A DNA stretch of 64,000 bases from Eledone cirrhosa (taxonomy: Eukaryota): assembly GCA_964016885.1 (NCBI GenBank), contig OZ024740.1:206646001-206710000 (forward strand). Reading direction: 5' to 3'. Shown here one piece after another: positions 1 through 64,000 of this stretch. A program made the translations under genes and the position numbers. The notes beneath the pieces were generated by a model, which was not told where the DNA came from, did no database searches, and worked only from the letters and a program-made list of their open reading frames with translations. How positions within the stretch are numbered: position 1 is the first letter of the stretch; every line of letters starts with the position of its first letter.

Positions 1-143
1 AGTTGTTGGATTACACTAGATGTCTTGTTTGTAGATTAAGTAACTCTTGTTTATAGATTGTATAACAAACTGAGGATTTGGAATAAACAGCATCAGCCTT
101 CAGGCTAAACAACCACAGATTAAAATTGAAAGCAGAATTTAAC
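1..143 (-). other. Candidate exon (5' boundary at 143) of a minus-strand host transcript, running off the window edge
   Basis: Minus strand reads cacttttcatcag|GTTAAATTC, a pyrimidine tract plus CAG acceptor, followed by non-repetitive sequence. No recognisable protein. Confidence 0.25.
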
Positions 144-813
144 CTGATGAAAAGTGTATAATCATTACATATCATATAATCACTCACACATGTATGCACA
201 TAAACATACACACACAGGTTGCCATTAAAACAAGAAGTTTTTTTTTATCAAGAGTACAAATTATTTTTAAAAGGCAATCACTCCAGCTTAATAGGATAAA
301 TCATATACAGTTGAATAACCAGAGTTTTAATTATAAATGTCTATACTTATTAGAACGACAAAATACACTGATTTTATTCATAACTTTTTAAATGAGACAG
401 AGTATGGAAAATGTCCCCGCTAACTCCTGTGAAATTCCATTTGTTCTACCAGAAGGTACTTTATCAGTCGTCCATTCTTATCAAATAAAAATATTACAAA
501 TATTTTCCCATACACATTTGATAACTCAAATTATTATAGTGATAATTCATGTACTAAGATTTAAAAGACCTCCTCCAAAAAATAACAGCTGATTTTTAAA
601 ACCCCTCTTTTTTTATTGAGGCTGAAATGAGAGTATTTTGATTTTAAATCCCCTAAAGAAGTGCACTATCATTGCAATACTTTTGTACACTCCTGAATAG
701 ATAACCTGAGGGAGTTTTTACATGAAGGGTGGAGAATTTTTTTAGTACCAAGGGTGAATTCCAAGTACACAGGAACCTGTTGGACACATATTTGTGCTAA
801 GAAAAATAATGAG

Positions 814-1040
814 CCTTCTTCTTTGCCAACTTATTCCTGGGAGGGTGATGAGGGCAGAGTCCTCCAACACTCCTTCCTGCAGGTCCTGTCAGAAGCAACC
901 ATCTCCAATTGATCTGGCTGGATTCCCAAGTGAGACCAGCTGAGCTCATGGATGTTATCCAACCATCTTGCTCAGGGTCTACTCCTGAGTCCCTTGTTGG
1001 TTGATTTTGCTCATAAAATCTGTTCAGCGATTCTTTCCTA
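814..1040 (-). mobile_element. Degenerate 3' end of an RTE-clade LINE
   Basis: A minus frame gives RSRP*ARWLDNIHELSWSHLGIQPDQLEMVASDRTCRKECWRTLPSSPSQE*, resembling the RTE C-terminal GRP..RW.D.I motif, then a short GAAGAAG tail. Clearly homologous to 32923-33138. Confidence 0.75.
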
Positions 1041-1456
1041 AGATATTCTAATGACATGTTTGTAATATTGGAGCTGTAATCTCTTTACTTTTACAAATCC
1101 AGAGATTTGTAACTTATAGCAAATTACTGGTTTATCTTTCCATAGAAGTTTTTGGAGATTTTATCAGTGGACAATTGAATATTTGAATGTGGGGGAAATT
1201 TTACTGAATACTATTAAGAATAATTTCAGGAATGACTTTAGAGAGTTTTGAAGTACTGATTAAATGGCCCTTTGTGTTCTATCTTACACTGCATCATTGA
1301 CAGAATGAACACTCAATCTACAGAGTTTCTTGTCACACATGTGTTCCCAGACTGGTGAGATTGATGTGGCTGATGTTTAGTTTAAACATGGTGGTTAATT
1401 TTTATAAGAAAAAATGTAGTAGTGGAGGAAGTACTAAGAAAGAGAAAGAGTTAGTG

Positions 1457-1501
<45 letters not shown>

Positions 1502-1504
1502 GAA

Positions 1505-1599
<95 letters not shown>
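1457..1599. repeat. (GA)n microsatellite
   Basis: Direct observation. Confidence 0.98.
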
Positions 1600-1602
<3 letters not shown>

Positions 1603-2019
1603 GTGGGTGGGTGGAAGGTTATAAAGTTGTAAATAGGGAACATTAATAATTGTAGTTGACAGTGGGGTACTGTACATCTGCCTAGCACCTTATTAGTTTG
1701 CAGTATCTGCCTCCCAATGGGTTGGTATAGTTAGTATGTACAAACTTTACTGTATTCCCTCAGTGCACATGGATGTTGCTAGCAATATGTTCTTTTGAAT
1801 CATTATATAACTTATCTATTGCAATATTAGCACTTCCGTTAATGAGAAGCTCATTGATAAAACAAAATATCCTACTAATTTGTCCAACCATCATCACCAT
1901 TCTTTTTAAGTCTGCTTTTTCATGTTGGTATGGGATGGACAAGGTTGTTTGAAGAAGTTTCTCTACAACCAGATACCCTTCCTGATGTCAACACATACAT
2001 TATATGACATATATATACA

Positions 2020-2032
2020 TTATATAATATAG

Positions 2033-2088
<56 letters not shown>

Positions 2089-2176
2089 TACACACATTAT
2101 ATGACGTATATACATTATCACACACACATATATATATATATGTGTCAACATATACATTATATGCCATATATATACA
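2020..2176. repeat. (TA)n/(CA)n compound microsatellite
   Basis: Direct observation. Confidence 0.9.
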
Positions 2177-2455
2177 TCTGATGTTCAATGAACTGCTATG
2201 CTGTGAGACATAAATCAATGTCACCACATACTTTTTATATTAAACATGAAGATGTTCACAGTGACTGATGCATGCATCCTTACAGGAATGTGATCAACTT
2301 TTGGTATTTGATAGATTTTCAGAACATTCTGGGTGGACACTCAAAGGTGGAGGTTTTGAATAAACATTTCACCATAAATATTTTTAAATCTGAGGGTACA
2401 CCATTGAAAAGCAGGGGAACAGTTCCATTCAGTTCATTCCTTACACTTTCCATCA

Positions 2456-2540
2456 GATGGCTACATCTGGAACAGTTAGACTGAAACGGGGATGGCTACA
2501 TCTGGAACAGTTACACTGAAACAAGGATGATTACATTTAA
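2456..2540. repeat. 35-bp tandem duplication (about 2.5 copies)
   Basis: gatggctacatctggaacagtta(g/c)actgaaac at 2456 and 2491, decayed third start at 2526. Confidence 0.85.
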
Positions 2541-2990
2541 ACTACATTGTAATAACATTGCTTATAAGGTAATTAATGTCACTTTCTCTCACTTGTTCAC
2601 AGCTGACAGAAGACTAACAGATTCACACATATTTATGTACATCTTATGTAATTAGAAGCATGAAATTTAATAAGGTATAACATTGATTATTTTCCAGTTG
2701 ATTAACAATCATTATAATGATTGAGAGATTACAATATTATTAATGTATACAAATGACATCCCCTTCTACACAGACATGTCTATAAAGTAGAGTGGAAGTG
2801 AATGAAACTTTGAATTTAATAACTAATTAGCAGCCATCCAAAGATTAAATATACTCATAATTAACTCTTAACATTCTATACCACATGATTCCTTGCTGGC
2901 AGGGAAAGCGGACATTAAAACGATGATGATACTATATTAACAAGGTATCCTTGATAAGTCGAAAACAGCGATAAAACTGCATCGTATTAA

Positions 2991-3199
2991 CCCTTTAGCA
3001 TTTAAACCGGCTGCACCCGGTCAGAATTCTTTCTCATTTTTCAAACCAGCTGTAACCAATATTAAGATATCGTTGTCAAAATAAACAATAACATCATAAA
3101 AATCTTGTAGACTTGAGATGATGTGAGATAATTATGTAAGATAAAGCCTTTACCATGAATTTACAATAGTAAATATAAAGTAATGAAAATACTAAAGGG
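2991..3199 (+). mobile_element. piggyBac-type MITE (~210 bp), copy 1
   Basis: TTAA|CCCTTTAGCATTT ... AAATACTAAAGGG|TTAA: TTAA target duplication, CCC/GGG termini and TIRs. Homologous copies at 9216, 13246 and 30936. Confidence 0.85.
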
Positions 3200-3479
3200 T
3201 TAAAAATTAAAGTCATATACAGCATTTTCACAACATTCTGTCCCCTAGCAAAGATACCATAAAGATTTTGAATTAACAAACCCTATTTTTAGATATTTTC
3301 TGCTAAATCATTACAGGATGTTAAGAGTTAAGATTGTCATTATTCATTTAACAGCAGACTAAGAGGAAAGTAAGAAACCTCAATAGTTTAAATAGTTTTG
3401 GTAGTAAATTGGCAAAGTCATTACAGTGTAAGAAAGACTGCCTTGTAGCATTTCTTCTGAATGAGTGCTTGAGTTGAAA

Positions 3480-3750
3480 ACTTGCTGAAGTCAACATAAC
3501 CTTTCACCCCTTTTGGGGCTCATTATATAACCTTTCACCCCTTCTGGGGCTCATTGACTTTGCCTTTCATCCTTACGGGGGTCGATAAAATAAAGTACCA
3601 GTAATGCACTGGGTAATTGCTGGCCTTGTGCCTAAAGTAGAAACAATTAATTAATGTGCCAGTTAAGGGATGGTGGACTGGCAGAATTATTACAATATTT
3701 GTTCCAGTTGTGTCTTGTGAGTTCAATTCCCACATTCTGTCACGAATTGA
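3480..3750 (+). mobile_element. SINE family A fragments (domain ttgactttgcctttcatccttacggggtcgataaaataaagtaccag)
   Basis: The same domain recurs more than 10 times in the window. Full copies have a tRNA-like head with B box gagttcaaatccc. Confidence 0.8.
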
Positions 3751-3859
3751 GACTAGCAGATAACAACAATGAAAAGAAAAATACTTTCTTTGGTCATATT
3801 TTGAAAAAAAAAAAATCACTTTTTATCATTGGGGGGAGGGGGGGGGGGTAATCATGAGA

Positions 3860-4068
3860 AGTGCAGGTATGGCTAAAGTATTTAAGAAGTTGCTCCAAAA
3901 CCCACAGTTTCAGATTTAATCGCTTTGCATGGAACCTTTCACTAACTCCAGACTGACCAATGCCTTGTGAGTGAATTTGACAGATGGAAACTGTAAAGAA
4001 GCCCATTGTATGTGTTTGTATGTATGTGTATTTGTAAACATTGTCGATATAGCAATTGGCATACAAAC

Positions 4069-4130
<62 letters not shown>
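3860..4130 (+). mobile_element. SINE family B (decayed tRNA-like head; gccttgtgagtgaatttg...ggaaactg.aagaagccc; (TG)n)
   Basis: Homologous to 30400-30550 (+) and 8210-8320, 43830-44112 (-). Confidence 0.65.
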
Positions 4131-4251
4131 ATATGTCAGCTATCATGAACGCCACATTGACACAGTTTACAAAAATCTGCAGTGACAGTTGCTTATATTT
4201 CAAATAAACAATGTTTGACAGATTACGGTTGAACAAACGTTAATGGCATAT

Positions 4252-7126
4252 ATACTTAGGATGGGTTATGGGTTGGTATCAGGAAGGGCATACAGTCATA
4301 TAGCATACTTAGGATGGGTTATGGGTTGGTATACAGTCATATAGCATACTTAGGATGGGTTATGGGTTGGTATACAGTCATATAGCATACTTAGAATGGG
4401 TTATGGGTTGGTATCAGGAAGGGCATACAGTCATATAGCATACTTAGGATGGGTTATGGGTTGGTATACAGTCATATAGCATACTTAGAATGGGTTATGG
4501 GTTGGTATGAGGAAGGGCATACAGTCATATAGCATACTTAGGATGGGTTATGGGTTGGTATGAGGAAGGGCATACAGTCATATAGCATACTTAGGATGGG
4601 TTATGGGTTGGTATCAGGAAGGGCATACAGTCATATAGCATACTTAGAATGGGTTATGGGTTGGTATGAGGAAGGGCATACAGTCATATAGCATACTTAG
4701 GATGGGTTATGGGTTGGTATCAGGAAGGGCATACAGTCATATAGCATACTTAGAATGGGTTATGGGTTGGTATGAGGAAGGGCATACAGTCATATAGCAT
4801 ACTTAGGATGGGTTATGGGTTGGTATCAGGAAGGGCATACAGTCATATAGCATACTTAGAATGGGTTATGGGTTGGTATGAGGAAGGGCATACAGTCATA
4901 TAGCATACTTAGGATGGGTTATGGGTTGGTATGAGGAAGGGCATACAGTCATATAGCATACTTAGGATGGGTTATGGGTTGGTATCAGGAAGGGCATACA
5001 GTCATATAGCATACTTAGAATGGGTTATGGGTTGGTATCAGGAAGGGCATACAGTCATATAGCATACTTAGAATGGGTTATGGGTTGGTATCAGGAAGGG
5101 CATACAGTTATATAGCATACTTAGAATGGGTTATGGGTTGGTATGAGGAAGGGCATACAGTCATATAGCATACTTAGAATGGGTTATGGGTTGGTATGAG
5201 GAAGAGCATACAGTCATATAGCATACTTAGAATGGGTTATGGGTTGGTATCAGGAAGAGCATACAGTCATATAGCATACTTAGAATGGGTTATGGGTTGG
5301 TATCAGGAAGGGCATACAGTCATATAGCATACTTAGAATGGGTTATGGGTTGGTATGAGGAAGAGCATACAGTCATATAGCATACTTAGAATGGGTTATG
5401 GGTTGGTATGAGGAAGAGCATACAGTCATATAGCATACTTAGAATGGGTTATGGGTTGGTATCAGGAAGGGCATACAGTCATATAGCATACTTAGAATGG
5501 GTTATGGGTTGGTATGAGGAAGGGCATACAGTCATATAGCATACTTAGGATGGGTTATGGGTTGGTATCAGGAAGGGCATACAGTCATATAGCATACTTA
5601 GAATGGGTTATGGGTTGGTATCAGGAAGAGCATACAGTCATATAGCATACTTAGAATGGGTTATGGGTTGGTATCAGGAAGGGCATACAGTCATATAGCA
5701 TACTTAGAATGGGTTATGGGTTGGTATGAGGAAGAGCATACAGTCATATAGCATACTTAGGATGGGTTATGGGTTGGTATCAGGAAGGGCATACAGTCAT
5801 ATAGCATACTTAGGATGGGTTATGGGTTGGTATCAGGAAGGGCATACAGTCATATAGCATACTTAGAATGGGTTATGGGTTGGTATGAGGAAGGGCATAC
5901 AGTCATATAGCATACTTAGGATGGGTTATGGGTTGGTATCAGGAAGGGCATACAGTCATATAGCATACTTAGAATGGGTTATGGGTTGGTATGAGGAAGG
6001 GCATACAGTCATATAGCATACTTAGGATGGGTTATGGGTTGGTATCAGGAAGAGCATACAGTCATATAGCATACTTAGAATGGGTTATGGGTTGGTATGA
6101 GGAAGGGCATACAGTCATATAGCATACTTAGGATGGGTTATGGGTTGGTATCAGGAAGGGCATACAGTCATATAGCATACTTAGAATGGGTTATGGGTTG
6201 GTATCAGGAAGGGCATACAGTCATATAGCATACTTAGAATGGGTTATGGGTTGGTATGAGGAAGGGCATACAGTTATATAGCATACTTAGAATGGGTTAT
6301 GGGTTGGTATGAGGAAGGGCATACAGTCATATAGCATACTTAGAATGGGTTATGGGTTGGTATCAGGAAGGGCATACAGTCATATAGCATACTTAGAATG
6401 GGTTATGGGTTGGTATGAGGAAGGGCATACAGTCATATAGCATACTTAGGATGGGTTATGGGTTGGTATCAGGAAGGGCATACAGTCATATAGCATACTT
6501 AGAATGGGTTATGGGTTGGTATGAGGAAGAGCATACAGTCATATAGCATACTTAGAATGGGTTATGGGTTGGTATGAGGAAGGGCATACAGTCATATAGC
6601 ATACTTAGAATGGGTTATGGGTTGGTATGAGGAAGAGCATACAGTCATATAGCATACTTAGAATGGGTTATGGGTTGGTATGAGGAAGGGCATACAGTCA
6701 TATAGCATACTTAGAATGGGTTATGGGTTGGTATCAGGAAGGGCATACAGTCATATAGCATACTTAGAATGGGTTATGGGTTGGTATGAGGAAGAGCATA
6801 CAGTCATATAGCATACTTAGGATGGGTTATGGGTTGGTATGAGGAAGGGCATACAGTCATATAGCATACTTAGAATGGGTTATGGGTTGGTATGAGGAAG
6901 AGCATAGTCATATAGCATACTTAGAATGGGTTATGGGTTGGTATGAGGAAGGGCATACAGTCATATAGCATACTTAGGATGGGTTATGGGTTGGTATGAG
7001 GAAGGGCATACAGTCATATAGCATACTTAGGATGGGTTATGGGTTGGTATGAGGAAGGGCATACAGTCATATAGCATACTTAGAATGGGTTATGGGTTGG
7101 TATGAGGAAGAGCATACAGTCATATA
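4252..7126. repeat. 53-bp minisatellite, about 54 copies (gcatacttagRatgggttatgggttggtatSaggaagRgcatacagtcatata)
   Basis: Period 53 measured (4691 vs 4744). A few early units carry a 13-bp deletion. Three recurrent binary variant sites. Confidence 0.98.
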
Positions 7127-7215
7127 AAAAATAAAAAAACCTGCTCGGAAAAAACTTTCATCCAGCCCATACAAGCATATAAAAATGATAATGATGATGA
7201 TGATGATGATGATGA
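7127..7215 (+). mobile_element. RTE-type SINE/LINE 3' tail (tccagcccatacaagcat...(GAT)n) continuing directly from the last satellite unit
   Basis: Matches tails at 13830-13870, 18365-18405, 19295-19350 and 19425-19470. Confidence 0.6.
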
Positions 7216-7342
7216 GGAAGAGGAAGAGGAAGAATTGCTACTTTGTCAAATCCAGAGAGGAAACAGTAAATCCTGTAAATGTTAGGTGTGGAATAAATCT
7301 TGAAACATAAAACTTAGTTTATTGTTTGATGCACTGTAACAT

Positions 7343-7500
7343 AATTATTTCTACTTTTGGCACAAGGCCAGCAATTTCCCCAGTACATTACTGGTACTTT
7401 ATTTTATCGACCCCGCAAGGATGAAAAGCAAAGAACATCAACATCAACAATAATTGTTTCTACTTTAGGCACAAGGCCAGCAGTTTGAAAGGGTCGATTC
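7343..7500 (-). mobile_element. SINE family A fragments, reverse orientation
   Basis: tttctactttaggcacaaggccagc...ctggtacttttattttatcgacccc.caaggatgaaa is the reverse complement of family A. Confidence 0.75.
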
Positions 7501-9215
7501 TTCCTCTCTCTGGAAGAAATCTGCTGTGGTCAGGCCTGGAGAGGGATGGGCTCCGCCAGGCTTAAAATGCCCGAGAAACACCATATGTTAATACGGCGGC
7601 CCTACGACTCCCAGGAGTTACGGGACCATACATCATTATCCTCATCATTTTACATCCATTTTTCCCTGCTGGCATGTGTTGGGTGGGCCATTACAGACCA
7701 AATCAACACTTACTAGCTTTATTTGGAAACTACATCTTACTCAATAAATTCAATACATTTTTTTTTTGTATGATTTGCATCTCTATGAATTAATCCAATC
7801 AAATCAAAGAATTTAATCCTTGACAAGGACCACAGTTACGAACCATGTCTATACTTAAGGCAATCTTCGTGGAGAATCTAGGATACAGCTATACGTAGTG
7901 ATACATCCTTTCTAATGTAAAGTAGTAGAGGCAATGTGTCAATTGTTAGTGACATTGAAAGGAAATGGACTTGATGTGTGTGTGTGTCTAAAATAGATAA
8001 TACCAGTATGATGACTAACGTATACTTTTCTAACATAGCTGGTGCTAGAGTAGAAAAATGAAGTTTTCCTAAACCTGCTTGGGCATCTGTGACCCATTTT
8101 TGATTCTCTATTTCACTTACTGTATAATCACATTCTGGGTCAATCACTAGTTCACTGAACGTATATTGAAATACACCCACACAATCATAGCAAGAGCATG
8201 GGGTGTTTGACTGGCAGAGTTTTTACTTGCCAAATCCACTCACAAATTAAACCCAAGTTTATGGTAGAATACACAATGTGTTGGCAAAGCAAACTTGTTA
8301 AGCACACAAACCATACCTACTTTAGGAAAGAGGCTGTAATGACATCTCATGATATGACTCTGAAAAACCAGAGTCCCTTGTCTTTATTATCATTTCATCA
8401 TTTCCGTTTAGCGTCAATTCTTCCATGCCTGCATGGGTTAGACAGGTTGTCCATGCCGGGAAACAAGTCTGGCCATGGTTGGTCATGTTGCACCTTGATC
8501 CGGCGAGGATTATAAATTTGGTCAAGGGCCCTTCCTAACACCAACCACATTTACAGTGTGGAACTGGATGGCACCGTTATGAGGAGGGACAGGCCAGTTG
8601 ACTGTGCCGATGCCGTCCCACAATGAGAGATTAATTATTAATCAATGCATCTGAGGAGGAGATAAGTTCAAACCCTGTTTGGGACATTGTATTGAGTCCT
8701 TCCAGAAACAAAACATATTTTCTCCAGTTCTTACAGCTCTGCTAAAATGTAACTAACAGTACAGCTGGGACAAACAACAGTCGAGATTAGAATCTATTTA
8801 TAAATTTGAGTTGACTTCTGTCCATCCGTCGCACAATGTGTGCATGTTTGTATGAATGTATGTGTGTGTAAAAGAAAGGAAGGGGGTGGTGAAAAAACTA
8901 TAGCAAAACAGCGGTTGGTGTTTGCTATGCTGTGTGTGTGTATGTTTGTTGAATGTATGTCTCTGAGTATTTTTGTGTGTCTGTGTTTGCGTGTTTATAT
9001 TTATATACTCATACATATAAATGTATGCATACACACATATACACATATGCATCAGCCTGTTGACAAAATCCTAGTACTATTAAAAGGGAGTTATAATTTT
9101 ATCTATATCATTTACTAACTAGTGCAATATATAGTCATTAACAGTCAATAAGTAATCAGTGTTACTGACATGTAGATATGGAAGCACTATCTCCATCATT
9201 CAAGGCCTTACTTAA

Positions 9216-9430
9216 CCATTTTGCATTTAAACCAGCCATATCCGGCCAGAATTCTCTGACCTCCTGTTCAAACTGGCTGTAACTGGCCACTCCTACTGAC
9301 GTTAAAAGATACTGTTCTCAAAATAAATAACATCAAAATCTCAGATTCGATATTATGTGAGATAATTATGTTAGGTAAAGCCTTTACCATGAAAATATAG
9401 TAAATATAGAGTAATGTAACTGCTAAAGGG
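9216..9430 (+). mobile_element. piggyBac-type MITE, copy 2
   Basis: TTAA|CCATTTTGCATTT ... TGCTAAAGGG|TTAA, with internal homology to copy 1. Confidence 0.85.
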
Positions 9431-9679
9431 TTAAGGGTAGTGTTGACATAGATGTAGCAATAATATTACTATGAGGTATGTTATTTCATAATGTGATGCG
9501 ACAGAGGACTACATAGGCTTATGAGGCTCCAGGGATTATATGTATGCAATGTGTTTATGTTTTAAAAATGAGATAAGTAAAAGGAGCAATTGGAGAAAAG
9601 AAAACGAACAGTTTATACTGGTGGTTATGGAAAACTACACAACAGTATGACCTGATTTATTATGTAACTGCAAGACATA

Positions 9680-10170
9680 TTACAACAACAATAGCAGCAT
9701 CAACAACCACCCCCATAACCACCACTACAACAGCAGCAACAACCATTACCACCACCACTGCAACAACAATCATCATCATCACCACCACAACAACGACGAC
9801 AGCAACCACCACCACCACTACAACAACAACCATCATCACCACCACTACAACAACAACAGCAACAACCATCACCACTACTACAACAGCAGCAACAACCATC
9901 ACCACCACAACAGCACCACCACCACAACAACAACCACCACCACCACAACAGTAATAACAACTGCAACCATCATAACAACAGAAGCAACCCACCACCACAA
10001 TAACAACAACACCAGCAGCAACCACCACCACCATCACAACAACTACAATCACCATAAGAGAAGCAATCCACAACAAACCAACTGCAGCAACAGCAATAGC
10101 AGCAGCAACTCACCACCACGACCACAATAACAATAGCAAAAGCCCAATCTCCCATCACCACCCCAACATG
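9680..10170. repeat. (CAA/CAC/CAG)n low-complexity tract
   Basis: Direct observation. Confidence 0.9.
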
Positions 10171-10438
10171 TAGCCTGGTTAGCCACATGTGCGTTCTTAG
10201 AGAACCAAGCTATTCCTCTTTGTCAAAAATCAATGGAACAAGAGGGAATAAAGATGGTTGGAATGACTGTGTTATAATTAGATCAATTGAAATGGTGTGA
10301 CTTGATGTTTTCAATCAGATTTATCATGCAGCACCATATATGAAGATGCTTAAATATTTAATGAAGATCTTAAGTAAATAATTATACAAATTACTGAAAT
10401 ACGTAGAGGGTTTTAGCAATAATATATATATATATAAT

Positions 10439-10555
10439 AATTGTTTTTACTTTTGGCACAAGGCCAGCAATTACTCCAGTACATTACTGGTGCTTTATTT
10501 TATCAACTCCGTAAGGATGAAAGGCGAAGTTAACCTCGGTGGGATTTGAACTGTA
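10439..10555 (-). mobile_element. SINE family A, reverse orientation
   Basis: Reverse complement of the family A domain, ending in gggatttgaac (B box). Confidence 0.75.
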
Positions 10556-10847
10556 AATTTTACTCATTTACTAGGTGTTCTTTTAGCTCAATGCAATGAT
10601 AGGATCATGCAGAGCTGTTATATAAACAACCTGTAACTATATATATACACACACACATATTTGTAGATTATTTTAATATATTTTAAATATATTTTTATAG
10701 ATTTTTGTTATGGTTTTTCGTGTTTACATGCAGTTTTCCATGCCAGCAAGGGTAGGATGCTTTTTTGTTGTTGTTGGAACAATTACTTAGAGTGCTACTG
10801 ATAACATGGAATCTAATACAATCTGTTTTTATCAATGACTGAACTGG

Positions 10848-11018
10848 CACCCTTACCAGGGTAACCTAGTAATGAGGTTTGCTAGGAACCCTCCTTACTA
10901 GAGCAACCTGGAAAGGAGAGTTGCGACAAACCCTACTAACTAGGATTACCTAAAAAAGGAGGGTTGCTAGAAACCCTCCTTACTAAGGTAACCTGGTAAA
11001 GAGAGTTGCTAGAAACCC
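10848..11018. repeat. 42-43-bp tandem repeat (about 4 copies) with palindromic units
   Basis: gtaacc-like starts at 10861, 10903, 10945 and 10988. The core aaggagggttgctagaaaccctcctt is self-complementary. Confidence 0.8.
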
Positions 11019-12529
11019 AAACCCAGCAGAATAACAACAAAACCTGTCAAAAGGTTAGATGAACCCAGCATAGAGTCAACGACTATATAACAATAAAATG
11101 TGGGGACATAAATATTTGAGATGGTGAATACGCTGTAAGACCAGTTTGGAAGTGACGGGGCCCCTAGTTTTTTTTTAAACATCTGTCTAGAAGAGAAGTA
11201 GATAGGGGTCTATCTGCACTAGCCTACTTGCTTAGTGGTGGAGTCCAGGAGGACAAAAGCTAGGGGGATACATCTTGAGAGAAAATGAAGCTGTGGCTGT
11301 CACATTTAAGGCCGTTACTGACAGATTGAATTTCCTGCAGTTAGGTGGAGGTACCATTTGCCTTGGGTTAACTTTGTCACTTGATCTATCTCCTTCACGG
11401 CAAATATAGTGACACAGAAAAATGTAATCTCCTAACAGCACTATATAGCTTCATTGCACAGGTGTCTTTTCTTGGTCATTAATGATGCTATGATCAGGGT
11501 ATTATGTACATTTGTGACAATCAAATACTGACACTGCCACCAAATTTATTACCTTTTCATGTGAAATAAAACAAGAATCTAAAAAGAAGACATGTCAACT
11601 ATTATTGTAAGGTTTTAAAAAGTTATTCCGTCTAACACAGACAATTTTTAGAAGTTGGTCGACACATTCCTTTTGACGTAAACCAATCTTAGATTTCAAC
11701 ACATTCTAGAATACTTTCTTGGTAGATACTCACTCTTGGTTCAAATCAAAATAAATAAATATTTTTACTCACAGGATTGAAGCAAATAGTTATAAGAAAT
11801 ATGGTTTTGTAATCAGATATATTGTTCTGGAATTTTACAAGATGTAATCTGAATCCTTTCCCCTCTATAACGAAATATCAAAATGATTTGAATGAAAGTC
11901 AATTTAAAGTTAATTTAGTCAAGACCAAATATTGTACACAGAATGGACAGCAAATGGGTTGTAGAAATAAAATGGCTGTGTGAAATAAAACTAATTACTC
12001 TGTCTTTCAAACAACCATTAGATGATGAAAAGTAAGTTAAATAACATAGTAAGAACATTAAGTATAGATGCTAGCATTTATCAAATACAATATTGAATCA
12101 AAATAAGAGACATCAACTGGTGTAACTTTTATATTATAGAATCCATGTAATATGTGGTCTTTACTGCACTGGCAATAAAAAACAGGTTCTACTCAGTTAT
12201 TTAAACATTAATTCTTTCATGAGTAGAGGCAATAGCTACGACATAATTTCAAGGTTTCTGTAACTATCTGACATTCAATATTGGCAGGGCAGTACATATA
12301 ATCTTTATGAGGATCTCAGTACTTGTGAGGAGAAAGAGATGAAGAAATCATGCATCAAGGATTATCCTAATGACCTGAGACTTGATCCAAATGATTGTGA
12401 CAGAGTGGACCCTCCTAAAGACACTGGAGGGCTATACAGTGGCCTTAAAGTGAGTAGCAGCAGAATATGTTTACTGCCTATAAACAGGTACAGGTGCAGG
12501 TTGATGAATGATACATAGAGTGGCTGGAT

Positions 12530-12830
12530 ACAAGCCTGGCCGATATGATTTGGAGGACAGGATGTTACCCATGCAGCATGTACCCTCTCTCCACAATACT
12601 GTTCGATCCAAAGGAACAGCGAGGCTGTTACAGTTTGGCAGCAGGGCCTGCCAGAATGAAGTTGTAATTAATGATGAACTACCTTAGGGGCTCTGACTCT
12701 GGATTTTTCCACAAGGTTTACTCCTGAAGCCTTCCCATGACTGGATATCACTGCAAAGCAATGGAGGTTTGGATTCAGAGTTTTCCTTCTCCTAGATGGA
12801 CTACCTGCCTCCATTTGGCAGGCAGTACTG
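12530..12830 (-). mobile_element. Probable 5' region of an RTE-clade LINE
   Basis: The motif tcagagttttccttctcctaga is shared with ~21409. Resemblance to RTE 5' UTRs is from recall, not a search. Confidence 0.45.
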
Positions 12831-13245
12831 GGTTACATGGCAGTCAGTAGCAGGAAAATCCAGATATGTACATGCTAATGGATGGCTGTTGACTCTCACG
12901 AGTTCCTCCACCCTTTACAGGTTTTCTTTTTCACCCTGCAGGATGTCTAATAATCACTCTCCATGTATCTAATTTCACTCCCAAGGTATTGAACGACCTG
13001 AAACCCAGAACCATGTGATGGCAAAGCCCTTTTAAAGAGCAGTCACAAAATTCAAGACAATAATCCTTGTTATGATAAAAGTATGTTGTTTTTATACATA
13101 ACCTTGAATGAATCAACTGTGCCCTACTCCATCTACAATTTTGGGCCTTGAGTTAATGTGAGAAACCCCTATATATTTTAAAGGAGGAGGTGGAGTGATA
13201 TAGTACAATGCAGGATTAAAAACTTTGAATATGTTCTACGTTTAA

Positions 13246-13453
13246 CCCTTTAGCATTTAAACCAGCTGTATCCAGCTAGAATTTCCTCACCTCTTTCTGT
13301 TTAAACCAGCTGTAACCGGCCGCTCATACTGATGTTAAGGTATTGTTCTCAAAATAAATGACATCAAAATCTCATAGATTCGATATTATGTGAGATAAAG
13401 TGTTTACCACAAAAATATAACAGTAAATATAGAGTAATGTAAATGCTAAAGGG
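13246..13453 (+). mobile_element. piggyBac-type MITE, copy 3
   Basis: TTAA|CCCTTTAGCATTT ... AAATGCTAAAGGG|TTAA, with perfect 13-bp TIRs. Confidence 0.9.
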
Positions 13454-13689
13454 TTAAAGAAGTACCAGTGATGTATTAAGGTTACTCTGTCATCTGTCCC
13501 CTTCATTCCACCACCACCACCAAATATATTTATGACCTTTTATCATAATAAAAACTCAATATCTAATATAAATAATACACACTAACATTACATATCTATT
13601 GGATGTATAATGTTATAGTTCATGACTGACAAAGCACAGATGAGTTGAAAGAAAACTCTGCACTTGTATGAACACACAATACATATGAA

Positions 13690-13872
13690 TGATGATTAGG
13701 GGATGAAAGATTCTACAAGTTCCAAGTGGAATGAAGAGATAGTAGAGGTAAGCCAAAAAAAAGTTGGGCAGAAGTGATAGAAGCTGATCTGAGGGAACTA
13801 AACTTCACAAAGAAATGCTGGAGAGGACTTATCCAGTCCAGGCAAACATGGAATAACCGATGACAACAACAA
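13690..13872 (+). mobile_element. Degenerate RTE LINE 3' end (second subfamily)
   Basis: Translates as ...RGKPKKSWAEVIEADLRELNF, resembling the GRP.K.W.EV...DL motif, followed by a tccagtccaggcaaacatggaa tail shared with the SINE tails. Confidence 0.6.
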
Positions 13873-14492
13873 ATGAAACACATGAAGCCACATGTGCAGG
13901 CATGACAAAGTTTAGTTGATCAGCAATAAATATATACCAACTTGAAATAACCTATCAGATGTTTGGATAAACAATCTATTATACATAATACTACAGTGAT
14001 AAACAATCTATTACATAATAGTACAGTGAACAGAAAAATACCAGAGTTGTGAGCATACGCAGTACATAGATAGATTAAATTGTTTTTGTGATATCAAAAC
14101 AACAGTGGAATGTGATTAATAATTAACAAGGATCAGTAAACAAATACATTTGACAGTTCAAGGTTGACATTATTCTAGAGAGGAGACATTTTAAAGAATT
14201 ATTTTAATATCAGAACTACTTCTACCCCCTCCCAAAAGGTTATGGATAGGTTAAAGGATAAACAACAACTGTTATAAGCCAGTTAGTGTTGTCTATCGCC
14301 ATGTCAGCCATGAAAAAGAAAACTTATGATCATCTCATCTTTTTTTTTATATCATCTGATGTGTTCCTACTAATTTTAAGACAGTAGCTGCTGTGATTTG
14401 AGGGAGATTTGGCTGCTATTTTTTTTAGCAAATTGTGGGACTATATAATAGAGGCTGACTCAGTTTGTCACAAGGCAGTGATCACAATTTTG

Positions 14493-14520
14493 GAGAGAGA
14501 GAGAGAGAGAGAGAAAGAGA

Positions 14521-14561
<41 letters not shown>
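14493..14561. repeat. (GA)n microsatellite
   Basis: Direct observation. Confidence 0.95.
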
Positions 14562-14565
<4 letters not shown>

Positions 14566-14919
14566 TGTTTAACATATGACTGTGCTGTGCAGCAGCACAT
14601 GAAAATAAGTGTAATTCTATAAACATCCATGAGTATGAAGCAAAGTTAATAATTGGCATATGTACATGAACATAGCAATGCATATTTATGATAAACCCTT
14701 TATCTATGCATGTGTGTAGCTGTACCAGTTTAGGTATTGGTAACTACTGTACTAGATGCAAGTTGGTCTAATCAATGAGAAAAACACTTGCTGCTTATAT
14801 TATACAACAGACGCACTCTTCTAGAAATGGTTAAGAAAACAAGCTTAAACTGAAGCAAAACAAACTGTTCTACTTCACAGTTGAACAGTTGCCATGATGG
14901 AGAGCATCCAACAGAAAGA

Positions 14920-15115
14920 ACCAACAACATTAACAGCACCACCAACAATATCATCAACAACAACACAATCACTGCAACCAATAACACCACAAACATCAAC
15001 AACACCATCAACACCACAACCAACACCATTACCATCACCCACCAACAACATCACAACCAACACTATCACCACAACCAACAACACCATCACCACAACCAAC
15101 ACCATTACCAACAAA
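14920..15115. repeat. (CAA/CAC)n low-complexity tract
   Basis: Direct observation. Confidence 0.85.
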
Positions 15116-15261
15116 TACAGGTATGCAAATTTCATTTTAAAAATTCAAGCTTTTCAAAATACTACAAAAATAATCATTAAAAATAAACTTGAAATGTTAA
15201 TTAACAGTTATGTTGTTAATTAGCAAAAGACAACAATGAAAAAAAAATAGTTAAAAACTAT

Positions 15262-15306
<45 letters not shown>

Positions 15307-15616
15307 AAGTATGTTTGCTTCTTAAGCTAATTCTTAAGTAGGAATTCTCATAATAAAGTATCACAGCTTGCTGTTATTGGCAGGAATCCAGCAGTTGGTG
15401 AGAAAACTGATTAAGAATATTGTTATAGAAACTGGTGGTTATTTAGTATAGCAGGGAACAGTTGGTGGCAGGATCTGTTTAAAATACATCAAATACCAGA
15501 ACTTACAAAAACCAAGTGCACAACAAACATTAAAAAAACTGGAAATATACACACCATCTGACACTTGGGTCCATTAGTAAAATCTACTCTAGTTTAGGAT
15601 ATATATATATATATAT

Positions 15617-15924
15617 ATTAATAAGGTAATGAATTCTTTTACAATGGAATCAGCTCGAATGAGGAAAAAATATCCCCTGAGCAGTGTATAAATTAATATG
15701 TAAGTGATGAAACACAGATACCAACACATCTGTATATATATTGCAAAAGAAAAATTTAGCCAGATTGAAGTTTCAATCTGGCTAAATTTTTCTTTTGCAA
15801 TATATATACAGATGTGTTGGTATCTGTGTTTCATCACTTACATATTAATTTATACACTGCTCAGGGGATATTTTTTCCTCATTCGAGCCGATTCCATTGT
15901 AAAAGAATTCATTACCTTATTAAT
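15617..15924. repeat. Near-perfect palindrome with 153-bp arms, a 2-nt centre and one mismatch
   Basis: 15617-15769 is the reverse complement of 15772-15924 except cagctcg vs cgagccg. Confidence 0.97.
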
Positions 15925-16077
15925 TTTAACTGCTCCTAGTTTGAGCTGCAAACCGTCCCATATATACGACTGTTATTTCTAGCAGTACGGTTATGAGACT
16001 AGTTAGATACTGTAAAGCCATGTGCGCCACGCAGTCTTTTAAATTATTTAGAAGTGAAGCATATCAATTTGTCTCTG

Positions 16078-16205
16078 GATGTTTACTGAGGAGAGCGGGA
16101 CATGATATTCCTACACTTTTTTAACTCGAAACATATTTGTATCTTAAAGTCTAAACTTATCTACGGAACAGGTTTGATTTTGAAATTTAAATGTGTCTAA
16201 ACATC
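16078..16205 (+). ncRNA. Type I hammerhead ribozyme
   Basis: Stem I GATGTTTA(16078-85)/TAAACATC(16198-205). Core CTGAGGA(16086-92). Stem II GAG(16093-95)/CTC(16125-27). GAAA(16128-31). Stem III ACATATTT/AAATGTGT, extended by aaagtc/gatttt and aaactt/aggttt. Cleavage triplet GTC(16195-97). Confidence 0.85.
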
Positions 16206-16789
16206 ACCGCCTTTTGGCAATACAGTTCGTCTCCGTTGATTTATTATTTTAAATCGATATGGACAAACTGTAGTATAGTATACTTCAATCTGGCTAAATT
16301 TTTCTTTTGCAATATATATACAGATGTGTTGGTATCTGTGTTTCATCACTTACATATTAATTTATATATATATAGACTTTGTTGTAAAGACTTTACTAAA
16401 AAAACCAAGTAGCTGATGTAAGGAAAACTGAGCCCGTTAACACTTGTTAACCACCTCTCCAGGAACAAACCACTGTTGGAGAGAGAGTAATGGAAGTAAT
16501 AGTATGTTATAATATATGGTGTAGGTGTTCAATTGGCAAAATGACCACCCCCAAATATAACAACAGTATGTTATAATGTTTTGGGTAATATCTATGGAGA
16601 TGTTTCCATCAGCCATTATATAATTTCTCCTCACCCTTCTCCCTAATATTTTTATAGTGTAAGTCACATATCTGGGAGTGTTACTACTAAAAACACAAAC
16701 CTTATGGCCCATAACCCAAATAAGACCATTCAGGTGACAGTCAAAAGATCCCCTCACCAATGTACAACCACTGGACCACATACACACAA

Positions 16790-17130
16790 TGTCTTCTCTC
16801 TCCTATCAGTATTACAAACTCTGTAGTGATTAACTTACCAACACAATATAACTACTAAATCACAGACTGTCTTCTCTCTCCTATCAGTTTTTCAACCACC
16901 TCTGTAGTGATTGACTTACCAACACCCTATAACTACTGGATCACAGACATACCATGTCTTCTGTCTTCTATCAATATTACAATCTCTGTAGTAATTCATT
17001 TACCAATACACTAACCACTAAATCACAGACTCTGTCTTTTCTCTCCTATCAGTATTACAACTACCTCTGTATTGATTAACTTACCAAACACTATCCACTG
17101 GATCACAGACACACTATGTCATCTCTCTGT
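16790..17130. repeat. ~80-bp tandem repeat (4-5 copies, alternating 78 and 84-87 bp)
   Basis: tgtcttctctctcctatcagtattac...tcacagac starts at about 16790, 16868, 16955, 17033 and 17117. Confidence 0.85.
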
Positions 17131-17207
17131 CCTTTCTACCACTACCACAACAGTTTCTACCAAGATTCCCTCATTAGCACATTACAACCATTGAATGGCA
17201 GACACCA

Positions 17208-17551
17208 TTTCTGGATGACTAGATAGAGAAGTTTTGCGATCATAACAACAGAAATGATTTATACTTGTACAAAACAGCCAAATGGTTGAACTGATATTGT
17301 CTCAACTAAAGATCTAGAAACATCTGTAAGACTGTGCAGCAACAGGTAACACATTAAACTCTGGTTCCACATAATAATATCCCATCAGTGGTTGCTGTAA
17401 TGTTGATACGTTGAAATATCCAAACCAAGCAAACTTTAGATCCAGTGATACCTGCTGCAGTGACAAACTGAGAAGAAGTCAGGCTCAAGAAGCCTGTAAA
17501 CAGGATCAGTCAGGTGTCAATGTATAGGAAATCATAAATCTGGTAATTTTC
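17208..17551 (-). other. Candidate non-coding (5' UTR or lncRNA) exon; 3' end uncertain
   Basis: Minus strand has a long poly-T tract, then atttttattgaacag|GAAAATT, a strong acceptor. All three frames hit stops early. Confidence 0.35.
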
Positions 17552-17631
17552 CTGTTCAATAAAAATAAAAAAAAAAAAAAAAACACCAGTGAAACCAAAT
17601 CTTTAAAATGTCACTGAATGCTACATAATCA

Positions 17632-17808
17632 TTATTGTTAGCCATCTGGTCTAAGTACCTTATTGTATACCTTGGTTGTAGACTGATCGTTTATTGTTAG
17701 CCATCTGGTCTAAGTGTTTTATTGTATACTTTGGTTGTACACTGACCACTTATTGTTAGTCATCTGGTCTAAGTACATTATTGAATACTTTGGTTGTAGA
17801 CTGACCAC
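17632..17808. repeat. 59-bp tandem repeat, 3 copies
   Basis: ttattgttagccatctggtctaagt...ggttgtagactga repeated. Confidence 0.9.
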
Positions 17809-18783
17809 ACTTATTCCCTCACCAATAACTCCATCTTCTCTCACTCATTATTGATATCTATCACACTATCTCTCCATGAAATGAACAATCATTCTTTATT
17901 GCTATTGATCACTCTCTCTTCTGTCATCACCATGTCTCTCTTCTACCCCTTTCTCTTACACCATGTTATTCATGCAGTTTTCTACCTAATCTCCTCACCA
18001 ACAACCAGCTGCCTATCACTGTCTTTCTTTCATCAATCACTCCTATACTATCCATTTCACTCATACCATTCACTCTTCTACCTGGTTTCTTTCAACTATC
18101 ACCCTCTTGGTCATCTTACATTGAATGAAAGAGACAGCATAGGGTATAGAGGACCTTTTAGCTTTGTGACGTACATGACAATCTCTTTAGTGTTGGTGCC
18201 ATGATAAAACATACACAATACATTCTGTAATGTTGGAATTAGAAAAGGCCTCCAGCTGTAGAAACTATGCCAGAAATAGAATGTATAAGTGAGTGATGGT
18301 TTCTGATCTATTTAGTGGCTCAGTAATTCAGAATAAGAACTGATACAGACTATAATGGCTCGGCAAACCTATGTTAGCATGGAAAAGTGGATGTATGATA
18401 ACAACATTTGTCATTGTTTTTCATAACATACACACATGTGTATGTGTGTGCTTATTTTTCCACCAGTTTAAAAACCAATGTTTGTATCAAGCCCCTTTAT
18501 GTCCCATAATCAAGTGAGTTTGACAAACAGAGATCCATAAAATAAGTATTGGAGCTGATATGATTGACTGAAATAAATACACATTGTTTCGACCCAGGAT
18601 AGCAGATCAATGATCAAAGACAATCAAGCTTGACCATTTTGTCTTTCCAAGATTATCTAGGACTACATTATCCAATGTGTATCTTTAAAAAACCCCCAGC
18701 AATGTGTGATTTGAGGGAAATTTGGCTACTTCTAGCAAGTCGAGCAGCCATGTAGAAACGGCCTGTAATAGAGACATTATATA

Positions 18784-18960
18784 TCATCATCATCATCAAT
18801 GTTTAACGTCTATATTCCATGGTTGCATAGATTAGACAGATTGTCCTGTACTGAAGCACGCCTTACTCATACACTCCGTTTCGGACTTGGTTTCTACAGC
18901 TGGATGCCCTTCATAATGTCAACTACTTTATAGTGTGTACTGGAACATTTTCATGGATGT
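18784..18960 (-). mobile_element. SINE/LINE-tail domain C, reverse (tttctacagctggatgcccttc...tactttatagtgtgtactgg; (CAT)n)
   Basis: Reverse complement of 19200-19350. Another reverse copy lies at 8390-8575. Confidence 0.7.
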
Positions 18961-19010
18961 GGCCTTTCAGAGAATGAGTATGCATGCATGCGTGTGTATG
19001 TATATATATA

Positions 19011-19470
19011 TGGAGGCACATGGCTTAGTGGTTAGAGCATTGGCCTTGCAATCGAAAGGTTGTGAGTTCAATTCTCAGACCGGGTGATGTGTTGTTTCCT
19101 TGAGCAAGGCACTTTATTTCACATTGCTCCAGTTTACTCAGCTGTAGAATGAGATGATACGGACTGGGGTCCCTATCATTCCACTGCAAAGTGGTCGTGG
19201 AGGTGCCACGGCAAAAAAGCACCCAGCACTCACTCTAAATGAGGTTGGGGTTAGGAAGGGCATCCAGCTGTAGAAATCAAGCCAGAATCAGTTCCCGTCC
19301 CACCCTTGCAAGCAGGGAAAAGTGGATGTAAAATGAAATGATGAATGAAATGATAGCCAAAATCAGTTCTGTACAAGCAAGACATGGTCACCTGACATAA
19401 CACTGCCCACAAGAGAATAACTCGTCTAACCCATGCCAGCGTGGACAAATGGACGTAAAACGATGATAAC
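19011..19470 (+). mobile_element. tRNA-headed CORE-like SINE followed by domain C and RTE-type tails
   Basis: A box tggcttagtgg and B box gagttcaattc. CORE-like ccttgagcaaggcactttatttcacattgctccagttt...ctgtagaatgag, then ggttggggttaggaagggcatccagctgtagaaa. Confidence 0.75.
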
Positions 19471-19710
19471 ATGTAGCTACAATCACCCCCTCCACTCCTT
19501 CATTCATGTTGAAGACACAATGACCAGTTTGTGTTGGTGTGATGACAAAATACATCCACTGAACTCTGTAAAGTGATATTGTTGGTATGACTATAAAATA
19601 CAGTCACTACACTGTAAAATGGTTGGTGATAGGAAGAGCATCAATCAGCAGCAAGCATGCCAAAACAGAACGTGAGAACCTGTCCAACCTATGTTAGCAC
19701 ACACACACAC

Positions 19711-19756
<46 letters not shown>

Positions 19757-20554
19757 TCTGACTTTCCGTACGTCTGACACATAATTACATCCTCTTTTCA
19801 TGTTTACAATGTTTTGAGTACTTACTCGATTCCAGGCTTCCCAACCGTGAACATATCTATCTATCGATATGTATATATTTATATCAATCTATCAACATAC
19901 ATACCTAGAGATATATAGAGAGGGATATGATAGACAATTGATTTTGAAATAAGGAAAAAAAAAATTCGTCTGATTCAACGAACTTCCTATACAGAGAAAC
20001 ACACGAGACGACGAGGTAACCATAACTGTATATTGATTTTTTAAAAAATCACTTCTGAATATAAGGAGATAAATCGTGTTAAATGAAAGGTTTTCAATGA
20101 AATAAAATCTAAAACACACGGTTTTCTTTATTTATAAAATGTTAAATTTCGCTCGTGTACGGCTTGGACCACAAATTGAACACAGCAATCATTTAAAAAA
20201 AAATGAAGTAAAAAAAAATATGAACCACTAACAGAGTTAATTAACAGATAATTATCGATTAGGATAGGAAATAGGGTGAACTGGAGAATTGATTGATTGA
20301 ATCAATAACATATTTTAATCATGATCCGAATGAAGTGATAGAGTGATAGAATTAAAAAAATCTTCCTTGGAGAGTAGGGAACATGGCTAAATACAAAATA
20401 AAGACCAGTGCATGTATGTATATGTATGTCTATTTCTTTATGTAACAGATATACAGAGGGTTAACTTCATAAAAAAAATGATAGCCAATTTCTTTCGATT
20501 GTCTATCACTTTCAAAACAACATTTTTTTACACACACCCATATATGTATATATA

Positions 20555-20657
20555 TAGAGGATGTTCCCCAAAAATGTATACACATTTCAATATCATTCTA
20601 ATAAATATTGCCTGTTCAGGAAATCAAAGTGTGTATACATTATTTTGGAACACCTTG
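20555..20657. mobile_element. Tc1/mariner-type MITE
   Basis: TA|TAGAGGATGTTCCCCAAAAATGTATACAC ... GTGTATACATTATTTTGGAACACCTTG|TA, imperfect TIRs with TA flanks. Confidence 0.65.
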
Positions 20658-21023
20658 TATATGTGTGAGTATATATATACATACATACACACACACACGA
20701 GAAGTGCTCCAGCATGGCAACTATTACGATGACTAAACTATATATAAATTTGTGCGGGTATACATCCCCACATAAATGTATATTTAATAATTGTATATCC
20801 TGCTTTCCGTATCAAGCCCTCTACTTTCTGTTTTGTAAAACCAAACGTACCTGCAAATATATATTTCAAAATTCCTGCCATTGGTACATTGGAGTTATTT
20901 CCCTTTTTTTATTTTAAATATTTTAGGTCATTATGTTATATTATAATCTTGGTTGAAGTTACTACAGCTTGGCATGAAACTATAATTCATTGGAGTCACT
21001 CATAGTAATATCAGCTAATAAAA

Positions 21024-21065
<42 letters not shown>

Positions 21066-21782
21066 GCTGCCAACTCGTTTTCGAGTACGGCCACTACTTT
21101 ATATCCATGTAGGAGAACCCCTACCGATGCGCTGAACGAGTGTGACTTTTTAGTCCAGCCAGCGACTTGAAAACTCTGGTACAAACACTACACTTGTGAC
21201 GATTATTGACACACAGTGCTGGGCACATGGTACCATGTGACGACAAGTGCAGAGAGATCTCCAGATATAAAGCAATGCCTGTGCCGTGAAGCTTTTATAG
21301 TGAGCAAAGGCACTGCACAAAGCCAGTCCCACTCTCTTAACGAGGATATTTACCAAAAAGAAGAACAAGTCAACATCATTGGATACCATCAGGGTTGCAG
21401 GTGTTATATCAGAGTTTTCCTTCTCCTAGAATTCTGCCTTGACAAAGGCTAAGGGGTCATCTCTCCCAGTGATTTTGGATGGCCATTGACTCTTAAGAGC
21501 TCCTTTGCTCTTTGACAGGTTTTGTTTTTAGTCCTGCAGGATGTCCTAATTCACCTAGTGCGTGTGCGTGTGTGCACACATACATACATACATACATACG
21601 CACTAGGTGAATTACTGGTGGTGGTACCAAAACAAGCACTCGATGCACAGACACAGTGAATATATTAATAAGAAAAAGGAACTTTCGTTTACATGAATTT
21701 AGATTTTTATTGTGTATCGACCTGTTACGTAGGTGCATGTAAACGAAACTTTATCGTTCTTAAATATATATATATATATATA

Positions 21783-21864
21783 TATATATTGGTAAACGGA
21801 ATAGAAAATGCTGACAAATTGTTCACAATTTGTCAGCATTTTCTATTCCGTTTACCAATATATA
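21783..21864. repeat. Perfect hairpin with 40-bp arms, embedded in (TA)n
   Basis: tatatattggtaaacggaatagaaaatgctgacaaattgt-tc-acaatttgtcagcattttctattccgtttaccaatatata. Confidence 0.95.
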
Positions 21865-21893
21865 ATAACTTGTGTGTTACACCTCTATTCTTT

Positions 21894-21932
<39 letters not shown>

Positions 21933-22088
21933 TCGTATGTGGTTGACTGGGCTGAGAGAAAAGAGTACTCAATACCGAAGTAGAGTTTTAAAATTCATTT
22001 GATCAGGGCTAAATAGTGAGTCTTGTTACTTGTTTGATGCTCCTGTGATAAACAGTAACAAGACACTACTTGGCCTTAATAAAATGTG

Positions 22089-22119
<31 letters not shown>

Positions 22120-23229
22120 GCATTCCTTGATCGATAAAACGAAGAGGATATTTATAATTTTCTTTAAAAGACAGAAAGAGAACAAGAGGGAGGAATAAAA
22201 AAAAGATCATTTTAGTGCATTTTACTGTTGGTGGCAGTGAGTGTGTGTAAATGAATGAAAGGTGAATACACGAGTTGAGAAATATGTCTAAATTAAAATC
22301 AAACAATATCAAGAAACGTGGTCGAAATATCTCAATTTAGACACTCTATTTAACATTTCGAAGAATTATCGAGTAAAATTGGCGATGACTCAAATCTAAG
22401 TACAACGAATTGTTTTTTCTTCAAGCTTACATAAAACAATATGTCTAATGACTACAGAGTGATGGTAGGTCAGACTTTACTCAGGAACACGTGTTGGGAA
22501 GATTTTAGGACAAAATAATATAATTCTATTATAATTCCATCCACATCGAAGGCTGCATTATAGGAATATTGTAACTAATACACGATTGGTACTACATTTT
22601 ATCTACATACATCTCCAGAAACAATATATTATATAAAACTAAACGATTTTATCCGAAATCTTTTTCAAATTATATATACGTTACCATTTTGACAACTTAT
22701 GTATATATATATATATATATATTATTTACTAATCGTTTTGACAACTTAACTGACAAAAAATAAGAACACCCAAATAACAATTATACACATCCCTTTTACC
22801 TATTCCATCTTCTGGGCTGTGGTCATGCTGGGCCATATTACACCTTTGGTAAACGGCATGCCAGCCTTGAATATATCGTCTTTTCTTTAAATTTACATTT
22901 TTGTTAAAACGGTAAAGGAGATTTCGCTGTAATTTTAAAGAGATCAACCACGTAGACACTGGTAGTGTTAACACTAACAGAGGTTATTTTTTACAATATA
23001 GACAAGGAATGAAGTAAATTAAATGAAGCAGTTTATCTGTGGGACGGTACTGAGACGGACAGATATGACTGAATAGATACAAATATCGTACACTATATTT
23101 CACAGACTTCAGTCTATTATTGCTACTTACAATTATATATATATATATATTATACACACATTTCTCAACGAGGAAGAAACGAAAACCACGGCAAATTTAT
23201 GAATATTTGTTCTGAAGAAACGGTTATCT

Positions 23230-23425
23230 AATTTACACTAAGTGACACGCGGTCCATGGTCCGCTAAAAATAGCATTCAAATTCCTACAAATTACATCGA
23301 ACTGTCTTTATAAAGAAAGGACACAGGGCACAATGGTATATGTCCCTGATGTAGGAAGAGACTGGATAGCCACTACCGGAACGTTTTTGATGGATTGAAT
23401 CAGATCTGAGCTAGGGGTCTACAAC
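23230..23425 (+). mobile_element. Dispersed repeat family D (aaatagc..caaat.cc..caaat.aca...ggat.g.ca..gctggaa...gatc...ggggtct..aacaac)
   Basis: Related copies at 25135-25350 (-), 18650-18760 (-), 14385-14440 (-) and 29480-29570 (+). Confidence 0.5.
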
Positions 23426-23561
23426 AGCCGCCGCCGTCCAACCATTTGTTACAACATATACAAGAAAAATGGAATAAGCTCTGGCTATATATATATATAT
23501 TCGTATGTGGTTGACGGCTGAGATAAAAGAGTACTCAATACTGAAGTAGTTTTAATATATA

Positions 23562-23592
<31 letters not shown>

Positions 23593-24075
23593 GTCTATTC
23601 TATTTGATAAGCTTCGTTCCACAACTATATATATATATATATATATTGAATTATTGATACTGTGGACAAATGTCCATTGAGCTTTTCTAATGAGAAGCAC
23701 AACTATCATACATAATATATGTTTTCATTTGATACCTTAAATTTGTATATCTATAAATATATATATACACCTCATTTATCATAAGTAAATAACCATAGCA
23801 ATGTTAATACAATTAATATCTTAATTAAATCTATTTCTGTGTATATATGGAGAGTGACCGGTGCCGGGAGAAGCAAGAATATGGTTTCGAATCAAGGCAG
23901 CAATCGTCCTTTCATTTTATTTCACCCTCCTCCTTGACGTGGCTCTGAAGAAAGAAAGACCTGAAGATCACGGAATCTTATTTAATATAATTTCTTTTGT
24001 TTATATAATTTTAACATCATAATCAGATATTTGTACAAATGTATAAAATAATTATAATAATATAATGTAACTTAC

Positions 24076-24440
24076 CTTTTTGCGGATATGTACATTAGAT
24101 AGCTTCTCAAGGCTTCCGACAAAACAACAACGATAGCAATATCAATATATTGCTTCTTAATTAAATATATTGCTTCTTATATGTATATGATGTATATATA
24201 AAATGTGTGTATAAGTTCCAGTTGTTATATATTTTCAAGAAATATATAGGAGAGGTAGAAGTCTAAAAACAACAATCCTACATGAAATACAGTTGACAGT
24301 CGACGACAGCTGATCCTACTGAAAGTATATATATAAAATCGATAACATCAGATCGTTGCGGTAGTTGTTGTTGGAGATAATTCTTTGATAAAACATAAAT
24401 ATTCCTTAATGTTTCCACATTTCTCCACGTTAACTGAAAT
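24076..24440 (-). other. Candidate first (non-coding) exon ending at a consensus donor; 5' end unknown
   Basis: Minus strand reads CAAAAAG|GTAAGT (plus acttac at 24070-24075), inside a CpG-retaining zone. Confidence 0.35.
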
Positions 24441-24459
24441 ATAGCCCTCTTTCTCTCAT

Positions 24460-24496
<37 letters not shown>

Positions 24497-25439
24497 ATTT
24501 ATTCTATATACAGTTGTCTATATATATATATGTGTGTATATGTTTTTGTAGTTATGAAATATATAGGGGTTGGGGAATACTAGTATACTAAACTAGAATA
24601 TAGTGTTGTGACTATTGGTGAGAGAATTACGAAGAGATAACATAACTGTCAGTGAGGGGAAATATGAAACATTTGGCCGTCTTTCATTGTGTGCGGAACT
24701 ACACTGGAGTGGAGTTTAGTTCATCCACTGCTATGATGGCTGTAGTAATAGTGGTAGTGTTGTTAGTGATGATGGTAGGAGGGAGTGTAGTTATCGTGTT
24801 GTTAGTGATGGTGGTGGTATGTTTATTGTGGTGTTAGTGATGATGATGGTGGTAGGCAGAGTGATGATAGTACTGGTGGTGGCGGTGGTGGTTATTGTGG
24901 TGTTAATGATGGTGTGGAGGGGGAGTTAGCTTCTTTAATCCTCTCTACACATCGTTGACGCACATTTCTTGTTACTTTTTCTACGCAGATATGATGATGA
25001 TGATGTTTGTTTTTTTCCTTATCACTATTTTTGTTGTTGAGGTGAGGTTGTTTATCTACTACTACTACTGGTATCGGTCCTTATCATGACGCTTGCTACA
25101 TACTGATGATGACAGTGATAAATGTTATTGTTTATGCCCAGGTTAGCTCTGTGTTAGAGTAGACCTATGATAAAATTAGCTCCAGTCGTGACCATCTCGT
25201 CCGTTCTTTTCTAAACAGACTACCTAGCAGTGATTGCACTGTGTCCTTCTAGAACTAATTACAATGTTTCCTTAAAAAACAAAAAAAACAGTATGAGGAG
25301 ATTTAGCTGCTATTTCTAACAGGTGGGATGACTACGTAGTGACTTCTTGATTGGTTTGTTGCTGTTATTGGTATTGCGGTGGTGGTGGTTGTTGTAGGTG
25401 GTTCGATTCATAAGTGTGTGGTGCTATGATCACCTGATC

Positions 25440-25545
25440 TGACACCGGTGGGCGGAGCTTGACAGAGAGAAGGAGAGGCAGAGCTGTTGAACGCTGATCG
25501 TTCGATGTCAAGTTTTGACGATGTTGACGTAAATATCACGTTAGC
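25440..25545. promoter_or_regulatory. Possible promoter-like patch
   Basis: GC box GGGCGG and CRE-like TGACGTAA in CpG-retaining non-repetitive sequence. Motif matches alone are weak. Confidence 0.2.
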
Positions 25546-25611
25546 TTGGCAAAACAATGTGGATGATGAGTGAGGCGATATATATAAATATAAATATATA
25601 TATATATACAT

Positions 25612-25644
<33 letters not shown>

Positions 25645-25793
25645 ACCTTATAGGCACCCGCTTTACGTGTGTTGTGTTGAAGCAAATAACTATGTGTATA
25701 CTCTGGTAATGTATCTTACATTGCCCATGGGGTTCGCTGAGATACAACCGGTACTGGCATTGATAAATATGCTGGGTCCGTCAACCCTTATTA

Positions 25794-26190
25794 GGCACCT
25801 TTCTCTCTGGCCAACAACTGATCCGTTTCTTCCGATATCATTTCGGAAGAAGGATCAGGATTGAGAGAGAGATGCTCAACTCCAGTCGTTTTTATGAAAG
25901 GTGGGTGAAAGTGGCGAGAATGGCCCGTGTGAATGGGCCTTCTCTCTACATCAGCCTGTAGGTGGAAAAGAGGGAGGAACGAGGGAGCACCCTCTCTCTG
26001 TGCTCCTGAGGAGAAGGGGTTGCACACTTTTTTCTGGGGTGTGTGCGACCCCCCAAACGCCCCCTCCCTATTGAGGACTTTATTGTTAATTTTATTTGTT
26101 ATTTCTTTTCTTTACTCGCCTTTTTGTATAAACTCCCCCCTTGTATTTGTCCCCTTCTTTTGCGCCCTAGTGGCAATAAATAGAAATCTA
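25794..26190 (+). mobile_element. 3' end of a Tx1/L1-like LINE (ORF2 C-terminus plus 3' UTR)
   Basis: GTFLSGQQLIRFFRYHFGRRIRIEREMLNSSRFYERWVKVARMARVNGPSLYISL*, then a hairpin-rich UTR, AATAAA and a (TA)n flank. Homologue at 29901-30395. Confidence 0.7.
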
Positions 26191-27559
26191 TCTATATATA
26201 TATATATATCTCCATCTCACTCAACAAACATTAGGATATACTTAAGTATTATCCCAATTTAGTGTTTGAGGTGCTAACTAATCAGTATTTCGTGGATAGT
26301 TGGTTGTATTATTTTATATGAGACATTATTAAATAAATATCTCTTTCCTTCCAGACGGCCGTTTCGTTATAAGATTTCTACAATTTAGGATAAATAATTT
26401 CCAGGTTATGTAGAAACTTGTATATAATCCGTAGTTTTAACACGTTATGTTTATACTCTATAACGTGTTTAAAAGAAAAGGAAACAGAGGAAAAGAGATA
26501 AAGTAAGAAATAAGTAATGTTCCTGTTTGAAGGTTCCATTAAAATAAATGCGAAATTTCTAGACAGAAAATCAAAAAATTAAAACGTAAACACAAACGAC
26601 GAAACGAAATTAATTTCTGTACACGTGAACGTTGCAATTAGATGGCACGATTAATTGCAACAGAATATAAATAAAAATTGTAGTTAAACCAAAACGAACA
26701 TACAAAAAAAACATACTTTTAAATGCAATGGAAAGTGGATCACATTTCATTCTTTCTACCGCGACAGAAACTACGTTTCGTTGTGTGCATTTCTATATTT
26801 GAATTTCCGCTTGGAAATTATACGTTCATATTAATAGAACCTTCAACTAGGACGATGCTAGAAAGCGAACACGAATACACTGGATGAATCGATACAGCGT
26901 CGGACAAAATGTCAACGGTATTTAGTTACAGCCCAAGTACTGTTAGAAAAAGTAGTGGTAGAAAAAAAAAAGAAAAGAAAGAGACAAAAAGAATACATAT
27001 ATAAGAAAAGAAAAGATGAGAGAAGAGAAAACTAAGAAAACTAAAAATAAATCCCAACTGCTGCAAAACACTTTGGCGTTGCATTAATTTTGCTTGGCAA
27101 AGATTTTTTTGCTAGAGAACGATATCGATATGGCCACCAGATATGATGGTTAGTTGCGATATAAGCGGATAGCATCCAGATGTATAAGCAACCCCAGACC
27201 AACAGCAGTAAACTACTAGGGGAGATGGAGCAATGGGTGACACCTGTAGCTCCCAAGAAAACTCTCACAACCCAGTGACGTAGCTATGACGAGGCGAATA
27301 AAGGCCACCTCTAAACAGTCTAGTCCTTGCAGGTTTGACAAAAGTACCAGATTGGTGACTGGCACGAATAAGACCACCAAAACTGCATATAGTGAGAGGT
27401 AGGAAAAAGAACCATACTGCATCGTCCTTCACGCGAGTTAACAAGGGTTGTGTTCAGGCCTTAGGTAGAGGGGCCTGTTCGAAAAATATATTGCAGTCTC
27501 AATTTCACGATGCTAAAACTGGCAATGAGCCTGGATGCACAAAGATTGCATATACTGAG

Positions 27560-28430
27560 ACCCCCAAAGAGGATCAAACTTTGACAATTGGAACCTGGAA
27601 CATCGCAACCCTTAGGTAAAGAGCAGGAATTATTGGAGGAGGCTAGATGCTATTGGCTAGATATAGTCGGGATTTCCTCAACAAAGTTCCATGGCTCTGG
27701 TACTGTAGATTTGGATGGAGGATGGAAACACCACTATTCAGGTGTGGTGCCAAAAATGACTGCTCAGGCAGGAGTGGGGATACTAACCAGACCCTGGAGG
27801 GAGGATTTGCCTCTTGAAGCTTAGACTGGAAGATAGGTTTCTATGGGTGGTACAAGTTTATGCACTAAACAAGGAATTTAAATACAGGTCCTTCCTTGAT
27901 GAAGTCTGCAGCATTAGATGTAGTTAAGACAGTCATATATCCAGATGAGACTTCAATGCACATGATGACACCGACTACCTGACATGGAAAGGAGTGATTG
28001 GAAGGAATGGCTACCCCAATCTAAATATGAATGGAGAGACCTTACTAGACTTCTGTTCTAGCAATGAACTCTCTATTATGAACATCTTCTTCCAGCACAG
28101 AGATATCCATAAATACACATGGTATAAGCGGAATCAAGGACAGAGATCAATAATTGATTTTGTTATTGTTTCTGATCTCTTTGATTCTGTACTGGATGTT
28201 CATGTTAAGAGACGGACTGAACTGTCAACTGATCTCCATCTAGTTATCTGCAACTTAAAACTATCTAAAGGCAAAGAAGCCCACAAAACTGGCAGGTCCA
28301 GGGTGACCTACAAGATAAAGTGAGAAGTGTTGGTGGATAAGGAAGTCAGGACAAGGTATGTGGATACTATTGCATTCAAAATTCAGAGAACTCAACTGAG
28401 GAAGTTGAGACAGAGTGGAGATTGTTGTTC
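27560..28430 (+). mobile_element. RTE-clade LINE APE-endonuclease region, frameshifted pseudogene
   Basis: TLTIGTWNI..., LDIVGISSTK.HGSG, AGVGIL, NLNMNGETLLDFC...LSIMNIFFQH...KYTW, RSIIDFVIV and STDLHLV are APE motifs. Stops and frameshifts present. Confidence 0.88.
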
Positions 28431-28659
28431 AGTTCAGCAGCTTCTGCTTCAGCTGTTAAATGCTAGCTGATTAATAGTGCGGTTATCTCCCTGGACACAG
28501 CACAGCCGACCAAATATTCACACTGTGGCAGGTCAAAGAGAAGTATCATCATGTCTGGCCGCTGGGCCAATTAGTTAAGTGGCTTTTAACAGGAGTAGGA
28601 AGTGATTAATTTTAACAGACGTACATCATCATCATCATTATCATCATCATCAGACGGAT

Positions 28660-29010
28660 GAGAGCAGACGGAGGTAAAGGGATGAAGCTGAGTGTGGTAA
28701 GACTTGAAGGAACTACGAACTGAAAGGATATCCAAATTGGTCATGGCTGAAGGAAAGGAGAAGGCAAGAAGAGAAGATATAGGAAATGGCAGTGACAGGA
28801 GGAGATAGATATGGAATAGGATGGTGCATTGAGGAAGTATGGTGGCAGGATGGTAGATAAGGGACAGAGAGAGTGAGGTTGGCAGTAGAAAAGGTATGAG
28901 GGCTGACAAATGTTCAGTGGTATAGATGTGATGGTAGGTGGCCTCAATGGATGGTTGGGGTAAACCACTTTGAGTGAGGTAATGGACTATTTATTGCAAC
29001 TGAATATTGA
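28660..29010 (-). mobile_element. Probable degenerate Penelope-like element fragment (region between RT and GIY-YIG)
   Basis: HYLTQSG(Y)PQPSIEAT... LSLIYHP...IL.H..LL...FP....AF.....NLDILSVRS resembles the PLE RGYP...PLVLTYHP...AF...NL...LVRS linker. One frameshift is needed. Confidence 0.45.
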
Positions 29011-29900
29011 AATCAAAGTCATGGCTACTTAGAAGGTAGAGATGAAAGAATTGTAATTAAAAGATAACAGATTTAAGTATGTGTTAGATGTGATGATGTG
29101 AAATTAAGTTAGGAATATGTTTTAAATATATACATAAATAACATTCAAATGCGTAAATAACATTATAAATTGCTCGCAATTTGTTCAGAAGGATATTACA
29201 AATATAATGTCTAAATCATGTATAAAAATATAATAATATAAATTCATTGAACAAAATTGATAAAGGAAGGGAAAAAAAAGGAGGAGGGTAAATTTAAGTG
29301 TGATAATCAGCCACACCTCACACCTTAGGGATTAACTACACATTTGAGGTAAGACAAACACTCTCAGCATTACCACAGGTGATGGCGAGGCTAAAGCGCT
29401 GAAATAACCAGGCACTGTCATGGGTATCACCTGACACCTCAGTAAAGTGAGCCGCCAGTGATGACACATTAGGAATAGTCATAGATACATCTCAAAAAGA
29501 TCGGATGGCTACAGCTGGAATCTTTTTGATCATTGAGATACATTGAGATCAAGGCTGACCTAGAGATGAACATTACTGTCATGAGCAACAACATTGTAAA
29601 TAGTTATGTTACACAACCCACTAAGATCTCTGAACATATGTGTTATTTGTTAGAAGAGCCTTAAGATATGAATATATTCTACTTAATTCATAATAATCCA
29701 ACATATTTGTTACTCTTTGCAAGAGGTTCAAGCCTAAAATGTCAGAAGTCATCTCTCCTTAGTTGTCACTGATATTTATTTTTTATTTATGAATGTAAAT
29801 AAAATATCAGATTACTGTCACGTGGATGGTAAATGCATATTTCAGTTTGTTTCTATGTAAGTTTTTTTTTAAACGGGGCATTGATAACAGGAACTGAAAG

Positions 29901-30395
29901 ATAGATTTCTTTATTTACCATAAAGGCATAAAAAGAAGGGACAAATACAAAGGGGGAGTTTACATATAATCGAGTAAAAAGGGTGTAACATGAAAATAAT
30001 CGAAAATAACCTCAAAAGGGAGGGGACGTGATGGGGGTTGCACACACCCCCGAAAAAGTGTGCAATCCTTTGCCCGGGGAGCACATGGAGAAGGTGCTCC
30101 CCTCTCCTTTACTTCTTTACCTACAGGATGGTATACAGAGAAGGCCCATTTACACGAGCCATTCTCGCCACTATCACCCACCTTTCATAAAACTGCCTGT
30201 GGCCAAGCACCTCTCTCTCCATTCTTATCCTTCTTCCGAAGTGATATCGGAAGAAGTAGACCAGACTATGGCTAGAGAGGAAGTTGCCTGACCTCAGACC
30301 TTTCAATCGTGTCCACCAAACAACCTCTTTCAACATGGCTATTACGCACAGAAAAACCGCCTTTGCTTCCTTTGTGAAGAGGTCAACTGGACATT
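29901..30395 (-). mobile_element. 3' end of a Tx1/L1-like LINE, second copy
   Basis: AVFLCVIAMLKEVVWWTRLKG...FFRYHFGRRIRMEREVL...FYERW, with the same UTR as 25794-26190. Confidence 0.72.
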
Positions 30396-30935
30396 ATACT
30401 GGCTGTGGAGTTAAGAGGTTTGCTTCATAACTATGTGTTTCAAGTTCAATCTCTCAGCTTGGCACATTGGGCAAGTGTTATCTACCATAGCTTTGAGTCT
30501 CTCAAGTGCATGTGAGTGAAATTTTGTAGACAAAACCTGTGTAGAAATCTTTTTTTTTAGGTCGTAGACTTAATCTGTCACTTGGTTTCACATCACTAAC
30601 AACCCCTTCTGTTTTTTCAGTGGAGTTTACTCTCTTGCAAGCATTTAGGTTAGGTTTCTGGTCTGAGAATAACTTTCTCTCATCCTCTCACCAGTCTTGC
30701 AAATCCTGAAAATGACCATTGAAAAGATCATAAATTGAATTTGAGCATTGTTAAATCAAATCCGGTCATCTGTGATTTTAGATATTGTAGAAGATGTGAA
30801 ACAAAGATACAATAGTTGACAAAACACAACAAATAAAAACCAAACAGTAAGATCAGGGCATGGTTAACAACAGTTGTCTTGCCGACACATTTATAGTCTT
30901 GTAGTTAGACATCTTAATTATGATCTGTTCTTTAA

Positions 30936-31150
30936 CCCTTTAGCATTTAAACTAGCCATATCCGGCCAGAATTCTCTCACATCTTTCTGTTCAAACTGGC
31001 CGTAACTTGCTTCTCATATTAATGTTAAGGTATTGATCTCAAAATAAATAATATCAAAATCTCATAGATTTGATATTCTTTGAGATAATTATGTGAGATA
31101 AAGCCTTTACCACGAAAATACAATAATAGAGTAATATAAATGCTAAAGGG
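30936..31150 (+). mobile_element. piggyBac-type MITE, copy 4
   Basis: TTAA|CCCTTTAGCATTT ... AAATGCTAAAGGG|TTAA. Confidence 0.9.
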
Positions 31151-31379
31151 TTAAACCAAGACAGTCTCAAAGAAATAGGATATCTATTTCAGTATTGAAA
31201 CATAGGAACTTGCCATTTCTGTCTTCTCAGATATTATGTTGTCTGCCTTGAAATACTATTATTGATCACGTCACTGAAGTATTTGATCAGATTGAATTTA
31301 TTGCAGATTTTATAAATTCTTGATCACTTCTTCCCAAACTTCTGTTGTGTCCCCTCACTTCCTTCGACTACTCCTTTTG

Positions 31380-31810
31380 TTCACCTCCCACCACTACCAA
31401 TACAACAAAAACAACAACATCATCTACTACAAAAGCATGACCTCCCATTACTACCATTGCCACAATAAGAGCAACAACAACATCTCCAAAAACAACAACA
31501 ACAACAACAATAAGAGCAACAGCAACAACTACTACCATTGCCAGAGCAACAACAACAATAACAACAACTACTACTACTACTACTACAGAAATATTACATC
31601 CCACCACTACCATTGCCACAACAACAACAACAATAACAATCTCAACATCAACATCTAGTACAATAAACATTACATCCCACCACCACCACCACCACCACCA
31701 CCACCACAACAAAATCTAATACAATAAACATTACATCCCACCACCACAACAACAACAACAACTACAACAAAAACATTACCTCCCACCACCACCACAGCAA
31801 GTACCACATT
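31380..31810. repeat. (CAA/CAC/TAC)n low-complexity tract with recurring acattacatcccaccac
   Basis: Direct observation. Confidence 0.85.
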
Positions 31811-32148
31811 TAATGACCACACAGTTAAGCTTCAAATAAATAAGCAACATTTCCCTTATTGCTTCTCCATTAATCATGTGGAATCTTCCCTTTGTATTTA
31901 GCAATCAATCTGTTTACCAAAAATCTGAAGAATTATTCCAGTTGTGTAGCATTTATTAGACAAGGATGCCTTTATCTGTGTTGCTTTCAACAAATCAATC
32001 AATATGGTTATCAATGAATGTTTCCAATTGAATCTAATACTGGATGTTATTAAACAGGAGAAATCTATATCATAATGTCTTAGACTTACTGGTCAGTGGC
32101 TGTGGAACTGGGGAGGCCAGGGAGCCCCCCTCCCTCCCAATAATTATT

Positions 32149-32337
32149 AGACCTGCCAACCTCTAAAAACCCAAATGGAGAGTACCACGAAAAAAAAGTG
32201 CCCCAAAATGAGAGGAAATGAGGCAAAATGGGGAGATTTTACATAATGAAAGCTATACCCATTTTCACAAGAGAAGACATTTCACCCACTTTGGGGTGGG
32301 AGATCTCCCCGTCGGACGGGGAGAATCGACGGGTCTG
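32149..32337. mobile_element. Small hAT-like MITE (agacctgccaac ... gacgggtctg), probably nested in another CAG-terminal MITE starting at ~32094
   Basis: Imperfect TIRs with aattat-like sequence on both flanks. Confidence 0.45.
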
Positions 32338-32922
32338 AATTATATTTTTCTCCTCAAACTACCAAATCACATCTATTTGTGTATGCGCTACAATTTATGT
32401 ACATGTTATGTTTATCTTGATATTTGATACTAACAGCTAAACTAATCACTACAACTAAATTGACCAAATTTGGCTACCCCTCAATTCAGATGTGCTGTTT
32501 TCTTCAGTAAAACACTTCATTTCCATATTGGTCCTGTTCATTCAGCTCAAAATGAGTACTAGCAGCAGCAACAGCGACAACAGCACAAGAAGCAGCAGCA
32601 GCAGCAACATCTGGAGGTTAACCCTGCAATGAACTGGCCTCATATAAATAACATTACAAATATTGAGGTTCACAGTTGTATAAATAAATATTCTTTAGTT
32701 GTAGAAGTGATGTCCAAATGAGTGTCTTCCACCACCAACAAACTTGTCCTCTGCCTCTGGTCCCAACATTCTGTCCCCTATCACATCCTGTTGAGATCCC
32801 AGTCCCATCATTCTGAGTTCAAATACTGTTGAGACCCCAGTCCCAACATTCTGCCTTCTGGATTCAAATCCCGTGAAGCCTCAGTATTTGACTGGTATTT
32901 TATTTATTGACTCTGAAGGGAA

Positions 32923-33060
32923 TTGGATAACATCTATGAGCTTGGCTGGTCAAGCTTGGGGATCCAGTTGGATCAGTTGGAGACAGTTGCTTCTGACAGG
33001 ACCTGTTGGAAGGAGTGTTTGAGGACTCTTCCCCTGCGTCCCTCTCAGGAATAAGTGGGC

Positions 33061-33107
<47 letters not shown>

Positions 33108-33138
33108 AGAAGAAGAAGAAGAAGAAGAAGAAGAAGAA
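32923..33138 (+). mobile_element. 5'-truncated RTE LINE 3' end with (GAA)n tail
   Basis: LDNIYELGWSSLGIQLDQLETVASDRTCWKECLRTLPLRPSQE* followed by about 25 GAA units. Homologous to 814-1040. Confidence 0.8.
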
Positions 33139-33394
33139 AGACAAAATTAGGCAGCGTGGAATTTGAACTTGGGGCGCAGAGTGCTGGAACAAATATCACA
33201 GAAAATCTACTGTATGTATGCATGGACCCATAACTTCCGAGGGAGTTGTTGGGGTGCCATATTGATGTATGACAATTCTAGGTCATTTTAAACCTGGCAG
33301 AGCACATCTATCTCATCTCCAGGTCTGAGTACAGCAGATTTCTTCCAGAGAAGGATAGAGAATGAGATAATGGAAGTGAGAAAGAAATTATGGA

Positions 33395-33560
33395 GGAAGA
33401 ATCGACCCCAGTACTTGATTGGTACTGTTTTTATTGACCTTGAATGGATGAAAGGCAAAGTTGACCTTGGTGGGTTTTGAACTGAGAGAGCAGAGAGCTG
33501 GAACGGATACTGCAAAACACTCTATCCTACATTCTAATGACTCTGCCAATTCACTGCCTA
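33395..33560 (-). mobile_element. SINE family A, reverse orientation
   Basis: Reverse complement of the family A domain and head. Confidence 0.7.
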
Positions 33561-33749
33561 TAGAGAATCTATTAGACCTTGCTAATTTATCTTCTTTGAT
33601 GATGACACTAATGATGATTAGGATGATGATGACGATGATGATGATGTTGATAATGATGATGATGATGGTAGTGGTGGTGAGGATGGTGGTGAGGATGGTA
33701 GTGAGGATGGTTACACGACAACAAAACAATCATCACAGTACAAAGCTGT

Positions 33750-34025
33750 TGTGTTTAAATAAACCTATCACTAATGGTACAGAGGGGGTTACTATCTATT
33801 GATCTGTTTAAACAAACCTATCATTAACAGTTTATAGAGGGGGTTACTATCTATTGATCTGTTTAAACACACCTATCACTAATAACTTAGAGAGGGCGTT
33901 ACTATCTATTGATCTGGATAAATAAACCTATCACTAATAGTTTATAGAGGGGGTTACTATCTGTTGATCTGAATAAATAAACCTATCACTAATAGTATAG
34001 AGGGGGTTACTATCTGTTGATCTAG
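33750..34025. repeat. 53-55-bp tandem repeat, 5 copies
   Basis: aaacctatcactaatag...agagggggttactatctattgatctg at 33761, 33814, 33869, 33924 and 33979. Confidence 0.9.
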
Positions 34026-34127
34026 AACATATTGAAGGAGGAGGAGGAGGAGGAGGAGGTCATAAACTGTTTTGTTATGATTGGAGAGATTATCTCACAA
34101 ATATATTTCAATATTTATTTCGATAAA

Positions 34128-34945
34128 TGGCCTTGTGCCTAAATCACAAACCATTATTTATTTCTACATAATGGCGGTGGATTGGCAGTATCGGTAGAGG
34201 GTCGGACACCATACTTTCCAGCATAGTTACGTCCCTTTACGATCTGAGTTCAAATCCCGCCGAGGTTGACTTTGCCTTTCATCCTTACGGGGTCGATAAA
34301 ATAAAGTACCAGTAATGTACTGGGTAATTGCTGGCCTTGTGCCTAAAGTAGAAACACTTATTTATTTCTACATATCATTAATAACAACAACAGCAACATA
34401 AATATTTACTGATTAACATATATTTTATTATTTATTTCTGAGTTCTGAGTTCAATCCTGCTGAGGTTAACTTTGCCTTTCATCCTTACGGGGTTAATAAA
34501 ATAAAATACTAGTAACACACTGGGGTCAATTTAATCGACTTTCCTCTTCCCACAAATTGCTGGCCTTGTGCTTAACTCAAAAGCCACTAGGGCAGTGGAT
34601 TAGCAGTATCAGTAGTGTTGGGAAACAGGTTTCGTGGCATAGTGTTATGGCCCTTTACATTCTGAGTTAAAATCCCGTTAGCTTTGCCTTTCATCCTTAC
34701 GGGGTTGATAAAATAAAGTACCAGGGGGTCGATTTAATTGACTTTCACCTCTCACCAAATTGCTGGCCTTGTGCCTATAGTAGAAAGAATTAGGGTGGTG
34801 GATTGGCAGTATCGGTAGAGCGTCGGGCAACATGCTTTGCGGCATAGAGTTCGAGGAGGTCAATAAAATAAAGTACCACTGGGGTCGATTTAATCGATAC
34901 CTCTCCTACCAAAATTGCTGGCCTTGCGCCTAAATTAGAAAGCAT
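34128..34945 (+). mobile_element. Head-to-tail cluster of 4-5 SINE family A copies
   Basis: Repeated ggcggtggattggcagtatcggtagag ... gagttcaaatccc ... cctttcatccttacgggg ... ggccttgtgcctaaagtagaaac. Confidence 0.85.
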
Positions 34946-35399
34946 TGTTTATCTCTACTTATCATTAACAACAACACCAACACCAACAACAACATTTATT
35001 GAATAACATATAAAAAGAAATTACATGTGTTGATTTGTTTATCTATAAAAAGTAGGGTAGTTGGCAGGGGAGGGGACACACACACATACTTTTCATGAAC
35101 CTCACATAGACAAAAACCTCTCATAGACAAAAAACACCAAATACCTCTGCAAATTTAAACAAGATGGCGATCGTTTTTACACCAACAATGGCAACTTTAA
35201 TAAATTTTATGATGAATATAATAAATATATTTTTACTTGCTTTTGTTTTAAAAATGTTCTAGATATTTCAACAAACAATACGATGTAGAGAATAAAGTAA
35301 ATTTATTTTTTCACACTTCCTTATGTTTTAAAAATGTACTCAAATATTACAACTAGAATTACACGGTAGAATCATAATGAAAAAAAATTACGATGTACA

Positions 35400-35491
35400 A
35401 ATTTTATACCTATTTATTTAAAAAAATATACCTGTCCAATTTGAGGTGCGTCTTATAAGCCCATGCGTCTTATAAGACGTCAAATACGGTA
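35400..35491. mobile_element. One terminus of a Tc1/pogo-type DNA transposon
   Basis: Subterminal tgcgtcttataag x2, then AAATACGG|TA. Confidence 0.5.
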
Positions 35492-35692
35492 ATGACATAA
35501 TTAATTAAAGATTGATAGCAAATGAATATCAGGAAAGCTGGAGAATAAATATCCCAGTTTCAATATCGAAATAAATACTTATTTTTATATCGCTACAAGG
35601 ATGAAGTTATGGAGTAGGTTTGTAACTAAATTGGTGGACATATTTGGATAAAATCATTTTTAGATTGTGTTGACTGTAGTTAGTATTGAAGG

Positions 35693-35968
35693 CAGGACCG
35701 GATTTAATGGGGTGCAAAGGGGGAAATTGCCTCAGGTCCCCTGCTGTGGCTGGGCCCCACCAGTGGCAATCGTAGCAATTTATTTGTACCCTCAGCTGGG
35801 CTTTTTAGTTTTAGGATGATTAGAATGTTTGAATTTAATACCTGTATGTATAACTTTTCAATTCCAATTACTTGTGCCAAGCTAACTTTGGTATGTGAAA
35901 TTGGGGGGTTGCTGTGTATTCTAATTTTTTGTGTATGAGGGACCGCCTCAAGGTAAATCCAAACCTTG
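35693..35968 (+). mobile_element. hAT-like MITE family E, copy 1
   Basis: CAGGACCGGATTTA ... TAAATCCAAACCTTG. Reverse-complement homologues at 57316-57609 and 63639-63935. Confidence 0.75.
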
Positions 35969-36079
35969 TATGTAGGTGTTAGGATTGTGTTCTTCTTGTC
36001 ATATGGAATATGCACAATAGATAGAGAGGCAGGGCGAGACAGGTGAGCCAGATCAAGGTGTCATTAGCAGCATTTGAAG

Positions 36080-37900
36080 TATTTTGTTGAGTGTAGTTAG
36101 TATTGTGTTGAGTGTAGTTAGTAATGTGTTGAGTGTTGTTAGTATTGTGTTGAGTGTAGTTGTAAGTATTGTGTTGAGTGTAATTAGTATTATGTTGAGT
36201 GTAGTTGTAAGTATTGTGTTGAGTGTAGTTGTAAGTATTGTGTTGAGTGTAGTTAGTATTGTGTTGAGTGTAGTTGTAAGTATTGTGTTGAGTGTAGTTA
36301 GTATTGTGTTGAGTGTAGTTGTAAGTATTGTGTTGAGTGTAAGTGTTAGTATTGTGTTGAGTGTAGTTAGTATTGTGTTGAGTGTAGTTGTAAGTATTGT
36401 GTTGAGTGTAAGTGTTAGTATTGTGTTGAGTGTAGTTAGTATTGTGTTGAGTGTAGTTAGTATTGTGTTGAGTGTAGTTAGTATTGTGTTGAGTGTAAGT
36501 GTTAATATTGTGTTGAGTGTAGTTAGTATTGTGTTGAGAGTAGTTGTAAGTATTGTGTTGAGTGTAAGTGTTAGTATTGTGTTGAGTGTAAGTGTTAATA
36601 TTGTGTTGAGTGTAGTTAGTATTGTGTTGAGTGTAGTTAGTATTGTGTAGAGTGTTGTTAGTATTGTGTTGAGTGTAGTTGTAAGTATTGTGTTGAGTGT
36701 AGTTGTAAGTATTGTGTTGAGTGTAGTTAGTATTGTGTTGAGTGTAGTTGTAAGTATTGTGTTGAGTGTAGTTAGTATTGTGTTGAGTGTAGTTGTAAGT
36801 ATTGTGTTGAGTGTAAGTGTTAGTATTGTGTTGAGTGTAGTTAGTATTGTGTTGAGTGTAGTTGTAAGTATTGTGTTGAGTGTAAGTGTTAGTATTGTGT
36901 TGAGTGTAGTTAGTATTGTGTTGAGTGTAGTTAGTATTGTGTTGAGTGTAGTTAGTATTGTGTTGAGTGTAAGTGTTAATATTGTGTTGAGTGTAGTTAG
37001 TATTGTGTTGAGAGTAGTTGTAAGTATTGTGTTGAGTGTAAGTGTTAGTATTGTGTTGAGTGTAAGTGTTAATATTGTGTTGAGTGTAGTTAGTATTGTG
37101 TTGAGTGTAGTTAGTATTGTGTTGAGTGTTGTTAGTATTGTGTTGAGTGTAGTTGTAAGTATTGTGTTGAGTGTAATTAGTATTATGTTGAGTGTAGTTG
37201 TAAGTATTATGTTGAGTGTAGTTGTAAGTATTGTGTTGAGTGTAGTTGTAAGTATTGTGTTGAGTGTAGTTAGTATTGTGTTGAGTGTAGTTGTAAGTAT
37301 TGTGTTGAGTGTAAGTGTTAATATTGTGTTGAGTGTAGTTAGTATTGTGTTGAGTGTAGTTGTAAGTATTGTGTTGAGTGTAAGTGTTAGTATTGTGTTG
37401 AGTGTAGTTAGTATTGTGTTGAGTGTAGTTGTAAGTATTGTGTTGAGTGTAGTTGTAAGTATTGTGTTGAGTGTAAGTGTTAGTATTGTGTTGAGTGTAG
37501 TTAGTATTGTGTTGAGTTTAGTTGTTAGTATTGTGTTGAGTTTAGTTGTAAGTATTGTGTTGAGTGTAGTTGTAAGTATTGTGTTGAGTGTAGTTAGTAT
37601 TGTGTTGAGTGTAGTTGTAAGTATTGTGTTGAGTGTAAGTGTTAATATTGTGTTGAGTGTAGTTAGTATTGTGTTGAGTGTAGTTGTAAGTATTGTGTTG
37701 AGTGTAAGTGTTAGTATTGTGTTGAGTGTAGTTAGTATTGTGTTGAGTGTAGTTGTAAGTATTGTGTTGAGTGTAGTTGTAAGTATTGTGTTGAGTGTAA
37801 GTGTTAGTATTGTGTTGAGTGTAGTTAGTATTGTGTTGAGTTTAGTTGTTAGTATTGTGTTGAGTTTAGTTGTTAGTATTGTGTTGAGTGTAGTTGTTAG
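36080..37900. repeat. 21/24-bp minisatellite (agtattgtgttgagtgtagtt[gta]) with higher-order blocks
   Basis: Direct observation. Unit lengths are multiples of 3, which creates spurious VLSVVSI ORFs. Confidence 0.98.
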
Positions 37901-38102
37901 GCAGAGACATAACTAGGGTATGGCAAGTATGTCAAGTGCCATGGGTGCACATAAAGTGTGGACTAGGAACAGTTTGTATTAAAGTCAAATAAGCCTTATC
38001 GGAGAGGGAAAAAAGAAACTCCTTCAGATGTATGCTCTGTCTCTGATAATCACAGGTGAGAACACTATGGTGGCTGGATTATTAAACCATTTATATAAAT
38101 TA

Positions 38103-39717
<1,615 letters not shown>

Positions 39718-39949
39718 TATAGATATAAATTATTAGGCTCCAAGGTAAAAATACAGTGCTGGGCAGGGCGCAATATCACTGCTTGCCATGGGTGCTATTT
39801 TACCTAGTTATGTGTCTGGGTGTTGGTATTATGTTGAGTGTATGTGTTACTATAATGGTATGGTGACTAAACTGTTGATAAGAGGTACTATGAGGTCAAA
39901 ACCAACTTTTGTTACTGTGTTATTTTAAGAAAAATCCACCTTGTCTCTG

Positions 39950-40362
39950 TCACCAACACCAGCACCACCACTACTCCCTCCACCACACCACCAACACCAG
40001 CACCACCGCTAACCCCTCTACCCTTCCTACCCAGTACTAGCACCACCACTACTCCCTCCACCCCACCACCACTACTACTCCCTCTGCCACTACTCCCTCT
40101 ACCCCACCACCAGCACCACCTCTACAACCACTACCCTTTCTATCCAGCACTAGCACAACCACCACCACCACCACTTCCCCCTCCACCCCACCACCAGCAC
40201 CACCACTACCTCTTCCATCCCACCACCACTACCACACCCTCACCCCATCACCACCACCACCACCACCACCACTCCCTCCACCCCACCACTACTACTCCCT
40301 TCACCCCACCACCAGCACCACCACTACCGCCACTACCCTTCCTCACCAGCACCACCACCAAC
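39950..40362. repeat. C/A-rich degenerate (CAC)n tract leading into the 43-bp array
   Basis: Direct observation, with recurring cccttcct/cccctccacc motifs. Confidence 0.8.
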
Positions 40363-40363
40363 A

Positions 40364-42570
40364 TGGGTGCTTTTTATCATGGCCCCAGTACTACCACAGA
40401 GTGGACTGGGTGTATTTTATCATGGTCCCCAGCACTACCACAGAGTGGACTGGGTGTATTTTATCATGGCCCCAGCACTACCACAGAGTGGACTGGGTGT
40501 ATTTTATCATGGCCCCAGCACTACCACAGAGTGGACTGGGTGTATTTTATCATGGTCCCCAGCACTACCACAGAGTGGACTGGGTGTATTTTATCATGGT
40601 CCCCAGCACTACCACAGAGTGGACTGGGTGTATTTTATCATGGCCCCAGCACTACCACAGAGTGGACTGGGTGTATTTTATCATGGCCCCCAGCACTACC
40701 ACAGAGTGGACTGGGTGTATTTTATCATGGCCCCAGCACTACCACAGAGTGGACTGGGTGTATTTTATCATGGCCCCCAGCACTATCATGTTACAGAGTG
40801 GACTGGGTGTATTTTATCATGGTCCCCAGCACTACCACAGAGTGGACTGGGTGTATTTTATCATGGCCCCCAGCACTATCATGTTACAGAGTGGACTGGG
40901 TGTATTTTATCATGGTCCCCAGCACTACCACAGAGTGGACTGGGTGTATTTTATCATGGCCCCAGCACTACCACAGAGTGGACTGGGTGTATTTTATCAT
41001 GGCCCCAGCACTACCACAGAGTGGACTGGGTGTATTTTATCATGGCCCCCAGCACTATCATGTTACAGAGTGGACTGGGTGTATTTTATCATGGTCCCCA
41101 GCACTACCACAGAGTGGACTGGGTGTATTTTATCATGGCCCCCAGCACTATCATGTTACAGAGTGGACTGGGTGTATTTTATCATGGTCCCCAGCACTAC
41201 CACAGAGTGGACTGGGTGTATTTTATCATGGCCCCCAGCACTATCATGTTACAGAGTGGACTGGGTGTATTTTATCATGGTCCCCAGCACTATCATGTTA
41301 CAGAGTGGACTGGGTGTATTTTATCATGGTCCCCAGCACTATCATGTTACAGAGTGGACTGGGTGTATTTTATCATGGTCCCAGCACTATCATGTTACAG
41401 AGTGGACTGGGTGTATTTTATCATGGCCCCAGCACTACCACAGAGTGGACTGGGTGTATTTTATTATGGCCCCCAGCACTACCACAGAGTGGACTGGGTG
41501 TATTTTATTATGGCCCCCAGCACTACCACAGAGTGGACTGGGTGTATTTTATCATGGCCCCCAGCACTACCACAGAGTGGACTGGGTGTATTTTATCATG
41601 GCCCCAGCACTATCATGTTACAGAGTGGACTGGGTGTATTTTATCATGGTCCCAGCACTATCATGTTACAGAGTGGACTGGGTGTATTTTATCATGGCCC
41701 CAGCACTACCACAGAGTGGACTGGGTGTATTTTATCATGGCCCCAGCACTACCACAGAGTGGACTGGGTGTATTTTATCATGGTCCCAGCACTATCATGT
41801 TACAGAGTAGACTGGGTGTATTTTATCATGGTCCCAGCACTACCACAGAGTGGGCTGGGTGTATTTTATCATGGCCCCAGCACTACCACAGAGTGGACTG
41901 GGTGTATTTTATCATGGTCCCAGCACTATCATGTTACAGAGTAGACTGGGTGTATTTTATCATGGCCCCAGCACTACCACAGAGTGGACTGGGTGTATTT
42001 TATCATGGTCCCAGCACTACCACAGAGTGGACGGGGTGTATTTTATCATGGTCCCAGCACTACCACAGAGTAGACTGGGTGTATTTTATCATGGCCCCAG
42101 CACTACCACAGAGTGGACTGGGTGTATTTTATCATGGTCCCAGCACTACCACAGAGTGGACTGGGTGTATTTTATCATGGCCCCAGCACTACCACAGAGT
42201 GGACTGGGTGTATTTTATCATGGCCCCAGCACTACCACAGAGTGGGCTGGGTGTATTTTATCATGGCCCCAGCACTACCACAGAGTGGACTGGGTGTATT
42301 TTATCATGGTCCCAGCACTACCACAGAGTGGACTGGGTGTATTTTATCATGGCCCCAGCACTACCACAGAGTGGACTGGGTGTATTTTATCATGGCCCCA
42401 GCACTACCACAGAGTGGACTGGGTGTATTTTATCATGGCCCCCAGCACTACCACAGAGTGGACTGGGTGTATTTTATCATGGTCCCAGCACTACCACAGA
42501 GTGGACTGGGTGTATTTTATCATGGCCCCAGCACTACCACAGAGTGGACTGGGTGTATTTTATCATGGCA
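40364..42570. repeat. 43-bp minisatellite (variants of 44, 48 and 49 bp), about 50 copies (cagcactaccacagagtggactgggtgtattttatcatggccc)
   Basis: Period 43 measured (42001 vs 42044). The common unit has no stop codon in any plus frame. Confidence 0.98.
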
Positions 42571-42589
42571 CCAATACTACCCCATTACA

Positions 42590-42800
42590 ACAGTCAGTGT
42601 GTCGTCATTGTGTACAGCAAATAGAAGCATAGTGTTACAGCCCTTTACGTTCTGAGTTCGAATCCCACTGAGGTTAGCTTTGCCTTTCATCCTTACGGAA
42701 TCGATAAAATAAAGCACCAGTAATGCATTGGGGTCGATTTAACCGACATTTCCTCCTCCCAAAATTGCTGGCCTTGTGTCTAAAGTAGAAATCATTATTT
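42590..42800 (+). mobile_element. SINE family A
   Basis: B box gagttcgaatccc, family A domain and tail. Confidence 0.8.
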
Positions 42801-42821
42801 TTAATGATTTCGGCAACTCAG

Positions 42822-43822
42822 GATATGTTTAAGTCTTTCTGTTATGTCACTTGTTTGATAAACAGAACAGCCATGATGTGTTATAGTCTTACTGTTATGT
42901 CACTTGTTTGATAAACAGAACAGCCATGATATGTTATAGTCTTTCTGTTATGTCACTTGTTTGATAAACAGAACAGCCATGATATGTTTAAGTCTTTCTG
43001 TTATGTCACTTGTTTGATAAACAGAACAGCCATGATGTGTTATAGTCTTACTGTTATGTCACTTGTTTGATAAACAGAACAGCCATGATGTGTTATAGTC
43101 TTACTGTTATGTCACTTGTTTGATAAACAGAACAGCCATGATATGTTTAAGTCTTTCTGTTATGTCACTTGTTTGATAAACAGAACAGCCATGATATGTT
43201 ATAGTCTTACTGTTATGTCACTTGTTTGATAAACAGAACAGCCATGATATGTTATAGTCTTTCTGTTATGTCACTTGTTTGATAAACAGAACAGCCATGA
43301 TATGTTATAGTCTTACTGTTATGTCACTTGTTTGATAAACAGAACAGCCATGATATGTTATAGTCTTACTGTTTTGTCACTTGTTTGATAAACAGAACAG
43401 CCATGATATGTTATAGTCTTACTGTTATGTCACTTGTTTGATAAACAGAACAGCCATGATATGTTATAGTCTTTCTGTTATGTCACTTGTTTGATAAACA
43501 GAACAGCCATGATATGTTTAAGTCTTACTGTTACGTCACTTGTTTGATAAACAGCACTGCCATGATGTTATAGTCTTTCTGTTATGTCACTTGTTTGATA
43601 AACAGAACAGCCATGATATGTTATAGTCTTTCTGTTATGTCACTTGTTTGATAAACAGAACAGCCATGATGTGTTTAAGTCTTACTGTTACGTCACTTGT
43701 TTGATAAACAGAACAGCCATGATATGTTAAGGTCTTTCTGTTATGTCACTTGTTTGATAAACAGAACAGCCATGATATGTTTAAGTCTTACTGTTACGTC
43801 ACTTGTTTGATAAACAGAACAG
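42822..43822. repeat. 52/53-bp minisatellite, about 19 copies (gttatgtcacttgtttgataaacagaacagccatgatatgttatagtcttwct)
   Basis: Period 53 measured (42841 vs 42894). Internal palindrome tgtttgataaaca. Confidence 0.97.
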
Positions 43823-43829
43823 TCTGCTC

Positions 43830-44112
43830 ATGAACTTAACACCTAAGTGGCTGCACATTCCACAGACACGTGTACCCTTAAGATAATTCTCAGGGAGATT
43901 CATGTGCCGCACTGTCAAGGCTGGCTTTTTAAATGACAGCTGCAGCCGCCCATCTGACAAGTTTTGAAACTGTTTCTATCCATATAATTTCACTCTAAAG
44001 TGAGTCAACCTGGGGCTTGGTAACTGACACTTGCCCGAGATCCTACACAATAGGATCGAACCTGGGACCTAATGATGGCGAAGCAAACTCCGAAACCATT
44101 CGACCATACTGC
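43830..44112 (-). mobile_element. SINE related to family B, reverse orientation
   Basis: The reverse complement shows a tRNA-like head (ggttcgatcc B box) and gggcaagtgtc core. Similar to 12870-13035. Confidence 0.6.
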
Positions 44113-44267
44113 GTTAACTAAATTCTATTGACCTCCTCAGAGACGTACAGATTTTACCATAACTAAAATAGGGATTAAAGTGCTGTTACATAATATACAA
44201 TATTGGACTCAATCAAACTGTGTCCAAAGTTATCTCCCCTACATCCTGAAACGCTTAAACTGGTGGT

Positions 44268-44745
44268 TCTGGATGTGGGGTACATGACTTACATGGGGTC
44301 AAGTCTGGAAGTTGGGTGTATGTATGCTTTACATGGGGTGTATGCCTTACACAGGGATGATTCTGGATGTGGAGTGTATACCTTACATGGGGACAATTCT
44401 GGATGTGGGATGTATGTATGCCTTACAGGGGGTGTATGCCTTACATGGGGACAATTCTGGATGTGGAGTATATGCCTTACATGGGAACAAATCTGGATGT
44501 GGGATGTATGTATGCCTTACAGGGGGTGTATGCCTTACATGGGGACAATTCTGGATGTGGAGTATATGCCTTACATGGGAACAAATCTGGATGTGGGATG
44601 TATGTATGCCTTACAGGGGGTGTATGCCTTACATGGGGACAATTCTGGATGTGGAGTGTATGCATACATGGAGACAATTCTGGATGTGGAGTGTATGCCT
44701 TACATGGAGACAATTTTGGATGTGGAGTGTATGCCTTACATGTGG
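44268..44745. repeat. 36-bp-based minisatellite with a 94-bp higher-order unit
   Basis: Unit gccttacatggggacaattctggatgtggagtgtat. ggatgtgggatgtatgtat recurs at 44401, 44495 and 44589. Confidence 0.9.
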
Positions 44746-45400
44746 ATCCACTGTTAACTCTTTCGGCCTCCACCCGCTGTCCTGTCGCTACAGTGCCGGC
44801 CGCCTTCCACGCCATGTTGCTTTCAATTGTATATCATAAAGCATGGCTTGGATGCTGCAGGCTTCCCTTCCCAGCGTGAGTCGGCAGGGCTGAACTGAGG
44901 TGACGGCAAAAGGCTAGACAGCATGACCATCTTCCCGTTTTGCGGCGGTAAAATCCTCATCTGGGATGCCACATGCAGCTACATTTTCTCCAGCGCTAAC
45001 CTGGTGCAGTCTGCGACTAATTCAGGCTCTGCTGCACTTCGCGCCGAAGAGGGTAAACTCTCCAAATATCGACAGGTTTGCGGTCGAGCCCGCTGCAGTG
45101 GAGAGTTCTGGTGTTCTTGGCCCTAGACCACTTCCATAGACCACTTCCCTCGGCACGGAGTTGGTTATCTGCGAACTGGAATGGCTCTTCCAACGTGTCT
45201 CTCTCACCATCAGCCGGGGAAACGCCTTCTCTAATCTATCCACCGGAGCCGTGGGACGGCCAGCGCGTGGGCTCCCATTTGCTTATAACAGTAAAGATGG
45301 GGAGAACGAGAGAGACGGAGGAGGCAGTTACCAATTATTGAATAATTTGATTTTAGTCAATGTGTTCATGTCATTTGAATATTTTGGTGGGTGATTTTTC
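44733..45400 (+). mobile_element. 3' part of a CRE-clade (RLE-type) non-LTR retrotransposon, degenerate
   Basis: CCHC knuckle CLTCGSTVNSFGLHPLSC..SAGR..RH, then DGKRLDSMTIFPF..GKILIWDATC...AA..AE..K..KY, AVESSGVLGP and WLFQRVSLTISRGNA. Confidence 0.85.
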
Positions 45401-46289
45401 TAAATTTTACATTATATCATTTTAACACCAATCACATTTTGATATTGAAGGGAAAGGGTATCTTTTTTTAGGTGTCGTGGTCAGACCTGGCGCCAAAAAT
45501 AAAAAAAAAAAGATTAAGAACCATTGGTTTAAATTGAGCTAGTGTCTTTTCTTCACCACATATATATTTCTAATTAGATTTTCGATGCTATTCACGCAAA
45601 GTATGTCTTTAAATTATTAACCCTTTAGTTACCAATCCGGCCAAAACTGGCTCTGGTTCTATGAAATAAAACCACCCATTTTAAAGGTTTCCAGTTTAAA
45701 TTAAAATCATCCAACATAACTTTTTATAAGAACCTTACATTAAGTTAACTATCTTAGTAATGAAATAATTAATAATTTTAGTAAATCCCTTAAAATTCTT
45801 CATTAATTAATTAAAATAGAGGGTATTTCATTAGAAATGTGGTCATGAAACGGTAACTCCGGTTTCCTACTTCTCTCTCTATATAAACATTTGATTGCGC
45901 AAACCTTGGTTTATTTACTTGCACGCACGACAACATGTGTATAAAAGTTAGAGGGTGTGTATGGCGTAAAAGAATTTGTCAGCCTATCTAACCCTGTTAT
46001 AAAATCAACCCTCTTGATTAGAATTTGTGATAAATTACTCAAGTTATTGTTATTGCTGTCGTTTATCTAATACAAACGATGTAAATAAATGGTTATCGAT
46101 AGACGCTGTGTTAGTTCATCACCTGATCCACTCCACAGATATAATTTCAGTCAAATGATCTGCCAGGAAACGAATATGTGACCTTTGTATTTTTAGTACG
46201 AAGATAAACAACACAAACACAGAGGAAAGAAAAACAACATAACAACAACCAAACAAGAAAATATTTATTATTAGTATTATTATTAGAAC

Positions 46290-46586
46290 CTACATCACCA
46301 CCACGACCACCACGACTACCACCACGACCACCACTAGTACCATCACCACGACTACCACAACCACCACTAGCACCACCACCACCACCACCACCACCACCAC
46401 GATCATCACCACCACCACCACCACCACCACCACGACCACCACCAACACTACCACCACCACCACCACTACCACGATCACCACAACCACCACCACTACCACT
46501 ACCACTACCACCACGATCACCACCACCACCACAACCACCACTAGGACCACCACCACCACCACCACCACCACCACCACCACTAGCAC
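46290..46586. repeat. (CAC/ACC)n microsatellite
   Basis: Direct observation. Confidence 0.95.
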
Positions 46587-46587
46587 G

Positions 46588-46805
46588 AGAAAGGACCCGA
46601 AATTATAGATAATTTTAGGCCCTTAACTCTGCAGATTTCAAAATTTGGGCCAAGGTGTTAGCGACGAGGCTGGCGCTTGTCGTCGGTGGTCTGGTAGGCA
46701 ACTTCCACCTTATGCGATACATCATAGAGAGGGTGGCAAAGAAACCTGGCATGGCTAGGGCACTGCTCAACTTAGATGAATAGAAAGCATTCGATAGGGT
46801 CCACC
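46588..46805 (+). mobile_element. Tx1/L1-like reverse transcriptase fragment
   Basis: IDNFRPLTL / ADFKIWAKVLATRL / NFHLMRYIIE...ALLNLDE*KAFDRV, non-LTR RT motifs with deletions and a stop. Confidence 0.8.
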
Positions 46806-46887
46806 TAGTTGGGTCGCCCTTTTCGGCCAGTGAGCCGAGATAGCCATTCTCCCTTTATACAGGCTTCGCACTAATCTAATGCGGTAT

Positions 46888-49470
46888 TGAGTAGTAGTAG
46901 TTGTTGTAGTGGTAGTGGTTGTTGTTGTGGTGATTGTTGTGGTGGTTGTTGTTGTGGTGGTCGTTGCTGTTGTGGTAGTGGTTGTTGTGGTTGTTGTTGT
47001 TATGGTGATGGTTGTTGTGGTGGTGGTTGTTGTGGTGGTGGTTGTTGTTGTTGTTGTGGTGGTTGTTGTGGTGGTCGTTGTTGTGGTGGTCGTTGTTGTT
47101 GTGGCGGTTGTTGTTGTTGTGGTGGTGGTTGTTGTGGTTGTTGTTGTTGTGGTGGTCGTTGTTGTTGTGGTGGTGGTTGTTGTGGTTGTTGTAGTTGTGG
47201 TGATGGTTGTTGTGGTGGTGGTTGTTGTTGTTGTGGTGGTGGTTGTTGTGGTGGTCGTTGTTGTGGTGGTCGTTGTTGTTGTGGTGGTTGTTGTTGTGGT
47301 TGTTGTTGTTGTTGTGGTGGTTGTTGTTGTGGTGGTGGTTGTTGTGGTTGTTGTTGTTGTGGTGGTTGCTGTTGTGGTTGTTGTTGTGGTGGTTGCTGTT
47401 GTGATGGTTGTTGTGGTGGTGGTTGTTGTGGTTGTTGTTGTTGTAGTGGTTGCTGTTGTGGTGGTCGTTGTTGTGGTGGTTGCTGTTGTGGTGGTTGTTG
47501 TGGTGGTTGCTGTTGTGGTTGTTGTTGTTGTGGTGGTCGTTGTTGTTGTGGTGGTTGTTGTAGGGGTTGTTGTTGTTGTGGTGGTTGCTGTTGTGGTGGT
47601 GGTTGTTGTGGTGGTCGTTGTTGTTGTGGTGGTGGTTGTTGTGGTGGTCGTTGTTGTGGTGGTTGCTGTTGTTGTGGTGGTTGTTGTGGTGGTGGTGGTT
47701 GTTGTTGTGGTGGTCGTTGTTGTGGTGGTTGCTGTTGTGGTGGTCGTTGTTGTTGTGGTGGTTATTGTGGTTGTTGTGGTGGTTGCTGTTGTGGTGGTGG
47801 TTGTTGTGGTGGTGGTTGTTGTGGTGGTCGTTGTTGTTGTTGTGGTTGTTGTGGTGGTTGCTGTTGTGGTGGTGGTTGTTGTTGTGGTGGTGGTTGTTGT
47901 TGTGGTGGTCGTTGTGGTGGTGGTTGTTGTTGTGGTGGTTGTTGTGGTTGTTGTGGTGGTTGCTGTTGTGGTGGTGGTTGTTGTGGTGGTGGTTGTTGTG
48001 GTGGTCGTTGTTGTTGTGGTGGTTGTTGTTGTGGTTGTTGTTGTTGTGGTGGATGCTGTTGTGTTGGTGGTTGTTGTGGTGGTTGCTGTTGTGTTGGTGG
48101 TTGTTGTGGTGGTTACTGTTGTGGTGGTTGTTGTTGTGGTGGTGGTTGTTGTGGTGGTTGTTGTTGTAGTGGTAGTGGTTGTTGTGGTGGTGGTTGTTGT
48201 GGTGGTTGCTTTGTGGTGGTCGTTGTGGTGGTTGCTGTTGTGGTGGTCGTTGTTGTGGTGGTTGTTGTTGTAGTGGTAGTGGTTGTTGTGGTGGTAGTCG
48301 TTGTTGTGGTGGTTGTTGTTGTAGTTGTAGTGGTTGTTGTGGTTGTTGTTGTAGTGGTTGTTGTGGTGGTGGCTGTTGTAATGGTAGTGGTTGTGTTGTG
48401 GTGGGTGCTGTTGTAGTGGTTGTTGTGGTGGTTGTTGTTGTTGTAATGGTAGTGGTTGTTGTTGTGGTGGTTGCTGTGGTTGTTATTGTGGTTGTAGTGG
48501 TTGTTGTTGTAGTGGTTGTTGTAGTGGTTGTTGCGGTAGTAAATCTATGACTGTTGTTGTTGTAGTGGTGGTGGTGATTGTTATTGTAGCGATAGTTATT
48601 GTTGTGGCGGTAGTGGTTGTTGTAGTGGTGGTAGTAAATGTATGACTATTGTTATTGTTGTGGTGGTAGTGGTTGTTGTGGTGGTAGTGGTTGTTGTGGT
48701 GGTGGTAGTGGTTATTTTGGTTGTGGTTGTTGTTGTGGTGGTAGTGGTTATTTTGGTGGTGGTAGTGGTTGTTGATTGTGGTAGTAGTGGTTATTTTGGT
48801 GGTGGTAGTGGCTACTTTGGTGGTGGTAGTGGTTGTTGTGGTGGTAGTGGTTGTTGGGGTGGTGGTAGTGGTAGTGGTAGTGGTTATTTTGTTGGTAGTA
48901 AGGGTTGTTGTGCTGTTAGTGGTTGTTGTGGTGGTAGTGGTTGTTGTGGTGGTAGTGGTTGTTGTGGTGGTGGTAGTGGTAGTGGTTGTTGTTGTGGTGG
49001 TAGTGGTTATTCTGGTAGTGGTAGTGGTTGTTGTTGTGGTGGTAGTGGTTGTTGTGGTGGTGGTAGGGGTTGTTGTGGTGGTAGTGGTTGTTGTGGTGGT
49101 GGTAGTGGCTGTTGTGGTGGTAGTGGTTGTTGTGGTGGTAGTGGTTGTTGTTGTGGTGGTAGTGATTATTTTGGTGGTGGTAGTGGTTGTTGTTGTGGTG
49201 GTAGTGGTTATTTTGGTGGTGGTAGTGGTTGTTGTGGTGGTGGCAGTTGTTATTTTGGTAGTGGTAGTGGTTGTTGTGGTGGTAGTGGTTGTTGTGGTGG
49301 TGGTAGTGATTATTTTGGTAGTGGTAGTGGTTGTTGTTGTGGTGGTAGTGGTTATTTTGGTGGTGGTAGTGGTTGTTGTGGTGGTGGCAGTTGTTATTTT
49401 GGTGGTGCTAGGGGTTGTTGTGTTGGTAGTGGTTGTTGTGGTGGTGGTAGTGGCTGTTGTTGTAGTAGTG
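46888..49470. repeat. (GTT/GTG/GTA)n cryptic trinucleotide tract
   Basis: Direct observation. Confidence 0.97.
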
Positions 49471-52400
49471 GTAATGGTGTGACTGTTGTTGTTGTTGTGG
49501 TAGTGGTAATGGTGTGACTGTTGTTGTTGTTGTGGTAGTGGTAATGGTGTTGTTGTTGTTGTTGTGGTAGTGGTAATGGTGTGACTGTTGTTGTTGTGGT
49601 GGTAGTGGTAATGGTGTGACTGTTGTTGTTGTTGTGGTAGTGGTAATGGTGTGACTGTTGTTGGTGTGGTAGTAGTGGTAATGGTGTGACTGTTGTTGTT
49701 GTGGTGGTAGTGGTAATGGTGTTACTGTTGTTGTTGTGGTAGTAGTGGTAATGGTGTGACTGTTGTTGTTGTGGTAGTAGTGGTAGTGGTAATGGTGTTG
49801 TTGTTGTTGTGGTAGTGGTAATGGTGTGACTGTTGTTGTTGTGGTAGTAGTGGTAGAGGTAATGGTGTTGTTGTTGTTGTGGTAGTGGTAGTGGTGTTAC
49901 TGTTGTTGTTGTTGTGGTAGTGGTAATGGTGTGACTGTTGATGTTGTTGTGGTAGTGGTAATGGTGTGACTGTTGTAGTTGTTGTGGTAGTGGTAATGGT
50001 GTGACTGTTGTAGTTGTTGTGGTAGTGGTAGTGGTGTGACTGTTGTTGTTGTTGTGGTAGTGGTAATGGTGTGACTGTTGTAGTTGTTGTGGTGGTAGTG
50101 GTAGTGGTGTGACTGTTGTTGTTGTTGTGGTAGTGGTAGTGGTGTGACTGTTGTAGTTGTTGTGGTAGTGGTAATGGTGTGACTGTTGTTGTTGTTGTGG
50201 TAGTGGTAATGGTGTGACTGTTGTAGTTGTTGTGGTGGTAGTGGTGTGACTGTTGTTGTTGTGGTAGTGGTAATGGTGTGACTGTTGTTGTTATTGTGGT
50301 AGTGGTAGTGGTGTGACTGTTGTAGTTGTTGTGGTAGTGGTAATGGTGTGACTGTTGTTGTTGTTGTTGTGGTAGTGGTAATGGTGTGACTGTTGTTGTT
50401 GTGGTGGTAGTGGTAATGGTGTGACTGTTGTTGTTGTGGTAGTGGTAATGGTGTGACTGTTGTTGTTGTGGTGGTAGTGGTAATGGTGTGACTGTTGTAG
50501 TTGTTGTGGTGGTAGTGGTGTGACTGTTGTTGTTGTGGTAGTGGTAATGGTGTGACTGTTGTAGTTGTTGTGGTAGTGGTAATGGTGTGACTGTTGTAGT
50601 TGTTGTGGTAGTGGTAATGGTGTGACTGTTGTTGTTGTTGTTGTGGTAGTGGTAATGGTGTGACTGTTGTTGTTGTGGTGGTAGTGGTAATGGTGTGACT
50701 GTTGTTGTTGTGGTAGTGGTAATGGTGTGACTGTTGTTGTTGTGGTGGTAGTGGTAATGGTGTGACTGTTGTTGTTGTTGTGGTAGTGGTAATGGTGTGA
50801 CTGTTGTTGTTGTGGTGGTAGTGGTAATGGTGTGACTGTTGTTGTTGTTGTGGTAGTGGTAATGGTGTGACTGTTGTTGGTGTGGTAGTAGTGGTAATGG
50901 TGTGACTGTTGTTGTTGTGGTGGTAGTGGTAATGGTGTTACTGTTGTTGTTGTGGTAGTAGTGGTAATGGTGTGACTGTTGTTGTTGTGGTAGTAGTGGT
51001 AGTGGTAATGGTGTTGTTGTTGTTGTGGTAGTGGTAATGGTGTGACTGTTGTTGTTGTGGTAGTAGTGGTAGAGGTAATGGTGTTGTTGTTGTTGTGGTA
51101 GTGGTAGTGGTGTTACTGTTGTTGTTGTTGTGGTAGTGGTAATGGTGTGACTGTTGATGTTGTTGTGGTAGTGGTAATGGTGTGACTGTTGTAGTTGTTG
51201 TGGTAGTGGTAATGGTGTGACTGTTGTAGTTGTTGTGGTAGTGGTAGTGGTGTGACTGTTGTTGTTGTTGTGGTAGTGGTAATGGTGTGACTGTTGTAGT
51301 TGTTGTGGTGGTAGTGGTAGTGGTGTGACTGTTGTTGTTGTTGTGGTAGTGGTAGTGGTGTGACTGTTGTAGTTGTTGTGGTAGTGGTAATGGTGTGACT
51401 GTTGTTGTTGTTGTGGTAGTGGTAATGGTGTGACTGTTGTAGTTGTTGTGGTGGTAGTGGTGTGACTGTTGTTGTTGTGGTAGTGGTAATGGTGTGACTG
51501 TTGTTGTTATTGTGGTAGTGGTAGTGGTGTGACTGTTGTAGTTGTTGTGGTAGTGGTAATGGTGTGACTGTTGTTGTTGTTGTTGTGGTAGTGGTAATGG
51601 TGTGACTGTTGTTGTTGTGGTGGTAGTGGTAATGGTGTGACTGTTGTTGTTGTGGTAGTGGTAATGGTGTGACTGTTGTTGTTGTGGTGGTAGTGGTAAT
51701 GGTGTGACTGTTGTAGTTGTTGTGGTGGTAGTGGTGTGACTGTTGTTGTTGTGGTAGTGGTAATGGTGTGACTGTTGTAGTTGTTGTGGTAGTGGTAATG
51801 GTGTGACTGTTGTAGTTGTTGTGGTAGTGGTAATGGTGTGACTGTTGTTGTTGTTGTTGTGGTAGTGGTAATGGTGTGACTGTTGTTGTTGTGGTGGTAG
51901 TGGTAATGGTGTGACTGTTGTTGTTGTGGTAGTGGTAATGGTGTGACTGTTGTTGTTGTGGTGGTAGTGGTAATGGTGTGACTGTTGTTGTTGTTGTGGT
52001 AGTGGTAATGGTGTGACTGTTGTTGTTGTGGTGGTAGTGGTAATGGTGTGACTGTTGTTGTTGTGGTAGTGGTAATGGTGTGACTGTTGTTGTTGTTGTG
52101 GTAGTGGTAGTGGTGTGACTGTTGTAGTTGTTGTGGTGGTAGTGGTAATGGTGTGACTGTTGTTGTGGTGGTGGTAGTGGTAATGGTGTGACTGTTGTTG
52201 TTGTGGTGGTAGTGGTAATGGTGTGACTGTTGTTGTTGTTGTGGTAGTAGTGGTAATGGTGTGACTGTTGTTGTTGTTGTGGTAGTGGTAATGGTGTGAC
52301 TGTTGTAGTTGTTGTGGTGGTAGTGGTAATGGTGTGACTGTTGTTGTTGTGGTGGTAGTGGTAATGGTGTGACTGTTGTTGTTGTGGTGGTAGTGGTAAT

Positions 52401-54012
52401 GGTGTGACTGTTGTTGTTGTTGTGGTAGTGGTAATGGTGTGACTGTTGTTGTTGTTCTGGTAGTGGTAATGGTGTGAGTGTTGTTGTTGTGGTAGTGGTA
52501 ATGGTGTGACTGTTGTTGTTGTTGTGGTAGTGGTAGTAGTGTGACTGTTGTAGTTGTTGTGGTGGTAGTGGTTATGGTGTGACTGTTGTTGTTGTTGTGG
52601 TAGTGGTAACGGTGTGACTGTTGTTGTTGTTGTGGTAGTGGTAATGGTGTGACTGTTGTTGTTGTGGTGGTAGTGGTAGTGGTGTGACTGTTGTTGTTGT
52701 TGTTGTGGTAGTGGTAATGGTGTGACTGTTGTAGCTGTTGTGGTGGTAGTGGTAATGGTGTGACTGTTGTTGTTGTTGTGGGAGTGGTAGTGGTGTGACT
52801 GTTGTTGTTGTTGTGGTAGTGGTATTGGTGTGACTGTTGTTGTTGTTGTGGTAGTGGTAGTGGTAGTGGTGTGACTGTTGTAGTTGTTGTGGTGGTAGTG
52901 GTAATGGTGTGACTGTTGTTGTAGTTGTGGTAGTGGTAACGGTGTGACTGTTGTTGTTGTTGTGGTAGTGGTATTGGTGTGACTGTTGTTGTTGTTGTGG
53001 TAGTGGTAGTGGTGTGACTGTTGTAGTTGTTGTGGTGGTAGTGGTAGTGGTGTGACTGTTGTTGTTGTTGTGGTAGTGGTAACGGTGTGACTGTTGTTGT
53101 TGTTGTGGTAGTGGTATTGGTGTTACTGTTGTGGTAGTGGTAGTGGTAATGGTGTGACTGTTGTTGTTGTTGTGGTAGTAGTGGTAATGGTGTGACTGTT
53201 GTTGTTGTGGTGGTAGTGGTAATAGTGTGACTGTTGTAGTTGTTGTGGTGGTAGTGGTAATGGTGTGACTGTTGTTGTTGTGGTGGTAGTGGTAATGGTG
53301 TGACTGTTGTTGTTGTTGTGGTAGTGGTAATGGTGTGACTGTTGTTGTTGTTGTGGTAGTGGTAATGGTGTGACTGTTGTTGTTGTTGTGGTAGTGGTAA
53401 TGGTGTGACTGTTGTTGTTGTTGTGGTAGTGGTAATGGTGTGACTGTTGTTGTGGTAGTAGTGGTAATGGTGTGACTGTTGTTGTTGTGGTAGTGGTAAT
53501 GGTATGACTGTTGTTGTTGTTGTGGTAGTGGTAATGGTGTTACTGTTGTTGTTGCTGTGGTAGTGGTGTGACTGTTGTTGTTGTGGTGGTGGTAGTGGTA
53601 GTGGTGTGGCTGTTGTTGTTGTTGTTGTAGTGGTAATGGTGTGACTGTTGTTGTTGTGGTGGTAGTGGTAATGGTGTGACTGTTGTTGTTGTGGTGGTAG
53701 TGGTAATGGTGTTACTGTTGATGTTGTTGTGGTGGTAGTGGTAATGGTGTGACTGTTGTTGTTGTTGTGGTAGTGGTAATGGTGTGACTGTTGTTGTTGT
53801 TGTGGTAGTGGTAGTGGTGTGACTGTTGTTGTTGTGGTAGTGGTAATGGTGTTACTGTTGTTGTTGTGGTAGTGGTAGTGGTAATGGTGTGACTGTTGTT
53901 GTTGTTGTGGTAGTGGTAATGGTGTGACTGTTGTTGTTGTTGTTGTGGTAGTGCTAGTGGTAATGGTGTGACCGTTGTTGTTGTGGTGGTAGTGGTAATG
54001 GTGTGACTGTTG
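49471..54012. repeat. ~35-bp minisatellite (ggtagtggtaatggtgtgactgttgttgttgttgt; 32-38 bp variants) with a 1216-bp block duplication
   Basis: Rare variants recur at offset 1216: agagg at 49855/51071 and gatgtt at 49940/51156. Confidence 0.97.
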
Positions 54013-54321
54013 TTTGTGCAGCTACTGCACCCATATCACTTGTTAACTGCTGCAATACATCGCAAAAAGATAAAGTATTCGTAATTTTTTAGTATAAATG
54101 TTACTAAAATTACTATCAGTGATAGGTGGAAAATGTCAGCCCAAGAAGAAAACTACCGCTTATCTTATTGTGTTGTGGATTCTTTTGGCATTTCCCCCAA
54201 GAAATATGTTTGCTTCATATTTTTATGTTTATATATATTTTAGACGAATTTACTGTCAGAAAGTTTTCATACACCAGATTTTGGCAATTTGGAAATATTG
54301 GTTTGATCAATGTTATATATA

Positions 54322-54450
54322 TGTGAAGGAGTGTGACCTGGTAGTCTAGGTGTTTGACTTCCGATCATAATAAGGTCATGGGTTCGATATTGGGACCAGA
54401 CAGAGGGCTGTGTTCTAGCGCAAAAATACTTTATTTCACATTGCCCCTTC
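54322..54450 (+). mobile_element. CORE-like tRNA SINE, truncated next to a MITE
   Basis: gggttcgat B box and aaaatactttatttcacattgc core, as at 19011 and 55857. Confidence 0.6.
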
Positions 54451-54459
54451 TGCAAAGAG

Positions 54460-54625
54460 CAGTACCGGATTTACCATTGTGCTTAGGTGTGCTTAAGCAC
54501 AGGGCCTCACTGGCCAGGCGAGCCCACCTTCCTGACAACATTTTTTTTTACCTCCTTCAGATCCCAAGTAAAGGGCCTCATAACGTAACTAGCACAGGAC
54601 CTCATTTGTCCTAAATCCGGCACTG
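54460..54625. mobile_element. hAT-like MITE
   Basis: TIRs CAGTACCGGATTTA / TAAATCCGGCACTG. The 8-bp flanks gcaaagag / gctaggag match at 6 of 8 positions. Confidence 0.8.
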
Positions 54626-55089
54626 GCTAGGAGTGGTCAAGGCTGATAGTATCAGAAATCTAAAGACCAATGGAAACATTGTCTCCTTGGTCCTATCCGA
54701 TGACCATCACCTTTCCTTTCTTAGTGTTATATCAGTTAACTTGTAATAGAGTATAGTCTCTTAGTGTCAATCTTTACCCCTCTCTCTCTTTCTTCTTTCT
54801 GCGTGTGTCTCGTAATTTCTTTTTATGAAAATAAATGTTTATTCTCAATACATGTGTTTCACTCACAAAGTTGGCTTAAAAACAACTGATGATTACATAA
54901 AATATGAAAGAGAAAGATAAAAACAAAGTAATGAGAAAAAGTGGAAGGAGTAACGAAGAGCAGATCAGTCTGTATGGGAAAGTAGAGGATAGGACTATAA
55001 ATGCCATAAATGAGAGAAAAAGGAGGGAAAAAGAAAGAACTCTTGAGTCACAGAAGAAAGGGAGGGGAAGTTAGAGCTTAACGGGTTCT

Positions 55090-55350
55090 GGGCCTAGGGC
55101 GGGTCGGTGTTTGGGTTGCGCCCCGCGGACAAAACTGCAAAGACATTTCTGCGGATAATGACCAACGACATCCGCTGCAACAGCCACCCCACCCCAAGGA
55201 GCTCCTTCCTTAAAGGGGCTACTGACATTCCCATTTTATGGAGGAGCTCGGCAGTATGGGGTCCGAGGATGCCAGGGGTCTCGACGGCGACCGGTACGAA
55301 GAGGAAGCGGCTGGACAAGCCCCAGTATTTGTTTGTCTTCGTGTCTTATT
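55090..55350 (-). mobile_element. CRE-clade RLE C-terminal fragment
   Basis: KY.GLSSRFLFVPVAVETPGILGP...WLLQRMSLVIIRRNVFAVL. Confidence 0.75.
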
Positions 55351-55354
55351 ATTT

Positions 55355-55520
55355 TTAATTTTGGCACAAAATCAGCAATTTGATAGGGAGGGGAAGTCAA
55401 TTACATCGACCCCAGTACTTGACTGGTACTTTATTTTATCGATCCCGGTTGAAAGGCAAAGTTGACCTCGGCGGGATTTGAATTCAGAACATAACGAGCC
55501 AGAACAACTGCCGCAAAATT
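55355..55520 (-). mobile_element. SINE family A, reverse orientation
   Basis: Reverse complement of family A. Confidence 0.75.
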
Positions 55521-55856
55521 TCCCAACAAAATTTCAAGTGAAGTAACATCATGAAATACTTTTGCTCAAAGGAGTCCCCCAGTAGTGTATAGCTCCCACA
55601 TCTTGGATGTGGGAGCTGTTACACTGCACAGAGATCCTAGGCCCCATCCAGAGAAGGTAACCCGATTGATTGACGTAAAGTCACCCACTGACACACTCTT
55701 AGCTCAGATTCACAGATGGACTCTCTCTACCCACTTCAATAGTTTCTGTTCCTTGGAGCTGGGTTTTCTCGTGTCACTTCCACTCAGGGACTGTCAACTG
55801 ACTCGTTTTTTCTCCTCTCACTATTCATATTGAGTCCAGCCGTTCAGCTCCCATCG

Positions 55857-56150
55857 TGGAGGTACGCGGCCTGGTGGTAAGGGTGTTGGACTTACGACCA
55901 TAATGTCGTGGGTTCGATTCCTGGGCTGGGTTACGTGTTGTGTTCTTGAGCAAAACACTTCATTTCACATTGGTCCAATGTATTCAGCTGAAAATGAGTA
56001 CCAGCAATAGCTGGGTGTTTAACCCTGCGATGGACTGGCATCCTGTCCATGTGTGAGGGTAGAGTCGTGTTCTCTCAGTCGCTTCACGGCATGACACCGG
56101 GATAAGCAACGGCCTAAAGAGCCTTCTGGCTTGAGACAGACTTGAGACTT
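55857..56150 (+). mobile_element. Near full-length tRNA-derived SINE (CORE-like plus a ccctgcgatggactggcatcctgtcc domain)
   Basis: A box ggcctggtgg, B box ggttcgattcc and gagact tail repeats. An inverted tail fragment lies at 56641-56688. Confidence 0.8.
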
Positions 56151-56429
56151 AGACCTTCAGCTCCAATACTAACCACTAAGCCCAGTCTTTTCTCTCCTCC
56201 TCATATTGGCCCACTGAACTTCCCTCTTTGCACATGTGTTTCTTGCGGCTGTTGATATGCAACAGTTTAAACAGAACGTTAACAGCCTTAATCTCACCGG
56301 TTTCGGAAGCCCTATTGGTGTCTCAGACAGCCTTCTTCTCCCCCCACCTTCTACCCTTCTCTTCCTCCTTCTTCTCCTCCTTCTCCTCCTCTTCCTCACC
56401 AAACCAATAAAAATTATACACCCATGATA

Positions 56430-57300
56430 TTGCTCTACACTTCCTCAACAATTCTAGAAAGACTAATCCTCAACATCACAAGCGAATACACCCACCTCTC
56501 TAAATTACGAAACAGATTCAGACCACTATACTCAACCTCTATACTCAGCCACTACACTTAGACCACCACACTCAACCACTACATTCCACCACTACATCAA
56601 CCACTACACTCAACCACTCTAAAAAAAAAAATCTAAAATCTGTCTCGAGCCCTGAGGGTCATTAGGCCGGTGCTTATCCCGGTTTCCACTACACTTTAAA
56701 ACCTCATACAAAAATTCAGGATGTCTTAAAAAAACCCTAACAAACAAAAACAAAAACAAAAACAACAATAAAAAGAAACCCTTCCATACGTACCAATCTA
56801 ACTGCTATCAACATCAACTAAACTTTTGGCTCCATTCCTCGCTATCTTCACATACAAAATAAATAAATAAATAAGTAAATAAATATAGAAAAAATCACCT
56901 GAAGAAATCACACAAAACACTGGTTAGTGAATCACCTGACTGACCTGTTAAGGTTATGTAATGCACAGAACCAGCAATTTCCCTGAAAAAAAGTAACACA
57001 CATGTCTGTCTTCTCACTCGGTCTTTTCAACTTATACCTACACAACCTTCTCACACCCCCACAATATATACAGACAGTCTGAAATACAAAAATCTCTCCT
57101 ACTTAACCCAGACAAGCATAAGGAACACATACAACCATAGAAATAGTTGCAACACCAATGTCCTCTCTGACCCCAAACACCGTGTTTTAACACACACCAC
57201 CAACACTAACTGCAGAGGAACAGGCCTATAGAAATATATTCAACTGTAGAAACAGTGCAATATGTCAAGACTGTGACACTGAAGCCCATACGGTTCACTC
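56430..57300 (+). mobile_element. Highly decayed LINE RT region (I/Jockey-like)
   Basis: TILERLILNI...RFRP..HST, ...LTAINI..TFGSIPR resemble K.LERL / GFRP.HST / AIDISKAFD.VP motifs. Many disruptions. Confidence 0.4.
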
Positions 57301-57315
57301 CTTCATGAATCTATG

Positions 57316-57609
57316 CAGGTTTTCGATTTAGATCTGTGGGGAGTAGGGTACGTCAGGTTTAGGGAACCCCTAAAAAATTAGAATACACAGCAACCGCCAC
57401 CAATTTTACATATCAAAGTTAGCTTGGTGCAAGTAATTGGAATTAAAAAGTTATACATACAGGTATTACATTAAAAAATTCTAACCATCCTAAAAGTAAA
57501 AAGCCCAGCTGAAGGTACAAATATATTGCTACGGCCATCGCTGGTGGGGCCCCCCATTGCAGGTGTCCCGGGGCAATGACCCCTTTGCCTCCCATTAAAT
57601 CCGGTCCTG
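57316..57609 (-). mobile_element. hAT-like MITE family E, copy 2
   Basis: Reverse complement of 35693-35968, ending TAAATCCGGTCCTG. Confidence 0.75.
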
Positions 57610-57984
57610 ATCGTAGGCAGAGACGTGGCACAATCGAGGAAACGGATTTGTGGGCTACACTTCGTCGTTCGGTTGATTCCCTACGTGACTGCTCGACCAG
57701 GGCTGATCCGGGGATACACAACAACAGCATATAATATATATTAGCAACAGATTTCAATTTAAGTAAGTTAGCTTCAGTATTTTGGCACAGTAGCATGTTT
57801 GGATATGTGATTCAACGTGAACAAAATAAATGTTAGTTTTCAAGACACCATTAACTAAAGGCATTTTGCAGCATTTCAAGACCGAAAGGTTAAGCGTAGG
57901 AGGAATTACGTAAATCAAATATAGGAAATCATTCCAGAACATAAAATCTTACGTTTGCTAACTACCTTACATTCAGAACAATTA

Positions 57985-60900
57985 GCCATATCCTAAACAA
58001 GCTTTACTGCTGTGTAAAGGTGAACTAGATGTAGTTTTATATCTAACTCACCCTAAATAAGTTTTACTACTGTATAAAGGTGAACTAGATGTAGTTTTGT
58101 ATCTAACTCATTCTAAACAAACTTTACTACTTCCTAGCGTATCCCTCACCATCCTTCGGGGAAACGCCTTCTCTATTCTGTCCGCCGGGGCCGCGGGGCG
58201 ACCAGCAGGTGGACCTCCATTTGCTCATAATAATGAGATATGGGGAGAGCGGGAGAGATGGAGGCGTTGACAGAGGGAGTTTGGTTCCTCTGTGTTCGGA
58301 TCTGGTGTACATGTGTGTGTGGCTGATTTAAAAGTATTTTTTCCCTTTTATATATCTGTTTAAACAAATAAATATTAGCCAAGGTGAACCAGATGTAGTT
58401 TTATGTCTAACTCATTCTAAACAAGCTTTACTACTGTATAAAGGTAAACTAGATGTAGTTTTATATCTAACTCATTCTAAACAAGCTTTACTACTGTATA
58501 AAGGTGAACCAGATGTAGTTTTATGTCTAACTCATCCTAAACAAGCTTTACTACTATATAAAGGTAAACTAGATGTAGTTTTATGTCTAACTCATTCTAA
58601 ACAAGCTTTACTACTGTATAAAGGTGAACCAGATGTAGTTTTATGTCTAACTCATCCTAAACAAACTTTACTACTATATAAAGGTAAACTAGATGTAGTT
58701 TTATGTCTAACTCATCCTAAACAAGCTTTACTACTGTATAAAGGTGAACCAGATGTAGTTTTATGTCTAACTCATCCTAAACAAGCTTTACTACTATATA
58801 AAGGTAAACTAGATGTAGTTTTATGTCTAACTCATTCTAAACAAGCTTTACTACTGTATAAAGGTAAACTAGATGTAGTTTTATGTCTAACTCATTCTAA
58901 ACAAGCTTTACTACTGTATAAAGGTAAACTAGATGTAGTTTTATGTCTAACTCATTCTAAACAAGCTTTACTACTGTATAAAGGTAAACTAGATGTAGTT
59001 TTATGTCTAACTCATTCTAAACAAGCTTTACTACTGTATAAAGGTAAACTAGATGTAGTTTTATGTCTAACTCATTCTAAACAAGCTTTACTACTGTATA
59101 AAGGTAAACTAGATGTAGTTTTATGTCTAACTCATCCTAAACAAGCTTTACTACTGTATAAAGGTAAACTAGATGTAGTTTTATGTTTAACTCATTCTAA
59201 ACAAGCTTTACTACTGTATAAAGGTAAACTAGATGTAGTTTTATGTCTAACTCATTCTAAACAAGCTTTACTACTGTATAAAGGTAAACTAGATGTAGTT
59301 TTATGTCTAACTCATCCTAAACAAGCTTTACTACTGTATAAAGGTAAACTAGATGTAGTTTTATGTCTAACTCATCCTAAACAAGCTTTACTACTGTATA
59401 AAGGTAAACTAGATGTAGTTTTATGTCTAACTCATTCTAAACAAGCTTTACTACTGTATAAAGGTAAACTAGATGTAGTTTTATGTCTAACTCATTCTAA
59501 ACAAGCTTTACTACTGTATAAAGGTAAACTAGATGTAGTTTTATGTCTAACTCATTCTAAACAAGCTTTACTACTGTATAAAGGTAAACTAGATGTAGTT
59601 TTATGTCTAACTCATTCTAAACAAGCTTTACTACTGTATAAAGGTAAACTAGATGTAGTTTTATGTCTAACTCATTCTAAACAAGCTTTACTACTGTATA
59701 AAGGTAAACTAGATGTAGTTTTATGTCTAACTCATTCTAAACAAGCTTTACTACTGTATAAAGGTAAACTAGATGTAGTTTTATGTCTAACTCATTCTAA
59801 ACAAGCTTTACTACTGTATAAAGGTAAACTAGATGTAGTTTTATGTCTAACTCATCCTAAACAAGCTTTACTACTGTATAAAGGTAAACTAGATGTAGTT
59901 TTATGTTTAACTCATTCTAAACAAGCTTTACTACTGTATAAAGGTAAACTAGATGTAGTTTTATGTCTAACTCATTCTAAACAAGCTTTACTACTGTATA
60001 AAGGTAAACTAAATGTAGTTTTATGTCTAACTCATCCTAAACAAGCTTTACTACTGTATAAAGGTAAACTAGATGTAGTTTTATGTCTAACTCATCCTAA
60101 ACAAGCTTTACTACTGTATAAAGGTAAACTAGATGTAGTTTTATGTCTAACTCATCCTAAACAAGCTTTACTACTGTATAAAGGTAAACTAGATGTAGTT
60201 TTATGTCTAACTCATTCTAAACAAGCTTTACTACTGTATAAAGGTGAACTAGATGTAGTTTTATGTCTAACTCATTCTAAACAAGCTTTACTACTGTATA
60301 AAGGTAAACTAGATGTAGTTTTATGTCTAACTCATCCTAAACAAGCTTTACTACTGTATAAAGGTAAACTAGATGTAGTTTTATGTCTAACTCATTCTAA
60401 ACAAGCTTTACTACTGTATAAAGGTGAACCAGATGTAGTTTTATGTCTAACTCATCCTAAACAAACTTTACTACTATATAAAGGTAAACTAGATGTAGTT
60501 TTATGTCTAACTCATCCTAAACAAGCTTTACTACTATATAAAGGTAAACTAGATGTAGTTTTATGTCTAACTCATTCTAAACAAGCTTTACTACTGTATA
60601 AAGGTAAACTAGATGTAGTTTTATGTCTAACTCATTCTAAACAAGCTTTACTACTGTATAAAGGTAAACTAGATGTAGTTTTATGTCTAACTCATTCTAA
60701 ACAAGCTTTACTACTGTATAAAGGTAAACTAGATGTAGTTTTATGTCTAACTCATTCTAAACAAGCTTTACTACTGTATAAAGGTAAACTAGATGTAGTT
60801 TTATGTCTAACTCATTCTAAACAAGCTTTACTACTGTATAAAGGTAAACTAGATGTAGTTTTATGTCTAACTCATCCTAAACAAGCTTTACTACTGTATA

Positions 60901-62568
60901 AAGGTAAACTAGATGTAGTTTTATGTTTAACTCATTCTAAACAAGCTTTACTACTGTATAAAGGTAAACTAGATGTAGTTTTATGTCTAACTCATTCTAA
61001 ACAAGCTTTACTACTGTATAAAGGTAAACTAGATGTAGTTTTATGTCTAACTCATTCTAAACAAGCTTTACTACTGTATAAAGGTAAACTAGATGTAGTT
61101 TTATGTCTAACTCATCCTAAACAAGCTTTACTACTGTATAAAGGTAAACTAGATGTAGTTTTATGTTTAACTCATTCTAAACAAGCTTTACTACTGTATA
61201 AAGGTAAACTAGATGTAGTTTTATGTCTAACTCATTCTAAACAAGCTTTACTACTGTATAAAGGTAAACTAGATGTAGTTTTATGTCTAACTCATTCTAA
61301 ACAAGCTTTATTACTGTATAAAGGTAAACTAGATGTAGTTTTATGTCTAACTCATCCTAAACAAGCTTTACTACTGTATAAAGGTAAACTAGATGTAGTT
61401 TTATGTTTAACTCATTCTAAACAAGCTTTACTACTGTATAAAGGTAAACTAGATGTAGTTTTATGTCTAACTCATTCTAAACAAGCTTTACTACTGTATA
61501 AAGGTAAACTAGATGTAGTTTTATGTCTAACTCATTCTAAACAAGCTTCACTACTGTATAAAGGTAAACTAGATGTAGTTTTATGTCTAACTCATTCTAA
61601 ACAAGCTTTACTACTGTATAAAGGTAAACTAGATGTAGTTTTATGTCTAACTCATCCTAAACAAGCTTTACTACTGTATAAAGGTAAACTAGATGTAGTT
61701 TTATGTCTAACTCATTCTAAACAAGCTTTACTACTGTATAAAGGTAAACTAGATGTAATTTTATGTCTAACTCATTCTAAACAAGCTTTACTACTGTATA
61801 AAGGTAAACTAGATGTAGTTTTATGTCTAACTCATTCTAAACAAGCTTTACTACTGTATAAAGGTAAACTAGATGTAGTTTTATGTCTAACTCATTCTAA
61901 ACAAGCTTTACTACTGTATAAAGGTAAACTAGATGTAGTTTTATGTCTAACCCATTCTAAACAAGCTTTACTACTGTATAAAGGTAAACTAGATGTAGTT
62001 TTATGTCTAACTCATTCTAAACAAGCTTTACTACTGTATAAAGGTAAACTAGATGTAGTTTTATGTCTAACTCATTCTAAACAAGCTTTACTACTGTATA
62101 AAGGTAAACTAGATGTAGTTTTATGTCTAACTCATCCTAAACAAGCTTTACTACTGTATAAAGGTAAACTAGATGTAGTTTTATGTCTAACTCATCCTAA
62201 ACAAGCTTTACTACTGTATAAAGGTAAACTAGATGTAGTTTTATGTCTAACTCATTCTAAACAAGCTTTACTACTGTATAAAGGTAAACTAGATGTAGTT
62301 TTATGTCTAACTCATTCTAAACAAGCTTTACTACTATATAAAGGTAAACTAGATGTAGTTTTATGTTGAACTCATCCTAAACAAGCTTTACTACTGTATA
62401 AAGGTAAACTAGATGTAGTTTTATGTCTAACTCATTCTAAACAAGCTTTACTACTGTATAAAGGTAAACTAGATGTAGTTTTATGTCTAACTCATTCTAA
62501 ACAAGCTTTACTACTGTATAAAGGTAAACTAGATGTAGTTTTATGTCTAACTCATTCTAAACAAGCTT
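57985..62568. repeat. 60-bp satellite: about 70 homogeneous copies (58381-62568) plus 2-3 diverged copies upstream of a CRE insertion
   Basis: Unit aaggtaaactagatgtagttttatgtctaactcattctaaacaagctttactactgtata, containing a HindIII site AAGCTT. Confidence 0.99.
58131..58380 (+). mobile_element. 5'-truncated CRE-clade 3' end inserted in the 60-bp satellite
   Basis: VSLTILRGNAFSIL and a 3' UTR homologous to 45190-45330, with AATAAA near the end. Confidence 0.8.
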
Positions 62569-62700
62569 GGACTAAACACATGGATTGCATTTTAAAGATG
62601 AGATATTCAATCCTTTACCAAAGGGATATGATGCAGTTTTGGCAAAGGGATCTATGTGAGGTTTTATAGTAATTTCGAAAGTTTTAACTGAGCTGATGTA

Positions 62701-62898
62701 TGAGGGGCGGCTGAAAAGTTCGTAGGTTGACTATGAAGGAGTAATGCTAGAGCTGCGAAGTCCTGCATGCATTGATTTCAACTTTTCTTATTAATAACTA
62801 CATTGTTTCTTTCCAGGGACTATGTTGAAAAATAAACCACATTTGGTCATTCCATGAGAGTATCTTGGTCAACCTATGAACATTTCAGCTGACCCTCG
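62701..62898. mobile_element. mariner-type MITE
   Basis: TA|TGAGGGGCGGCTGAAAAGTTCGTAGGTTGAC ... GTCAACCTATGAACATTTCAGCTGACCCTCG|TA. Confidence 0.85.
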
Positions 62899-63148
62899 TA
62901 GTGTAAAATTGTTCTTTATATCCTGAAATATGTCTTGTCATTTCCTCAGTAAACGAGAATTGAGATAGATTGAAGTGTGAGTATGGAAGATGCTTGTGTG
63001 TAATGTTACGGAGGTGTGAAGGGTAGATTAGCGGTAGAGACGAAGCAAAATAGCTTCAATGTGGATTAGAAAGTACACGAAAGACTTCTTTTCCCGGGAG
63101 CTTACCTTTTTGCACTTTGGTGTTCCGCATAATATCTTATTAATATTT

Positions 63149-63450
63149 AGCGGTTGATTGGCAGTATCAGTAGAACGTCGGACAGTATGCTTTGTAGATT
63201 AGAGTTACGGCGCTTTACGTTCTGAGTTCAAATCCCGCCGAGATTAGCTTTGCCTTTTAACCTTACAGGGTCGATAAAATAAAGTACCATTCACAAACGG
63301 GCCGATTTAATCGATTTCCCCCGCTCCCCAAATTGCTGGCCTTGTCTAAATCAGAAACCAATATTTAAGGAAAATAAAGTATTGGGGTCGATTTAATCGA
63401 ATTTCGCCTCCTCACAAATCGTTGCCTTGTGCCTAAATTAGAAACCATTA
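63149..63450 (+). mobile_element. SINE family A with duplicated tail
   Basis: Head, B box gagttcaaatccc, family A domain and two tail copies. Confidence 0.8.
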
Positions 63451-63638
63451 GTAATATTGAAAGGGGAAACGGAAGGTAATGGCTAACGAATGTCGGAATA
63501 AATGTATAGTGTTATTGAATTAGTCTTCTTACATTCTAATTTAAAAAAAACGCTGAGGTCCACTTGGTTTCTTATCCTCCATGAGATTATGAAAGGAATA
63601 TAAGCGAAGTACTTATGTCGAGTTAATAGACTCATAAC

Positions 63639-63935
63639 CAGGGTTGGATTTAGCCCTTGGAGGGACCGGGGCACTTCAGGTGGGGTGGGGGTTTGGGGCT
63701 CATACACAAAAATTAGAATACACAGCAAAACCCCAATTTACATATCAAAGTTAGCTTGGCACAAGTAAATGGAATTGAAAAGTTATACATACAGGTATTA
63801 AATTCAAAAATTCCAACCATCCTAAAACTAAAAAGCCCAACTGAGGACACAAATAAATTGCTACTGCCCCACACACACTGCAGGAAGCCCAGGGCAATTG
63901 TCACCTTTGCCTCACCCCCATTAAATCCGACCATG
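63639..63935 (-). mobile_element. hAT-like MITE family E, copy 3
   Basis: CAGGGTTGGATTTA ... TAAATCCGACCATG, with 8-bp flanks ctcataac / tccataac. Confidence 0.8.
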
Positions 63936-64000
63936 TCCATAACTATATTTCGTTTGAATAAACAGTTCTAACCCAGAAAATAAATAGAGAAAAGTCAAAA

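Follow-up and report, generated by a model that had tools for sequence, protein, structure and literature searches.

A non-coding, hammerhead-bearing repeat unit in a (TA)n tract of Eledone cirrhosa with the insertion geometry of Penelope-like elements

Within a 64 kb stretch of Eledone cirrhosa DNA (the window; 64,000 nucleotides of contig OZ024740.1), a 750-base insertion at 15617–16366 lies inside a TA repeat and is probably a young copy of a high-copy, non-coding, hammerhead-bearing monomer of ~512–519 nt, for which a Penelope-like element (PLE) with an endonuclease probably supplied the machinery in trans. An inverted head, one full unit and a partial repeat of the unit start follow one another between two microsatellites, the arrangement which the initial annotation had described, except that its 155-bp inversion proved to be 153-nt arms around a 2-nt centre. 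The features of the insertion and its target are as follows.

15599–15618, unstranded: left target microsatellite, (AT)10, the final 2 bases of which are common to the inverted arm
15617–15769, minus strand: inverted head, mirroring unit positions 1–153 and stopping within the second TATTAATTT copy
15770–15771, unstranded: 2-nt centre, GT, equal to the junction palindrome minus its central 4 nt
15772–16283, plus strand: non-coding monomer of 512 nt (~519 nt in other copies)
15772–15854, plus strand: upstream copy of the 83-nt terminal repeat, pseudo-LTR-like
15801–15808: TATATATA, within the upstream 83-nt repeat
~15807–15830: predicted 9-bp hairpin, within the upstream 83-nt repeat
15834–15838: TCACT, within the upstream 83-nt repeat
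15843–15851, plus strand: first TATTAATTT copy, the tail repeat of which lies at the right end of the insertion
15918–15926, plus strand: second TATTAATTT copy, in which the inverted arm terminates, at 15924
16277–16284, unstranded: 8-nt junction palindrome, AGTATACT, spanning the unit-to-unit junction and coinciding with the fold-back point
16284–16366, plus strand: terminal repeat or tail, 83 nt, the final 4 bases of which are common to the TA target
16363–16374, unstranded: right target microsatellite, (TA)6

The two arms (15617–15769 and 15772–15924, 153 nt each) carry a single mismatch, A at 15652 and C at 15889, and the tail is identical to the upstream repeat at 83/83 bases with a period of 512; the direct part is therefore 595 nt long including its 83-nt repeat of the unit start, in keeping with the earlier claim that the template was copied more than once around. 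CpG observed/expected ratios are 0.96 for the unit, 0.16 for the 5 kb on its left and 0.36 for the 5 kb on its right, with values of up to 0.7–0.8 elsewhere in the window; the single-base difference between the arms and the retention of CpGs in depleted surroundings had both been noted before and both stand, and the insertion is recent. Because the flanks overlap the element ends by 2 and 4 bases, a target duplication is unreadable. The two insertion ends differ by 70 nt, where the tail of PLEs is an optional 30–40 bp, and the usual end of the family is obscured by a masked zone (15591–15628) and by AATT library ends. Both outer ends lie in TATTAATTT copies, and the segments around these two copies align with a score of 37, which was matched by 53 of 2000 shuffles and is marginal. 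A promoter role for the 83-nt repeat can at most be suggested by analogy with Pen2a_Av. The window is rich in microsatellites and minisatellites and yielded no further copy of the element.

To place the insertion in a family, we compared it with four of the 13 listed public read runs, excluding X6–X8, which had a small share. Run X1 covers both flanks (281 and 228 nt, depths 4.82 and 3.7) with no differing letter, so it is probably from the same species and is perhaps the source of the contig. Element bins in X1 have depths of 1,265–65,793, that is 262 to 13,650 times flank depth, and a single contig reaches 1,028.6 (213 times); the tool warns that summed depths are not copy number, but the family is abundant and these depths are incompatible with one copy, which removes the single-copy objection that the initial annotation had raised against itself. 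Family depth is uneven, with a peak directly 3' of the hammerhead motif described below. Among the 18 of 158 loose ends listed, those behind 16276/16277 continue towards or into the unit start (five plus two contigs in X1, three in X4), so the head-to-tail junction occurs under two organism labels. One X4 contig leaves the unit at 16277, re-enters it at 15772 after 13 intervening letters and runs on to 16002, beyond both the 83-nt and the 153-nt limits, and the monomer is therefore ~519 nt there and the window copy 7 nt shorter, bearing in mind that repeat contigs can join different copies. The 512-nt period annotated at the outset thus holds for this locus, but the length is copy-specific, and X1 contains neither the exact centre of the window copy nor its 7-nt-shorter junction. 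At unit position 67 all three copies in the window carry the family minority letter, which implies one subfamily template. Another X1 contig (five differing letters, depth 11.4) likewise terminates at the tail end and TA.

Copies with 96–97% identity were also seen at low depth in X4 and X5 (organisms B and C), with very high depth in organism A; those in B and C could reflect close relatives, horizontal transfer or contamination. Several candidate signals were set aside: the ends of read pile-ups in X11 were rejected as element ends, as 6/6 of those shown fall on AATT sites and are library cuts; the loose ends at 15836, 15714 and 15705, considered as a second TA-flanked end (unit position 65), were left uncounted because the same eight letters recur under two organism labels, which makes an element variant equally likely; and a 21-nt match in X5 was discounted as chance. 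A short, different repeat in the right flank (16486–16583) has raised depth in X1 and X11.

The initial annotation had named hammerheads among the hallmarks of Penelope-like retrotransposition, and a type I motif is indeed present in the unit, composed as follows.

16081–16156, plus strand: type I hammerhead motif, within the unit
16081–16085 with 16152–16156: helix I, 5 bp, extendable with bulges to 16063–16178
16086–16092: hammerhead core CUGAGGA, intact
16093–16095 with 16125–16127: helix II, 3 bp, enclosing 29 nt with an inner helix at 16097–16100/16109–16112
16128–16131: hammerhead core GAAA, intact
Helix III: 2 bp with a loop of 16 nt
16151: predicted cut site, after GUC

The type I descriptor gave this one match in 64 kb on both strands and none in 5000 dinucleotide shuffles of the unit, whilst a looser search for the core and helix II gave two matches in the window. 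Rfam returned no match in the window at gathering score; its 42 E-value matches near the element were all below that score and none was a hammerhead, the strong ones among them being driven by the palindrome. Among the 40 of 115 substitutions listed for the family, none of the six in 16081–16156 hits the 29 core and stem positions (P ~0.05), and 16097 G>A and 16074 T>C maintain their base pairs. In folding predictions, however, the active hammerhead fold is not favoured: in the three contexts folded, the closing pairs of helix II and helix III have a probability of ~0, and helix I reaches 0.07–0.23 locally and 0 in the circle.

The family letter at 16151 is mostly T, giving GUU: it accounts for 20,564 of the 23,652 depth in X1, for 295 of the 368 reads in X11 and for all of X4. 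The window copy has the canonical GUC, where ~80–100% of family depth is GUU, and recent activity may belong to a small subfamily with GUC. GUU is cleaved more slowly than GUC. Given the GUU majority and an active fold that prediction does not favour, the ribozyme looks weak, although the NUH rule, as set out in PMC3138052, permits cleavage at GUU. With one hammerhead only, release of a monomer by double cleavage is impossible from this locus. As the motif is on the plus strand, the RNA strand is likely plus, the tail the 3' end and the inversion the 5' end.

The monomer was annotated as non-coding, and this was borne out: its longest stop-free frame is 81 aa, read across the junction (16191–16366), and the unit frames searched gave no Pfam match. 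The ATG opening this frame sits 40 nt past the predicted cleavage point; the 7 additional junction nucleotides of other copies would disrupt the frame, for which no relatives were found. All 11 of the 11 indels listed inside the monomer are of 1, 2 or 7 nt, none a multiple of three. Searches for protein relatives of two unit peptides found none, which is weak evidence given the very short queries, and neither a reverse transcriptase (RT) nor a GIY-YIG domain was matched in the element or among 79 window frames. The test for a tRNA-derived SINE was likewise negative, with no ARAGORN gene in the window, though decayed heads can escape it, and no tRNA family in the Rfam output. Pattern scans of viral contigs and metagenomes gave no matches, and a bacterial promoter scan was at chance level and irrelevant to the host. 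Elsewhere in the window, 27949–28320 gave a sub-threshold match to PF14529 (E 0.0012) and resembles part of a LINE apurinic endonuclease, and a 205-aa frame on the minus strand (38402–39016), for which no Pfam match was found, looks Helitron-like.

The element shares with non-LTR retrozymes a hammerhead motif, a non-coding unit, multiple copies and head-to-tail units. Retrozymes have been termed active where two consecutive hammerhead units occur (10.64898/2026.07.22.740005), and by the definition of Li et al. 2026 this locus, with 1.16 units and one hammerhead, is not active; because it lacks the two units, we class the element with non-autonomous PLEs of a retrozyme-like kind rather than with active retrozymes. 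From PLE-type insertions it has the partial tandem (pseudo-LTR), the head-to-head inverted 5' copy and the palindromic junction, together with an (AT)10 and (TA)6 target, a setting repeated in one further TA-ended contig. The PLE-type geometry proposed in the initial annotation agrees with that described in PMC3846280 and PMC8557442.

We infer the enzyme, the form of the template and the order of events as follows. The GIY-YIG endonuclease of a PLE would have nicked the (TA)n tract, and reverse transcription would have started internally, at unit position ~79–83, 215 nt downstream of the hammerhead cut site. The cDNA would then have run for 595 nt, scarless across the cut site and beyond its own start point, on a template that could be a multimer left uncleaved, a circle closed by ligation, or a linear RNA with a template jump. 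When the junction palindrome was traversed a second time, the cDNA may have snapped back at its end and primed the 153-nt mirror copy. At the second TATTAATTT motif this copy would then have been attached to the opposite target strand, the hairpin tip losing bases (four here, two in a read-derived contig). The mirrored arm contains bases from before the junction, and as the direct part also passes its own start, the template must have supplied more than one unit. Circle, multimer and jump would leave the same product, and sequence cannot separate them.

The evidence for a fold-back lies in the junction itself. The initial annotation had noticed that the centre GT (15770–15771) is the reverse complement of AC at 16282–16283 and had called this match weak; the match is real, and the judgement was too cautious, as 16277–16284 is a perfect 8-nt palindrome. 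It is one of four such centres among 528 positions and the only one of the four with G/C, the other three being pure A/T. Only one X1 contig was counted at 15771; with an extra AC its centre equals the palindrome minus 2 nt and is perfect, and its depth of 9.94 is about twice flank depth, as expected for a single mirrored locus; it may represent another locus or another allele. A near-identical centre is therefore present in a read-derived contig, which speaks against the earlier worry that the palindrome would be absent from reads, whereas the exact centre of the window, being absent from X1, is without independent confirmation. Inverted-junction palindromes of PLEs have been interpreted as self-priming (PMC3846280), and the cDNA hairpin at the junction is predicted to be weak here (−1.9 kcal/mol, z −0.67).

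Among the template forms that the preferred mechanism allows, a covalently closed circular RNA of ~512 nt, arising when hammerheads cleave multimers and the products are ligated, and serving as a rolling-circle template, is a possibility that we regard as a minority one. It would account for a cDNA longer than one unit and scarless across the cut site; the circular fold has a z of −3.4 against 60 shuffles and the plus strand is predicted to fold better than the minus strand (−116.9 vs −98.7), and such circles are described as proven for coral, mussel and axolotl retrozymes (PMC7229834). Against it stand the apparent weakness of the ribozyme, with its GUU majority and an active fold not favoured in prediction, and the lack of any two-hammerhead locus here. 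Moreover, uncleaved RNA was the dominant substrate in the one reconstituted system (PMC11167929), where the purified PLE protein cut both strands of AT-rich DNA at ATT and began copying inside the RNA, so that a circle is less needed, and only 1/9 Xenopus retrozyme dimers were reported as cleaved in vitro (10.64898/2026.07.22.740005).

Twin priming offers a different origin for the inverted head alone: both nicked strands would prime at the two TATTAATTT copies, and the two cDNAs would anneal at the self-complementary junction. We hold this to be rather doubtful. Both insertion ends do lie in the same repeated motif, and the anole PLE protein is reported to cut and extend both strands, with a predicted dimer (PMC11167929), but the TATTAATTT duplication is only marginally significant (53/2000) and AT-rich microhomology with the target accounts for the ends equally well. 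The arm mismatch bears on the same question. The site is polymorphic in the family and the family majority is the letter of the left arm, which the right arm lacks, as twin priming would allow; one mismatch also fits a later mutation. CpG decay in the left arm was considered as the cause of the mismatch and dropped, since with the left-arm letter as the family majority the right arm is no less likely to be the one that changed. By a modest margin, fold-back of the cDNA at the junction palindrome is favoured over twin priming.

We also considered, as an unlikely extension, that the insertion of a dispersed circular-RNA retrozyme is programmed by the monomer, with the junction palindrome halting rolling-circle reverse transcription shortly after one full turn and turning the cDNA back, and the repeated TATTAATTT motif fixing both ends. 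If so, programmed insertions would leave a promoter-bearing repeat before a full unit, able to seed copies, and a second palindromic stump in the window, likewise centred on 2 nt and loosely similar at its end, would point to a rule common to related families. This stump (21766–21930) consists of (TA)12, arms at 21783–21822 and 21825–21864, a centre TC, and then (TA)16. Its 40-nt arms are perfect, its direct part reaches ~21899, and together with the main element it is the only case in the window of arms ≥20 nt with a spacer ≤10. The direct part aligns loosely, end to end, with the 83-nt terminus, at a score reached by 28/3000 shuffles and by 20 of the 25,130 segments of the window, and a 9-bp hairpin is predicted in it at a position similar to that in the terminus. 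An imperfect inverted repeat (21660–21765, by eye) adjoins the stump on its left in a CpG-rich stretch.

A further alternative to trans-mobilisation of a non-coding family is that an abundant autonomous PLE is the parent and the monomer its end, gutted or truncated; the short period would then be a rare by-product, and most of the depth would come from 5'-truncated parental copies. This is improbable. In its favour, depth is uneven with its peak just 3' of the hammerhead, a loose end in X11 before 16179 (103 reads) is unlike the unit, and with 18 of 158 loose ends listed, a branch into an ORF could lie among the others. However, each monomer bin is at least 260 times flank depth, the junction leads into the unit start under two organism labels, frameshifting indels occur throughout, and the two unit peptides are without protein relatives (a weak point, given the short queries). 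Before 15957/15959, 16032 and 16236, the large loose ends can be matched by eye with the unit and are therefore diverged subfamilies.

It is very unlikely that the palindrome arose as a fold-back error in sequencing or assembly, or that a simple insertion later underwent inverted duplication at the DNA level. Although the exact centre of the window copy is absent from X1 and short inverted repeats are reported to drive palindromic duplications in DNA repair (PMC7999016), the arm stops exactly at the TA tract and is followed by unique flank, the arm difference falls on a family-polymorphic site, the X1 contig with twofold flank depth is mirrored at the same place, and 6 kb away there is another palindrome flanked by TA, also with a 2-nt centre.

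Mobilisation of the monomer by a PLE, our preferred reading, is largely in agreement with what has been described for animal retrozymes. PLEs were named as strong candidates for retrozyme mobilisation (PMC7229834), co-occurrence and pLTR homology were later added to the argument (10.64898/2026.07.22.740005), and as these sources present it, the case rests on shared hammerheads, co-occurrence and pLTR homology, with the mechanism left open by the authors. As in the animal non-LTR retrozymes of these two papers, the monomer here is non-coding, a few hundred nt long and under 50% GC, with one type I hammerhead per unit, a head-to-tail junction, high copy number and PLEs as the proposed mobilisers. 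Whereas those described are multi-unit arrays, the present insertion is dispersed, amounts to 1.16 units and has an inverted head in (TA)n; its hammerhead also differs, with 29 nt inserted in helix II, a loop 3 of 16 nt and, in most of the family, GUU. In length the monomer exceeds the 150–450 bp given in PMC7229834 but falls within the 51–972 bp of 10.64898/2026.07.22.740005.

The element also resembles endonuclease-bearing PLE insertions in architecture. Hallmarks given for PLEs are partial tandems, an inverted 5'-truncated copy, tails and a (TA)n bias (PMC8557442), and the accounts in PMC3846280, PMC8557442 and PMC11167929 share with our element the head-to-head inverted 5' copy, the junction palindrome, direct terminal repeats, unequal ends, an AT-rich or (TA)n target, a type I hammerhead upstream of the 3' end, and a TATA-like motif and TCACT in the repeat. 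Every architectural feature of the insertion is, in these accounts, already described for PLEs. Unlike those elements it has no ORF, its ends differ by 70 nt rather than 30–40, and the hammerhead lies outside the duplicated part in the window copy. Naiads have the (TA)n bias in common with it, but are described as without canonical hammerheads. Non-autonomous Chlamys elements such as MRC1 are, like our element, non-coding PLE parasites with pLTRs and head-to-tail insertions, but they are algal, and most Chlamys elements are without canonical hammerheads and prefer (CA)n or (C)n (PMC8557442). The hammerhead itself recalls the minimal motifs of PLE pLTRs in its conserved core, weak helix III and poor predicted activity as a monomer, yet its loop 3 is long and non-palindromic and it has no extra base between the core and helix II, so it fits neither the canonical nor the minimal description given in PMC4209133.

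The same combination was not reported in the literature titles and abstract openings searched, although subscription journals, supplements and Repbase may hold cases. By combining the complete insertion signature of PLEs with a non-coding monomer that bears a hammerhead, this case provides direct structural support, of modest value, for the mobilisation of such monomers by PLEs, and a short, young, high-copy family provides many independent insertions in which the origin of the inverted head and the tail can be probed.
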